Assembly: GCF_004010195.1 (NCBI RefSeq)
Contig: NC_057719.1
Location: 45,364,423-45,428,422, forward strand
Source: Chiloscyllium plagiosum
Taxonomy: Eukaryota
Length of the DNA: 64,000 nucleotides
Reading direction: 5' to 3'
The position numbers were made by a program, and so were the translations under genes. Under the pieces are notes generated by a model. That model worked only from the letters and a program-made list of their open reading frames with translations, was not told the DNA's origin and ran no database searches. Position 1 is the stretch's first letter, and each line of letters begins with the position of its first letter. This document shows, one piece after another, positions 1 to 64,000 of this stretch.

Positions 1-127
1 ACATCTAAGGACCATGTCCAAATTCTCTTATTGGTCTTCCCTGTTATTATCATGTTATCTAGTTAAATGGCAACCTGGGGTAGGCATTGCACCATCCACT
101 GCAAAATTGCAGTCTGACAATATTCCA

Positions 128-313
128 GATGTGGAAGTGCCAGTGTTGGACTGGGGTGGACAAAGTTAAAAATCACATAACACCAGGTTATAGTCCAACA
201 AATTTATTTGGAAGTATAGCCTTTGGAGCTACCTGGTGAAAGAGCAGCACTCCAAAAGCTAGTGCTTCTAAATAAATCTGTTAGACTATAACCTGGTGTT
301 GTGTGAATTTTAA
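128..313. mobile_element. Palindromic Penelope-type terminal remnant (family 'aaagttaaaaatcacacaacaccaggttatagtccaaca') with a degenerate hammerhead core
   Basis: Inverted arms ttaaaaatcacataacaccaggttatagtccaaca / tgttagactataacctggtgttgtgtgaattttaa; centre ctggtgaaagagcagcactccaaaagcta; same family at 57745. Confidence 0.7.
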
Positions 314-656
314 TGATATCCCCAGGTAGCAGTTTTCTATAGTAGTACAAACCCTTATGGGTATTAATTGTAGCATACTTCTGGGATTCCTCATCTACCA
401 CAACTGCAAATATGCATGGCTCATGTCTAGCTGTATGAAGCATATTTGCCCTGTCAGCTTTGCATATAAATCCTCTGTGCAAGCGGTTAGGTATTTATCC
501 AGCTGTGAAAAATGGTTTACTATTTGTTTAAAATACCCACAAAGGCAAACTGACCCGTCAGGCTTCAAAATTGCTTTAATTGGTGCTGCCTATTCTGCAG
601 ACTGGGCTGGTTTGATGATTCCTTCAATTTCCAGCCTTCTGATTTCTAGACTCTCT

Positions 657-1135
657 AGAGTCATAGAGATGTACAGCACGCAAACAGAACCTTCAGTCCA
701 ACTCATCGATGTCGACCAGATATCTAAATTAGTCTAGTCCCATTTGCCAGCATTTGGCCCATATCCCTCTAAACCCTTCCTATTTATGCACTCATCCAGA
801 TGCCTTTTAAATATTGTAATTGTACCAGCCTCCACCACTTCCTCTGGCAGCCTGAAAAAGTTGCCCCTTAGGTCCCTTTTAAATCTTTCTCCTCTCACCC
901 TAAATCTATGCCCTCTAGTTCTGGATTCACCCAACCCAACAAAAAGACCTTGTCTATTTATCCTATCCATGCCCCTCATGGTTTTATAAACCTCTATAAG
1001 GTCACCCCTCAGCCTCCGACGCTCCAGGGAAAATAGCCCCAGCCTGTTCAGCCTCTCCCTATAACTCAAACCCTCAAACCTTGGCAACATCTTTGTAAGT
1101 CTTTTCTGAACCCTTTCAAGTTTCACAACATCCCT
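657..1135 (-). mobile_element. CR1 LINE 3' fragment
   Basis: ORF 734..1180: LERVQKRLTKML..LSYRERLNRLGLFSLERRRLRGDLIEVYK..TRGHRF (CR1 RT C-terminus), plus ATGACTCT-type tail. Confidence 0.92.
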
Positions 1136-2264
1136 CTGCCTTTTGCCTGGAAGACAAATGGCACAGGGTGTGCCTTTCACAATCGTGGAATACCTTCCTG
1201 GTTAACGTGCAAAGTGGCTTTGGCTCTTTTGATAGTCCCAAGACCTTCCTGAAAAACGTTTGGGTATTTAAGCAGGACTTCACTTAGGCAGCCATGTTCT
1301 AATCGAAAAAATGTTGAGCCAATCTAGGTGAATCTCTCTCAACCAATTTTGTCCCATCAAGCTTGGGCCCAAGCCTTTTGCTACAATCACAGGTAATTGA
1401 ACCAGATGCGTCTCATAAGAGATCGGAAACAAAGTTGTAACCTTAATTTGTAAAGGTCCCCTAGTATAGGTTCTCAGTCTAGCTGAGGTCTTGTCCAATC
1501 TTATGGGCTGTAGTTTAGAGCAAATTTGTTAAAGACTAGCTTTGCGATCACAGAATCGGCCGTGCCAGAATTGACATCCATCAGAACCAGATGATTATTT
1601 GGCCAGATGTTTGTTCTGTTTGGTTCTGATTTAGATGTTGTTAAGCAATTTAACTGTTCCAAACCAGATGTAGGTGGACTTTTCAGGGTGTGAGGTTTTC
1701 TGACTAGGCTGGCATGGTCTGGTGTCATGGCCTCCATTGCTGGTCCTGGGGGAATATGAAGTCCTGCCTGTGTAGACCCACACACAGCAGGACCTCTGGG
1801 TTACTGCCCACACAACAGAGCACTTATTTTCCCCTGTTTGCTGCAACCAGGGGGTAATGCAGGGCAGTTCCAGACTGACTACTTGTCTGGGTGCACAACA
1901 AGCTTTTAAAGATGGTACAGGCACAAAGGATCTAGTTGAATTCTGAGATATCTGTTAAGTGGCAAGTTGTTCTGGGATTAGTGTGTGGCAACATGGGATT
2001 GGAATCAGAAATGAAGGTTGCTAATAGTAGTCAATTAGATGACTTTGGTAAGAAAATCCCTGTGCGTTACAGCAAAAATTTCCAAAAAAGAAAATGTAAC
2101 TCAGACTTAGCCACAAAAAAAAATAGGGTGCAGCTCAAAACATTTCAAGGCTAATGCAGAAAGAAGTGGAAGCTACTAGTGGAACATTATTTTGGATATT
2201 TCAGTGACTCAGAAGATATGACTTAGTTTCCAGAAGCAAGCTGAGCTTAACATATGAGCATTCA

Positions 2265-2570
2265 GACGTATGAAATAGAAATAGGAGTAAGCCATTTAGC
2301 TCCCTCCTCATGCTTTAGTAAGATGATGGCTGATCTGATTGTGAGCCACACTCTACTTTCCTCTCGACTCACTCTAACCTTTGACTCCCTTGTTAATCAG
2401 TAATTTTGCCTCTTCTGTTCCCTGGGAAACAGAATTCCACAGACTGATGACCTTTGGCTGAAAATAATCTCCTCATCTCTCTTTTTAATGGGCGATCACC
2501 CTTATTTGTCAACTGTGTCCCTTGTTCTGTATTCCCCTATAAGGGGAAAACATCCTCTCAGCATCCAAAA
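2265..2570 (-). mobile_element. Old CR1 3' fragment
   Basis: Reverse-complement tail ataggagtaagccatttagc...gatggctgatctg, similar to other CR1 ends in the window. Confidence 0.55.
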
Positions 2571-4029
2571 TATTGTTCCTTTAACCAAGTACTTCTGCCT
2601 TGATGACTGGGAACTAGCAAACTGTGCCTTTTAATTAGCAATGCACATTCACATGGGCAATTTGGGAAGGTAGAAATGATGGAGTTTAGGATGGGTTATG
2701 TCAAAAGCCTAAGTCTGTAATTTGTTTGTGGCTGCAAATGGCAGGAGATGTGCTTCTTAGTACATCCTGCCATTCAATGCAATTTATTCTACAACATATT
2801 GCCAATGTACATCAACTCCAGCAATAATTCCTCAGCCTGCAGAGGTATCATTAGTCTGCACGCTTCCCATTTCAAGAATTTTGGGAACTGTCTTCTCAAA
2901 TGTTCTCACAATCCAACAAAGATTGTTCTTGATAAAACTCAGCAACACTTAACAAAGCACTAATGTATGGAACATAAGTCATAGCCAGTAACATTAGAAC
3001 AGTGATTAGTAAATTTCTTGGAAAAATTTGGAAGGAATAATAGATAAGTTGCTGCTGCCATGAACAATACATTGTGCCCAGAAATGTGGAAATAGTCGGC
3101 ATGATTTCATAGTTATATGTGTCTGTTTTGGAATAAAATCTAAAATTCTATGTTTTATAGCACTTATCTTGTTAGTACACACATTAATGCATTACCATGG
3201 TCTATCTCTAGAGTGATCATTGAGTAACTAGAGTTCTTGTCAAAGCTTGGTAATTAGCTTATGTTCCATGTCCAACACTGCTTGTTAAGTAATTGGATAG
3301 AGGCTTATCATATAATTTATGATGATATGGAATGTACCCAAAACATTCCTTTTGTCTTTTGTTCAATGACCTATCTCAAGTGTAATCAGATATATCTGTA
3401 TTCAGATCTTCTCTGGCTCCTATTTGTTTCTCAAACAGAGTCAAGTCCTGACCATTATCATTTCCAACAAAACATTTCCCTGAATTAAAGGATCCAGACG
3501 TTAAAGATTTTCTGTGTCCTGGAATATCTCAGTATTATGTTTGAAAAGCATGTATTCCAAACATTTTGATTAACAGGTCGTGAAATTCAACAGAGGATTG
3601 GCAGCATCCTTACGGAAATATTTTCAGTTATTTCCACCCTTTTCCTGGCGATTTCAACAATCTACCATAGAAGTTATGTTAAAGACCTCGTGAACCTTTG
3701 CAGAATTTCCAAGTCATTGTCTCAGACTCTTAAGCAGAAAAGAACAGCGTGAATTTTTCTTGCACAATGCACTAAAGAGTTGAATGTAACCAGTAGTTAA
3801 AAGTAGTTATGCAATAGATTTAAGGCATAGGTATATCATGGTTTCAGGTACAGACACACTATAGATCCAGACTAAGTCACACCATAGGTTTAGCATCAAT
3901 CATACTAAATATTCAGACCATAATCCAACTATAGATTTAGGGTGCGGTCATACTGCAGATTTAATATTGGTGATGCAGAGAACAATTTGTAGTAAGATGT
4001 GGAATCAGTTGAACCATTAAATGCATTTA

Positions 4030-4773
4030 GATTCTGTCAGGGGAATGCAGCTCCACAGTGCATATAGCATTGTCTATGTAAGCTAGTCCGGAGTCCTACT
4101 GCTACTGGACGAGAGTTTGCTTTACAGGTTATAGTTAGGATCATCTACTTGACACCCTTGTACTCACAAGAAAGAATGAAAAGGATAGGAAGTCTCTCTC
4201 TCTCATACTGATTGTTGGAAGCAAGTCACTAATCAAAAACCACACTCGAACAAGAAACTGAACAAGTCCTCAGTTAATTTGCAAAACCCAGAATCTCCAA
4301 AATAAAAACTGTTCAACTGCTAAAATCAATGCTACCAGAATCATCTGCTTTAACAGCTGCAATGTTTTATCACCCTCCATATGGACATACCAAAGACTGA
4401 GCTGTATAACTTTTTTTATGTATAATCTTTTTAATCATGCTTTTTTAATCTGTATGTATATATCTGTGGTTTATTATTTTCCTGCCTCTCAGCAATTCAT
4501 AAACTCACTTTTTCTTTAACACAAGAAGGCCTTTTCAAATTGGCTCAGTTTAAAACACTATTACTTCGGAACAGGAAAAGTACTCAAGACGGAAGGAAAC
4601 CCTTGTTTTAACGTCTTCTTGCTGTGACCATCCAGTCACAAAGTGGTGGTGGTGATGGGGGTTTGCGGGGGAAGGTGGGAGGGTTGGTTGAATGAAGAAG
4701 GGAAGACATTTTCTCTCTCCTCACCCAGGATCATAATGAACTGGGGACCCTCATCCCAGGAATAGGTTATAAC
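4030..4773 (+). mobile_element. Possible LTR remnant with a degenerate tRNA-Pro PBS-like sequence
   Basis: LTR-like composition ending ...cctcacccaggatcataa followed by tggggaccctcatcccagga, resembling PBS-Pro TGGGGGCTCGTCCGGGAT; no partner LTR seen. Confidence 0.3.
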
Positions 4774-6157
4774 ATATCTATGTACAATTCCATTAATTAT
4801 TCTTGAGTCCACAGTGTCACAACCACATACCAGCTGTTTCCTCAGAGTAATGCATGAGATTAGAAATTGTGTAATCTTGTATGCAGCATACTTTTAATCT
4901 TGAATGTTTCAACTTAAATAAAAACCAACAGCACAGCTTTATTTTTAAACAAGATAAAAAGTTAGTTTCTCACATAACTTTCTGGAAATGACCTCAGTCT
5001 AAGTGGTAAAGTTATTAGATAAAGAACAAACAAAAAGATTTGAAACATGAATGAGCATGAAAATGAGATCGGTCTCTCATATTGTTGCATGCCTGACTTG
5101 CTTGAAACTTCTCTTTCTGAAGTGAATGGATTGAAATACAAAGACACGTTCATGAGCTCTGATAGCATTTGCAGTTGGATACTTGGAGATTACTCCAACA
5201 GGTGGACTCAGTGAGCAGGGCACATCCTGGGAATCATTGAACGCTCTATTGATTCACTTTTGCAGCATACAGGTTGTGACTGTTGACAACCTGGTCTAGC
5301 ACAGCAGTCCTTTAGTTGGGTTTTGTCCTGGATTCTTTCCTGTACCTCCCTGAAGTGATCAATTTTTGCCTCAAGACATCTTTTTCATTGTGGCCAGATG
5401 GTTTTCTTCCTCACAGCCAGCTGGATGCCCCTCATCCACAGTTGCAATCATGCCCAGAGCTTAAAGGAAGGATGACTTGTCAGAAGCCTATGAGGCATGT
5501 CACCAGTTAATAAGTTTAATAAACTGGGTGTTCAGTCTTGGGAGAATATCTCATGAATTTGAGACTGTAAAACTACGAGATATAGGAGCAGGATTACGCC
5601 ATTTGGTACATCAAGCCTGCTCAATCATAGCTGATGTTATACTAAAGGTTCAACCTCAAAGATGCCATCTAAAATGCTAGGGAGATTCAACCAGAAATTC
5701 CATAGTCTGTTGTCTTTTTTAAACTACAGTACATATTACTTTCAGAAACACTTCTTCTCACTTACCTCCACGAGACATATTGGGAGTTCTGCAGTGATAC
5801 AGAGAATGGAAGACTTCATGATTACTGATTGTCAAAGTTGAAGGGAGCCTAATTGCAGGCACTTACAGAAGGATGGTATTGCTGTGAGATGCTTCGAGGT
5901 TGGTCAGATGTTTAATAGATTTCCCAGTCAAGGGAAAATGCAGCCATTGGAATAATAGCTGACAATGAATGAATCCCAGAAATCCACAGGGAATAGTTAA
6001 TAGATGCTTCCAATATGACTCTAAATATCACCGCCAGCAGTCAAATATTTGAAGCAACAACTTGTGAAATAGTTTTCATGGGCAAATAAAATAAAGATCA
6101 ACAGCTGGAAAATCTTATTTTAGTGGCCAATAACTTCAGGTGGCCCATGAGCACTTG

Positions 6158-7847
6158 AGTCGAGAGTGTGGTGCTGAAAAGCACAGCAGTTCAGGCAGCA
6201 TCCGAAGAGCAGGAGAATCGGTGTTTCGGGCATAAGCCCTTTATCAAGAATGAGGCTTGTGGGCCGGGGGGAGCAGACAGATAAATATGTCGGGGATGGG
6301 GCTGGGGTACTTGGGAATGTGATAGGTAGATGAAGGTGCGGGTGGAAATGATAAGTCGGAGGGGAGGGTGGAGTGGATGGGTGGGAAGGAAGGAAGATGG
6401 GCAGGTAGGACCGGTCAAAAGGGCAATGCCGAGTTGGAGGCTTGGGATTGTGATAATGTGGGGGGAGGGGAAATGAGGAAACTGGTGAAATCCACATCGA
6501 TCCCATGTGGTTGCAGGGTCACAAGGCGGAAGATGAGGTGTTCTTCCTCCAGGCATCGGGTGGTAAGGGCTGGACGATAGAAGAGGCCCATGACCTGCAT
6601 GTCCTTGATGGAGTGAGAGGGGGAGTGAAAATATTTAGCCATGGAGTGGAGGGGTTGGTTGGTGCAGATATTCCAGAGATGGTCTCTGAAACAATTCACA
6701 AGGTGGTGTCCTGTTTTCCCGATATAGAGGAGACGACAATGGATGCAACAGATATAGTAGGTAATATGTGTGCAAGTACAGGTACATTTCTGTCGGATGT
6801 GGAAAGATCCTTTGGGGCCTTGGATGGAGGGGAGGGGGAATCGTGTGTGCACAGGTTTTGCACTTCCTGCGGTGGCAGGGGAAGGTTCCAGGAGTTGGGG
6901 GTGGGCAGGTGGAGGGCATGGATCTGACAAAGGACTCGCGGAGGGAATGGTCTCTCTGGAATGCAGATAGGGGTGGGGAGGGAAATATATCCTATTGGTG
7001 GCATCTGTTTGTAGGTGGCGGAAGTGGCAGAGGATGATGCGATGTATGCAGAGGTTGGTAGGTGGAAGGTGAGGACCAGGGGTTCTGTTCCTGTTGTGAT
7101 TGAAGGGATAGAATTCAACAGTGGAGGAGCGAGAAGTGGAGAAGATGCTCCGGAGGGCATCATCAACCATGTAGAAAGGGTAATTGTAGTCTTTGAAGGA
7201 GGTGGCCATCTGGGATGTTCTATGGTGGAATTAGTCCTCTTGGGAGTAGATGCGGTGGAGGCGGAAGAATTGAGAATAAGGGATGGCATTTTTACAGGAG
7301 GCAGGGTGGGAGGAGGTGTAGTCCAGGTAGCTGTGGGAGTGGATTTGTAGTAAATGTCTGTGTCTAGTTGGTTGCCAGAGATGGATATGGAGAGGTCCAG
7401 GAAGGGGAGGGAGGTGTCCAAGGTGGTTCAGGTGAATTTGAGATCAGGTAGAAGGTGTTTGTGAAGTTGATGAACTGTTCAACCACCTCGTGGAGGTTCA
7501 TCTCCCATCTTATCACAATCCCAAGCCTCCAATCCGGTACTGCCCCCTTGATCAGTCATACCTGTTCATTTTCCTTCCTTCCCAGCCATCCACTCCACCA
7601 CCCCCTCTGACCTATCATTTCCACCCGCACCTTGATCTACCCATCCCATTCCTTGCTATCTTCCCCTGAGCCCCACCCCCTTTCCATTTATCTCTCAGCC
7701 CCCCAGCCCACAAGCCTCATTCCTGATGAAGGGTTTATGCCCAAAATGTCGATTCTCCTGCTCCTCAGAAGCTGCCTGACTTGCTGTGCTTTTCCAGCAC
7801 GACACTCTTGACTCTGATCTCCAGCATCTGCAGTCCTCACTTTACCC
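6158..7847 (-). mobile_element. 5'-truncated Penelope-like element (RT C-terminus + GIY-YIG endonuclease) with inverted pseudo-LTR
   Basis: ORFs 6696..7421 (SLPFLDLSISI..LDTDIYYK) and 6415..7209 (CTCTHITYYICCIHCRLLYIGKTG..FRDHL..LEEEHLIFRLVTLQPHGIDV); 7498-7847 is an inverted copy of 6158-6470. Confidence 0.92.
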
Positions 7848-8934
7848 AACACTGTCACACTAAAAAGTGGCTGTACTCAGCAGTATGTGGAATCGATTGG
7901 CTGGAATATTAATCTAGGACAAAGCTGACAAAAATAGGATCAAACAATAAAAGTTGCACCCGGGATGATAATTCATTATCATCTTTAAATAAGATGGGTC
8001 GAATTACAAGGTTATGTCATTTCATAAGCACTTTTCGACTAACACGATTACTGAATAGGTCTTCGATGAAATAAGTGAAATTTTGTTTGGACATGGGAGA
8101 ATGATACAGCATTTGTATTCAGTAAGGCACAAACCAGGAATAATCACATTCTGTGGCGGAAACCTGAAATTTCTTGTTGAGAGGTCCAACAAGTATTATT
8201 GATCTCTGCTGATAGGAGTCTGACTGATATGAACAGCATCACTTGGGAACTGCAGAAATAATTTGCTCAGAACTTCTTCACAAAAATTGAAGCTACAGTT
8301 AAAACATGCTGGAGTTGTGGATTAAGATTACAAATCCCTTATCGAAAAAGTCATGTCACAACGTGATAAATGCATTAATTGTTGCAAGAAATTACTCCCA
8401 GTTATCAATGTTCCTTTAGCTCAGAATTGAATGAAACAGCAGTTATGGATATGAAGAAATGGGACAAAGATTGAATGTCAATTATATTTTGTGGGTATGG
8501 TGACCAGATTTAGAATATCCACGGTGACAAGCAATAGGGACAGACTATAATGGACCAAGTCATGGAAAAGTGGGTCGGCATAGGCCTTTGGCCACCAACA
8601 ACATTCGTAATGGATAATGGAGATAAATTTTCAAATGTTGAATTTTGTGACATGTGAGAAATTAAATATTACAGTAACAATTTCTGCTGCAAGAAGTCTG
8701 TTTAGTAATGGCTTGCATGAAAGAAACCATGCAATAATTGGATAAGACATTTCACAAAATACTGACACATCAGCCAAACTGTAAATTACAAATGACACTG
8801 ACGTTGGCAGTGCATGAAAACATTCCTAAGTGATGATTGGGGGCTATAGGTCAATTAGTGTACATTCAGAATCCAAAATTGCCTTCAATACAGTGTGATG
8901 ATACACCATTATTAGAAGGAACAAGGGGGCATTA

Positions 8935-11900
8935 GGGGCATTCCTGCCCCTACTACTCTCTGAGTAAAGAAACCACCTCTGACATCTGTCCTATATCTAT
9001 CACCTCTCAATTTAAAGCTATGTCCCCTGTGCTAGCCATTACCATCCGAGGAAAAAGGCTCTCACTGTCCACCATATCTAACCCTCTGATTATCTTATAT
9101 GTCTCAATTAGGTCACCTCTTAACTTTCTTCCCTCTAATAAAAAAAGCCTAAAGTCCCTCAATCTTTCCTCATAAGACCTTCCCTCCACACCAGGCAACA
9201 TCCTAGTAAGTCACCTCTGAACCCTTTCCAAAGCTTCCACATCCTTCCTATAATGCGGTGACCAGATCTGTACACAATATTCCAAGTGCGGCCACACCAG
9301 AGTTTTGTGCAGCTGCAGCATGACCTCGTGGCTCCGAAACTCAATCCCTCTACCAATAAAAGCTAACTCATTGTATGCCTTTGTAACAACCCTATCGACC
9401 TGGGTGGCAACTTTCAGGGATCTATGTAAACGAACACTGAGATCTCTCTGCTCATCTACACTACTAAGAATTTTACCATTAGTCCAGTACTCTTTATTCC
9501 TCTTGCTCCTTCCAAAGTGAATCACCTCACACTTTTCTACATTAAACTCCATTTACTATCTCTTAGCCCAAATCTGCAGCCTATCTATGTCCCTCTGTAA
9601 CCTACAACATCCTTTGGCACTGTCCACAACTCCACCGACCTCAGTGTCATCTGCAAATTTACTAACAAATCCTTCTACACCCTCATCCAGGTCATTTATA
9701 AAAATGACAAACAGCAGTGGACCCAAAACAGACCCTTGCAGTACACCACTAGTAACTGAACTCCAGGATGAACGCTTCCCATCAACCATAACCCTATGTC
9801 TTCTTTCAGCTAGCCAATTTATGATCCAAACTGCTAAATTACCCTCAATCCCATGCCTCCATATTTTGTGCAATAGCCTACTGTGGGGAACCTTATCAAA
9901 TGCCTTACTGAAATCAATATATATCACATCAAACACTTTACCTTCATCCACCTCTTTGGTCACATTCTCAAAGAACTCAGTAAGATTTATGAGGTACGAC
10001 CTACCTTTCACAAAACCGTGTTGACTATCCCTAATCAACATATCCCTTTCTAGATGATTATAAATCCTATCCCTTATAACCTTTTCCAACACTTTACCTA
10101 CAGCTGAAGTAAGACTCACTGGTCTATAATTAACAGGATTGTCCCTACTCCCCTTCTTGAACAAAGGGACAACATTTGCTACATTCCAGTCTTATGGCAT
10201 GATTCCTGTAGACAATGACGACATAAAAATCAAAGCCAAAGGCTCTGCAATCTCCTCCCTGGCTTCCCAGAGAATTCTAGGATAAATCCCACCCGGCCCA
10301 GGGGACTGACCTATTTTCACACTTTCCAGAATGGCTAACACCTCCTCCTTGTGAACCTCAACCCTATCTAGTCTAGTAGCCTATATCTCAGTATTCTCCT
10401 TGACAACATTGTTTTCTTCCAGTGTAAATACCGACAAAAAATATTCATTTAGCACTTCTCCTATTTCCTTGGACTTCACGCACAACTTCCCACTACTGTC
10501 CTTGATTGGTCCTAATCTTTCTTTAGTCATTCTTTTGTTCTTGATATACCTATAAAAACCTTTAGAGTTTTCCTTGATTCTCTCTGCCAACTTCATTTCA
10601 TGTCCCCTCCTGGCTCTTCTTAGTTCTCTCTTTAGGTTTTTCCTGGCTAGCTTGTAATACTTAAGTGCCCTAACTGAGCCTTCACATCTCATCCTAACAT
10701 AAGCCTTCTTCTTCCTCTTGACAAGAGATTCAACTTATTTAGTAAACCACGGCTCCCTCACTCGACCACTTCCTCCCTACCTGACAGGTACATACTTATC
10801 AAGGACATGCAGTAGCTGTTCCTTGAATAAGCTCCACATTTCAATTGTGCCCGTACCCTGCAGTTTCCTTCCCCATCCTATGCATCCTAAATTTTACCTA
10901 ATCGAATCATAATTGCCTTTTCCCCAGTTATAACTTTTGCCCTGTGGTACATACCTATCCTTTTCCATCACTAAAGTAATCATAACCAAATTGTGTTCAC
11001 TATCACCAAAATGCTCACCTACCTCCAAATCTAACACCTGGCCAGGTTCATTACCCAGTACCAAATCCAATATGGCTTTGTCTCTTGTTGGTCTATCTAC
11101 ATACTGTGTCAGGAAACCCTCCTGCACACATTGGACAAAAACTAACCCATCTAAAGTACTATTTCCAGTCAAAATTTGGAAAGTTAAAGTCCCCATAACT
11201 ACTACCCGAATACTCTCACTCCTATCCAGAATCATCTTTGCAATCCTTTCCTCTACATCTCTGGAACTATTTGGAGGCCAATAGAAAACTCCCAACAGGA
11301 TGACCTCTCCTTTCCTGTTTTAAACCTCAGTCCATACTACCTCAGTATTCAAGTCCTCAAGTGTCCTTTCTGCCACTGTAATACTGTCCTTGATTAACAA
11401 TGCCACACCTCCTCCTCTTTTACTATCTTCTCTGTTCTTACTGAAACATCAAAATCCCGGAACCTGCAACAACCATTTCTGTTCCTGCTCTATCCATGTC
11501 TCCGAAATGGCCACAACATTGAAGTCCCAGGTGCCAATCCATGCCGCAAGTTCACCCACCTTATTCCGGATGCTCCTGGCATTGAAGTAGACACACTTCA
11601 AACCACCTTCCTGCTTGCCGGTGCACTCTTGCAACATTGAAACCATATTTCTGACCTCATTACTCTCAACCTCCTGGACACTGGAACTACAATTTAGGTT
11701 CCCACCCCCCTGCTGAGTTAGCTTAAACCCTCCTGAACTGCATTAGCAAATTTCCCCCAAGGGTATTGGTACCCCTCTGGTTCTGGTGTAGACCATCCTG
11801 TTTGTAAAGGTCCTGCCTACCCCAGAATGAGTCCCAATTATCCAAGTATCTGAAATCCTCCCTCCTGCACCATTCCCATAACCATGTGTTCAACTCCTCT

Positions 11901-12095
11901 CTCACACTATTCCTCGCCTTGCTCGCACGTGGCACAGGCAACAAACCAGAAGGAACAACCATTTGTTCTAGCTCCAACTTCTACCCTAGCTCCCTTAAGT
12001 CCCATTCCCTTTTCCTATCGGTGTCGTTAGTGTCAATGTGGACCACGACTTGGGGCTGCTCCCCCTCCCTCTCAAGGATTCTGAAAACATGATCC
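8935..12095 (-). mobile_element. Long CR1 LINE (ORF1 esterase part, APE endonuclease, RT), degraded
   Basis: ORFs 11723..11977 (SGLLPVPR..DGLHQN, SGNH esterase), 11449..11646 (YFNARSIRNK..ISETW), 10894..11295 (PTR..ILDLVL..SEHN), 9556..10164 (NYRPVSLTS..DFSKAFD..LQGSVLGP..FADD), 9211..9552. Confidence 0.95.
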
Positions 12096-12249
12096 AGATC
12101 CACAGATAATTTATTGACCAGGAGATTAGAGTAGAATAGAAAGGAGAGTCAGGTGACCAGAAAGTGCCCCTGCTAGTGGAGATATAAAGACAACTCTACT
12201 GGGGAATATTAAAACTGGCTAAACATCCAAGATAAGGGACAAGAAAAGA

Positions 12250-12693
12250 GGGTTCAGAAAAACGTTACCAGCATGGAGGGTTTGAGTTATAAGGAGAGGC
12301 TGGATAGGCTGGGACTTTTTTCCTTGGAGCTTAGGGGGTCAAGGGGTGACCTTATAGATGTTTATGAAATCATGGGGGAGTAGATAAGATGATTAGTGAA
12401 GCTTTTTTCCCTAGTCTGGAGGAGTTCAAAACTAGGAGGCATATTTTAAGGTGAGAGGAGAAAGATTTAAAAGGGACCTAAGGGGCAATTTATTCACAAA
12501 GGGGGTGATTCATATGTAGATGCCTGTATAGTTACAACATTTGAATGACACTTGGACAGGTAAATAAATAGGAGAAGTTTAGAGGAATGGGCTAAACACA
12601 GAGAAGTGGGACTAGTTTAGTTTGGGAAACTTGGTCAGCATGAATGAGTTGGATTGAATTATCTTTTTCCGTACTGTATGACTATGACTCTAT
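12250..12693 (+). mobile_element. CR1 3' fragment nested in the Copia element
   Basis: GLSYKERLDRLGLFSLE.. and tail gtatgactatgactctat. Confidence 0.88.
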
Positions 12694-12837
12694 AGCAACA
12701 TGAGGTACCAGAGTGGAGAACTAGACTCTATAGCAGCATGAGGTACCAGAGTGGAGAACTAGACTCTATAGCAACATGAGGTACAAGAGTGGAGAACTAG
12801 ACTCTATAGCAGCATGAGGCACAAGAGTGGTGAACTA
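12686..12837 (+). repeat. Minisatellite, 4 x 38 bp (gactctatagcaacatgaggtaccagagtggagaacta)
   Basis: Four near-identical direct copies read from the sequence. Confidence 0.95.
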
Positions 12838-14069
12838 GAAACCATAGTTCAGCAGTGATTCAGGGGAAACACTTCAGAGGAAAAGCTCACATACAGGACA
12901 GAGTGTTTCTAGCAGACATCATATTGGAAGAAATCCAAACAGATCGCAGCATGAGAAAAGAGGCTGCAACAAGACAAGACAAAAAGATAATATGGTTAAT
13001 GGAGAGCCTTCTTGTAAAACAGATAAAAGTATAAGTTGCCATGACCAGGACATGTTTGTGAATATTAGTAGAATAGAATACATGGTGATAAAAGAGAATA
13101 AACCAAGAGAATTGCAGTCTGAAATGAACTCCGAGTATATTCAGAAATTGATGATAGAGGCTAATCTGCTTTGTCAAACAGGACAGTACTGAAAAGGCCC
13201 TACCATTTGAAACTTATAAACACTAAGTTGGTAGTTAGAGGCTTTGAGGAATGTTTGGGGGCAAGAGAGATTAGGGCAGACTCTCCTAGGGCTGGAAAAT
13301 AATTTTGAAAATCTTTTTAGCCATCTAACAGCCTTTGGCTATTTAATTTCCTTTGGAAATATTACTCTATAGATATCAAAGTGGTGTTCATTAAGAGTAA
13401 CCTGTTGAAGAGGGAAGTATTTTTCTAGCCCTCAAATGAAGCACCAGGAATACAGGGGAGCTCTCCAAATATAATAAGTGTGTTTATGAGTTAAAAGATG
13501 CTTCTTAGGTGTGGCATTTTCACTAAGAGCAGTTTTTTTTAAAATTAAGTATTCAAAACTAAAGGTGGGCTCAACAATGTTCAGTTGCCATTATAATGGA
13601 AAACATTTGGGCATCTTTATGATGCATGTTGATACTTTTGTTTGGGGCACCAAAGACTTTGAAGTAAAGTTTATCAATTGAATTAGGAAGGAATTCAAAA
13701 TGATCAGTCAAACATCTGGTGTTTTCAAATATCTGGGATTGGAAATTCTTCAGGATGAGTGAAATGTAATTCAATACCAAGAGTCTCATTTGGAAAATGT
13801 TCATCCAATTGCAATGAGTCACATCAGATCTGGAAAGAAAGGTGAAGCTGCTACCAAGGAGGAGATGGAACAACTGAGGAGCCTCTTCAGAAAGCTTAAC
13901 TAGTCATGCACGCTGACAAGACCAGTTCCATGTTTTGCTGTGACCAAACTTAGTCTGGTCATGAATAATCCACAGATGGAGGGCATCTTGAGAGTGAATA
14001 AAATATTTAAAAATTGAAAATAGAGAAGTGTACGCCACAGTTCTCAGCTTTCGTTGGCATCATATAAAT

Positions 14070-14650
14070 ACAGTGTCTACGAAAACATGTCAGAGGCTAG
14101 GAATACTGCAGCAAGTAACTCACCACTTGATTTCCTAAAGCCTACCTACTATATACGATGCACAAATCAGAACTGTGATGGAATATTCCCCACTTGCCTG
14201 GATGACTGCAACTTCAACAAAACTCTTGATACCATCCAGGTAAAAGCAGCCCACTTGATTGGCACCACATCCACTCCCTCTACCACCGATGCTCAGTAGC
14301 AGCAGTGTGTACTGTCTACAAGATACAATGCAGATATTCACCAAAGATCCTCAGACTGCACCTTCCAAACCCATGATCGTGTCCATCTAGAAATACAATG
14401 ACAACAAAAACATGGGAACACCACATCTGTAAGTTCCCTTCCAAGACATTCACCATCCTGACTTGGAAATATATTGCCATTCCTTCACTGCCTCTGGATC
14501 AAACTCCTGGAATTCCCTCCCTAACAGCAGTGTGGATCAACCTACAGCATGTGGACTGCAGCAATCAAAAGGCAACTTACCACTACGTTCTTAAGTGTAA
14601 CTAGTAATGAATGCTGTCCCAGCCAGCACTGCCACATGAAATGAAAGAAT
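14070..14650 (+). mobile_element. L2/CR1-group LINE 3' fragment nested between Copia RT and RNase H
   Basis: Y(D)AQIRTVMEYSPLAW..LDTIQVKAAHLIG; tail aatgctgtcccagccagcactgccacatgaaatgaaagaat. Confidence 0.7.
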
Positions 14651-17465
14651 GGAGAAAAGGCATTAATCATTTTTAGCGATGCTTCACATGCAAATCTTGA
14701 CAATGTGTTTTCCAATAAAGAACCATTTACTATATTCCTTGTGGGAGAACAATGGGAAAAATGGCTTCTTGGCACGGGCGGGGAGGGTGGTGCAGGGAGG
14801 CATAGCAATTAAGAATAGTGGTGAATGGCTCATTAGCTCTGCTCCTGTTGATGCTAATGACATGGTGGTCTATTTGACTAAATCTTGGAGGAAATGTTGC
14901 ATTTAAAAGTGACTGAGAAAACAATACCCATTGAATAAATAGATATAGCCAGTTTAAAGCAGATACTGAGATGAGAAAATCTCTATGCTTATATGTTTAG
15001 ATACTAATCATCAACTATTGGATTGTTTACCTCAGGAATGCCTCTGTAAACAAAAGTTCTAGAAGGATGACTTGCTCTTAAGTAGTGGGAGCATGAACAT
15101 ATGTGCATTTTTAACATCTATTTTGTAAAAATATGGCTCGTTTTTACTTCTTAATAGAAATTGAGTCTGTCAGAGTTAGAAATACATGTCCCTTTAAGGC
15201 TCAAACAAATCAAGCTCCAGAGTTGAGTGAGAGTAGGTAATGCTCATTGGACTTCCAACAGGGTTAAGTTCAGGTCAGGGCTCTTGTGGCACAGTTGTAG
15301 TGGCCCCTGACTCTGAACCAGGAAACCTAGACTCTCGTCCACCTGTTTCAGAGGTGTGCATTACATGTCTGAAAGGTTGATTAAAATATATAAGGGCTGA
15401 GTTCTGTCTCTCCATTTCTTTTCCTCATCACTTTTGTTTTCTTATTATTGTGACACTTTCGCTGGTGGGCAATGTTTGTCTATTGCTATCTGATTAATTA
15501 GTTAATTTGATAACTTGATGGTGGGTCTTTCAAAAAAACTGACATTTGTAAGCTTTTAGAAGGAGGTGGGCAGTATAAGGGCTAGGGTGCATTATTCTCC
15601 ACCAAGTCCATTTTGATTTAGCCTCTTCCTCTTTCCCTACTTTGCTTACCTTTTGTTATTGTTAGATTGATCCTGGTTGGGCAGAGCTTGTAATTTGTTA
15701 TTTGTTTAACTGGCTATTTGGGTGATTGTTGGTGGGTTTTCAAAGTTAAAAAAAAGCTGAGTTCAGTTACAAAGCTTGTTAAATGGCTGTTTTGTTAATG
15801 TGGTAGTCAGTGTATGTTTGTAACTAGAACTGTGTTTTGGACAGGGACAATGAAAGAGTCCAGAAGGGATAGGTGGAAACTGATGCTTGTACTATGCTAT
15901 AGATTTACGATAAAACCTTTGCAAATCTTTGTAGGTCATTTGTTATTGAGTTCATCAGATGGATGATGGTGTATGTAACATATTTTAACATGGATTTCAC
16001 AGGGATCTACATTACATTCTTCATGGGGTAGGTAACCCCCAGAGCATCATCTCGTTAAATGGGTGCTTCACCGACCTTTTCTCCATTCTAATTCCATACA
16101 AGGCAAAAATGCCCATAGCTGTTTTTTTCAGAATTATGGTTTGAAAGACAAATATCATTCAGTAAAATTGGGATGATTAGTTCACAGCACAGTGGGTAAC
16201 TTTGCAACACTATCAGGGTAGAAAAGCCTAAACTTAATCTGGAATAGAAATATGAAATTTTACTACTGTCCCTTTGGGTCTTAGGTTATGAGTAATTAAT
16301 AATTTAAATCTGTTCTACAGCAATGTTGCTCTTTCCTATTGTTTACCACGTAATCAAATGTATTTCATCTGGTTCTATATTTTATTTCTTTAAATAAAGT
16401 ACATGAAGGAAAATAAATATCTTTTCACTGATTCATTGAAATGGTTTCTAGATTTCCAGGTAAACGGACAGTTATGTCTTTTGTAAAACATTATCATTTC
16501 AAACTACTACCATAGACAATCAATTTCTGTTGGGTACCTGGCTTGTGTCAAGCTAAAGAATGAATGATGTTCTTAATTGATAACCAAGGAGAAAATGATT
16601 TTGAAGAGTGTTCTTTCAGTGAAGGAGTTTAATAACTGATGTCAGGGCTCCCTAGTCTCTGAAATGACAAATTATCTTAAAGAATGCACACAGCGAACAG
16701 AAATCACAATGTGACTTCACAAATAGGGAATATTTGATAAATCCACCTGTGCCAGTTCTCATAGCTACCAAGTTGGAAATGACAACAGTAGCTGTGTAGA
16801 TCTACACAGTGCTGGCTGTTCTTGAAAAGAAGGTCCTGAAAGAAGGGTGGGCTCAAAGACGTGATATTGAAAATGAGGCCAGATGCTAAATTGTAATATT
16901 TGAGCATGTTAAAAAGTAATGTCAAGAACACATTATGAGCAATAACTTAGACTATCACATCAGGCTTCCCCATAGATTTTACCTGTGAATTTTAATTGCC
17001 ATACTGGCTATACATATGGTCATCTGAATTAGGAGCAGGGGTAGGCCATTTCGTCCCTCTCGCCTGCTCCATTATTCATTAAGATTATGGCTCATCTGAT
17101 TGTAACCTCAATACCACACTCTTGCCTACCTCTGACAAGCTTTGACTCCCATGTTAGCCAAGAATCCATCTACTACTATGTGCAATGACCTACCTCCATC
17201 ACTCTCTGAGGAAGAGTCAACAATATTTGAGTATTGCAATTAAAACCATATCTGTTTTTACAGTTTATTTGACAAACATTAAATAGGTGAGTCCTATCCT
17301 GTGATCATATCACTAATCAGGCATCTCTCCTTGCAGATAATGACAATGTCCATATAAAATGTTTTAAAATAGATTAGAAAATATTCTGTAATTGGAAGTT
17401 TAAAGAATATTTCAAGACACAAGTGCATAAATATAGCTTGCTGCTCCCTATTGACAAAAAGGTTT

Positions 17466-17501
17466 ATTCCTGATGAAGGGCTTTTGCCCGAAACGTCGAT
17501 T
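17466..17501 (+). ncRNA. Minimal hammerhead ribozyme motif (PLE-type), intact core
   Basis: AUUC-CUGAUGA-A-GGGC-uuuu-GCCC-GAAAC-GUC-GAUU; predicted cleavage after C17497; starts a solitary PLE tail (to ~17560). Confidence 0.8.
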
Positions 17502-17604
17502 TCGCTGCTCCTTAGATGCTGCCTGAACTGCTGTGCTCTTCCAGCACCACTATTCCAGAAAAAACTAGAACTGTCGGTCTATTTCCCATATAGCTTTAAC
17601 GGTC

Positions 17605-18028
17605 CCATAAGACTGTAAGACATAGGACTAGAAATTAGAAAATTTGGCCCATCAAGTCTGCTCTGCCATTCAATCATGGCTGATAGATTTTTCAACCCCA
17701 TTCTCCTGCTTTATCCCCAAAAACCTTACCTATCTCTGTTTTAAATATATTCAATGACCTGGCTTCCACAGCCTTCTGTGGCAGTAAATCCCATAAATTC
17801 ACCACTCTGTGGCTGAAGAAGTTTCTCCTTACCTCAGTTCTAAAGGGTGATCCTTTTACTCTAAGGCTGTGCCCTCGAGTCTTAATCTTTCCTACCAATG
17901 AAACATCTTCCCAATGTCCACTCTGTCAAGGCCATTCAACATTCTGTAAATTTCAATCAGATTCCACCCTCATCCTTCTAAACTCCCTCGAGTATATTCT
18001 CAAAGTCCTCAACTGTTCCTCATATGTC
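17605..18028 (-). mobile_element. CR1 3' fragment
   Basis: ORF 17692..17898 TRGHSLRVKG..FRTEVRRNFFSHRVVNLW. Confidence 0.88.
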
Positions 18029-18699
18029 CCACTGTTGCTTAACTTACAACTCAATTTGTTTAATTAATACCGTTGAATTTTGAGTTTGATATGCATGGGA
18101 ACATCTTCTTTTGAACATAGATTTTTAATTTTATTTTTAAAAAGTCAATAAAAAGCAGTATTCATGAATTCCTGTGCTCTCTGTAAGAGCTATAAACTGG
18201 TAGATTTTGAGAAAACCCCAGGGGCCTAACCATGACTTCCAACTTGAAAATCATTTGGAGTAGATCTACAATGTGTAGCCTTGGCAAGTGAGAATGCCTG
18301 CTACATGAGAATATTCATAAGATTGATGGTAAATTGTCAAACACTCAGCAAACGTTATCAGAGAAATAGGTTTCGATAATAAATGAAATGCTTAGCTCTG
18401 TTCCATAAGGAGGATTCTGACTGAACTAGAAGTTTAACTGATTGGCATAAAAAAGATAAAAGTGATATGATCAATTGGTGAACTTTCTCATGGCAGGTGT
18501 GCACATCTATTTTCCCTGATTTTCTGATGGATGCAGAAGTTTATAATTAGCCGTATTAAAGCAGGTCTTGAAAGCATCACTTACTATTCCCATTCTATAT
18601 CCTAGACCTCACAGTGGTCCAGGTTTCAATCATGCACTCTTACTATCAGTTAGAGTCATCCTTGGAGATCAGAGCTTAGTCATTTAGCCTATAATCCTA

Positions 18700-18890
18700 A
18701 AAGCAAAATGTTGCAGATGCTGGAAATCCTAATTAAAAACAGAAACTATTGGAAATATTCAACAGGTCTTGTTTAAAAAGAAATGGAGCTGACGTTTTAT
18801 TCTGAAAAGGTCATATCAGACATAAAATGTTAACTTTGTTTCTCCACTGATGGTGCCAGATGTACTGGTATTTCTAGAATTTATTGTTTT
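18700..18890. mobile_element. Palindromic PLE terminal remnant (old)
   Basis: aaaagcaaaatgttgcagatgctggaaatc..aaaaacagaaa / ttattgttttta, similar to 43385 and 48680. Confidence 0.5.
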
Positions 18891-20409
18891 TACTCCTATT
18901 ACCTTAACTCACTGTACTGATGAAATTGCTCAGTGTTAAACATGTTTGACAATTTACAGCCAACCTTATGCATGTTCACTTGCAACAAGCAGCTTTACCT
19001 GACAAATGGGAAACCGTAAACCAACTTGGAATGATGTTCAAATGGAAAGCCATGGGTAGCACACTGGTAATTTTCTGAATGTACTGGCAGGTGTGTGCAT
19101 TCATAGAATCATTTGATACTGTAATGGGTACAGGAATTTGGGCTGTTTTAACTTAACTACTTTTAATTGACATTTTAAAAATATAATTAAAAATCTGAGT
19201 TGCATTGAAGGTAAGTAGATATGTATATTAAATCAAAATTGTAAAATATACTCCAAATTGATTTGTTAGTTGAGCAGCATTAGATTTGTTAAAGATGTGT
19301 AAAAGGTAAATTTACAGTTGGAGTTTTTATTGGTATTTCCTTTGCAATCTGTTCTGATCCATTTTGGATGTTAATAGAAGTACAAATACCTAACTTCAAT
19401 TAATAGAACCATGTCACAAGCGTTCACTTTATTCTAACAAAATCAAAGGTTATTATATATAGAACAAGTTAGAGAAAACAATTGGAGTAAGTTAACACTG
19501 CAACTTATTCCTTTGTATGTCATGTGCTAAGATTTACTTCCTTCTACCCCGAGAATTCCTTTAGAAGACTCATCATTCTTAAAAATTGCTTATTTTTGTA
19601 GGACTATCCATAAGTATGCCACAATCCTCTGAAGAATTCTGCTCAGCTCCTGCTATTTTCCAGGGTAAAACTTTCATTTACCAATCCTTGACTATAAATG
19701 TCTCAGTTCCTTATTCTGGTTAGTTTTCGCTACTTCCAGGTTAATTGATTTTGTTTTGCAATACGTTACAGTGCAGCGCACACTAAATTCTCCTACTTGC
19801 TGCAAATTGGGTAATCTTCAAATATTTACTCCCTTACAAGATTCAAACTGATATTGGGCCCACCTACTTGGCATGCAGTCAGTGATGCTTCAGTCTACCT
19901 GCCTACAGTGCAGTTTTGCCTAACTATCATTCACTTTAGTTAGCTTCTCGCAGTGAACCGCAAACCACATCATGTCCACACAGTAAACAGCTTTTCCAGC
20001 AAGCACTCAGTTAAATTGAAACCAGAGAATCTTATTAAGCTCCATCCATCTATGTGATGATACGGACTGTTCTGGACTCAAACCAGCCTTTATATCTGAC
20101 TTATGACTTATTTTTAGATCTTATGAAATAAGTTTTGCCTTTAAATTAATTTAGCTCTACCTCCCAAAACAAGAAAGAATCTTTTTGTCCACACTTATTG
20201 TATGCCTTGCAGGCATGATGTCACCAGCTTTTTAGCAATGTAACTCTATCTCTTCTAACTTAATTAAATGTAATCAGTTCTTAAGATGTTTTGGCAAGCT
20301 CTAAACCCAGCTTTTTTGACCTTTTTTGACCATATATTCATCATCCCAAAATTAAAAATGACCTCTAAAATATGAGCTAGACATTTGCATCATTCTTTTC
20401 TGCTTCTCT

Positions 20410-20820
20410 TCCTGATGAAGGGCTTATGCCTGAAATGTTGGTTAACCTGCCCCTCAGAAGCTGCCTGACCTGCTTTGCTTTTCCAGCACTACACTCTCAA
20501 CTCTGATCTCAGCATCTGCAGTCCTCGCTTTCTCACAGAGATGTTGAAATACACAGGGTGGTGTATTCAAGTAGCAGTCAATTGCAAGCTCAGGGTGTTT
20601 TTTGCGGGCAGAACGTGGATGTTCTGCAAAGTGGTCACCCAGTCTATGCTTCATTTCCCCAGTGTAGAGGAGACCACATTGTGAGCAGCGAATGCAGTAC
20701 ACTAGATTGTGAGAAATGCATGTAAAGTGCTGCTTGACCTGGAAGGTATATTTGGACTTTTGGATACTGAGGAGGGAAAATGTAAATGTGCAAGTGTTGT
20801 AGGGAAAGGTGCATGGGGCT
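20410..20820 (-). mobile_element. Penelope-like GIY-YIG fragment with an inverted pLTR tail carrying a decayed hammerhead
   Basis: ORF 20454..20702 YCIRCSQCGLLYTGEMKHRLGDHFAEH; cctgatgaagggcttatgcctgaaatgtt at 20411 on +. Confidence 0.85.
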
Positions 20821-20849
20821 TTAAACCAATTCAGAAGCCATTTATATGT

Positions 20850-21090
20850 TGAAATGTACCAGCCTCCACCACTTCCTCTGGCATCTCATTCCATTCATGC
20901 GCCACCCTCTGCATGAAAAAGTTACTCCTCAGGGCCTTTTTAAACCTTTCCCCTCTCATCTTAAAACCTATGTCCTCTGGTTTTGGACTCCCACATCTTG
21001 TGAAAAAGACCTTGGCTATTCATGCCCCTTATACTTTTATGGTGCCACCCCTTAGCCTCCAATGCTCTTGGGAAAAAAGCCCCATCCTAT
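20850..21090 (-). mobile_element. CR1 3' fragment
   Basis: Similar to 800-1040 (gtaccagcctccaccacttcctctggca..aaacctatg). Confidence 0.8.
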
Positions 21091-21091
21091 T

Positions 21092-21625
21092 CCGTTTTAA
21101 AATAGTTATGGAAATGGATAGAACTGATCAGAAAGTTAAAACTCTAAATTGGAGTAAGGCCAATTTTGATGGTATTAGACAGGAACTTTCAAAAGTTGAT
21201 TAGGGAGGCAACTCGCACATAAAGGGATAGTTGGGAAGTGAGAGGCCTTTAAGAGGGAGACAGCGAGAGTTCAGAGGCAGAATGTTTCTGTTCGTGTGAA
21301 GGGCAGATATAGAGAATGCTGGATGATCAGAGAAATTGAGGCTTTCGTCAAGAAAATGAAGGAGGCATTTTTCAAGTATAGACAGCTGGGATCTAGTGAA
21401 TGCTGAGAAGAGTATAAAGGCATAGGAGTACACTTAAAAGGGAAATCAGGAGGGCAAAAGGAGACATGATTATCTTTGGCAAATAAAGTTCAGGAGAATC
21501 CAACAAGATTCTATAAGTATATTAAGGGCAAAAGAGTAACTAGGGAGAGACAAGGGCCCCTTAAAGATCAGCGTGGCTGTTTATGCGTGGAACCACATGG
21601 GGATGGGTGAGATATTAAATGAATA
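21092..21625 (+). mobile_element. CR1 internal fragment (endonuclease-RT linker)
   Basis: FKIVMEMDR..KVKTLNWSKANFDGIRQELSKVD, homologous to ORF 34293..34706. Confidence 0.88.
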
Positions 21626-21639
21626 ACAGTTATACATGG

Positions 21640-21922
21640 TTATCACTGCTGCCTCACAGCACCAGGTTCCCAGGTTCGATTCCTGTCTGTGTGGAGTTTG
21701 CACATTCTCCCCGTGTCTGCATGGGTTTCCTCTGGGTGCTCCGGTTTCCTCCCACAATCCAAAGATGTGCAGGTCAGGTGAATTGGCTGTGCTAAATTGC
21801 CCATAGTGTTAGCTGCTTCATTCAGAGGGAAACGGGTCTGGGTGGGTTACTCTTCGGAGGGTCAGTGTGGACTGGTTGGCCGAAGGGCCTGTTTCCACAC
21901 TGTAGAGAATCTAATCTAATCA
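21640..21922 (+). mobile_element. HE1-like tRNA-derived SINE
   Basis: cactgctgcctcacagc, B-box ggttcgattcc, gtgtggagtttgcacattctccccgtgtctgc core, tail tgtttccacactgta..(taatc)n. Confidence 0.9.
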
Positions 21923-23864
21923 TATAAGAATATCATCTTGGCTGCATTATGAAACTAATACTAACAAATATTAGCTGTTGTTTGTTACATAATGTTGGAT
22001 TCTCTCTACAGTGAGACCACAGGAGGGAACCTTTGTGTGTAGTCGGAGAAAGAAGCTGTTCATTAATTACTGTTGCTGTTCTCATGCTGACAGAGGTTGT
22101 GCTTCATTGGGAGAGAAATATTGTCCTCCTTATTCACTAATGAGTTGCATGCTGATGCCACTGTCAATTGAAAATGAATTAGTTGCCAGGGATCTGAAGT
22201 GCTACTTAAGCAGAGCAAAGGTCTGCTCAGCCTGCAAATGATTCAGTCTGTAAATCTCATTGTACAAGACTTCAGCTTGTTCTCTCAGTAGGGAGGCGTG
22301 AAGCCCTCCCGCTCCAAGAAAAGGCTTGTAAAACTGAATTAGCTCAATGACATGTCTAAAGAAACTGGTATTATTATGAGAAGCAGAGAATTGGAATTAA
22401 ACTGCCAACTGGTAAAGCTATATATTAATGTTTATGGCCCATATTCCCCTTGTTCTTTTTAGGGATAATACCCTATCTTTGCCTCATTGAGCAAGAGTGC
22501 AAGCAGAATTACCAAAATATTCTTTTGGGGAAGGCTTCCTGATAGAAGTATAAGTTAGAAATGTATTTGCTTTAGTGTTTTTTAAATATGATTTTTTATA
22601 AGCAGTTGAAATAAGAAACTTTCAGCTAGTTTAAATGGTAGTCTGTAAACTGCCCAGGGAAGTTTTCTGTTGAACTCGACCAAACAGCACAAATTGAGAA
22701 ACACATCTGTGGGATTCAGTGGAAGAAAGGGTTAAATTGGACTTAAATTGGATCAAAGAAAACATAATGGGACTTGATTAGATCAGGGATGAGTTCTTAG
22801 CAAATACTTACAAGGCAAGAATAGTGGTTTTGTATTGCTAAATGGGGAACTGATTATAGAAGGAACATAGGACCTTTAAAATGGTTGAAGCACTTAAGTG
22901 AACAGGGGGTAACTGCAACATTAGTTTCATGTGATGTGAAGCACTTTTAGTCGCTGTTAACCACAGAGTTTGCTACAGAAATTTACATTGCTATTGACAG
23001 AACAAATACAGTTGCACCCAAAATCAAGGGTATAAGAATGTGAGCCGTGATCGGACAGGTAGCAGCTGCCTTATATATTCCACGAAGCTGTCATGTTCTT
23101 GCAGTTGAACCTTCCATGTATTTGCCACGCTTCAGCAATAAAGACTTAAAGACAACATGTAGTTCCCATGCCTGGTTATTCCTTTTATCAGGAAAACAAG
23201 TACCCAACAATATCCTCTGGGAGGTTGCCTTTGTTTGCTTTCTTCTAATATTGGACTAGGAAGATGCCTGTTAGGCAAAGACATCCAGCATTCCATGGTT
23301 GACAGAGGAAGCCAAAATTATCTTTCAAATATTAGGTCTTCTAGAACAATGGAATTCTTGGTCTCGTTTGGCAAGATGAAACCTTATAACTCTAAAACAA
23401 AAAGCTGCCCATTTCACAGGTGGAACAGAGAGGAATCTGCATGACTGATTTTTGGGAAGAGTTGCTTCTTTGTTCCACCCCACATACCAGAGCCTCCAGG
23501 ACCCTGTTTACCAGTTTTCACTTCTCAGTCATACCGGGACAAATGTCTACAAATGTGTGGAGCAGCTCTGGACAGCCAGGACTTGACTGCTTTTTAAATA
23601 TAGTGGATGCTAGTATCTCCTGGCAGTGTGGTGTATTTCTGGTTATGGAGAGTGGGTGAAATTGGGCTAGTATCAGATCAGAGGGGCACCACTGGAGCCT
23701 GGTGGCTATTTAATGAGATGAGTTTCGGATGTAAGTACAAGAAAACTTGCTCGGCTTTGTGGAAAGAAATCCTCCATGAACTTTCCCAAAATATGATAAA
23801 CTTCAACCCTCTGCTTTTGAATTGAAAAGGCAGTGATGAAAAGTAACTGAGCAACAGTAACTGG

Positions 23865-24155
23865 ATGGCATGGTGGCTCAGTGGTTAGCACTACTGCCCC
23901 CACAGCACCAGGGTCCCAGGTTCAATTTCAGCCTTGGGCGACTGTCTGTGTGGAGTTTGCACAGTCTCCTCTGGGTGCTCTGGTTTCCTCCCACAGTCTA
24001 AAGATATGCAGGTCAGGTGAATTGGCTATGCAAAATTGCCTATAGTGTTAGGTGCATTAGTCAGAGGGAAATGGGTCTGGATGGGTTCCTCTTCGGAGGA
24101 TTGGTGTGGACTGGTTGGGCCGAAGGGTCTGTTCCCACACTGTAGGGAATCCAAT
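23865..24155 (+). mobile_element. HE1-like tRNA-derived SINE
   Basis: A-box ggtggctcagtggttagc, B-box ggttcaattt, same body and tail. Confidence 0.9.
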
Positions 24156-24909
24156 AAAAAAATTAAAATTTCCACTGTTTGCAGTTACTGCCACATGAGG
24201 GCAGTAAAGCACTCTCAGTTAAATGAATGCTGAGTGTGTGCCTTCCTTTTCTATAGGCCTATGTTAGATTTTAAAATGCATTTAAATAACGCATTCAAAT
24301 GATCAGGACTTCTGAGGTGCTTCACATTCAATCGAATATTTTCGTGAAGTGGAGTATCTGTTGAATGGGAATGAACAGATATAGTTTAATTGAAGAGTTT
24401 ATTATTAGGTAAAAGTAATTAAACATGTTCTCAATTATCTTGTTCTTTTATAAATCAAATTGACACAAATATTGAATTAACAATTCTGATTTAAAAGTAA
24501 TTACATATGAATTAGAAGAATGAGTAGACAACAGCCTGGTCCACCATTCTGTCATGACCATAATTCGTCAGGATTCCTAATGTTTTCCTCATTTATATTC
24601 TGAATTTCATTTGCACATTTGAACTTTAAATTTAAAGTTAGACTTTTTCTTTATTATATCATACAAAGCTAGCCTATCACAGTGCTGATGGGCCTAGTGT
24701 TGGGAATGTGTTATAAATGGTCCAATGTATTTTATGAACCATTTTGTTAACTTGTAAGATAATGTGTGCAACAACATACCTCTCTTTCTACTTCAATAAA
24801 AAGGAACTATTCAACATGTCTTGAAGCTGCTCATTCTTCTACCAATATAAAAGTGACCTCACACTGTTTTGTATCGGATATTTAATTTTCCACATGTCCA
24901 CCAATGCCC

Positions 24910-26730
24910 CCAAGGCGATCCATATCCAAACTAATTTCTTCCGATCTCAACTGCATCCTCTCTGGTTCAGACCTCCCACCTACATCTGCAACACTATTCA
25001 CACCCTCTACCTCTTCAGTAACATCAAGTTCCCCAGTCCCCAACTCTTTATCTTCACTATGGATGTGCAGTCCCTGTACTCATCCATACTCCACAAGGAT
25101 GGCCTTCAGGCCCTCAGCTTCTTCCTCTCCAACAGACAAATTCAGTCCCCCTCCACCAATACCCTCCTCCGCTTCATCTAACTAGTCTTCACCCTCAATA
25201 ACTTTTCCTTCAACTCTTCCCATTTTCTCCAAATGCAGGGAGTGGCCATGGGCACTCACATGGGCACCAGCTGTGCCTGCCTTTTTGTCGGCTACATTGA
25301 ACAGTCCCTCTTCAGTACCTACACAGGCACTGTGCCAGAACTCCTCCGCCATTACATCGATCACTGCATCAGTGCAGCGTCCTGCACCCAGGCTGAACTG
25401 GAGCAGTTCATCAACTTCACCCACAACTTCCACCCCGCCCTTATATTCACTTGGTCCATCTTGGACACCTCCCTCCCCTTTCTGGACCTCTTCTTTTCCA
25501 TCTCCAGTGACAGTCTACTGACAGTTGTTCAGTACAAACCCACAGACTCCCATAACTACCTGGACTACACCTCCTCCCACCCAATATCCTGCAAGTACTC
25601 CATCCCACTCTCCCAATTCCTCCGCCTCCACCACATCTGCTCAGACAAGAAGACATTCCACTCCCGAGCATCCCAGATGTCCATCTATTTTGAACAATGT
25701 GCTTTCGCCCCTTGTCATCCAGACAGCCCTCCACCTCCTCAATTGCCCACTCCACTGCTCTAAACCCACGCCCCCCTCCAAAAACAATAAAGACAGGATC
25801 CTCCTTGTCCTCACCTTCCACCCCACCAGTCTCCACATTCAATGCATCATCCTTAAACACTTCCACCAACTTCAACTGGACCCCACCACCAAGAACATCT
25901 TCCCCTACCCACCCCTCTCTGCCTTCCGCAGGGATCATTCCTTTCGCTAATCCTTTGTTCACATCACTCTCACACCAACTTCCCCCAAAACCCTAATACC
26001 TTCCCCGGCAACTGAAAAAGATGCAAAACCTGCCGGCACACCATTCCCTTCACTTCCATCCAGGGCCTCAAACAGTCCTTCTACCTGAGATAGAGGTTCA
26101 ACTGCCTCTCCTCCAAACAAGTTTACTGCATCTGGTGCTCCCGATGTAGTCTTTTCTACATCGGGGAGACCAAACATAAACTAAGGGCATGTTTCAATGA
26201 GCATCTCAACTGGGCCCACAAGGGCTGACCTGACTTCCCAGTCACCACCCATTTCAATTCCTCTTCCAATTCTCTCTCCAACATGACCATCCATTGCCAC
26301 AGTGAATCAGACCGCAAATTGAAGGAAAAACACCACATCGTCTACATGGGTAGCCAGCCTACAGCCTGTAGGACTCAACACTGAGTTCTCCAATTTCAAT
26401 TAACCTCCCTTCCCATCTCCCTGACTCCTTTTCCAAACCCTCCTCCTCCCATCCATTCCTCTAATTGACCACTCCTTCAACCACCAACCGGCTTCATTCC
26501 TTCCATCATCCAACCGGGCCAGACCCTCTACCTGTGCACGCCTATCACTACCTTATCATTCTGTCCCCTTCCCCATCCAAACCCTTCCCAAAACCCCTCA
26601 TCCCCTTTTATCTGCAGCTCCCCTTACCTCACCTCCAGTCCTGAAGAAGGGTTATACCCAAAACGTTGACTTCTCCACCTCCTGATGCTGTGTGGCTTGA
26701 TGTTTTCTTCAAATCTCCTGATTGCCCACT
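24910..26730 (+). mobile_element. 5'-truncated Penelope-like element (RT + GIY-YIG + pLTR)
   Basis: FTMDVQSLYSSI (24894 ORF); QGVAMGTHMG..YIDHCI..LPFLDL..YKPTDSHNYLDYTSSHP (25233 ORF); GIY-YIG region ~26100-26400; tail agtcctgaagaagggttatacccaaaacgttgact. Confidence 0.93.
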
Positions 26731-26829
26731 ATAGTCCTCTTGTACTATTTCACATTATTTTGTGTCATCTTCAAGTTTTGACATTGTTCTTGGTATACAT
26801 TAAATAGTTGGAAACAGAAATGATCAAAG

Positions 26830-27180
26830 TATCATAGAATCTCTACAATGCAGAAACAGGCCATTTGGCCTAACTAGTCCACACAAACCCTCCGAAGAAT
26901 ATCCCACCCAGACCCATTCCCCTACCCTAATGTTCTGCATTTTCCCTGACTAATGCACATAACCTACACCTCTGAGCACTATGGGCAATTTAGCTTGGCC
27001 AATTCACCTAACCTGCACATCTTTGGACAGTGAGAGGAAACTGGAGCACCCGGAGGAAGCCCACACAGATACAGGGAGAATGTACAAACTCCATACGGAC
27101 AGTTGCCCAAGGCTGAATTCAAACCTGGGTCCCTGATGCAGTGAGGCAGCAGTGCTAACCACTGAGCCACCATGCCACCC
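26830..27180 (-). mobile_element. HE1-like tRNA-derived SINE
   Basis: Reverse complement gives ggtggcatggtggctcagtggttagcactgctgcctcac..ggtttgaatt. Confidence 0.9.
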
Positions 27181-28549
27181 ATTGACCAAGTACTAAACTC
27201 TGGGAATTCTACTGTGTAGCTTCCTCCTGTCCAAAAATAAAACTATTCTTCAATTCCCAGGGCACAATTTTACTCTCTCTGGAGGTAGCGAGAAAGGTGG
27301 TGGGAAGGGGAAATAATTGGCCAAGTTGGCCCTGGTGAGAACTTTCTCAGCCTCCACCAACTAAGGCACTTAAATGGTCAATTAATGGTCACTAAGGGCC
27401 TCAACTTGGCACTTTCCTGATAACCAACCTCATTGGTGAATGAGTAAGTTAAACGGTTGAGAAACCATGGTGACTTGCTAGCTAGGTTGGGCAGGGGGGA
27501 ACCTTCAGTGTATAAACAATATTTATATTCTCACTGTGAAATTCTTCAAAGTGTAGGCCTTGATAACAGTCTTTCGGACCCAGAAGCTATTGGTCTATGA
27601 TTGGCTGGTAACTACTGGTGATCTGGTAGGCAGTGTCAAGGACTGTGATTCAGTGAAAAAACACCTGTCAGGTTTTACTGAGGTGATTGGTGAGTAATTT
27701 GAGGAGTCAGTCATCCCTAACATGCTCATGCTGTCACTTTAAAATTAAGGAAAATTCCACTTTCAATTCTCAATTTTATATCCACGTATTTGATTCTGGA
27801 CTGAGATGCTTTTCATTATTAATGATTCCACTTAGGTAAAATATTTCAGAAATATGAACATTGAGTAGGAGAAAAAATGAATGGGTAAATAATTCTAAAG
27901 CATGGTTAAAGGGAAATATTTAAAAATAGTGTTCAATGACACGCAGTGAGGCAGCCAGAAGAGGCATTTTAAGAATGAGTATGAGAAGCTAAGAGCACAG
28001 TAGCTTAAAGAGAAGCTACTAATAATGGGGTCAGAATCACTAGTGTATATGACATTGAAGGAGATCATTTAGCCTGTCATGTCTGCACAGCACTATGTAG
28101 GACCAAATGGCAAGAACCACACTCCCTCCCTTTCTCTGTAATTCTGAACATTCCTCCATTTTAGATAACAATCCCATTCCTTCTTAAATGCCTCAATTGA
28201 ATTTGCCTCTACCATACTCTCAGATAGTGGGATCCTAACCACTCATTGTGTGAAAATGTTTTCCACATGTGGCAATAGCTTCTTTCACCAATTACCTTAA
28301 ATCCATGACTTTTTGTTCTTAATCCTTTCACCAATAGGAAGAATTCATTCCTTACCTAATTTATTGAGACCATTCATGATTTTGAATACTTTTTATCAAA
28401 AGTCCTTTCCTGATCGTCATCATGCAATAAACATCTTCATGACATCTTGTTTAAGACAAGAGCCTCTTGTCATTAGACAATCATGTGGGTTTCCTTGACC
28501 ACACTAGACGAAGTGAATTATCAACCTAATAGGAGGATGGTGGCAGCAA

Positions 28550-29300
28550 ATCAGGCTTATGACCAACAGTTCAGGTAGCTCGTACCTCACAATGAGCAGT
28601 GGTGAGGATGCATCATGCAACATTGTCCATTTTCTTTGTGCCTGTCTTAGAGTTATTGCATGTCTTTATCATTCATGGTGCTACCCCAATGCAGCATCCC
28701 TGGTGCAAAACTACTGACTGTCAGTGGGAAAGACTGCAAATGGACTTGGAGGATTTGTCGAGTATCCTATAGTTAAGCACCACCTTGTGTTGCAAGAGAG
28801 AGGGAAGTGGGTCAGCAAGCATGACATAATACACTCAGGGACATGCCTGTTACATTTAACTGGCTGATAAGTGTGCTCAAGCTATGGAATGTGAGTGTTA
28901 GACATGCAGCAGTGCTATATGTTAGGTGAAGACATGAAAATTAGATATGAAGAGACTTTTCTAAGTAACACAGAGGGATTTCATGTGTGAAGTAGTTATG
29001 TGAGGCTATATTGCCTTTATATGTAAGAAAATATTAAGAATCACACTTGCTTTGGCCACTTTTGAGAGGTCATTCAACATATTGTGGCACTGCATCCAGG
29101 AACATGGGATGACACAGATGGCATTGGCATCTACGCCTGCTTGCGCCCTCTACCTTCTTATCTGTCTTTACAGGGCTTTCTGTATAGTCAGGGACTTGGA
29201 CACCTTGGTGGACAGGCTATGGTCTGTTGTGCCATTTTACGAAGTTTTTATTCTTTTTCCCATTTATAGCTCCTGCTGCAGCCATTACTGACCTCCCTTT
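28550..29300 (-). mobile_element. Possible PIF/Harbinger Myb/SANT-like remnant
   Basis: Minus-strand PCSWMQCHNMLNDLSKVAK (~29050-29110) resembles the R(S/T)W.QC.K.FNDL Myb/SANT motif; weak. Confidence 0.3.
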
Positions 29301-30861
29301 TATAAGGCTTGTTTGTCTTATGTGGTGCTAGGTTTGCAAAGGCTTGGGCCTCTGAAGTGTGCAGACAATCAAAAACACATTCAGCGTTGAGCTATACTCC
29401 ATTATCATCATCACAATCAGTAAATAGCACGACATTTGCAAGTCCTCTGCTTTGCTCTGAACTGGTGAGACAGTACGTTAGAATCTCTGACTTATTTTTG
29501 TAGGTTTTCTAAATTTGTCTAAATTTGTTGAGTATTTAAGAGAATGTTAATGAGAGTTAAAATGCTCTGCAAGCATATAAGTGCACTTTTCTGTTATGTA
29601 GTATATTGTCCTCCCTTCTGCTGAATTGAGATATGAGATTTCAATCAGCACTTCAGACATTATATGCATGTTCCTGAGTACGGATATTGTTTGGTTAGAT
29701 TAACTAAGCAGGAAATGGTAAATGGAAATAATACATTCATTTATATCCTCCCAGTCTGTCAGGCTATTTACCACCATCTGAAGTTGTTATGATCTCATTA
29801 AACCTTGACTAAGTAACTTAATTTTAGTCTTTTATAGGTTGATGGCACTGCTGGCAAAACTAGCATTTATTCCCCACCTCTGACAGCCCTTAAAGTAAAT
29901 GGCTATTCTAAGCTTTCTTGTGACTGATCACCATCTGTACTTTATCTAACTTCCAGTTGTGAGTGATCTCCAAACAGAGTAACTCAATTGTATTATGGTC
30001 CGTTAATATTATGGTGACTTTACCTTTACTGTAACGCATCAGTATTCCACGTGGCTTGACTGGTAGAAAGTAAATGCAATTGCTCTTTGACCTCAGCATT
30101 TTCCCAAAATATTGCATACAATAAACATTTTCTGAATGTTTGCTGATTTTCACTGAAGCCACCTTGCAGACATAGTTAGCACCAATCCAGGTGCTCCTAC
30201 ACTTTCAAACTTCAATAAAAACTTCCTCTATTCTTTTAAACAGAAAGTCAAAAATGTTAAAACAGCCAATGCTAGGGCACTGCACCAAAAGAAAACACAA
30301 ATTAATAGCTTAAACAGAACCTTATATGATGAAATAGAAAGTTACTGAATTAAAATAACAGGCTGATGATGCACCCCAGCCCCTGTGATGCCCACCAGTT
30401 TCTAAAGACCCAAACTGTGCCGGTGAGAACAATGTGTTCCCTCTCCAGGGACATCCAAGCGCAGACATAACCAAGAAAGAAGGCAGACAGTCTGGAACAA
30501 CAAGACCTCTCCACAGCCTACTACCTGTTAATGGCCACCTTGGCCTATTGTGTTTGATTTTGACCACTGGATTTCACAATGGATGACAAGCCTCAGATAG
30601 GATTCAAAGGAGATTTGCCTGAACTATATTGGTGTGAGGTAGTTTAATAATGTGGCAGACATCATTAAATGTCAACCAGGAGCACGCCTACAACAACTTG
30701 TCTGCTCCTCCCTGTATGGGATACCATTGATCAGAAGCATGGGGCTGTGATATGCTGCCAAAATTATAAGGAGCAGCTTCTTCCAAATAAAAACTAATAT
30801 AGAGCTGCAAGTGGAAACAATCTATATGAATAGGAGACACTGTTTCATCCAGGCCATCCTA

Positions 30862-31115
30862 CTGATGTAGGTTTTCTCACTGAGCTGGAAGGTTCATTTC
30901 CAGACGTTTCGTCACCCTACTAGGTAACATCTTCAGTGGGCCTCTGGGCAAAGCACTGCTGATAATTCCTGTTTTCTAAGTGCAGTGCTTCGCCCGGAGG
31001 TGCACTGAGGATGTTACTAGTATGGTAGTGAAACATCTGACAATGAACCTTCCAGCTCAGTGAGCAAATCTACATCCAGAACCTCAACCTGAGCTACAAA
31101 TCTTCTCAAAACCAG
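30862..31115. mobile_element. Palindromic PLE terminal remnant (second family) with two opposed hammerhead motifs
   Basis: Arms atgtaggttttctcactgagctggaaggttcatt / aatgaaccttccagctcagtgagcaaatctacat, plus tail aacctcaacctgagctacaaatcttctcaaaac. Confidence 0.8.
30900..30939 (-). ncRNA. Minimal hammerhead ribozyme motif, intact core and stems I and II
   Basis: Minus strand reads CCA-CUGAAGA-U-GUUACC-uaguag-GGUGAC-GAAAC-GUC-UGG (stem I CCA/UGG, stem II 6 bp including one GU pair). Confidence 0.85.
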
Positions 31116-32674
31116 CTAACCTCTTACTGAGCCTATGATTGCATGGGACTGCTTTGTGCAGCACTCTCCATCCGACATCCTGATGATAAAGGGAAGGAAT
31201 CCTTGGTACAGGGTCCTCCACTGAAGATCTTTGCACCTGGAAGGGAAAACGCCATGCCAAGACAAAATAAAGAGTATACTATGCCCCAGGATTTAAAAAT
31301 TTGATCCAGGGATTTGTTTTCTCTTAATAAGCCTTTATGGCTTAACTTGTGTTGGAAAGCCGTTTCACTTTTAAACTGATCAAGATTTCCCTGTGCTAGT
31401 AAGTTTTGCTGACATTATTTGCAGTGCTAATTCTTCATCAAATTCATCAATATTCTTCGGTCCCAATTTACCTTTGTACTTATCTTCAAGTCATACACTT
31501 TCTTCCGAATTCTTGCTCAATTTATTTGTTTGGCATATTTTTGCACATTGAAGTGTTGTCACCACTCGCTGAAATATATTCTCATCGTACTGAAGCTCAT
31601 AAACACTAAAAACATTTTCTCACTGAAATTGGCTGCTAACAGAGAGCCATTTTTAATCAATATGCCTTATTAATTACACAATGACACATTTTTAGGTGTT
31701 AAATGATTTGTTAATTGTTTTGGAAATGTTAACAGATTATTGGAGCTAAATCAACATATGCTTCAAATGTTTTACTGCCTTTTGAATCTTTGAAAGTGGA
31801 AAAACACGATCATTTTTAAATAGAGATGAATAGGACACAATAGAAAGAAAATTGTGATGCGCATTTAATAAAGCATAATTAAACTTTAACGAGAGTATTG
31901 TGTCTAATGTTGAACATTGAACCTTACAAAGGATGACAACCCTTCAGAAAGGGTTAAAAGAAGATTTATACAAATCATATGAGGTGAGGGAATAAAATAA
32001 TGTTGTAGACTGGAGGGAGATCATTTTAAGATGATTACAGTATTCAACCCCTGGAGCCGCTCCATCATTCAATAGGATCAATAAGTCAACATTCCCCACA
32101 TCCAATTTCCTGCCCTTTCTCTTATAACCTTTGAGTTCCCTACTGTTCAAGATGTTTCTCAGCCTTAAATATCCACAACGATACTGACCCCACAGCTCTC
32201 TGCGGCAGGGAATTCCAAAGAATCACAACACTCTGAAAGAAGAAAGTCCTCTTTATCTCAGTGTTAGAATCGCACCACTTAACTATGAGTGCCTTCCCCA
32301 TGAGGGGAAATACACTACCCCACGTTCAACATTTGTCCTATCAAACCCCCTTAAGAATTCTGTATGTTTCAATGAAAGCAGGAACAGAGTTTAACCTTCT
32401 CTGCCTCAAGGAGGAAAAGAGGTTTGATAGAAGTAGTTGAAGTATATGGGTTCTTTTAGTGGAGGGAAGCACAACCTGTGAGCCCCAATAGGTCGTGAGA
32501 TGAGATTTTGGGGTGATAGGTTCTAAGGCATCAATAACCATTTGTGAAGCTTGGACTAAATGCTTATACCAATGAGAATTCTTGTGTTTTATTTTGAAGG
32601 TGGATACGGCCATCAACATAATTTTGAGACTTGCTTGCTGCTACAAATAGGAAGTGAAATGATAAGTATTTTAA

Positions 32675-33503
32675 TGGGCTGAGGAGTGGCAGATGAAGTT
32701 TAATTTGAATAAATGTGAGGTGCTGCATTTTGGAAAGGCAAATCAAAGCAGGACTTATACACTTTATAGTAAGATCCAGGGGAGTGTTGCTGAACAAAGA
32801 GACCTTGGAGTGCAGGTTCATAGCTCCTTGAAAGTGGAGTCGTAGGTAGATAGGATAGTGAAGATGGCGTTTGGTATGCTTTCCTTTATTGGTCAGAGTA
32901 TTGGGTATAGGAGTTGGGAGGTCATGTTGCGGCTGTACAGGACTTTGGTTAGGCCACTATTGGAATATTGCGTGCAATTCTGGTCTCCTTCCTATCGGAA
33001 GGATGTCATAAAAGAGTTCAGAAAAGATTTACAAGGATGTTGTCAGAGTTGGAGAATTTGAGTTACAGGGAGAGGCTGAATAGGTTGGGGCTGTTTTCCT
33101 TGGGACATCAGAGGCTGAGGGGTCACCTTATAGAGGTTTATAAAATAATGAGGGGCATGGATAAAGTAAATAGACAAAGTTTTTTTCTTTGGGGTGGGGA
33201 GTCCTGAGCTAGAGGGCATAGGTTTATGGTGAAAGGGGGAAATTTAAAAAGGACCTAAGGGGCAACTTTTTCACGCAGACGGTGGTGCATGTATGGAATG
33301 AGCTGCCAGGGGAAGTGGTGAAGGCTGGTACAATTACAATATTTAAAAGGCATCTGAATGGGCATATGAATAGGAAGGATTTAGAAGGATCTGACCCAAG
33401 TGCTGGCAAATGGGACTAGATTAATTTAGGATATCTAGTTGGCATGAATGAGTGGAATGGAGGATTTGTTTCCGTGCTTCACAGCCCTATGACTCTGTGA
33501 CTC
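32675..33503 (+). mobile_element. CR1 3' fragment
   Basis: ORFs 32858 (LYRTLVRPLLEYCVQFWSP) and 32968; tail ctatgactctgtgactct. Confidence 0.92.
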
Positions 33504-36381
33504 TAATTCCAAGTTAAATATCTCTAACCCTGTCCAACTTGCCTGACACTGTCCCTATGAGAAGCAGCTAAAGGTCAGCCCCAATGAGCTCCCACTACAA
33601 CCCCATCCCTCCTTCCCCCCCCTCAAAAAAGATGAACAGCTCTGTTGTTGCAACTTGTTACTTTTCACTCTGGATGCATGCAAAGTCTGAGGTACTAAAA
33701 TTGGGTCACAACAGGAAAATGTTTGGGAAGCACATTATCGTGCAAACAAGGAAGAACTGTTTCTACTGATGACAGGGTCATAATTAGAGGAATTACATTT
33801 GAACTAATTGACTAAAACATTGTCACTTTACAAAGCAAATTATTGGCCCAGAAACTTTATTTCCAACCCTAGTTGAGTTTAAAAAATTACCAATCTACCT
33901 TTTAGATATCTTGTGCGTTGGAGATTCTTGACAGAGGCCTTCTGTTACAAACTCGTCCAGAAATCCACAGATGTGGTAGTGAAGATGATCTTCATAGAAA
34001 CCAAACAACCTTTTGCAGTAGTCAGTCTGCCTTATTTTGTGACTTAAATGTGCAGCAGCACAGACAGCCACTTTAACAGCTCCAGTGAAAGCATACGTAT
34101 TTAAGAAATTAGGCTGGCAGTTGGTTGAGAGGTCAGAAACACAGAAAACAGGAGTAGTAATAGGCTAAGTATTCTCCTTAATTCTATTTGCCAAAGCTAT
34201 CTCATGTCCCCTTTTGCCCTCTTGATTTCCCTCTAAAGTATGCTCCTACGGCTTTTATACTGTTCTAAGGATTCACTCGATCCAGCCTGTCTCTACCTGA
34301 CATAAGCTTCCTTCTTTTTCTTAACTGAACCCTCAATGTCTCTCGTCATCCAGCATTCTCTCTGCCTAGCAGCCTTTTCTTTTGCCCAAACAGGAATATA
34401 TTGTCTCTGGACTCTCATTACCTCATTTCTGAAGGCTTTCCATTTTACAGCCGTCCCTTTATCTGTGAACATCTGGCCCCAATCAGCTTTTGAAAGTTCT
34501 TGCCTAATACCGTCAAAATTGGCCTTTCTCCAATTTAGAACTTCAACTTTTAGATCTGGTCTATCTTTTTCCATCACTATTTTAAAACTAATAGAATTAT
34601 GGTCGCTGACCCCAAAGTGCTCCCACACAGACACTGCAGTCACCTGCCCTGCGTTATTTCCCAAGAGTAGATCAAGTTTTGCACCTTCTCTAGTAGGTAC
34701 ATCCACATACTGAATCAGAAAATTTTCTTATATATGCTTAACAAATTCCACTCCATCTAAACCCTTAACACTATGGCAGTCTCAGTCTATGTTTGGAAAG
34801 TTAAAATCCCCTCCCATAGCCACCCTATTATTCTCAATTTCCCTGACTATTAGGGGGTCTATAATACAATTCCAATAACGTGCCCATCCTCTTCTTATTT
34901 CTCAGTTCCACCCAAATAACTCCCCGGATGTATTTCCTCCCTCAGCACAGCTGTAATGCTATCCCTTATCAAAAACGCCACTCCCCCTCCCCTCATGCCC
35001 CCCTTTCTGTCCTTCCTGTAGCATTTGTAGCATCCTGGAACATTAAGCTGCCATTCCTGCCCATCCCTGAGCCACATTTCTATAATTGCTATAATATCCC
35101 AGTCCCATGTTCCTAACCATGCCCTGAGTTCATCTGCCTTCCCAATTAGGCCTCTTACATTGAAGTAAATGCAGTTTAATTTATCAGTCCTACCTTATTC
35201 TCTGCTTTGTCCCTGTCTACCCTGACTGTTTGACTCACTTCTTTTCTCAACTGTACCAGTCTCAGATTGATCTCTTTCCTCACTATCTCCCTGGGTCCCG
35301 CCCATCCACCTTAACTAGTTTAAATCCTCCCGAACAGCCCCAACAAATCTTCCTGGCAGTATATTAGTCCCCTTCCAATCCCCATCCATCTTGTACAGGT
35401 CACTTCTACCCCAGAAAGAGATCCCAATGATCCAAAAATATGAATCCTTGTCCCATACACCAGCTCCTCAGCCAAGCATTCATCTGCTCTAATTTCCAAT
35501 TCCTACTTTCACTAGCTCATAGCACTGGGAGTAATCCAGATATTACTACTCTTGAGGACCTACTTTTTAAATTCCTGCCTAACTCTCTGTGTTCTCCCTT
35601 CAGAATCACAACCTTTTCCCTTGCTATGTTGTTGGTTCCAATGTGTACAATGAGCCCCTGCTGGTCCCTCTCCCCCTTGAGAACATTCTGCGCCCTCTCT
35701 GAGACATCCTTGATCCTGGCACCAGGAAAGCATAACACCATTCTGATTTTTCGCTGCTGGCCACAGAAACGTCTGTCTGTGCCTCAAACTAGAGAGTCCC
35801 CTAACACATTCTTTTGGAACCCAACATATCCCTCACTTCATTAGAGCCAGTCTCAATGCCAGAAACTTGGCTGTTCGTGCGGCATTCCCCTAAGAATCCA
35901 TCATCCCCTGTATTTTCAAAAACAATATACTTATTTGAATTGGGGATAGCCACAGAAGACTCCTGCACCAGCTGCCTGCCTCTCTTATCTTTCCTGTAGT
36001 TAACCCATCTATGTGACTGTATCTGCGACTTTTCCCCGTTCCTATAACTGCCATCCATCACACCTCCTTGCTCTTGTAAATTCCTCACTGCCTCTACTTG
36101 TCATTCCAACCATTCCATTCGATCTGATAGGATTCACAACCAATGGCATTTATTGCAGATATAATCCTCAGTAACGCGTAAACTCTGCCTAAACTCCGAC
36201 ATCCAACAAGAAGAGCATTGGCCATTTTTGCTTCTTCCAATCTGCAGAGCCAGAAAATAGCACCATCTTATTCCTCGATAAAACACTGCTCCAGGCTAAC
36301 TTAATACTTATGGCTTAATATTTTTAATTCTAATTAAGAGACTTGCCTCAATAAAACATAGAATCAAGAAAGAACCCACTC

Positions 36382-38494
36382 CAGAGGTGGGGAACCTTTT
36401 CATGTTGGAAGGCCATATTATGTTAATTGTAATCTAATAAAGCCACAATAAAAAAACAAAAGTTAATTCTAAAGTTAACTAACCTTTTAATGACTTTGTT
36501 GTGACTGCTTTTTGTAGGAAAGCATTTGAATATTTGGTTGCAGCATGGAGGTCTGCAGTTTTAGCTGATCCTCTAGATGGGTGTCAGTCATTTGTGACCT
36601 GAAGGGTGTCTTGATTTTGGTTAAGTAGGAGAATGTAGATTCGCATCAATAACTTGAAAAGCAAGAAAGCATTTTTGTGCAAGGTGCCGAAGGCATGGGT
36701 ATTCTACTGCATTTTTCCATATTACAATCGGTTCTTTCTTAGCGCCAAAAAAGGACTTCAAAATGTCATCTTCTGAGAGCTCAATCAATTCCATCTGTAG
36801 TTCTTTAGGAGTCTTGGAGACATCAACTAGGTGAGGTTGAAATGCCAATTTGAGTGTGATGTCATGATTCTCAAAGTCAGAGAATCTTTCATTGTATTCT
36901 CCAATTAATAAATCTATAACAGCTGCGTATTCTTCAAATTATTCGCAAGAATCCTCCTGTTCTTCTTTGCTAACTGGGGAAAATGTTCATCCGAAATTTC
37001 CTTTTGAAGAAGAGTTTTGAAAAAAGATAGCTTTTTTCGAAATGCTTGGATTTCTTGCCACATACCGAATATAGACCTAGTTTTACCTTGCAAAGAAATA
37101 TTCAAGTCATTTTGCTTTGACATGATATCACTCAGAAATCTATAGAAATCTTCTTTCACTAATTCGCATTGCTGACTCTGTTCTTCATAAAATTTAATTA
37201 TCTGTTCTCGCAAAGATAAAATTTGTGCTAACACCTGTCCCTGTGGTAGCCAATGCACTTTCGAATGATACTGCAAATCCACACTGAATACCTCATCATC
37301 CAACTTTGGCGTGTTACGAAACTGATGATGCCGTGTTGCATTTGCATGAATGTAGTTAACAATACTTATAACTTATTGCAAAGTGTCACTTAAAATAGTA
37401 GATTTAGCACAGAGATTTTGCTGATCTAAGATACAATGAAAAGAAATGAGAGCATCTGGATCTGGTAATACATTTTTTATCTGTGCAATAAACCCGGCAT
37501 GTTTTCCTGTCATGGAAGGTGCACCGTCTGTACATACACTCACTAAATTAACCAAATTCAATTTAAATTCACAACATTTGTCTTGAAAGTTTGTGAAGAT
37601 ATCTATTCCTCGTGTTCCACCTGTTAAGAGTGTCCAAAGCCAGTAACTCTTCGTAGCAAACAAAATCTTCTGTTATGGCCCGAATGAAGTATAAAACCTG
37701 CGCTGAGTCAGTAGTACCAGTTGATTCATCCAAAGCGATTGAATATTATGTATTTTCCTTTTGGAGTATTTGTTGGAGTTGTTCTGTTACGTTGAGGGCT
37801 AATTCATGCTGCCGATCAGTTACAGTTCTCCTTGAAAGAGGTAGTTGTTTGTACTTTGGAACATTATCGAGGTCTAAGCACCCTACAACTTCGACAATAC
37901 ATTCTTTTTCCACATCACTGAAAGGCTTCCCCCTTTTCCCAAGTATATAAGCTACTTTATATGTTGCTTCAGTGGCATTTTCTTCCTTCAGCGTTCTCTT
38001 GGTCTTCTTTGACATGATGGGTTGTTAAGTGACAAAATTTTTTTAAAATGTTGATATTGTTAGACTGTGTAACTATTCTCAAATTTCACTTCAAATGGAA
38101 AGCCACGTGCACTGTTGTCATAAGTTGATAAACACTGGCATACTGGATACCCACAGGCTCTCGCCAACCAGCCTCGGGCGGTAGTGGAGCCAGTCAGGCG
38201 GGGAAGATAACGTACATTCTAGAGTCGCATTATAACTAAATCATGAGCATAGCAGGTGTCGAAATAGCCCTTATGACTTACCAATTTTTTAATTGTGGCA
38301 GTCAGTCTGTGAGGATTATTTCGCTGAATTTTCTTTTACTCTCTGGTATTTTAAATACATTCATTTTAAGATTAAAATAAAAATAATAAAGGACAAAAAA
38401 ATTAAAAGAAAATAAAAGATTTGTTCTGCAAAATTTGGATTCATTCAAAAGGCCACTCACAATGGCCTAGAAGGCCGCAGGTTCCCCACCCCTG
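36382..38494 (-). mobile_element. hAT DNA transposon (Charlie/SPIN-like group) with TIRs and 8-bp TSD
   Basis: Left TIR cagaggtggggaacct (36382); right TIR aggttccccacccctg (ends 38494); perfect TSD acccactc at 36374-36381 and 38495-38502. Confidence 0.95.
36560..38015 (-). pseudogene. Frameshifted hAT transposase (GTF2IRD2/EPM2AIP1/SPIN-like)
   Basis: ORFs 37746 (KRGKPFSD..LSRRTV), ALDEST (~37720-37738), 37373 (CTDGAPSMTGK..HCILDQQNLCAK), 36914 (LQYHSKVHWL..NDLNISLQGK), 36621 (LQMELIEL..YPCL, dimerisation domain). Confidence 0.9.
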
Positions 38495-39499
38495 ACCCAC
38501 TCTATTCACTGCTGCAAACTTACAGCAAGGCCCCAAGGTCACACTTAAAACTATTCACTTATCTCTGTCTGTGTTGTGACCTCTCCCAAACAGGTTCCTC
38601 CAAAATCAGTTGTGAATTTCACTGTTTGTTAATTTTCCCAGATGCACTCCGATGTCCAATGATACATGGATTCAAACAGCAAAAGCAGTAAGTGTGCAGG
38701 TTCACTGCTGTATCAATTAGCAGTGTGGGTTTCTCTCTCTCCCTCTCTCTCTCTCCTGCACAGACCATTTGCTGCCTTTGTCTGTTCCTCTCTCTTTTAA
38801 AAGTGCAGTTGTTTTGACTTTATTTTTTCTTCCAAAGTTCCAAAACAATGCAACATCATATAAAACAGTAATTGCTGCTCCTGGAATTCGAGGAAATCAC
38901 CTCCAACACCTAAAATACCTCAAAAAAAGAGCAGACTGTTCCAGCCAGAAATTTTTCCCATCCTCCATCTTGGATTTCCTATTTTAATTTTATGCCAGAT
39001 TAGGAAGAAAAGCTTTTGCAGTTCATCCATTAATTCTTTAAATGTTTGTCATTGCCTATGTCCCGCCAAATAACAACGCCCATTTGTCATTGGAAGCTCA
39101 TGTCGCAAACCATCAGAAGTTTCTTTATTTAAATTCAGGACCCTTCTCTCAAAAATGGGCACTAGGTGGATGATAGTTTAGAGTTCCAAGTGGATGGGGT
39201 GGGTAGCACTAGATTTTTGAGTGAAGTGTGTGTTGGGTAGGGTGAGAGGTGGGTGGGGTGCCAGGTGAGTGAGGTAGGGAGGTGGTGTGTCTGTTTAACA
39301 GTTAGGCAAGAGTTAGGGTAGGTTTTTAATTCCCTAACATTTCCTAGGAAACTATTGAGAATAATTGTGTCGGAACCTTCTGAAGTTTCCGACTTTAAGG
39401 GGCTGTTTCAGAGCATTCAGGGGAATTATCTACTGAAGTTTCACCTTCCTGAACAGTTTTCACAGAATGTAAGGGATTTTCATGATCCCTTTGCATAGC

Positions 39500-39800
39500 T
39501 AGGGTGCCACGGTGGCTCAGTGGTTAGCAACTGCTGCCTCACAGCACCAGGGTCCCAGGTTCAATTCCAGCCTCAGGCAACTGTGTGGGGTTTGCACATT
39601 CTCCCTGTGTCTGCGTGGGTTTGCTCCGGTTTCCTCCCACGGTCACAAAGATGTGCAGGTTAGGTGAATTGGCCATGCTAAATTGCCCATAATATTAGGT
39701 GCATTAGTCAGAGGGGTCTGGGTGTGTTACTCTTCGAAGGGTTGCTGTGGACTGGTTGGGCTGAAGGGCTTGTTTCCACACTGTAGGGAATCTAATCTAA
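39500..39800 (+). mobile_element. HE1-like tRNA-derived SINE
   Basis: acggtggctcagtggttagc..ggttcaattcc..tgtttccacactgtagggaatctaatctaa. Confidence 0.9.
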
Positions 39801-40059
39801 AAGCTCCAGTCTACACTGCCCCATTGACCATTTGGCTTTTGGAATATCTGGACCATTGTGATCTGAATTGCACTACCTTACTTTCAAAATGGAATGAATA
39901 AATAGTTGAAAGTGAGAAATGTGAAAAACTGGGGAAAAAGCAGGTGAATGAAACTAACTGAATAGTTCTTTCACCTGCACGAATGAGCTTCAGTCTCCTT
40001 TTGCCTTCTATGTTCTGTAACCCTGAGGTTTGATAGTTACCTTGAGATTAACATGTTAC

Positions 40060-40825
40060 AGAGTCACAGAGGTCCAACTTGTCCATGCCAACCAAGTGTT
40101 CTACATTAATCTGATCCCATTTGCCAGCATTTGACACATTTCTCTCTAAACTCTTCCTATTTGTATATCCTTCCAGCTAACTTTTAAATATTATAATGTA
40201 CAGTCTCCACATGTTCTTCTGGCAGTTTATTCCATACATACATCACCCTCTGTGTGAAAATGTTGCCCCTGTGTCCCTTTTAAAAGTTTCCGCTCTCACC
40301 TTAAACCTATGCCCTCTAGTTTTAGACTCTGCTACCCTGGGGAAAATGTCTTGCTTATTCACCCTATCCATGTCCCTCATGATTTTATAATCTTTATTAA
40401 AGTCACCTCTCAGCTGTCAGGGAGAGCCCCAACCTATTCAGCTTCTCCCTGTAGCTGAAACTCTTCAACCCTGGCAACATACTTGTAGATCTTTTCTGAA
40501 CATTTTAAAGTTCCACAACATCCTTCCTTCTTGTAGCAGGGAGATCCGAATCAAATGCAGTATTCCAAAAGTGGCCTAACCAATGTCCTGTACAGCCATA
40601 ACATGACTTCGTAATTCCTACACTCAATGCACTGACCAATAAAGGCAAGCTTAACCAAATCCCTTCTTCACTATTCTGTCTATCTGCGACTCCACTTTCA
40701 GGGAACTATGAACCTGCACTCCCAAGGTCTCTTTGTTCAGCAACAGTGCCCAGTATCTTACCATTAAGTGTATAAATCCTGCCCTGATTTGCCTTTCCAA
40801 AATATAGCACCTCACATTTATCTAG
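40060..40825 (-). mobile_element. CR1 3' fragment
   Basis: Reverse complement homologous to 46140-46900 and 32700-33450. Confidence 0.9.
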
Positions 40826-43384
40826 TGTGATAGCTTTACATTTACAAATAAAATAGACTAGGGTATAGGAAGCCAATCTTTTAAATTTAAGAAGATAGGC
40901 TCTTTTTCATCAGAAACTGATGAATGTTCATCTTCTGAAGAAGCCACACAGTCAAAATTAATTCAAGGCCCATTAGATGTTTCTGCAGGTAAATCTGGCC
41001 TGACACAATGCCATCCTAAAGGACATTGTTAGGGGTGCTGTCTTAAACCAAAGGTTTTTCTGCCTTCTCAGAGGGATGTCACTTGAAATATGATTTCAGA
41101 TGCAGATTACAAGTAGGACAGGACAAAGGATAAATCCTGGTAAAACATCAAAGACAGCAGTATAGGAGTGGAAGGAGATACCATGGATGGTGATTCTGTG
41201 GTTGTGATGAGTTTGATAAGAATGGGGCTCAGTGAATGTCAAGTGCAGCCTGAAGAAGCTGATTTGATTAACTGAGTCAACAGTTGCAGAGTTGAGACAG
41301 GCTAGTTTGTCTTTGTCACATTCACAGTCATTTGGGACTTTCATCTTTTGGTGGGGGGTGAAAATGTGGTTGAGAGATTCAAGTAATGATTTCCAAGGAA
41401 GAACAGAAATGATTCAGGAGGTGGCAAAGTGTTAAAGGAGGTTGATGAAGCAAGGTTGGTGATGAGACAGTAGTTTCATTAGTTTGCAAGGACAGTGAGG
41501 TCAAGAGTTTGTCTTTTGAGGCAGGCAGTGAAGATAGCAGACTTTAAGAGAAGGGCAGAACCAGAGGAAAGAGAGCTGTTAATAACGTCACTTAACATAG
41601 AAACCTGGAGGAGAAATTAGGTAGTCAGTAGTCAGGATGAGGGAGCAGAGGGTTCATGGGTCTAAGGAAACAAGCTTCAGGAGAACATGTAGAGGCCATA
41701 GGACAGAAAATAGAGAACAATTGTCTGAGGGCAAGGGTGACCATTAAATAAAGTTTAGTGCAGTTGTCTTAGGGAAGGGAGGGAGATAACAGAGGCAGCT
41801 GTTGGGATGGCCTCAATCTTGATAATAATGACGTGCATGAGCTTTACGCACTCGGAGTGGAAGAAACCTTTGGGGGAAGAGGTCGCTTGCAGTCAGAAAA
41901 AAGACTTTACCTGGGTACTCCAGGCTGATCTTTGAATAGTGAGCAGATTTTACAACTAGTTGGGAACACACTTTGTCAGTTTCCTTTAGTCTCACATACT
42001 TTTAATTACCTGACGCCAGCTGGCGCTCAGTGGAGAATGGTGTTGCAGTGTTACAGAATCACCACAGGCTATACACTTACAGTTTAATGGGCTTAATGTC
42101 TATCAGCTTTACAGGAAAGTGCATTTTTTAATTTGCTGGGATTCATCAAATTAAAAGCTCTACAGTTCTCATCTGCTTTTAGCATGATTCTTAAACTGTG
42201 CCTTTTCAACTACAAATAAATGTGTTGTAGTTCTAAAAGATATTGAAAACAATGTAACCGATGGTGGAGAGGATTGTCTTACAAAAACTCAAAGCTGAAG
42301 AGAAAAGACTTGCTGAATCATGTAGTCTTTTCCCATTTCAACATCATTGTACTTGTTAAAATAACTCAATGTCAGGTTCCACGCTATAAACCTTGAACAG
42401 TATACCATTTAACTTCACAAAAGGAAAAAGCCAGTAAAACTGTTCTGCTTCAACTTTCGTACCTCAAAATGGGATTCAATATGACCAGTACATACATTTC
42501 CAAGTTGTTTTGTTTTACAGGTTATTTGTTTTCAGTCCACAACAAAGTGTAGAACATATGAACAAAAAGATTTAAGTCTCCTTTTTTTTGAAATTGTTCA
42601 GCAGTAAAGTTCTGATGGCAAAATTTTCTTAACAAAACCATATGTTGTGTGGAATATTAAATGGATTTCATTTTTAATAGTGATGTTTACTATTTTCTCC
42701 TTTGGAAAATCTTAATTGTCCCTTTTACAATCCATTTTCATTGCAAAGCTGAGTTATTGCTTTAATGGAATTAATAAATATTCTGGCTGGCTGCAGTCCC
42801 ACAGCTAAAATTAAAGCAGTACCAAGCCTCCATGTGATGGTGGCAAATTATCTAAAAATTCCACGCACATTTGCTCACACTGCTGCTCTAATTTCAGCCA
42901 ATTATGTCACTTTCCCACAATTTTCATTGTTCTTCTGTAGAAAACAGGAAAATGTTACCCCAGTGTATTTACATCAGCTGCACAAAGTACTGCACCAAAA
43001 CAGAGTGAGTGTGCTTCATGATCTGAACATGTGGTACTCCTGGGAATCAACTGCCTAATCATTGACTATTACTGCATTCCCTGTCAGGAGGATCCTCTCA
43101 ACATGATGTATATGAATAGAATATCTGGCACCTTTAGATGCATGAAACACTGTCTCCGTATTGTTTATATTCTTTGACAAGCTGGTTGAAACCTGCAGGC
43201 TATGTATTGGAGTTTGGAAGACAACAAATCACTATCAAAGTCAAAAGGATATTTGTAAAAATTTGTCTTACTTTATCATTGATATCACTTTATGGTTTTA
43301 TTCAAAAGTAATAATACATCACACCACACAATCCAAACCAAGAGTGCCTTGTTAGATTACAAGTAACCTGATCGGATGATTTCT

Positions 43385-43605
43385 TAGAAATAAAAACCCA
43401 GAAAGTGCTCAAGAAACTCAACAGGTCCTGGCAGCATGAATGGAGAGGGAAACACCGTTAATGTTTCAAGTCCATTCAAGTCATTATGGACTCAAGATAT
43501 TAACTCTGTTACTCTTTCCACAGAGAAACTAGGTCTGCTGTCTTGCTCCAGCACAATCAGTTTTTATGTCAGATCCCCAGTATCCACAGTACTTTGCTGT
43601 TATTT
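43385..43605. mobile_element. Palindromic PLE terminal remnant
   Basis: aaataaaaacccagaaagtgc..ttaatgtttcaagtcca / ggactcaagatattaactc..agatccccagtatccacagtactttgct. Confidence 0.55.
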
Positions 43606-44509
43606 CAGCAGATTATTTACGATCACATCATGTTGCTGTCCATTGTTGAGAATGAATCAGTTTATTTTCAGAATGAGTCTGTGTAACATTGGAATGAAGT
43701 ATGCTGACGCTCTTGTTTTGGCCTGCTGTCATTCTCAATGAGCATTTTAAGACAGGATTTTAGTGCCATGTACAGATGTGAAAACAGTCAAACATGTACA
43801 TATTTTAGCATGACCCCAAATTACAAAACAATGGACAGTCTCAGGTGAGTCAATGTTGCTCATCATTTACTTTCTGTAAATGTCAGTACCATTTTGAAGT
43901 ATGTAAATGCAAGTACTGAGGTTAGTGCAACAAGCTCCAACACAGTATGGTTAAGGCATGTTACAATGCTGGTACTCAGTTCTGTAGTTCCATCAGGAGA
44001 TTATATCAAGAGACCTCATTGGAGGGCCTTCCCTCACATTCCACCTCCCCATATAAGCTGGAACCACTCACCAGATTTTATTTGCCCATGGTTGCACTGA
44101 CTACTCAGACCTTCCAACTTTATCCTGTTGGGAGCACAATACTCACTGCACAGGCCACATCATCATCAGTAACCACTGCTCCCAGTGGTGCTGTTGATAT
44201 GGAAGAGCAGTCAGCCTCTGATTTGCTGGCAATTTTTTTTGAGGCAAGATGTCCTGTTCTTCAGATAAGGAATTTCCACCTATACCTGTTAATGGCCAAT
44301 TAGCTGTTAAATAGTTGCATTCTAGTGCCCTGGTAAATCTAGCTCACAGAATGGTTACAGAAGAGAAGGAAGCCATTCAACTCAGTGTCAGTGCTGACTC
44401 CCCGCAAGACCCTAGTGCCAAGCTCACCCGCAGGCAATTGCAATGCCTGAGGGTAGCCTTTGAAAATATTCAAAGTAGAGCCACAGCTTCATTATCAAAT
44501 CATTTAAAG

Positions 44510-44890
44510 ATTTGTGGTGGAGTGGTAATGTCACGAGACTAGGAATCCATAGTCCCAAGCTATAATGCTCTGAGAATTTGGGTTTAAATCTCACCACAAC
44601 AACGAGTGGAATTTTAAATTCAATTAGCAAAGCCGGAATTGAAAGTCACTCATCTGACTAAGCCAGTAATGTTACTTTGAAACTATCAACAAGGGGTTTT
44701 ATAATGTCTTTCAGAGAAGGAAATCTACTGTACATATTTGGTCTGGTCTAGTGACTGCGGACTCACAGAAATATGTCTGACTCTTACATATGCTCTGAAA
44801 TGGCCGAGCAAACCCTTCATTTCAATGGTAATAAGGGTTGTGCAACAAATGGCCTTGTTGGTGACACCCACATCCCATAAAAGAATAAAT
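44510..44890 (+). mobile_element. tRNA-derived SINE with L2-like 3' tail (family distinct from HE1)
   Basis: A-box gtggagtggtaatg, B-box gggtttaaatctc, central gaaggaaatct..tggtctggtct..gactcttac, tail gacacccacatcccataaaagaataaa. Confidence 0.65.
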
Positions 44891-44894
44891 GATG

Positions 44895-45110
44895 TGTAGG
44901 GAACGAGCTGTTAGAGGATGTGATGGAAGCTGGTACAACTATAACATTTCAAAGGCATCTGGATGGGTATATGAATAGTAAGAGTTCAGAGGCATATGAG
45001 CCAAATGCTGGCAAATGGGGCTAGGACAGATTGGGATGGCTGGTTAGCCCGGACAAGTTGGACCGAAGGATTTGTTTCCATGCTGTCTGACTCAACGACT
45101 AGAACTCTAT
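44895..45110 (+). mobile_element. CR1 3' end
   Basis: gctggtacaact..aggcatctggatgggtatatgaatag..aatgctggcaaatggg. Confidence 0.85.
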
Positions 45111-45204
45111 AAATGTTTAGATACCTACTTACCTTAGGTACTTTTGAACATTTGGAGTTCTGAATGTGATTGGAGGTAGTTGCCTGATACTTAGAATTGG
45201 AAGG

Positions 45205-45435
45205 GGAAAGTGAGGCCTGCAGATGCTGGAGATCAGAGTTGAAAAATGTGATGCTGGAAAAACACAGCAGGCCAGGCAGCATCCGAGGAGCAGAAGAATC
45301 GACGTTTCAGGCATAAGCCCTTCTTCAGGAATCAAACCATTCCTGAAGAAGGGCTTATGCCCGAAATGTCGATTCTCCTGCTCCTCGGATGCTGCCTGGC
45401 CTGCTGTGTTTTTTCAGCATCACATTTTTCAAGTT
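45205..45435. mobile_element. Near-perfect palindrome of two head-to-head PLE tails, each beginning with a hammerhead motif
   Basis: 45237-45332 is the inverse of 45339-45433; minus strand CUGAAGA-A-GGGC-uuau-GCCU-GAAAC-GUC, plus strand CUGAAGA-A-GGGC-uuau-GCCC-GAAAU-GUC. Confidence 0.88.
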
Positions 45436-46079
45436 AGAATTGGAAGGTGACAGTGAAACAGATTTTGCCAAGGCACTGCACTGAACAGAGTCTGCCAGGA
45501 GTTATGTTTGCCCTTGCACTATAGACTTGTAAATGCTTTGTCGAGCAAAATGCTGAAGGTGTGAACTGATAACAGTAGCATAGGAAACTAGTTGTCTCAG
45601 ACCTCAGTAAAGAAAGCAAACAACTGTGTATTTCAGATTGAAAGATAATGAAGGAAATAGAGCAAGGGTTGACATAAAAGTGTACAAAAATAAGGAAATC
45701 TTGTTAAACCTTCATAAAACGTTGCTTCAGCTTCAAATGGAGTGTATGTCCAGTTTTCTGGGCACCACATTTCAGAAAGGTAGCATTGGAGAGGACGCAG
45801 AAAAGATTCATGAAGGTGATTTCAAGGTTTAGAGGGAAGTGTGCCAAAGGTAACTTGGTCAGCAAGGGTGAGTTGGACTGAAGCATCATACAGCACAGAA
45901 ACAGACTATATGACTGAGAAATAAGTGCAAATGAGCAATGATTTATTCAATGTCACATTATGTAAAGAAAAAGGAATAAAGAACTAGATATTATGTGAAC
46001 ACAAAATGATTTTAAATAACTTATTAAAATGTTGTAGATAACACCAAAATTAGTGTTGTAGGGAACAGCTAAGACAGTT

Positions 46080-46933
46080 ACCTCAGAGAACAACAGGACC
46101 TTGATCAGATGGGCAGGTGGACCAAGACTGACAGATGGAGTTTAATTTAAGTAAATGTGAGGTGCTGCATTTTGGAAAGGCAAATCAGAGCAGGACATAA
46201 ACACTTAATGGTAAGGTTCTGTGAACTGTTGCTGAACAAAGAGATCTTAAAGTGCAAGTTCATAGTTCCTTGAAAGTAGAATCATAGGTAGACAGGATAG
46301 TGAAGGAGGTTTGGTAATGCTTGCCTTTATTTATCAGTGCATTGAGTATTGGAACTGGGAGGTCATGTTGCAACTGCACAGGACATTGGTTAGGTCACTT
46401 TTAAAATACTGAATTCAATTCTGGTCTCCCTGCTATAGGAAAGATGTTGTGAAACTTGAAAGGGTTCAGTAAAGATTTACAAGGATGTTGCTAGGATTGG
46501 AGGGTTTGAGCAATAGGGAGAGGCTGAATAGGCTGGGGCTATTTTCCCTACACCATCGGAAGCTGAGGGGTGACCTTATAGAAGTTTATAAAATCATGAG
46601 GGAAATAGATAGAGTGAAAGTCAAAGTCTTTTCTCCAGTGTAGCTAGACGGTATAGGTTTAAGGTGAGAGGGGAAAGATAAAAAAGGGACCGAAGGGCAA
46701 CCTTTTCACACAGAGCGGGGTGCATGTGAGGAATGAGTTGCCAGAGGAAGTGGTGGATGCTGGTACAATTACAACACTTAAAAGGCATCTGGATGGGTAC
46801 ATGAATAGGAAGGGTTTAGAGGGATATGGGATAAATGCTGGCAAATGGGACTAGATTAATTTAGGACACCTGGTTGGCATGGATGAGTTAGACTGAAGGA
46901 TCTGTTTCCGTGCTATATATATCTCTATGATTC
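46080..46933 (+). mobile_element. CR1 3' fragment
   Basis: MEFNLSKCEVLHFG..QFWSPCYRKDVVKLERVQ; tail tctctatgattct. Confidence 0.92.
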
Positions 46934-47323
46934 TAAAATATAGTTCTGGTGGCTAACCCAACATCGTCCTACCCACATATGAGCACATGACAGGAGAAGG
47001 GTAGGTAGACCTGACATTGACAGTATACCTACCATATGTAACTAAATAATTATGGGTCAATTGAGCTTGTTAAATACAATTGGCATGAGCAGTTGGACCC
47101 AAGTGGGCAAGCCTATTTAGTTTTTTAAAATAAGTTAATAAAATTGGAAGAAAAAATTGGAGTACAGCATTTGAGGTGCCTCTGCACATCAGCAACACTC
47201 TCACCCCCAAAGAAAACAGTACTCCATTTCCTTTCGATCTCTCTGCTTTGAAACACCCATGCCTAGACCCCTGCAACCCCCTTCCCTAGGCTTTCCAAAC
47301 CTTCTTGACCCAAAACGCTAGAC

Positions 47324-47463
47324 TTACCTCTCTTCAATAACAATGCTGTCTTCTTCCTGGGCCGAACTGCAGCAGCACGTCCTGCAGTACCTACTGCTGC
47401 TGCTTCTATTGGTACTGCAGTCAAGCTCAGGAAGAAGACAACATAGACATTGAAGTGAGGTAA
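47324..47463. repeat. Imperfect ~140-nt foldback
   Basis: ttacctctcttcaataacaatgctgtcttcttcctgggccgaactgcag pairs with ctgcagtcaagctcaggaagaagacaacatagacattgaagtgaggtaa. Confidence 0.85.
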
Positions 47464-47614
47464 CGTTGGATCTGTCAAAGGCCTTGCTAAAATCCATGTA
47501 CACTTACATCGTGCAAGCTAACTTCAACAGATTCAAAGTAAACAGACCACTTAACCTTATATTGATAGTGACTGAACTTGATTAATCCTTGCCTTTCAAA
47601 ACAACAATCTATAT

Positions 47615-48780
47615 GTGTATGGTGGTGGCATACTACTGGAGGTGGCGAAAATGACAGATAATGATCTGCTGGATGTGGGTGCAGAGGTGGTTGGAAAGTG
47701 TCGACTAGGGGACCCTATTGCTGTTGTAACAGGGAAGAGAAGGGATGATGACCAAGTGCAGGAATTGGGTCAGGCGTGGCTGAGGGCCCTGTCAATCACA
47801 GTCATGGGGAATCTTTGCTTTTGTTTCTGATTTCCTTAGACAGGTGTAACTCCTGCCCATTTACTTTCTCCATCCTCACTATCCAACGCTCCTGACACTT
47901 TCCAGGTGAACACATTTACCTGCACATAGACTACAGCAGAATAGAAATTTATTGTCATGTACATTTTTACAAAAAAAGAAGTTTTATAAGTCACCATACC
48001 AAAGTGCCTGTATTAATGACATAAGTCATAGATAAGAAGGAAAAAAAGTAAAAATTAAGGCAAAGTTCATCTCAGATCAATTTATGTTTGGGGAAGGCCA
48101 ATTAAAACGACCACCGCTAGAATACCCGGAAGCTGCATTTCTCTCAATAAAACAGCATTCGCTGTTCACAATGTGGCCTCCTCTAAATTGGGGAGACGAA
48201 ATGCAGACTAAGCAACTGTTATGCAGAAAATCTATGTCTGTCTGCAAAAATGGCCCTCAGCTTCCCGTTGCCTGCCACATTAACACAACACTGTGTTCCT
48301 CAGTCAACATCTCTGTTTCAGGCTTGCTGTAGTGCTTCAGCGAACCTCAAGTTGGAAGAACAGCATCTCATTTTCCGCTTGGGGACTCTGCAATCTTGGA
48401 GCTCAGTATTGAGCTTAATAATTTTAGGGCCTAGCACCTTCTCCCATATCCTTAACACAAGTGCTGCACCTTGTTATCACATAGGCTGCTACTGGAAACA
48501 ACCCATTCTCAGCTGCTAATGGTCCCCATTGGTAGCTATTGATATCTGACCTCTACCAATTCCTTTGTCTGCCCAATTGTTTTTCTTTCTCTCTGGGCTT
48601 CATCTCCACCTATCGTTTATACCTACCCTCACCCCATCTTGAGCATATATACCAACCCTTTTCCTAGCTACTGTCAGTTCTAGAGAAGTGTCACTAGATC
48701 TGAAACATTAACTCTACTTTCTATCCAGAGATGCTGCTAGACCTGCTGAGCTTTCCCAGCAATTTCTGTTTTTCTTTCAA
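47615..48780. mobile_element. Rearranged Penelope-like fragments (minus piece 47615-47815; plus GIY-YIG and pLTR ~48150-48780)
   Basis: KLEEQHLIFRLGTLQ (48250 ORF); tail gttctagagaagtgtcactagatctgaaacattaactc..ccagcaatttctgttttt. Confidence 0.75.
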
Positions 48781-49709
48781 GTTTGCTGAACTTCCTTATC
48801 GCTAACACACTCCAATCTAGGCAACGTATTGGTAAACCAGTTTTGCATCCTCACCAAATCCTCCATATCCTTCCTGTAATGTGACAACCAGAGCTGCACA
48901 CAATGCTACAAACATGATCGAACCAAAATTTATACAGCTGCAACATGATTTGCCAACTTTATACTCAATGCTTCAACTGATGAAGGTAAGCTTGCCATAT
49001 ACCTTCTTTATTGACTTGTGTTGCCATTTTCAGAGAGCTATGGACATGCACCCCAAGATCCTCCTGTGTATCAATGCTCCTAAGGGAGCTGTCATTTACT
49101 GTACTCCCATTTATAGGCTGTTATCATATCTCACTAGCTCCCTCACAACCACAGAGTAGTAACACACAGTACACAGAGCATGTAGTCTCAGATTCAAGGG
49201 TGTAAATGCCTATTCTGTTTCACAAATACAACTTGAAACACCTGGCTGTCATTGGATCATTTGCATTAGAAGATTCTTAACTCCACTTCCTGCAGGTGGG
49301 GTCTACTGGTTGTTCCTATCGGCTTTCTCGGGGCAGGGGGAAGAGAAGAGGGAGTAGAGGGTTAAGAATTTTAAGATCAGTTAGAGCATCCCCAGGGAGG
49401 AATGGGGTTAAAAGCTGAAGAGGTATTGTTCACAATTTCTAATGGCAATAAGGACTGGGTCAGCTGTGATGTCACCCGAAGTCAAACAATGCACTTAGCT
49501 CTCGAGTGATGAATGGTCACATTGCCAGAGATAGTTTAACAGGTTAACCCTAGTGAGGACCATCACTTTCAAATGGGGGGGTTAACTGAGAGGCAGGGAA
49601 AACAAAACAAAATCCAACATTCCATGAAAGTCTACCCATCTGGACAAATGAGAAGTTGGATTCACAACCTCACTCAGATATTCCACTAACACCATCCAGC
49701 TGTCCCCAG

Positions 49710-50025
49710 ATTAGATTACATTAGATTACAATACAGTGTGGAAACAGGCCCTTCAGTCCAACAAATCCACACTGACCCGCCGAAGCGCAACCCACCCATA
49801 TCCCTGCATTTACCCCTTACCTAACACTATGGGCAACTTAGTATGGCCAATTCACCTGACCTGCACATTTTTGGACTGTGGAAGGAAACCGGAGCACCCG
49901 GAGGAAACCTATGCAGACATGGGGAGAACGTGCAAACTCCACACAGTCGCCTGAGGCGGGAATTGAACCCGGGTCTCCGGCGCTGTGAGGCAGCAGTGCT
50001 AACCACTGTGCCACCGTGCCGCCCA
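49710..50025 (-). mobile_element. HE1-like tRNA-derived SINE (young)
   Basis: Reverse complement gggcggcacggtggcacagtggttagcactgctgcctcacagcgcc..gggttcaattcccg; (taatc)n tail; CpGs retained. Confidence 0.93.
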
Positions 50026-50089
50026 CAGATCTGTGCAAAGATTAAAAGAAGCAGTCGCATATACAGTGAGTGCACTGGTAATAATTTTC

Positions 50090-51705
50090 CATGAATCCTT
50101 GGATTCTGAAATACTGCTCAAGTAACACTTTTATTTAAAAAGGGAAGGAGTCAAAACAAAAAAAAACTGATAACTGTTTCCCAGTTAGATTAACATCTGT
50201 TATTGGGAATTTGTTGGAGTTTATTATAAAAATACAATGAGAGAGCATTTAGAAATACATGATATGATCAAGCAGATTCAGTGTGGCTTCCTAAAGTGGA
50301 AATTATGCCTGAGAAACTCACTAGAATTCTTTGCGGAGATAACATGCAGAATAAATAAAAGGAGAAGCAGTAGATGTAATATATTTGGACTTCCAGAAGG
50401 TGCTATACATTAGAGTCTCAGAGGGTTGAGACTCTTTGAAACTCTGTGCTACAGAGAACTGTGAGGCAAAGTCCTTGTGTACATTTATGGCTTAGATAGA
50501 TAAAGTCTTGCTCAGTCAGGGAATCAAGGGTTACAGGGAAAATGCAGAAACATGGACATAAGGAATGGTGAAGGAGGCTCAAGCAGTCAAAAGGCCTATT
50601 CTGGTTCCAGTTCTTATAGTCTGATTAGGATACTCATAAAAGGTCATGATATGGAGATAATGCATTAACATGGGTAGAGAATTAGCTAACAAATAGAACA
50701 CAGAGTTGGGATGCAGGTGGGGGGCATTTTTAGGATGGCAACCTGTAACTAATGTAATGCCATTTGGATTGGTGCTGTGTCCACAATTATTTACAAAATA
50801 TGTACTAATGACTTGAATGATGAAAGAGAATGCATTATGACCAGGTGTGAAAAGTCTGCAGAAGGATCTAGGACAGGTTAAAGATGTGGTCAAAATTTGA
50901 CAGATGAAATAGAATGCGGAAAATTTAAAGTTATGCACATTCGCAGCAAAAATAGAGAAGTTGAATACATTTAAATGGAGAAAGATTGCAGAAAGCTCCA
51001 GCACAGAGGGATTTGAGAATCCTCATACGCGCATAAATCATGAAAAGCTAACATTCAAGTTCAGCAGGTAAAACAGAAATCAAATGGAAGATTGACCTTT
51101 ATTTCAAAAGGAATGGAGCATAAAAATAAGGAAATCTTGCTGAGGTATACAGACACTAGTTAGACTATACCTGGAATATTGTGAATAGCTTTAGTTCCCT
51201 TATCTAAGGAAAGAATAATTGGCATTGGAGGCAGTCCAGAGAAGGTTCATTAGCTTGATCCTAGATATGGCGGGACTGTTTTACAAGGAGAGGTTGAGTA
51301 GGTACTGTACTCTTGGAATTTAAAAGAACCAGAGGAGACCTTATTGAAACATATAAAATTCTTGACAGCAGATGCAGAAAGATTGTTTCTCCTTGTTAAA
51401 GAATATAGTTCCAAAGGGCATTATCTCAGAGTAAGAGTATGGCCATTTAAGACAGATGAAAAACAATTTATTCTCTCACTGGGTAGTGAATCTGTAAAAT
51501 TCTTTACTGCTGAGGGCAGTAAAGGTTTGATCAGTAAGCAAATTCAAGATTGGGTAGACATTTTTAATCAATAGGGAATCAAGTGCTGTGGGGGAAAGGT
51601 AGGAATGTAGAGTTGATGATTATTAGATCAGCCACAATCCTATTGAATGACAGAATTGTCTTGATGGGCTGAATAGCTTACTTCTGCTCTTATGTTTAAA
51701 TGGTC
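50090..51705 (+). mobile_element. Old CR1 RT fragments
   Basis: VDVIYLDFQK (~50370), later LVRLYLEYCE and 3' tail gatgggctgaatagcttacttctgct. Confidence 0.8.
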
Positions 51706-52504
51706 TTAATCAACAAGAAATTAGCTCTGCTTTCTTCTTGGTTTCTGCCCCACACAGATTTGTACAACTGTCTGTATTCACTGAAACTGATGCTGCTTAA
51801 GGGTGAGGAAATCACTATTCAACAAAATTTTCTGTTGTTCAAAGTTGTTGTCTAGCTGGTCTTCAATTAGACCAGCTAGACAAAATATCTGCCACCGAGA
51901 TAGTGGAGTCTTTTATAGATGGCTGCCAATGCTACCATGGCATGGGATTTCTTCCAACAGGGTATTTTGACTGCTGTGCTACGTTTATATTATCTCCCAT
52001 AACATAAAAAAAACTTGGAATGGGTATCACAGCAACAAAGAATCCAATAAATATTCACTACAACAAACTCTTATCTACAAACAATTATATTCATCAGAAA
52101 AATACATATCTGAGTTAACATTAAGCTCTTCAGTGACATGATAGGAGGATGCTTCAAGTGAAGTGTTATACTTTAAATGATCTGAAGTAAGACTGTTATG
52201 TAATTTTTCTACCCTCAGATAACATACAAGATACTGTGATGATTTAATGAGCTTGCCTTTTGAAGATATATTGTCATATTGACCATTAGACACAACCTGT
52301 CCTGCCTGGGCCTTTTGAGGTTACCACAACTAGATTACCTGCCAGATCATTCCCAAATAGGAATTAATGGTTCAGGGACAATTCCTATGGTCACTGAGCC
52401 AGAGAATAAACCACTTTGGAGGTGAACCAATTGGATAGGAACAGATATGCAATAGTTCCTTTCTTACATGCCTTTTCTATCTCAATTTATTTTCTTTCCC
52501 ACAA

Positions 52505-54120
52505 ACCAGAACTTCAAGTGAGACAGGGCAGAGATTACTATAGTAGCCATCATTAAGAAGAAGCTGCTGGGGAAGCTGAAAAGTCTGAAGATGGATACAT
52601 CACCAGGACGGGATGGACTATATCCCAGAGGTGTTGGCTGAGGAGATTTGTCAAGGCATTCAAGTGCTCTTCCATGAGTCACTGGAGTTTGTAAGATCCC
52701 AGAGGACTGGAAAATGATTAATGTAACACCGTGTTTAAGAAGGGAGGGAGGCAAAAGACAGGAAAATATAGACGTGTTAGCCTGACCTGGTCATTGACAA
52801 GATTTAGAGTCCATTATTAAGGATGAGATGTCTGAGTACTCGGAAGTGCATGGCAAAATAGGCCTATGTCAGTATGGCTTCATCAAGGGGATTTGATTTC
52901 ATTTATTTTTGCTGTATGTACCTAAGTACAGTGAAAAGTTTTAGTTTGCAGGCAGTACAGGCAGATAACATACAAAGATCATAGGGTGATTGAACAGAGC
53001 GAGGAATGGAAAGTTACGGCTGCAAAGAGGGTGCACTAAAAACAAGATCAACATTAAATTTGAAATTTGACAGGTCCATTCAGAAGTCTAATAACAGTGG
53101 GGAAGGAGCCATTCGTGAGCCTTTTAGTACATGTTTTTTAAACTTTTGTATCTTCTGTCTGACGGAAGAGATTCGAAAAGATTATAAGCAGGGTGGCAGG
53201 GATCTTTGATGATGTTGGCTGTCTTTCCGCAGCAACAAAAAGTGTAGATGGAGTCAATGGATGGAGGGTTGGCTTGGGATGTCATGTCTGACAAATCTGT
53301 TAGAAGTCTTTGAGGAGGTAATGAGCAAGTTAGACAAAGGAGAGGCAGTGGACATGACTGATTTAGATTTCCAGAAGGCCTTTGACAAGGTGCCACAGAA
53401 GAGACTGCCGAATAAGCTAAGAGCCCATGGTGTTAGGAGCAAGGTATTGGCACAGATATAGGATTGGCTGACTGAAAGAAGGGAGTAGGGATAAAAGTGT
53501 ATTTTTCAGAATGGAACCCAGAGCTAGGGAAGTCTTACAGGGGTCAGTGTTGGGAACACAACTATTCATGTTATATATTAACTACGTGCTTGAAGAAACT
53601 GAAGGCATTATTGCTAAATTAGTAGATGACACAAAGATAAGTGAAGGGACAGGTATTGTTGAGGGAGCAGGGAAACTGCAGAAGAACTCAGACTGGCTAG
53701 TTAAGTTAGCAAAGAAATGGTAGATAGAATATCCAAAAGTTGAGGTTATGCACTTTGTTAGAAAAATAGAAGCATAGATTATTTTCTAAATGGAGAAAGG
53801 CTTTATAAATAGAAAGCACAAAGGGACTTGGGAGTCAAAGTACACGATTCTCTTCAAGGTAACATGCAGGTTCAGTTGGGCAGTTAGGAAAGCAAATGCA
53901 ACGTTAGCATTTATTTCAAGAAAACAAGAATAAAAGAACAGATATGTACAGCTGAGGTTGATAAGGCTCTGGTCAGACCACATCTGAAATACTGAAAGCA
54001 GTTTTGGACACTGTATCTAAAGAAGGAAGTGCTAGAGTTGGATAAGGTTCTGAGAAGGTTTACAAGAATGATCCCAGATATGAAGGGTATGTCATATGAG
54101 GAGAGATTGAGGACTCTGTC
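52505..54120 (+). mobile_element. CR1 RT fragment interrupted by a Rex/Babar piece
   Basis: ORFs 53261 (SCLTNLLEVFEEV..DFQKAFDKVP) and 53511 (LQGSVLG..LVDDTK). Confidence 0.88.
52892..53277 (-). mobile_element. Rex1/Babar-type LINE 3' fragment
   Basis: PSIDSIYTFCCCGKTANIIKDPCHPAYNLFESLPSDRRYKSL (ORF 53124..53396) matches the Rex1 C-terminal pattern D..HP...LF..LPSGRR. Confidence 0.8.
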
Positions 54121-54222
54121 GGACTAGAGAGTCCCCTAACACAATTGATCTCTTGGAATCCAACATACCCCTCATTGCATTAGAATTTAGATAGACAAGT
54201 TGAAATGGATACAGTTTTAGAG

Positions 54223-54898
54223 AAACCACGGAACTGTGATAATGGCAATCAAACAAAAACAATAATTGCCGGAAAAGCTCAGCAGGTCTGGCAGCACTTG
54301 TGGAGTGAAATCGAGAGTTAACGTTTCAGGTCCAGTGATGCAGCCACACATGCTGAATTATTTCCAGCAATTTCTGGTTTTGTTTGATTGCCATCATCAC
54401 AGTTCCTTGGTTTGCACAATCAGGTTTGTGAAAATTGTCAGAAATTGAGTCACAAACATCTGGTACAAATTTGACAAATGGCTTTTGAATAGCCGATATT
54501 CAGTTTAGTTTATTTGATTTTGTGAGATCTTTTGGCAGACAATGTGTTTTTATGTTATTATCTGCATTTAGAATTTTCTAGAACTATAACAAAAACAGTA
54601 ACTGCTGGAAAAGCTCAGCAGGTCTGTCAGCACCTGTGGAGGGAAATCGAGTTTTAACGTTTCAGGTCCAGTGACGCAGCCACACCTACTAATATTTCCA
54701 GCAATTTCTGTTTTTGTTATAGTTTTAGAAAACTCTGTAAAGGCAGATAATAACATAAAAACACTGTCTGCCAAAAGATCTGACAAACTCAAATAAAATA
54801 AACTGAATACCGGCTATTCAAAAGCCATTTGTCAATCTTGTACCAAACGTTTGTGACTCAATTTCCGACAATTTTCATAAACATGATTGTTTGTGCAA
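54223..54898. repeat. Two adjacent foldbacks (54223-54413 and 54412-54898), each centred on a copy of the same PLE-derived core
   Basis: Core ggaaaagctcagcaggtctg.cagcac.tgtggag.gaaatcgag..ttaacgtttcaggtccagtga.gcagccacac occurs twice; arms differ between the two units. Confidence 0.92.
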
Positions 54899-55239
54899 TA
54901 CTGTGTGGGATAGCAGATGTAGAACAAATGCAAGGACATAATTCAAACTACTGGGAAAGTGAATGCTGGGGTGAAGAAACAATGAAAATAAGACAGAAAA
55001 AGTATAATATTTATAGATGTACAGCTTTATGACTGAGACACATTTCTGAAAGAGGTGGACCCGGCGAGTTAAAACAGCAAAGAGAGAGGCCCCCACACCA
55101 CCCACCTTTAAAAGATGAAAACAAGTTTATCTGTATACCCTATATTCAAAAATATAACTAAAATCTGAAAATGTGCGTCAAATCAAAAAGCTGTAGACAT
55201 GTTTCTGAAGCTTACACCGAAATTGGCTCAAATTTAACC

Positions 55240-55500
55240 GACATCGAAGGATAAGGTGCCAGCCAAAAAGACAGAAGATATTGAAGTGTTGGACCACAGA
55301 GCCGTTCGCATATCCAACTCTGCATTTTTTGACAGCCAGTGCAGTGACAAGCATGCGCATGCGCATATTTTTCGGTCATGCTTCTTCACTAGCGCATGTG
55401 CAAGCATCCCTCAAACGCGCTCCTTGGCGTCAGCAACCGCAACTATCTTTTAAACTGTCAACATTAGAGCTCGTGCGCATGCGGTGAGCTCACGTGTGCA
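55240..55500. promoter_or_regulatory. Candidate housekeeping-type promoter (CpG-rich, NRF1 motifs, E-box)
   Basis: gcatgcgcatgcgca (55351-55365; contains NRF1 consensus TGCGCATGCGCA), gcgcatgtgca (~55392), gtgcgcatgcgg (~55473), cacgtg (55491); local CpG enrichment. Confidence 0.5.
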
Positions 55501-56736
55501 AACCTCTGAACTCTCCTGTCATGTAATTCTAATAAGGGTGTACCTTCACATAAGTACACATTAGGCCTTAATAATTGTTAAATTTATGAGAGTTCTTGTG
55601 GTTAACGTGTCTTATCAGTCTCTTTAGTAAATCTTTTTAAATTTCTCCCCCTTCGGTTAGTATTATCAATGCAGTTGAACATTCGAAAGAAGCAATATTG
55701 CAATTGGCAAAATGGAACGAAAACCGAGATTTTAATATCAAGAGCCTAAAAGGCTATTAAGAATTCCAAAAAAAACTCTTACATCAATATGGACTCGCTC
55801 TGGTAAAGATTGCAACAATTATCAGAAGCACTAAAGTAGATAAATTGACCAATTAAAATTGGGATGTGGTATACATTTAACTAGAAAAGTGACAAGATAA
55901 CTTTTCTTCGATACTTCAGCGTATAAGTTAAATGTTCCTAAACGTTTAGGGGATTATTAACTTCTGCCTTATTGTATGAAGTAAAAAGGCATAAGACAAG
56001 ACATGAAACTATGGACAGTGAAAACATGCATTGTCTCTGTTTTGGCGTTACTACAAAATTATTATTCGCAGCAGAGAATAATAAAAATAAAGATATGTAT
56101 ATGCACTTTTTAAAGTCAATCTCCTTTGGGAATAATTATACAGCTAGCAAGTTTAAAATCCTTAGAAACACGACAAACTTACCCCAGAAAATGGTAGAAA
56201 ATGAAATGAAGCAAAGTTATTCGAACATTAATAGATGCCAGGGAATTCAATTAAGTACTGCAAAACTCACTTAGCATTAAATACTTGTGTAATAATTTCA
56301 GATCAAGAAGGATGTGATGTATCTATCAAATCAATATATAACAGGATTTCAAAGAAATACGCTATGGGAAATGGAACCTATATATTTATTACAGTCAAGG
56401 AAGATAAATCTGTTATATTCAATGGAAGCTATTTAAAAGAAAATTGAAGTGGCTAATTTTCCAGAATTTGAAATCACAGCAGCCAGTTGTTGTTTTAATC
56501 CTCAAAATGTTTGTAAAATAACTATATATTTAAGTATATGGATTTCTGTCAGGCTCATGATAACCAATATTACTTTTGCTACCAAGTTCGATCTACCCCA
56601 AATTCTAAAAAATCTTACAACTTAGAACTTCTTACAAATCAGTAAGGTAGTCTGTATCATTTATCAAAAATTTCATTACTACAATAGTTGTTTGCAAATC
56701 GATTGGTACATCCCATAAATGCCAGAAATTCAATTA

Positions 56737-57452
56737 TCATATGTACTCAAGTTATAGACAACCTCATGTAAAAATTGACCCCCTATTTTTGGCCAGAAAA
56801 TCTGGAATTTTTCATTTATTTCATATCTCATATCTCATATATCTCATCTCAGTTCTTTACACTTAATAGATCAACATTTATGAGCCAAGGTATTATCCTG
56901 TGTATAAATGATACAGCTACAATGATTGGTGAGACTGTAGAGTCAAATGTCTAGTAACTTGTTTCATCAGAAATAAAAGTTAAAACATTAGTTTGAAAAG
57001 CTAAAACAACTGCAGATGAGAGAAAACAGAGGGAAATGGAAGAAATTGGTAGGAAAGTTTAAGATGCATCAGGTCAGAGTCAGGCGCATGCAGTTCAGCT
57101 GAGCTCAGTTCCCCTGTAACACTTATGGAATACAGTCATATACCTAGTTGAGGTTTTGAAATTTCTTCATCATTTTGTGTAAAAATGCCCTCCAGAGAAA
57201 GCAAAAAATATACAGCATCACTTAAAAGTTACTGAAATTGCAGGGAAAACAAATACCTGTGTGGTAGCAATTGCCAAAATTTTTTGTGTTTTTTTTGTTT
57301 AGCGATCAATTGAGCTTCTGCTAATGAAACGATACTTTGGACTATAGCATGAATTTCAGCCCCTGAAAAGTAGTATCCACATAATAGTTGACCCCATAAA
57401 TTTAACCTTAAAAAAATTCTTAAAAATTCGACTTTTATATGAATATATACAG
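56737..57452 (+). mobile_element. Non-autonomous pogo/Tigger-like (Tc1/mariner) DNA transposon
   Basis: Degenerate TIRs tcatatgtactcaagttatagacaac / tcgacttttatatgaatatatacag flanked by TA; internal frameshifted KKYTAS/LKVTEIAGKTNTCVVA resembles a pogo transposase N-terminus. Confidence 0.6.
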
Positions 57453-57744
57453 TATACTTAATATTATTTTAGGCATTCATTCTGACCTATTGTTTATTGA
57501 TACAAATGACATTTTAAATCATTAGCACTATTTTACAATTGTTATATCATTGTAACTATTATTTGGTTGTGTATTAATTTAAACCCTAAAGTAGCTACTG
57601 TTTTTGCAGCTACCATTTCTTGAATAGGATAATTTATATTTCATGTTTTCCACAAATGATTGGAAATTCATTCCTTGAATGGATCAATTTAGTAATTATT
57701 GGAATGATTATATTTCTTCTTATTTACTCTGAGCCTTTCATTTA

Positions 57745-57925
57745 TAAAGTTAAAAATCGCACAACACCAGGTTATAGTCCAACAGGTTTATTTGGAAGTA
57801 TAAGCTTTCGGAGCGCTGCTCCTTTGTCAGGTAGCTTGTACTTCCAAATAAACCTGTTGGATTATAACCTAGTGTTATGTGTTTTTAACTTTGTCCACCC
57901 CAACCCAACACCTGCACCTCCACAT
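57745..57925. mobile_element. Palindromic PLE terminal remnant (same family as 128-313)
   Basis: aaagttaaaaatcgcacaacaccaggttatagtccaacaggtttatttggaagta / tacttccaaataaacctgttggattataacctagtgttatgtgtttttaacttt; minus CUGAcaA-A-GGAGC-agc-GCUCC-GAAAG-CUU. Confidence 0.8.
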
Positions 57926-58059
57926 CGTGGCCTTTCATTTATGATAATTCAAGTCTAAACATATTTTCCAGTTCTGTCCTACAGACCAAGGCAGTTACAC
58001 TGAACTTATATAGTGCCATCAGGCAACTGTACCATCAGAGAGACCCCACCACATCAATT

Positions 58060-59522
58060 CAGTAACGCGTTTGACAAGATTCCTCATGGTAAACTGGTTA
58101 GCAAGGTTAGGTCACGTGGAATTTACGGAGAACTAACCATTTGGATACACAACTGGCTTGAAGGTAGAAGACACACAGGGGAGGTGGACGGCTGCTTTTC
58201 AGACTGGAGGCCTGGGACCAGTGGTGTGGCACAAGGTGCTGGGTCCACTGCTTTGTCACTTATATAAATTAGATTAGATTACTTACAGTGTGGAAACAGG
58301 CCCTTCGGCCCAACAAGTCCACATTGACCCGTCGAAGCGCAACCCACCCAGATCCGTTCCTCTACATTTGCCCCTTCACCTAACACTACGGGCAATTTAG
58401 CATGGCCAATTCACCTAACCTGCACATTTTTGGACTTTGGGAGGAAACCGGAGCACCCGGAGGAAACCGGAGCACCCAGAGGAAACCCACGCAGGCACGG
58501 GGAGAATGTACAAACTCCACACAGTCAGTCGCCTGAGGCGGGAATTAAACCCGGATCTCTGGCGCTGTGAGGCAGCAGCGCTAACCACTGTGCCACCATG
58601 CTGCCCACTGTGCCACCATGCCGCCCATTTGGATGTGAGCATAAGAGGTATGGTTCGTAAGTTTGCAGATGACACAAAAATTGGAGGTGTAGTGGACAGC
58701 GAAGAAGGTTGCCTCAGAGTACAGTAGGATTTATCAGATGTGCCAATGGCCCAGGAGTGGCAGATAAAGTTTAATTTAGATAAATGTCAGGTGCTGCATT
58801 TTGGAAAGGCAAGTCAAGGCAGACTTATATGCTTCATGGTAATGTCCTGGGAAGTGTTGCTGAACAAAGATACCTTTGAGTGCAGGTTCATAGTTCCTTG
58901 AAGGTGGAGTAGACAGGATAGTGAAGAAGGCATTTGGTTTGCTTGCTTTTATTGGTCAGAGTATTGGGTATAGGAGTTGGGAAGTCACATTACAGCTGTA
59001 CAGGAGGTTGGTTAGGCCAGCTTGAAATATTGAATTCAATTCTGGTCTCCCTGCTAAAAGAAAGATGTTGTGAAACTTGAAAGGGTTCAGAACAGATTTA
59101 CAAGGATGTTGGAGGGTTTGAGCTATAGGAAGAGGTTGAATAGACGAGGGCTATTTTCCCTGGAGCACCAGAGGCTGAGTGGTGACCTTATAGATTTTTA
59201 TAAAATCATGAGGAGCATGGATAAAGTGAATAGCCAAGGTCCTTTCCCCAGGGTATACCTAGAGGGTATAGGTTTAAGGTGAGAGGGGAAAGATTTGAAA
59301 GGGACCTAAGGGGCAACCTTTTCACACAGAATGGGATGCGTGTATGAATGATTTGCCAGAGGACATGGCGGAGGCTGGTACAATTACAACATTTAAAATG
59401 CATCTGGATGGGTACATGAATAGGATGGGTTTAGAGGTGTATAGGCCAAATGCTGGCAAATAGGACTAGATTAATTTAGGATATCTGGTCAGCATGGACA
59501 AATTGGATTGAAGACTGTTTCT
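58060..59522 (+). mobile_element. CR1 RT-to-3' fragment, interrupted by a SINE
   Basis: AFDKIPHGKL..WIHNWLEGRR; KFADDTKIGG; LERVQNRFTRML. Confidence 0.92.
58269..58627 (-). mobile_element. HE1-like SINE with two internal ~19-20 bp tandem duplications, inserted in the CR1
   Basis: ggaggaaaccggagcaccc x2 and ccactgtgccaccatgc(t/c)gc x2; (taatc)n tail. Confidence 0.92.
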
Positions 59523-59690
59523 GGGAGCAAGAGGCCCCCGTTATTTGAAGTTACAGGGAGCAAGGGACCCCGGTATTTGAAGTTTTAGGGAGACAGGAGG
59601 CCCCCGATATTTTAAATTATTAGGGAGGCAAGAGGCCTCCAATATTTGAAGTTTCTAAGGAGGCAAGAGGCCCCTAGTTTTCAATTATAG
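59523..59690 (+). repeat. Five degenerate ~33-bp tandem repeats (gggagcaagaggcccccg.tatttgaagtt..a)
   Basis: Copies start at about 59523, 59556, 59588, 59623 and 59658. Confidence 0.9.
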
Positions 59691-61759
59691 GTTATTATTG
59701 ATATAATAAAATATAATATTTAATACATTAATAAATAATACCACATTAATAATAAAAAACAATACTTAATGATTTTTTAAAAAGAAAAGAAATATCACGA
59801 TATTTTATGATAAAAGTTTTTTTTATATAAAAAGGTTTGTGAAATTGACTAGCGTTTGTGGAAGTCTGATCAGTGAGTAATGTTTTAAAAATTAGTTGCT
59901 ATAAGACTGAAGTAATTTTAAAATGAGTAATTACATGGACAGAACAGATGATTCATCATCAACGTTAGTGAAATTATGTGAAAACTTTCCCGAAAGGTCT
60001 GAGGCATTTAGAAACTGTATGGAGGTCTAAACAAAACATTGGGTGATGAAGAATATCATTACGTGTCCCTAAATCTGTTCAATTGGTTAAATCAGCTCAG
60101 CAATTGATTTGGCAACGTAATATGGGAACAGGAACGAAAGAGCTAATTGGACTATGGTGACAGTTTCGTGATGAGAGACATAAGAATCAGTTTTGCGCTT
60201 GTGGCATGATACTGCTACCAAATTGGGGATTGAATTCACTGCAAATGGTGCTATGAAATCTGCTAAAGTTCTTAAAAGTGAAGTGCTCGAGCAAAACAAT
60301 TACAGAAACAAAAGGAGAAGTCACAAGTGACTGTAAACAAACAGAATTGCGCAGTTCGATGGTTGGCCTTAGTTATAACGAGGAAGACAATGATGATTCG
60401 GATTTAGATGAGTGATGCTCTTTTCTTTGCGGCTCCCATTTCAAACTCTTCCTTACAGGCTGATCAGTATTGGAATGTATCATTTAATTCTCAATAACTT
60501 TCCTGCTGTAGTCCAGAAACAACAGCGACAAGAAAATATTCTTGCTGCTGTATCTGCTGTATTATTGTTTATTGTACCTGTTGTATCTGTTCAGCTTGGC
60601 TTGTCTTGCTTTGTTGCTTTTTTTTGTTCATTTTGGTGATTGTTTTTTGTTTATGAAATATGGAGGTTGGCCGTTGTTCTTTCTTGATGTGTTAAAAGAT
60701 AAGGCTGGCCAGCGGTAACAATTCTTCCACACTTGGTTAAGCAATGATGCCAAAGCCAGGATTTATCAGACTAAACTCCCAAGCTAAAAATTGAGATATG
60801 ATGTGTGTGTGTGTGTGTATGTGTTATAGAGACAGAGAGAAAAAAAAGAGCTGCACAGCTAGTAGAAAGTTTAACCCTTTGTGATTTGTTTTAAATGCAC
60901 ATTTGTTTGTCGGTGATTGAATGTTTCCGATTTATTATCTTGGAGCTCGAGATCCGGGACTGTTTTGAATCTGATTTGCGTTGTGGAAATTTAACATAAT
61001 TTCTTTTAAGGTTAAGGATCCTTCAGTACAATATTAACTCCTGTTTTTTTTACAGATCATCACTGCCTTACTGTTAGTTTCTAACTAATCTCTTTTATCC
61101 TTACATGAAAGTCAACCTTATACAATTTAAAATCAGTTTAATATGGAGGAAAACAACATTACAACCTTTTTTGTGTTTCAGACTTGTTTGTTTCCACTTA
61201 ATTTTAAGACTGATATATTTCATTAGTGATTATGATGTATCAGCCGTAACTTTATTTGGGAAGTCCCCTCCCTCAATGACAGTTGAAGTTTCAGTTCAAC
61301 ATTAGGTTGTGATAAATCATCATAAAATAATTTCCTCTGGTTAATATCTGTGTCCTCGGATTCGGTCATTATTCATGCATTAGATTTTTTTTTAACTTGA
61401 ATAGACAAATCCTATTAAGGCAGCTCCGATTATTTCATGACCTATAGCATTGTAATTGAGCAATGACTGGTCAGGACAACTTAAGAAACCTAATTTTGGA
61501 TTTAAATTAAGAGACTAAAACCAGATAATTATGGTGGATTTCAAAGTTGGGAACTGTATGCATTTTACATTTTAAATATTAAATATTGAACAAATGAATT
61601 TCAAATTTAGATATAGTATATATAAATATATATTTATAAATTATATAAGAAAATAAAATGTTGTATGTTACTCAGATATATTGTAAAAAATAATGACCAT
61701 TGACATATTACCACAGAGGAGATCTGATCTCAAAACAAGACAATGAGCGGCGGCTCATT

Positions 61760-61970
61760 GTGGGCGGCACGGTGGCACAGTGGTTAGCACTGCTGCCTCA
61801 CAGCGCCAGAGACCCGGGTTCAATTCCCGCCTCAGGCGACTGACTGTGTGGAGTTTGCACATTCTCCCCGTGTCTGCATGGGTTTCCTCCGGGTGCTCCG
61901 GTTTCCTCCCACAGTCACAAAGATGTNNNNNNNNNNNNNTGTTTCCACACTGTAAGTAATCTAATCTAAT
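61760..61970 (+). mobile_element. HE1-like SINE (young) spanning an assembly gap
   Basis: gggcggcacggtggcacagtggttagc..gggttcaattcccg; tail gtaatctaatctaat. Confidence 0.92.
61927..61939. other. Assembly gap (13 N)
   Basis: Run of n; part of the SINE body is missing across it, so the true gap is probably longer. Confidence 0.99.
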
Positions 61971-63159
61971 TCTCAGAACTAAGCTCTGTTGGTCCTCCAA
62001 TGTCCACAAAGGTAATTGAAACTTATTTTCCATAATCTTCTTCATCTGGATCCCCACTCAGTAATGCTTGGTACCACTGCACTCAGTGCTCTCTCCAAAA
62101 TTCAAACTGAATTCTATCCATATCATTAGGTGTCCCTAATGGATGAAAAAGGACCACTGCCTGACTTAAACAGGCATTGCTGTCACGCAGCATTCCAACC
62201 TTTGGAAAATAGGGACAACCAAATATATGGAGGAATAGGATGGTATATCAATCACTTTCTTTTGTAGCATCATTGGCCCATTGCCATGGAGTTGGCAAGC
62301 TCCATAATGTCACAGCTATGTGATACAGTGACCAGGACAAGTGAATGAGACAAATCACCGATTTAGTTATTCTCCTCTTGCAATTTTTGATCAGCTGAAA
62401 ATTCAAATCCTAAAACTAGCTTTCAGATTATGATAATCAAGATTCCAAAATGTATACTTAGGAACAAGCTTTAAAGTTAGACAAGGTTCAATGAGGTTAA
62501 AATGAAAATAGAGGAAATCAACTACCAAAGGGAAGAGAATGATGCAATAAGAAGGATAAAGCAGCAGAGTACAGTTTTTAAAATGTTTTAGTCACTTGTT
62601 GGATTTCCACCCTGAATTACAGATAATGATTATTTTATTTATTATTACAAATATTTATATTTAATTATATTTATTATTAATTATATATGTATATTATTTA
62701 TATTAATAATATTTATAATAAATCAATTGTATTAGCCCGAATCAAAATTAATTGGCAGGGTTCTTTCACACATTGTCAGTGACCTGTTATATTGATTCAT
62801 GGCTAATTTAAAACATGACTGCATTAATTCATTGTTAATTAAAGAACGGAAAGCTACATTACTGGCCAGTTGAAGAAATTTTCCATATGATTGGGGGATA
62901 GGCATAGATATATATATGGCAAATGAAACTCCCAAAATCTGGGGAGGTGACTGTGAATGGGTGTATATATGTGTAAAAAATTAGAAATGATATGAGAAAA
63001 CAATGTAAGGCCACCAAAGTTGAGGAATATATAAACAAGGTTAAAGCAACAATACTGTAAAATAAAAAACTTAGATTCTACTCGAAATCCCGAGCCTATG
63101 TCTGGCACACTGACCCTTTTTGAGAATTGGGATTTTGTTCCTATACACATGCTGAGCCC

Positions 63160-63281
63160 TTCTTCTTATGCCCGAAATGTCGATTCTCCTGCTCCTCGGA
63201 TGCTGCCTGGCCTGCTTAGTTTTTCCAGCACCACATTTTTCAACTCTGGTACTCCAGCATCTGCAGTCCTCGCTTTCTCCT
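63160..63281 (+). mobile_element. Solitary PLE tail with the 3' half of a hammerhead motif
   Basis: cttatgcccgaaatgtcgattctcctgctcctcggatgctgcctgg..cagcatctgcagtcctcgctttctcc, similar to 45355-45430 and 7737-7845. Confidence 0.85.
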
Positions 63282-64000
63282 AAATTGTAGGAGTAGCCTG
63301 AATACGAATGGCTTGTGTTACAAGACTGAAAGATGCGCCTAGCTGGCTGATGGAAGTGACAAACAATTGAACAATAATCAAGAAGCTCAATTACCTTTAT
63401 TTAACCCTAGGCTTTTGCAATGTTTTCTGGCTAGATTCACAGACATGATCCAGGCCAACAGTACACACCAGTCCAGGAATTTCCAGTCGCAAATGAGGTG
63501 AGCGGTGGTTTTCTATTGGGATGGCCAGAACCGTACTGAACCATGATGCAAGTTACAGGTAAAACAAATTATATTCAGTGTCCTCGTGATCCCAAATGCT
63601 GTATGCCAGCCCTGATAGGGTTGATTGGAACCAGGAGACCCACTGGGGGCAGAACCTACCTCACCTATCCGATGACCATGGCTAGACAATCTTTTCCCGA
63701 GGGGATCCTGAAAATGGGGACAGGCAGGCCCAGCATTTCACCTTTGAGACTGGCAACAAGACGTCAAAAAAAACCCAGGGGCAAAATGCTGGCCCTTGCT
63801 TTAACTGTTGAAATGTGGCCAATGGGGAGTAATGTGTCTTTAATGTTAGCTCGGAGCTGACATTGGGAATCGACAGGCTTTCATCCTATCAAAAGGAAAA
63901 TCTACTAATATACACTGACTCTTCATTGTGCTTTTAATATGATCCACGATTTTGGAGCCTTGTGGGAACATTGAAGATTTTTAACTCCCAAGATGGGGCA

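Follow-up and report, generated by a model that had tools for sequence, protein, structure and literature searches.

The insertions made by EN+ PLEs have a described form, in which the element is accompanied by an inverted copy, an optional one-sided tail of 30-40 bp and a target-site duplication (TSD), as set out in the available parts of PMC3846280 and PMC8557442. It has been reported, in the accessible portion of PMC11167929, that the purified PLE of the anole cleaves and extends both strands and that RT starts at two sites which delimit the tail. Inverted PLE pairs would represent double priming of both nicked target strands. The inversion of a spacer between short inverted repeats by template switching has also been documented (PMC5453318; bioRxiv 2023.04.19.537475, available sections). 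The locus described here lies at positions 54223-54898 of a 64-kb stretch of Chiloscyllium plagiosum DNA, referred to as the window, and consists of twin hairpins. Each ingredient of these hairpins is already known. No description of the doubled-and-flipped arrangement was found for PLEs in a literature search with subscription papers, Repbase/Dfam and supplements outside its scope.

The two fold-backs lie at 54223-54413 and 54412-54898 (Table 1), and the coordinates and motifs given for them in the preliminary description were verified in the sequence. The inverted arms of unit 1 (54223-54275 and 54361-54413) are 53 nt long with 89% identity, and those of unit 2 (54416-54549 and 54757-54890) are 134 nt long with 90% identity. 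In both units the arms extend via small indels up to the edges of the core. The near-identical core of about 130 bp that had been reported for each unit was found at 54252-54384 and at 54588-54718, in the same orientation and about 90% alike (118 matches, 13 mismatches and 1 gap). The unusual internal junction said to be shared by the cores was likewise recovered, as a 21-nt motif which occurs twice in the window with up to three mismatches allowed, against a chance expectation of 0.00. The fold-back region folds with z = -37 against 20 shuffles and the core alone with z = -8.4. No ORF of 120 aa is present within 54223-54898.

Table 1. Positions in the window of the parts of the twin fold-back locus and of two reference features, with the assignments proposed here
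Feature	Position	Strand	Remarks
Left TSD of the original PLE insertion	54211..54224	+	12/14 identical to 54719-54732; last 1-2 bases ambiguous with the tail
PLE tail, original copy (left arm A)	54225..54251	-	aligns to 5/5 window PLE tails; resembles the loose-end consensus
Core 1 left half, 5'-truncated PLE 3' end	54252..54338	-	hammerhead stem II and GAAA, without CUGANGA; 80% to 48691-48776
Core 1 right half, second PLE 3' end, inverted, shorter and tailless	54339..54384	+	last 11 nt = proposed switch point
Second tail copy (right arm A), part of the inverted middle segment	54385..54411	+	25/27 identical to the reverse complement of 54225-54251
Sole non-homologous junction	54412..54413	.	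2-bp microhomology: far end of flank B / TSD-tail border; spanned in three organisms
Inverted copy of flank B (unit 2 left arm)	54412..54587	-	160 matches, 14 mismatches, 3 gaps to 54719-54898
Inverted third TSD copy	54574-54587		within the inverted flank B copy
Core 2 left half	54588..54674	-	outer 11 nt = other proposed switch point
Core 2 right half, inverted PLE end without tail	54675..54718	+	junction with the right TSD preserved from the original insertion
Flank B	54719..54898	+	right TSD (54719-54732) and unique host DNA, continuous with the right flank; mirroring ends at 54898
Reference: decayed PLE 3' portion, same end family	48163..48776	+	GIY-YIG C-terminal coding remnant, then terminal repeat
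CpG-rich patch (earlier 'promoter-like patch')	55300..55499	.	6 and 8 CpG per 100 nt against 0.97 in the window

Contigs and reads from 4 of 24 listed runs were aligned to 54000-55500 at 82% likeness, and the contig pieces listed are the longest 24 of 59,587. The succession core 1, arm A, arm B and core 2 is spanned by contigs in organisms A, B and C (54290-54619, 54307-54626 and 54283-54621), as is the passage from core 2 through arm B into the right flank (54612-55500, 54619-55394 and 54628-55366). The left edge, from flank through tail to core 1, is crossed by no listed contig piece and is taken from the window sequence itself. An assembly artefact was ruled out, the arms being 8% diverged and the internal junctions being present in contigs of three organisms. 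Run X1 may represent the window's own sample; organisms B and C differ from the window at about 3-5% of sites. Because organisms B and C carry the final form too, the twin-hairpin structure is real and older than the split of the organisms.

The core had been likened to a PLE tail at 48680-48775, and the left 87 nt of each core are indeed about 80% identical to 48691-48776. This left half is a PLE 3' end on the minus strand with very high copy number, at a depth of 10^5-10^6 in three organisms. The right half (44-46 nt, plus strand) is a second, shorter PLE 3' end. In core 1 it matches the reverse complement of the left half at 36 positions with 9 mismatches, and across the cores the identity is 77-80%. 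Each core is, as read from its sequence, an inverted pair of PLE 3' ends. The absence of the CUGANGA half of the hammerhead from the core, also noted previously, is borne out by the CTGANGA...GAAA pattern, which occurs 12 times in the window and not once in 54223-54898. A search of 44-57 kb against Rfam with E up to 5 gave 8 weak matches, all below the gathering score and none to a hammerhead family.

The assignment of the reference copy to a PLE draws on its coding remnant, of which 48163-48444 matches the ORF at 6418-7230 (tblastn E = 1.3e-5). The nearest Atlas clusters of this ORF score 0.96, and GIY-YIG is found in 13% of the cluster members. A Pfam scan of four decayed ORFs, including 6418-7230, returned no PLE domain, and the GIY-YIG call rests on the Atlas lead together with tblastn. 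The frame 1 translation of 48227-48433 gave no useful information. Inverted pairs of PLE ends are commonplace in this DNA: in the contigs, the PLE left end is joined to an inverted end at many different points (from the 15 of 141 joints listed), and the junction of the 54223-54898 core is absent among those listed. None of the 14 listed paralogous core pieces (from the 24 of 59,587 pieces) runs past 54339 or 54675. Metagenome contigs gave no match to the junction motif, a blank which is uninformative, as the family motif also gave none and the collection is without usable copies.

The arms had been said to resemble no other repeat in the window. This stands for the first 40 nt of arm B, for which 1458 of 2000 shuffles reach the score obtained against the PLE tails, but not for arm A, which aligns to all five PLE tails of the window that were tested, with scores reached by 7, 16, 2, 37 and 17 of 2000 shuffles. 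Arm A also resembles, by eye, the loose-end consensus before 54251 in hundreds of paralogous contigs from three DNA runs, and its tail length is 27-29 nt. The short arm A is thereby identifiable as a PLE tail rather than host DNA, and the tail would be one-sided once the inversion is undone. The depth of arm B is essentially one contig per run in three organisms, with one contig over 54765-54968, and no long copy of it was found in the window except its own mirror. A MITE or fold-back transposon, in which many dispersed copies would share the long terminal inverted repeats, was rejected on this depth, measured at 82% likeness.

The first 14 bases of arm B match the 14 bases left of unit 1 at 12 of 14 positions. 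A match of this quality to the TSD is reached by 5 of 127,974 14-mers in the window (both strands, self included), three of which are at this locus, and with position left free the TSD score at the 54223-54898 locus is reached by 10 of 500 shuffles. A single TSD pair brackets both cores, since the start of arm B matches the sequence just left of unit 1. Controls with the same anatomy carry exact TSDs beside a one-sided extension, of 14 bp at 45191-45447 and of 13 bp at 57733-57942. The crude TSD search was significant at only 2 of the 7 other inverted-repeat elements of the window.

By the four features tested, namely PLE-type ends, an adjacent inverted 5'-truncated copy, a tail and a TSD, the unit can be classed on sequence grounds as a truncated EN+ PLE insertion. 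A complete hammerhead motif or an RT-EN ORF, needed for an active element and not for a truncated copy, was not found in 54223-54898. The inferred original unit has the same TSD, one-sided tail and inverted ends as the EN+ PLE insertions in the available parts of PMC3846280, PMC8557442 and PMC11167929. Unlike those insertions, the unit here is doubled together with 175 bp of flank and has its middle flipped, so that tail and flank are each mirrored. Inverted duplication of flanking DNA had been proposed for both units. It is retained for the long arm, where unique flank pivots on the terminal inverted repeat of the core in the manner expected of template switching, and abandoned for the tail-derived arm A. 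The two units would then be two halves of one rearranged duplication, and not two cores each wrapped in its own host-derived arms.

The idea that a PLE module makes inverted flanks repeatedly found no support either. It would correspond to a non-autonomous PLE derivative inserted twice, each time making inverted arms from its own flank, which could explain why two cores have one junction and why the mirror image of unique flank in arm B begins exactly at the edge of the core. Such an origin is highly improbable: arm A is tail, the one TSD pair surrounds both cores, all pieces are equally diverged and 0 of 14 listed paralogues cross the junction. A mirrored flank was found at none of the seven other short inverted-repeat elements in the window. 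Two candidates for a further case were set aside. At the element 128-313 a weak score (1 of 200 shuffles) lies 244 nt from the right end and is unanchored, and the structure at 18.0-19.3 kb is an older palindrome of about 70% whose arm is interrupted by a PLE pair.

Non-LTR retrozymes (bioRxiv 10.64898/2026.07.22.740005) are likewise short derivatives of PLE terminal repeats with two units side by side, according to the portion of that report available. The locus was not assigned to them, as the units described there are arranged in direct tandem and every one of them has a complete type I hammerhead, and the cores here are without the catalytic half.

The arrangement can be derived from one ancestral insertion. 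When the ancestral order X, TSD, tail', core, B, Y is converted to X, TSD, tail', core, tail, B', core, B, Y, where primes denote inverted segments, the model accounts for 674 of 674 bases. The divergence between copies is 7.4% for the tail, 9.9% for the core and 8.0% for the flank, and is homogeneous (p = 0.82). The divergence between the two halves of a core is 20% and 23%, which is greater than that between the duplicates (Fisher p = 0.03 and 0.014, not independent). The cores also share departures from their family, with one substitution against the loose-end consensus and one extra base at 54313/54649; contigs without this base at 54313 number 96, 98 and 89. Because the duplicates are equally diverged, less so than the core halves, and because the cores share these family departures, the duplication came once, and probably long after the insertion. 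The higher divergence between left and right halves could reflect two PLE subfamilies instead of age, which would weaken the dating. The anatomy and the single duplication are together regarded as very probable.

A history of three steps, with a template switch at the DNA level, is given a probability of roughly 0.6. In the first step a PLE would have inserted in the form TSD, tail, left end, inverted right end and TSD; the anatomy of this step is observed and its enzymology is taken from the literature. This form fits priming of both nicked target strands from two RT start sites. In the second step, after the insertion had decayed, a segment of about 335 bp comprising tail, core and flank B would have been duplicated in tandem via a 2-bp microhomology. 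In the third, the 203 bp of flank B and tail that separate the two cores, from the right tip of the first to the left tip of the second, would have been inverted as the result of a reciprocal template switch confined to the terminal 11 bases of these inverted tips. The second and third steps may equally have been a single event in which templates were switched three times, or the joining of two fold-back-primed ends, and the product would be identical. The outcome would be two long hairpins that arose at once, became fixed in the ancestor of the three sampled organisms and have been decaying since. The final rearranged form is found in all three organisms compared, with no pre-rearrangement or intermediate allele among them, and the order and number of events are therefore inferred.

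Within their last 11 nt, the two inner tips can be told apart at a single site, which is private to the right half of core 1. A diagnostic site 12 nt from the tip groups left half with left half and right half with right half. As this site stays with the cores, the exchange appears confined to the last 11 nt. Short inverted repeats are present at both switch points. In the template-switch examples of PMC5453318 and bioRxiv 2023.04.19.537475 exchange between inverted repeats also makes long stems at once, as in the 11-bp inverted tips here. The present locus departs from the examples in the available text of these sources in its spacer, which at 203 bp greatly exceeds theirs, in needing a tandem duplication or a third switch as well, and in having a retroelement as the source of its inverted repeats. 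Unequal exchange involving just the TSDs was rejected, as it cannot bring in the other 161-166 bp of flank. A 6-mer shared near both breakpoints was rejected as the junction microhomology, as 8 tail bases intervene. Duplication and inversion were most likely the work of a host polymerase, acting in replication or repair, that switched templates at the hairpin formed by the core itself.

The duplication starts within 0-2 bases of the TSD/tail border, which is one of the two PLE RT starts, and this position is a point in favour of a second, tentative explanation. Here the duplication would be a local re-copying driven by an active PLE in trans, with the insertion and inversion steps as in the three-step history. 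By one route, the resident copy would have been transcribed leftward with read-through, RT would have started at the tail end of this transcript with priming from a nick 175 bp downstream, and the cDNA would have extended through the core into flank B to be resolved by homology. By the other, the PLE endonuclease would have nicked the tail border and so seeded the event; the two routes taken together are possible and no better than that. In the part of PMC3846280 available, PLEs are described as enclosing captured host DNA within their terminal repeats, and it is proposed that read-through transcripts prime themselves. The CpG-rich patch 400-600 bp to the right would also suit re-copying. The re-copying needs transcription of a decayed copy, and no RNA read falls on the unique arms, a weak objection at about 2% of one polyA run. 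The inversion would still require a switch at the DNA level, and the window offers no second case (0 of 7 elements). Of the 11-17 AA microhomologies within the 100-200 nt to the left of the core, 1-2 are at the tail border, so a breakpoint at the tail end would arise by chance alone in roughly 6-18% of cases, a small yet appreciable share. The three-step history with a host polymerase remains the preferred reading.

A single integration event would account for the same breakpoint. The source RNA would already have carried the decayed palindromic core, and remodelled nicked target ends would have given the inverted flank, as at some LINE-1 insertions. It is reported in the available part of bioRxiv 2024.12.14.628481 that L1 insertions may be accompanied by an inverted duplication of the DNA next to them, with a microhomology of 2 bp and the TSD preserved, and the present locus likewise has an adjacent inverted copy of the target, a 2-bp microhomology and a retained TSD. 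The divergence of the TSD (2 of 14) is indistinguishable from that of the duplicates, which also suits this origin. A source copy with the same junction is required, however, and none occurs among the listed contig pieces; by itself, the event also leaves two cores in the same orientation unexplained. In the LINE-1 case, as far as that source describes it, the inversion occurs during integration and the element is single, whereas here there are two copies of the element and the divergence indicates a later event. An origin during integration is judged unlikely.

Small inverted triplications (DUP/IN/DUP, about 150 bp) are of similar scale, and in the accessible part of PMC13334657 they are attributed to replication errors at palindromic sequence. 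The locus was not classed as one of these: the cores are direct, the middle consists of tail and flank, and only the 14-bp TSD is present three times with an inverted middle copy.

The locus had further been proposed to be kept as a hairpin-RNA cassette, which could serve as an endo-siRNA, miRNA or editing substrate whatever its origin. The predicted stems are very stable, with longest uninterrupted helices of 29 and 41 pairs on the minus strand, and the locus is present in three organisms. The arms nevertheless drift like the flank, with 10 differences to organism C in 283 positions against 20 in 468 (p = 0.70; arm positions under repeat depth were left out). Eleven arm changes are found among the 40 of 149 differences listed; seven break a pair, four restore one and none is compensatory. 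No Rfam family reaches its gathering score. Retention for such a function is very unlikely. The unique arms received 0 RNA reads in 12.96 million records, which is a weak result at about 2% of one single-cell polyA run in which the flank is empty too. In the same sample of about 2%, the 379 aligned RNA reads all fall on repeat parts, 98% of them continue into other sequence, and none lies on the CpG patch.

The patch at 55300-55499 contains repeated GCGC/ATGC palindromic motifs, which resemble NRF1 sites. Organisms B and C show indels and a contig break near 55317-55390.

Composite Ac/Ds insertions with siRNA (bioRxiv 2020.01.07.897926) share with this locus a transposon-linked inverted duplication and potential dsRNA. 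In the available text of that report they involve a DNA transposon, alternative transposition and demonstrated transcription, none of which applies here, and they are a functional analogue only.

The twin hairpins are most likely a neutral one-off accident, and as it stands the locus means little, being a single neutral fossil that combines a PLE insertion form and local rearrangements of known kinds. It provides a clean worked example of how a long hairpin can be made from 175 bp of unique DNA by the inverted ends of a retroelement. Its precise and countable signature is the duplication breakpoint at the tail end, which bears on a step of the PLE cycle still to be worked out, namely whether resident copies are copied again by PLE enzymes along with the DNA that flanks them. 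If recurrent across the genome, this signature would matter for the PLE mechanism and for the origin of dsRNA-forming loci. It is conceivable, and the less favoured account, that an active PLE enzyme re-copied the decayed resident mini-insertion in place and that the inverted tips then flipped the spacer. In that event the fold-back stumps, which these genomes contain in their thousands, would repeatedly give rise to long locus-specific hairpins of host DNA, and each such locus would be a natural record of how a PLE acts in cis on the DNA beside it.

Seven further short inverted-repeat elements are present in the window, and two of them have hammerhead patterns on both arms. The element at 45191-45447 is a young inverted pair of PLE ends (93%); the hammerhead pattern is complete on each of its arms, its tail is one-sided and its TSD of 14 bp is exact. 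An inverted pair at 30864-31076 (80%) has a hammerhead-type pattern on each arm; its family is otherwise absent from the window and no TSD was found. The elements at 57733-57942 and 128-313 belong to the same short inverted-repeat family, are 82% alike and have a one-sided extension; neither matched a hammerhead pattern, and the former has an exact 13-bp TSD. The short palindrome at 47324-47463 (70%) is single in the window, with no TSD or hammerhead pattern found.

An old palindrome lies at 18033-18444 and 18627-19279, with arms of about 400 nt at about 70% identity, a spacer of about 180 nt and no other copy in the window. Inside its right arm is an inverted PLE pair at 18700-18891, with a degenerate TSD of 13 bp recognised by eye. 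A larger PLE insertion at 6157-7814 has inverted ends of about 310 nt around a decayed RT/GIY-YIG-like coding sequence. At 56715-57480 the inverted end match is weak (11 of 500 shuffles); its ends resemble those of a non-autonomous DNA transposon of the Tc1/pogo type. In the left flank of the twin fold-backs, 53400-54184, a decayed LINE-like piece precedes 62 nt of a high-copy repeat (54123-54184) that is also present at 35788-35845.
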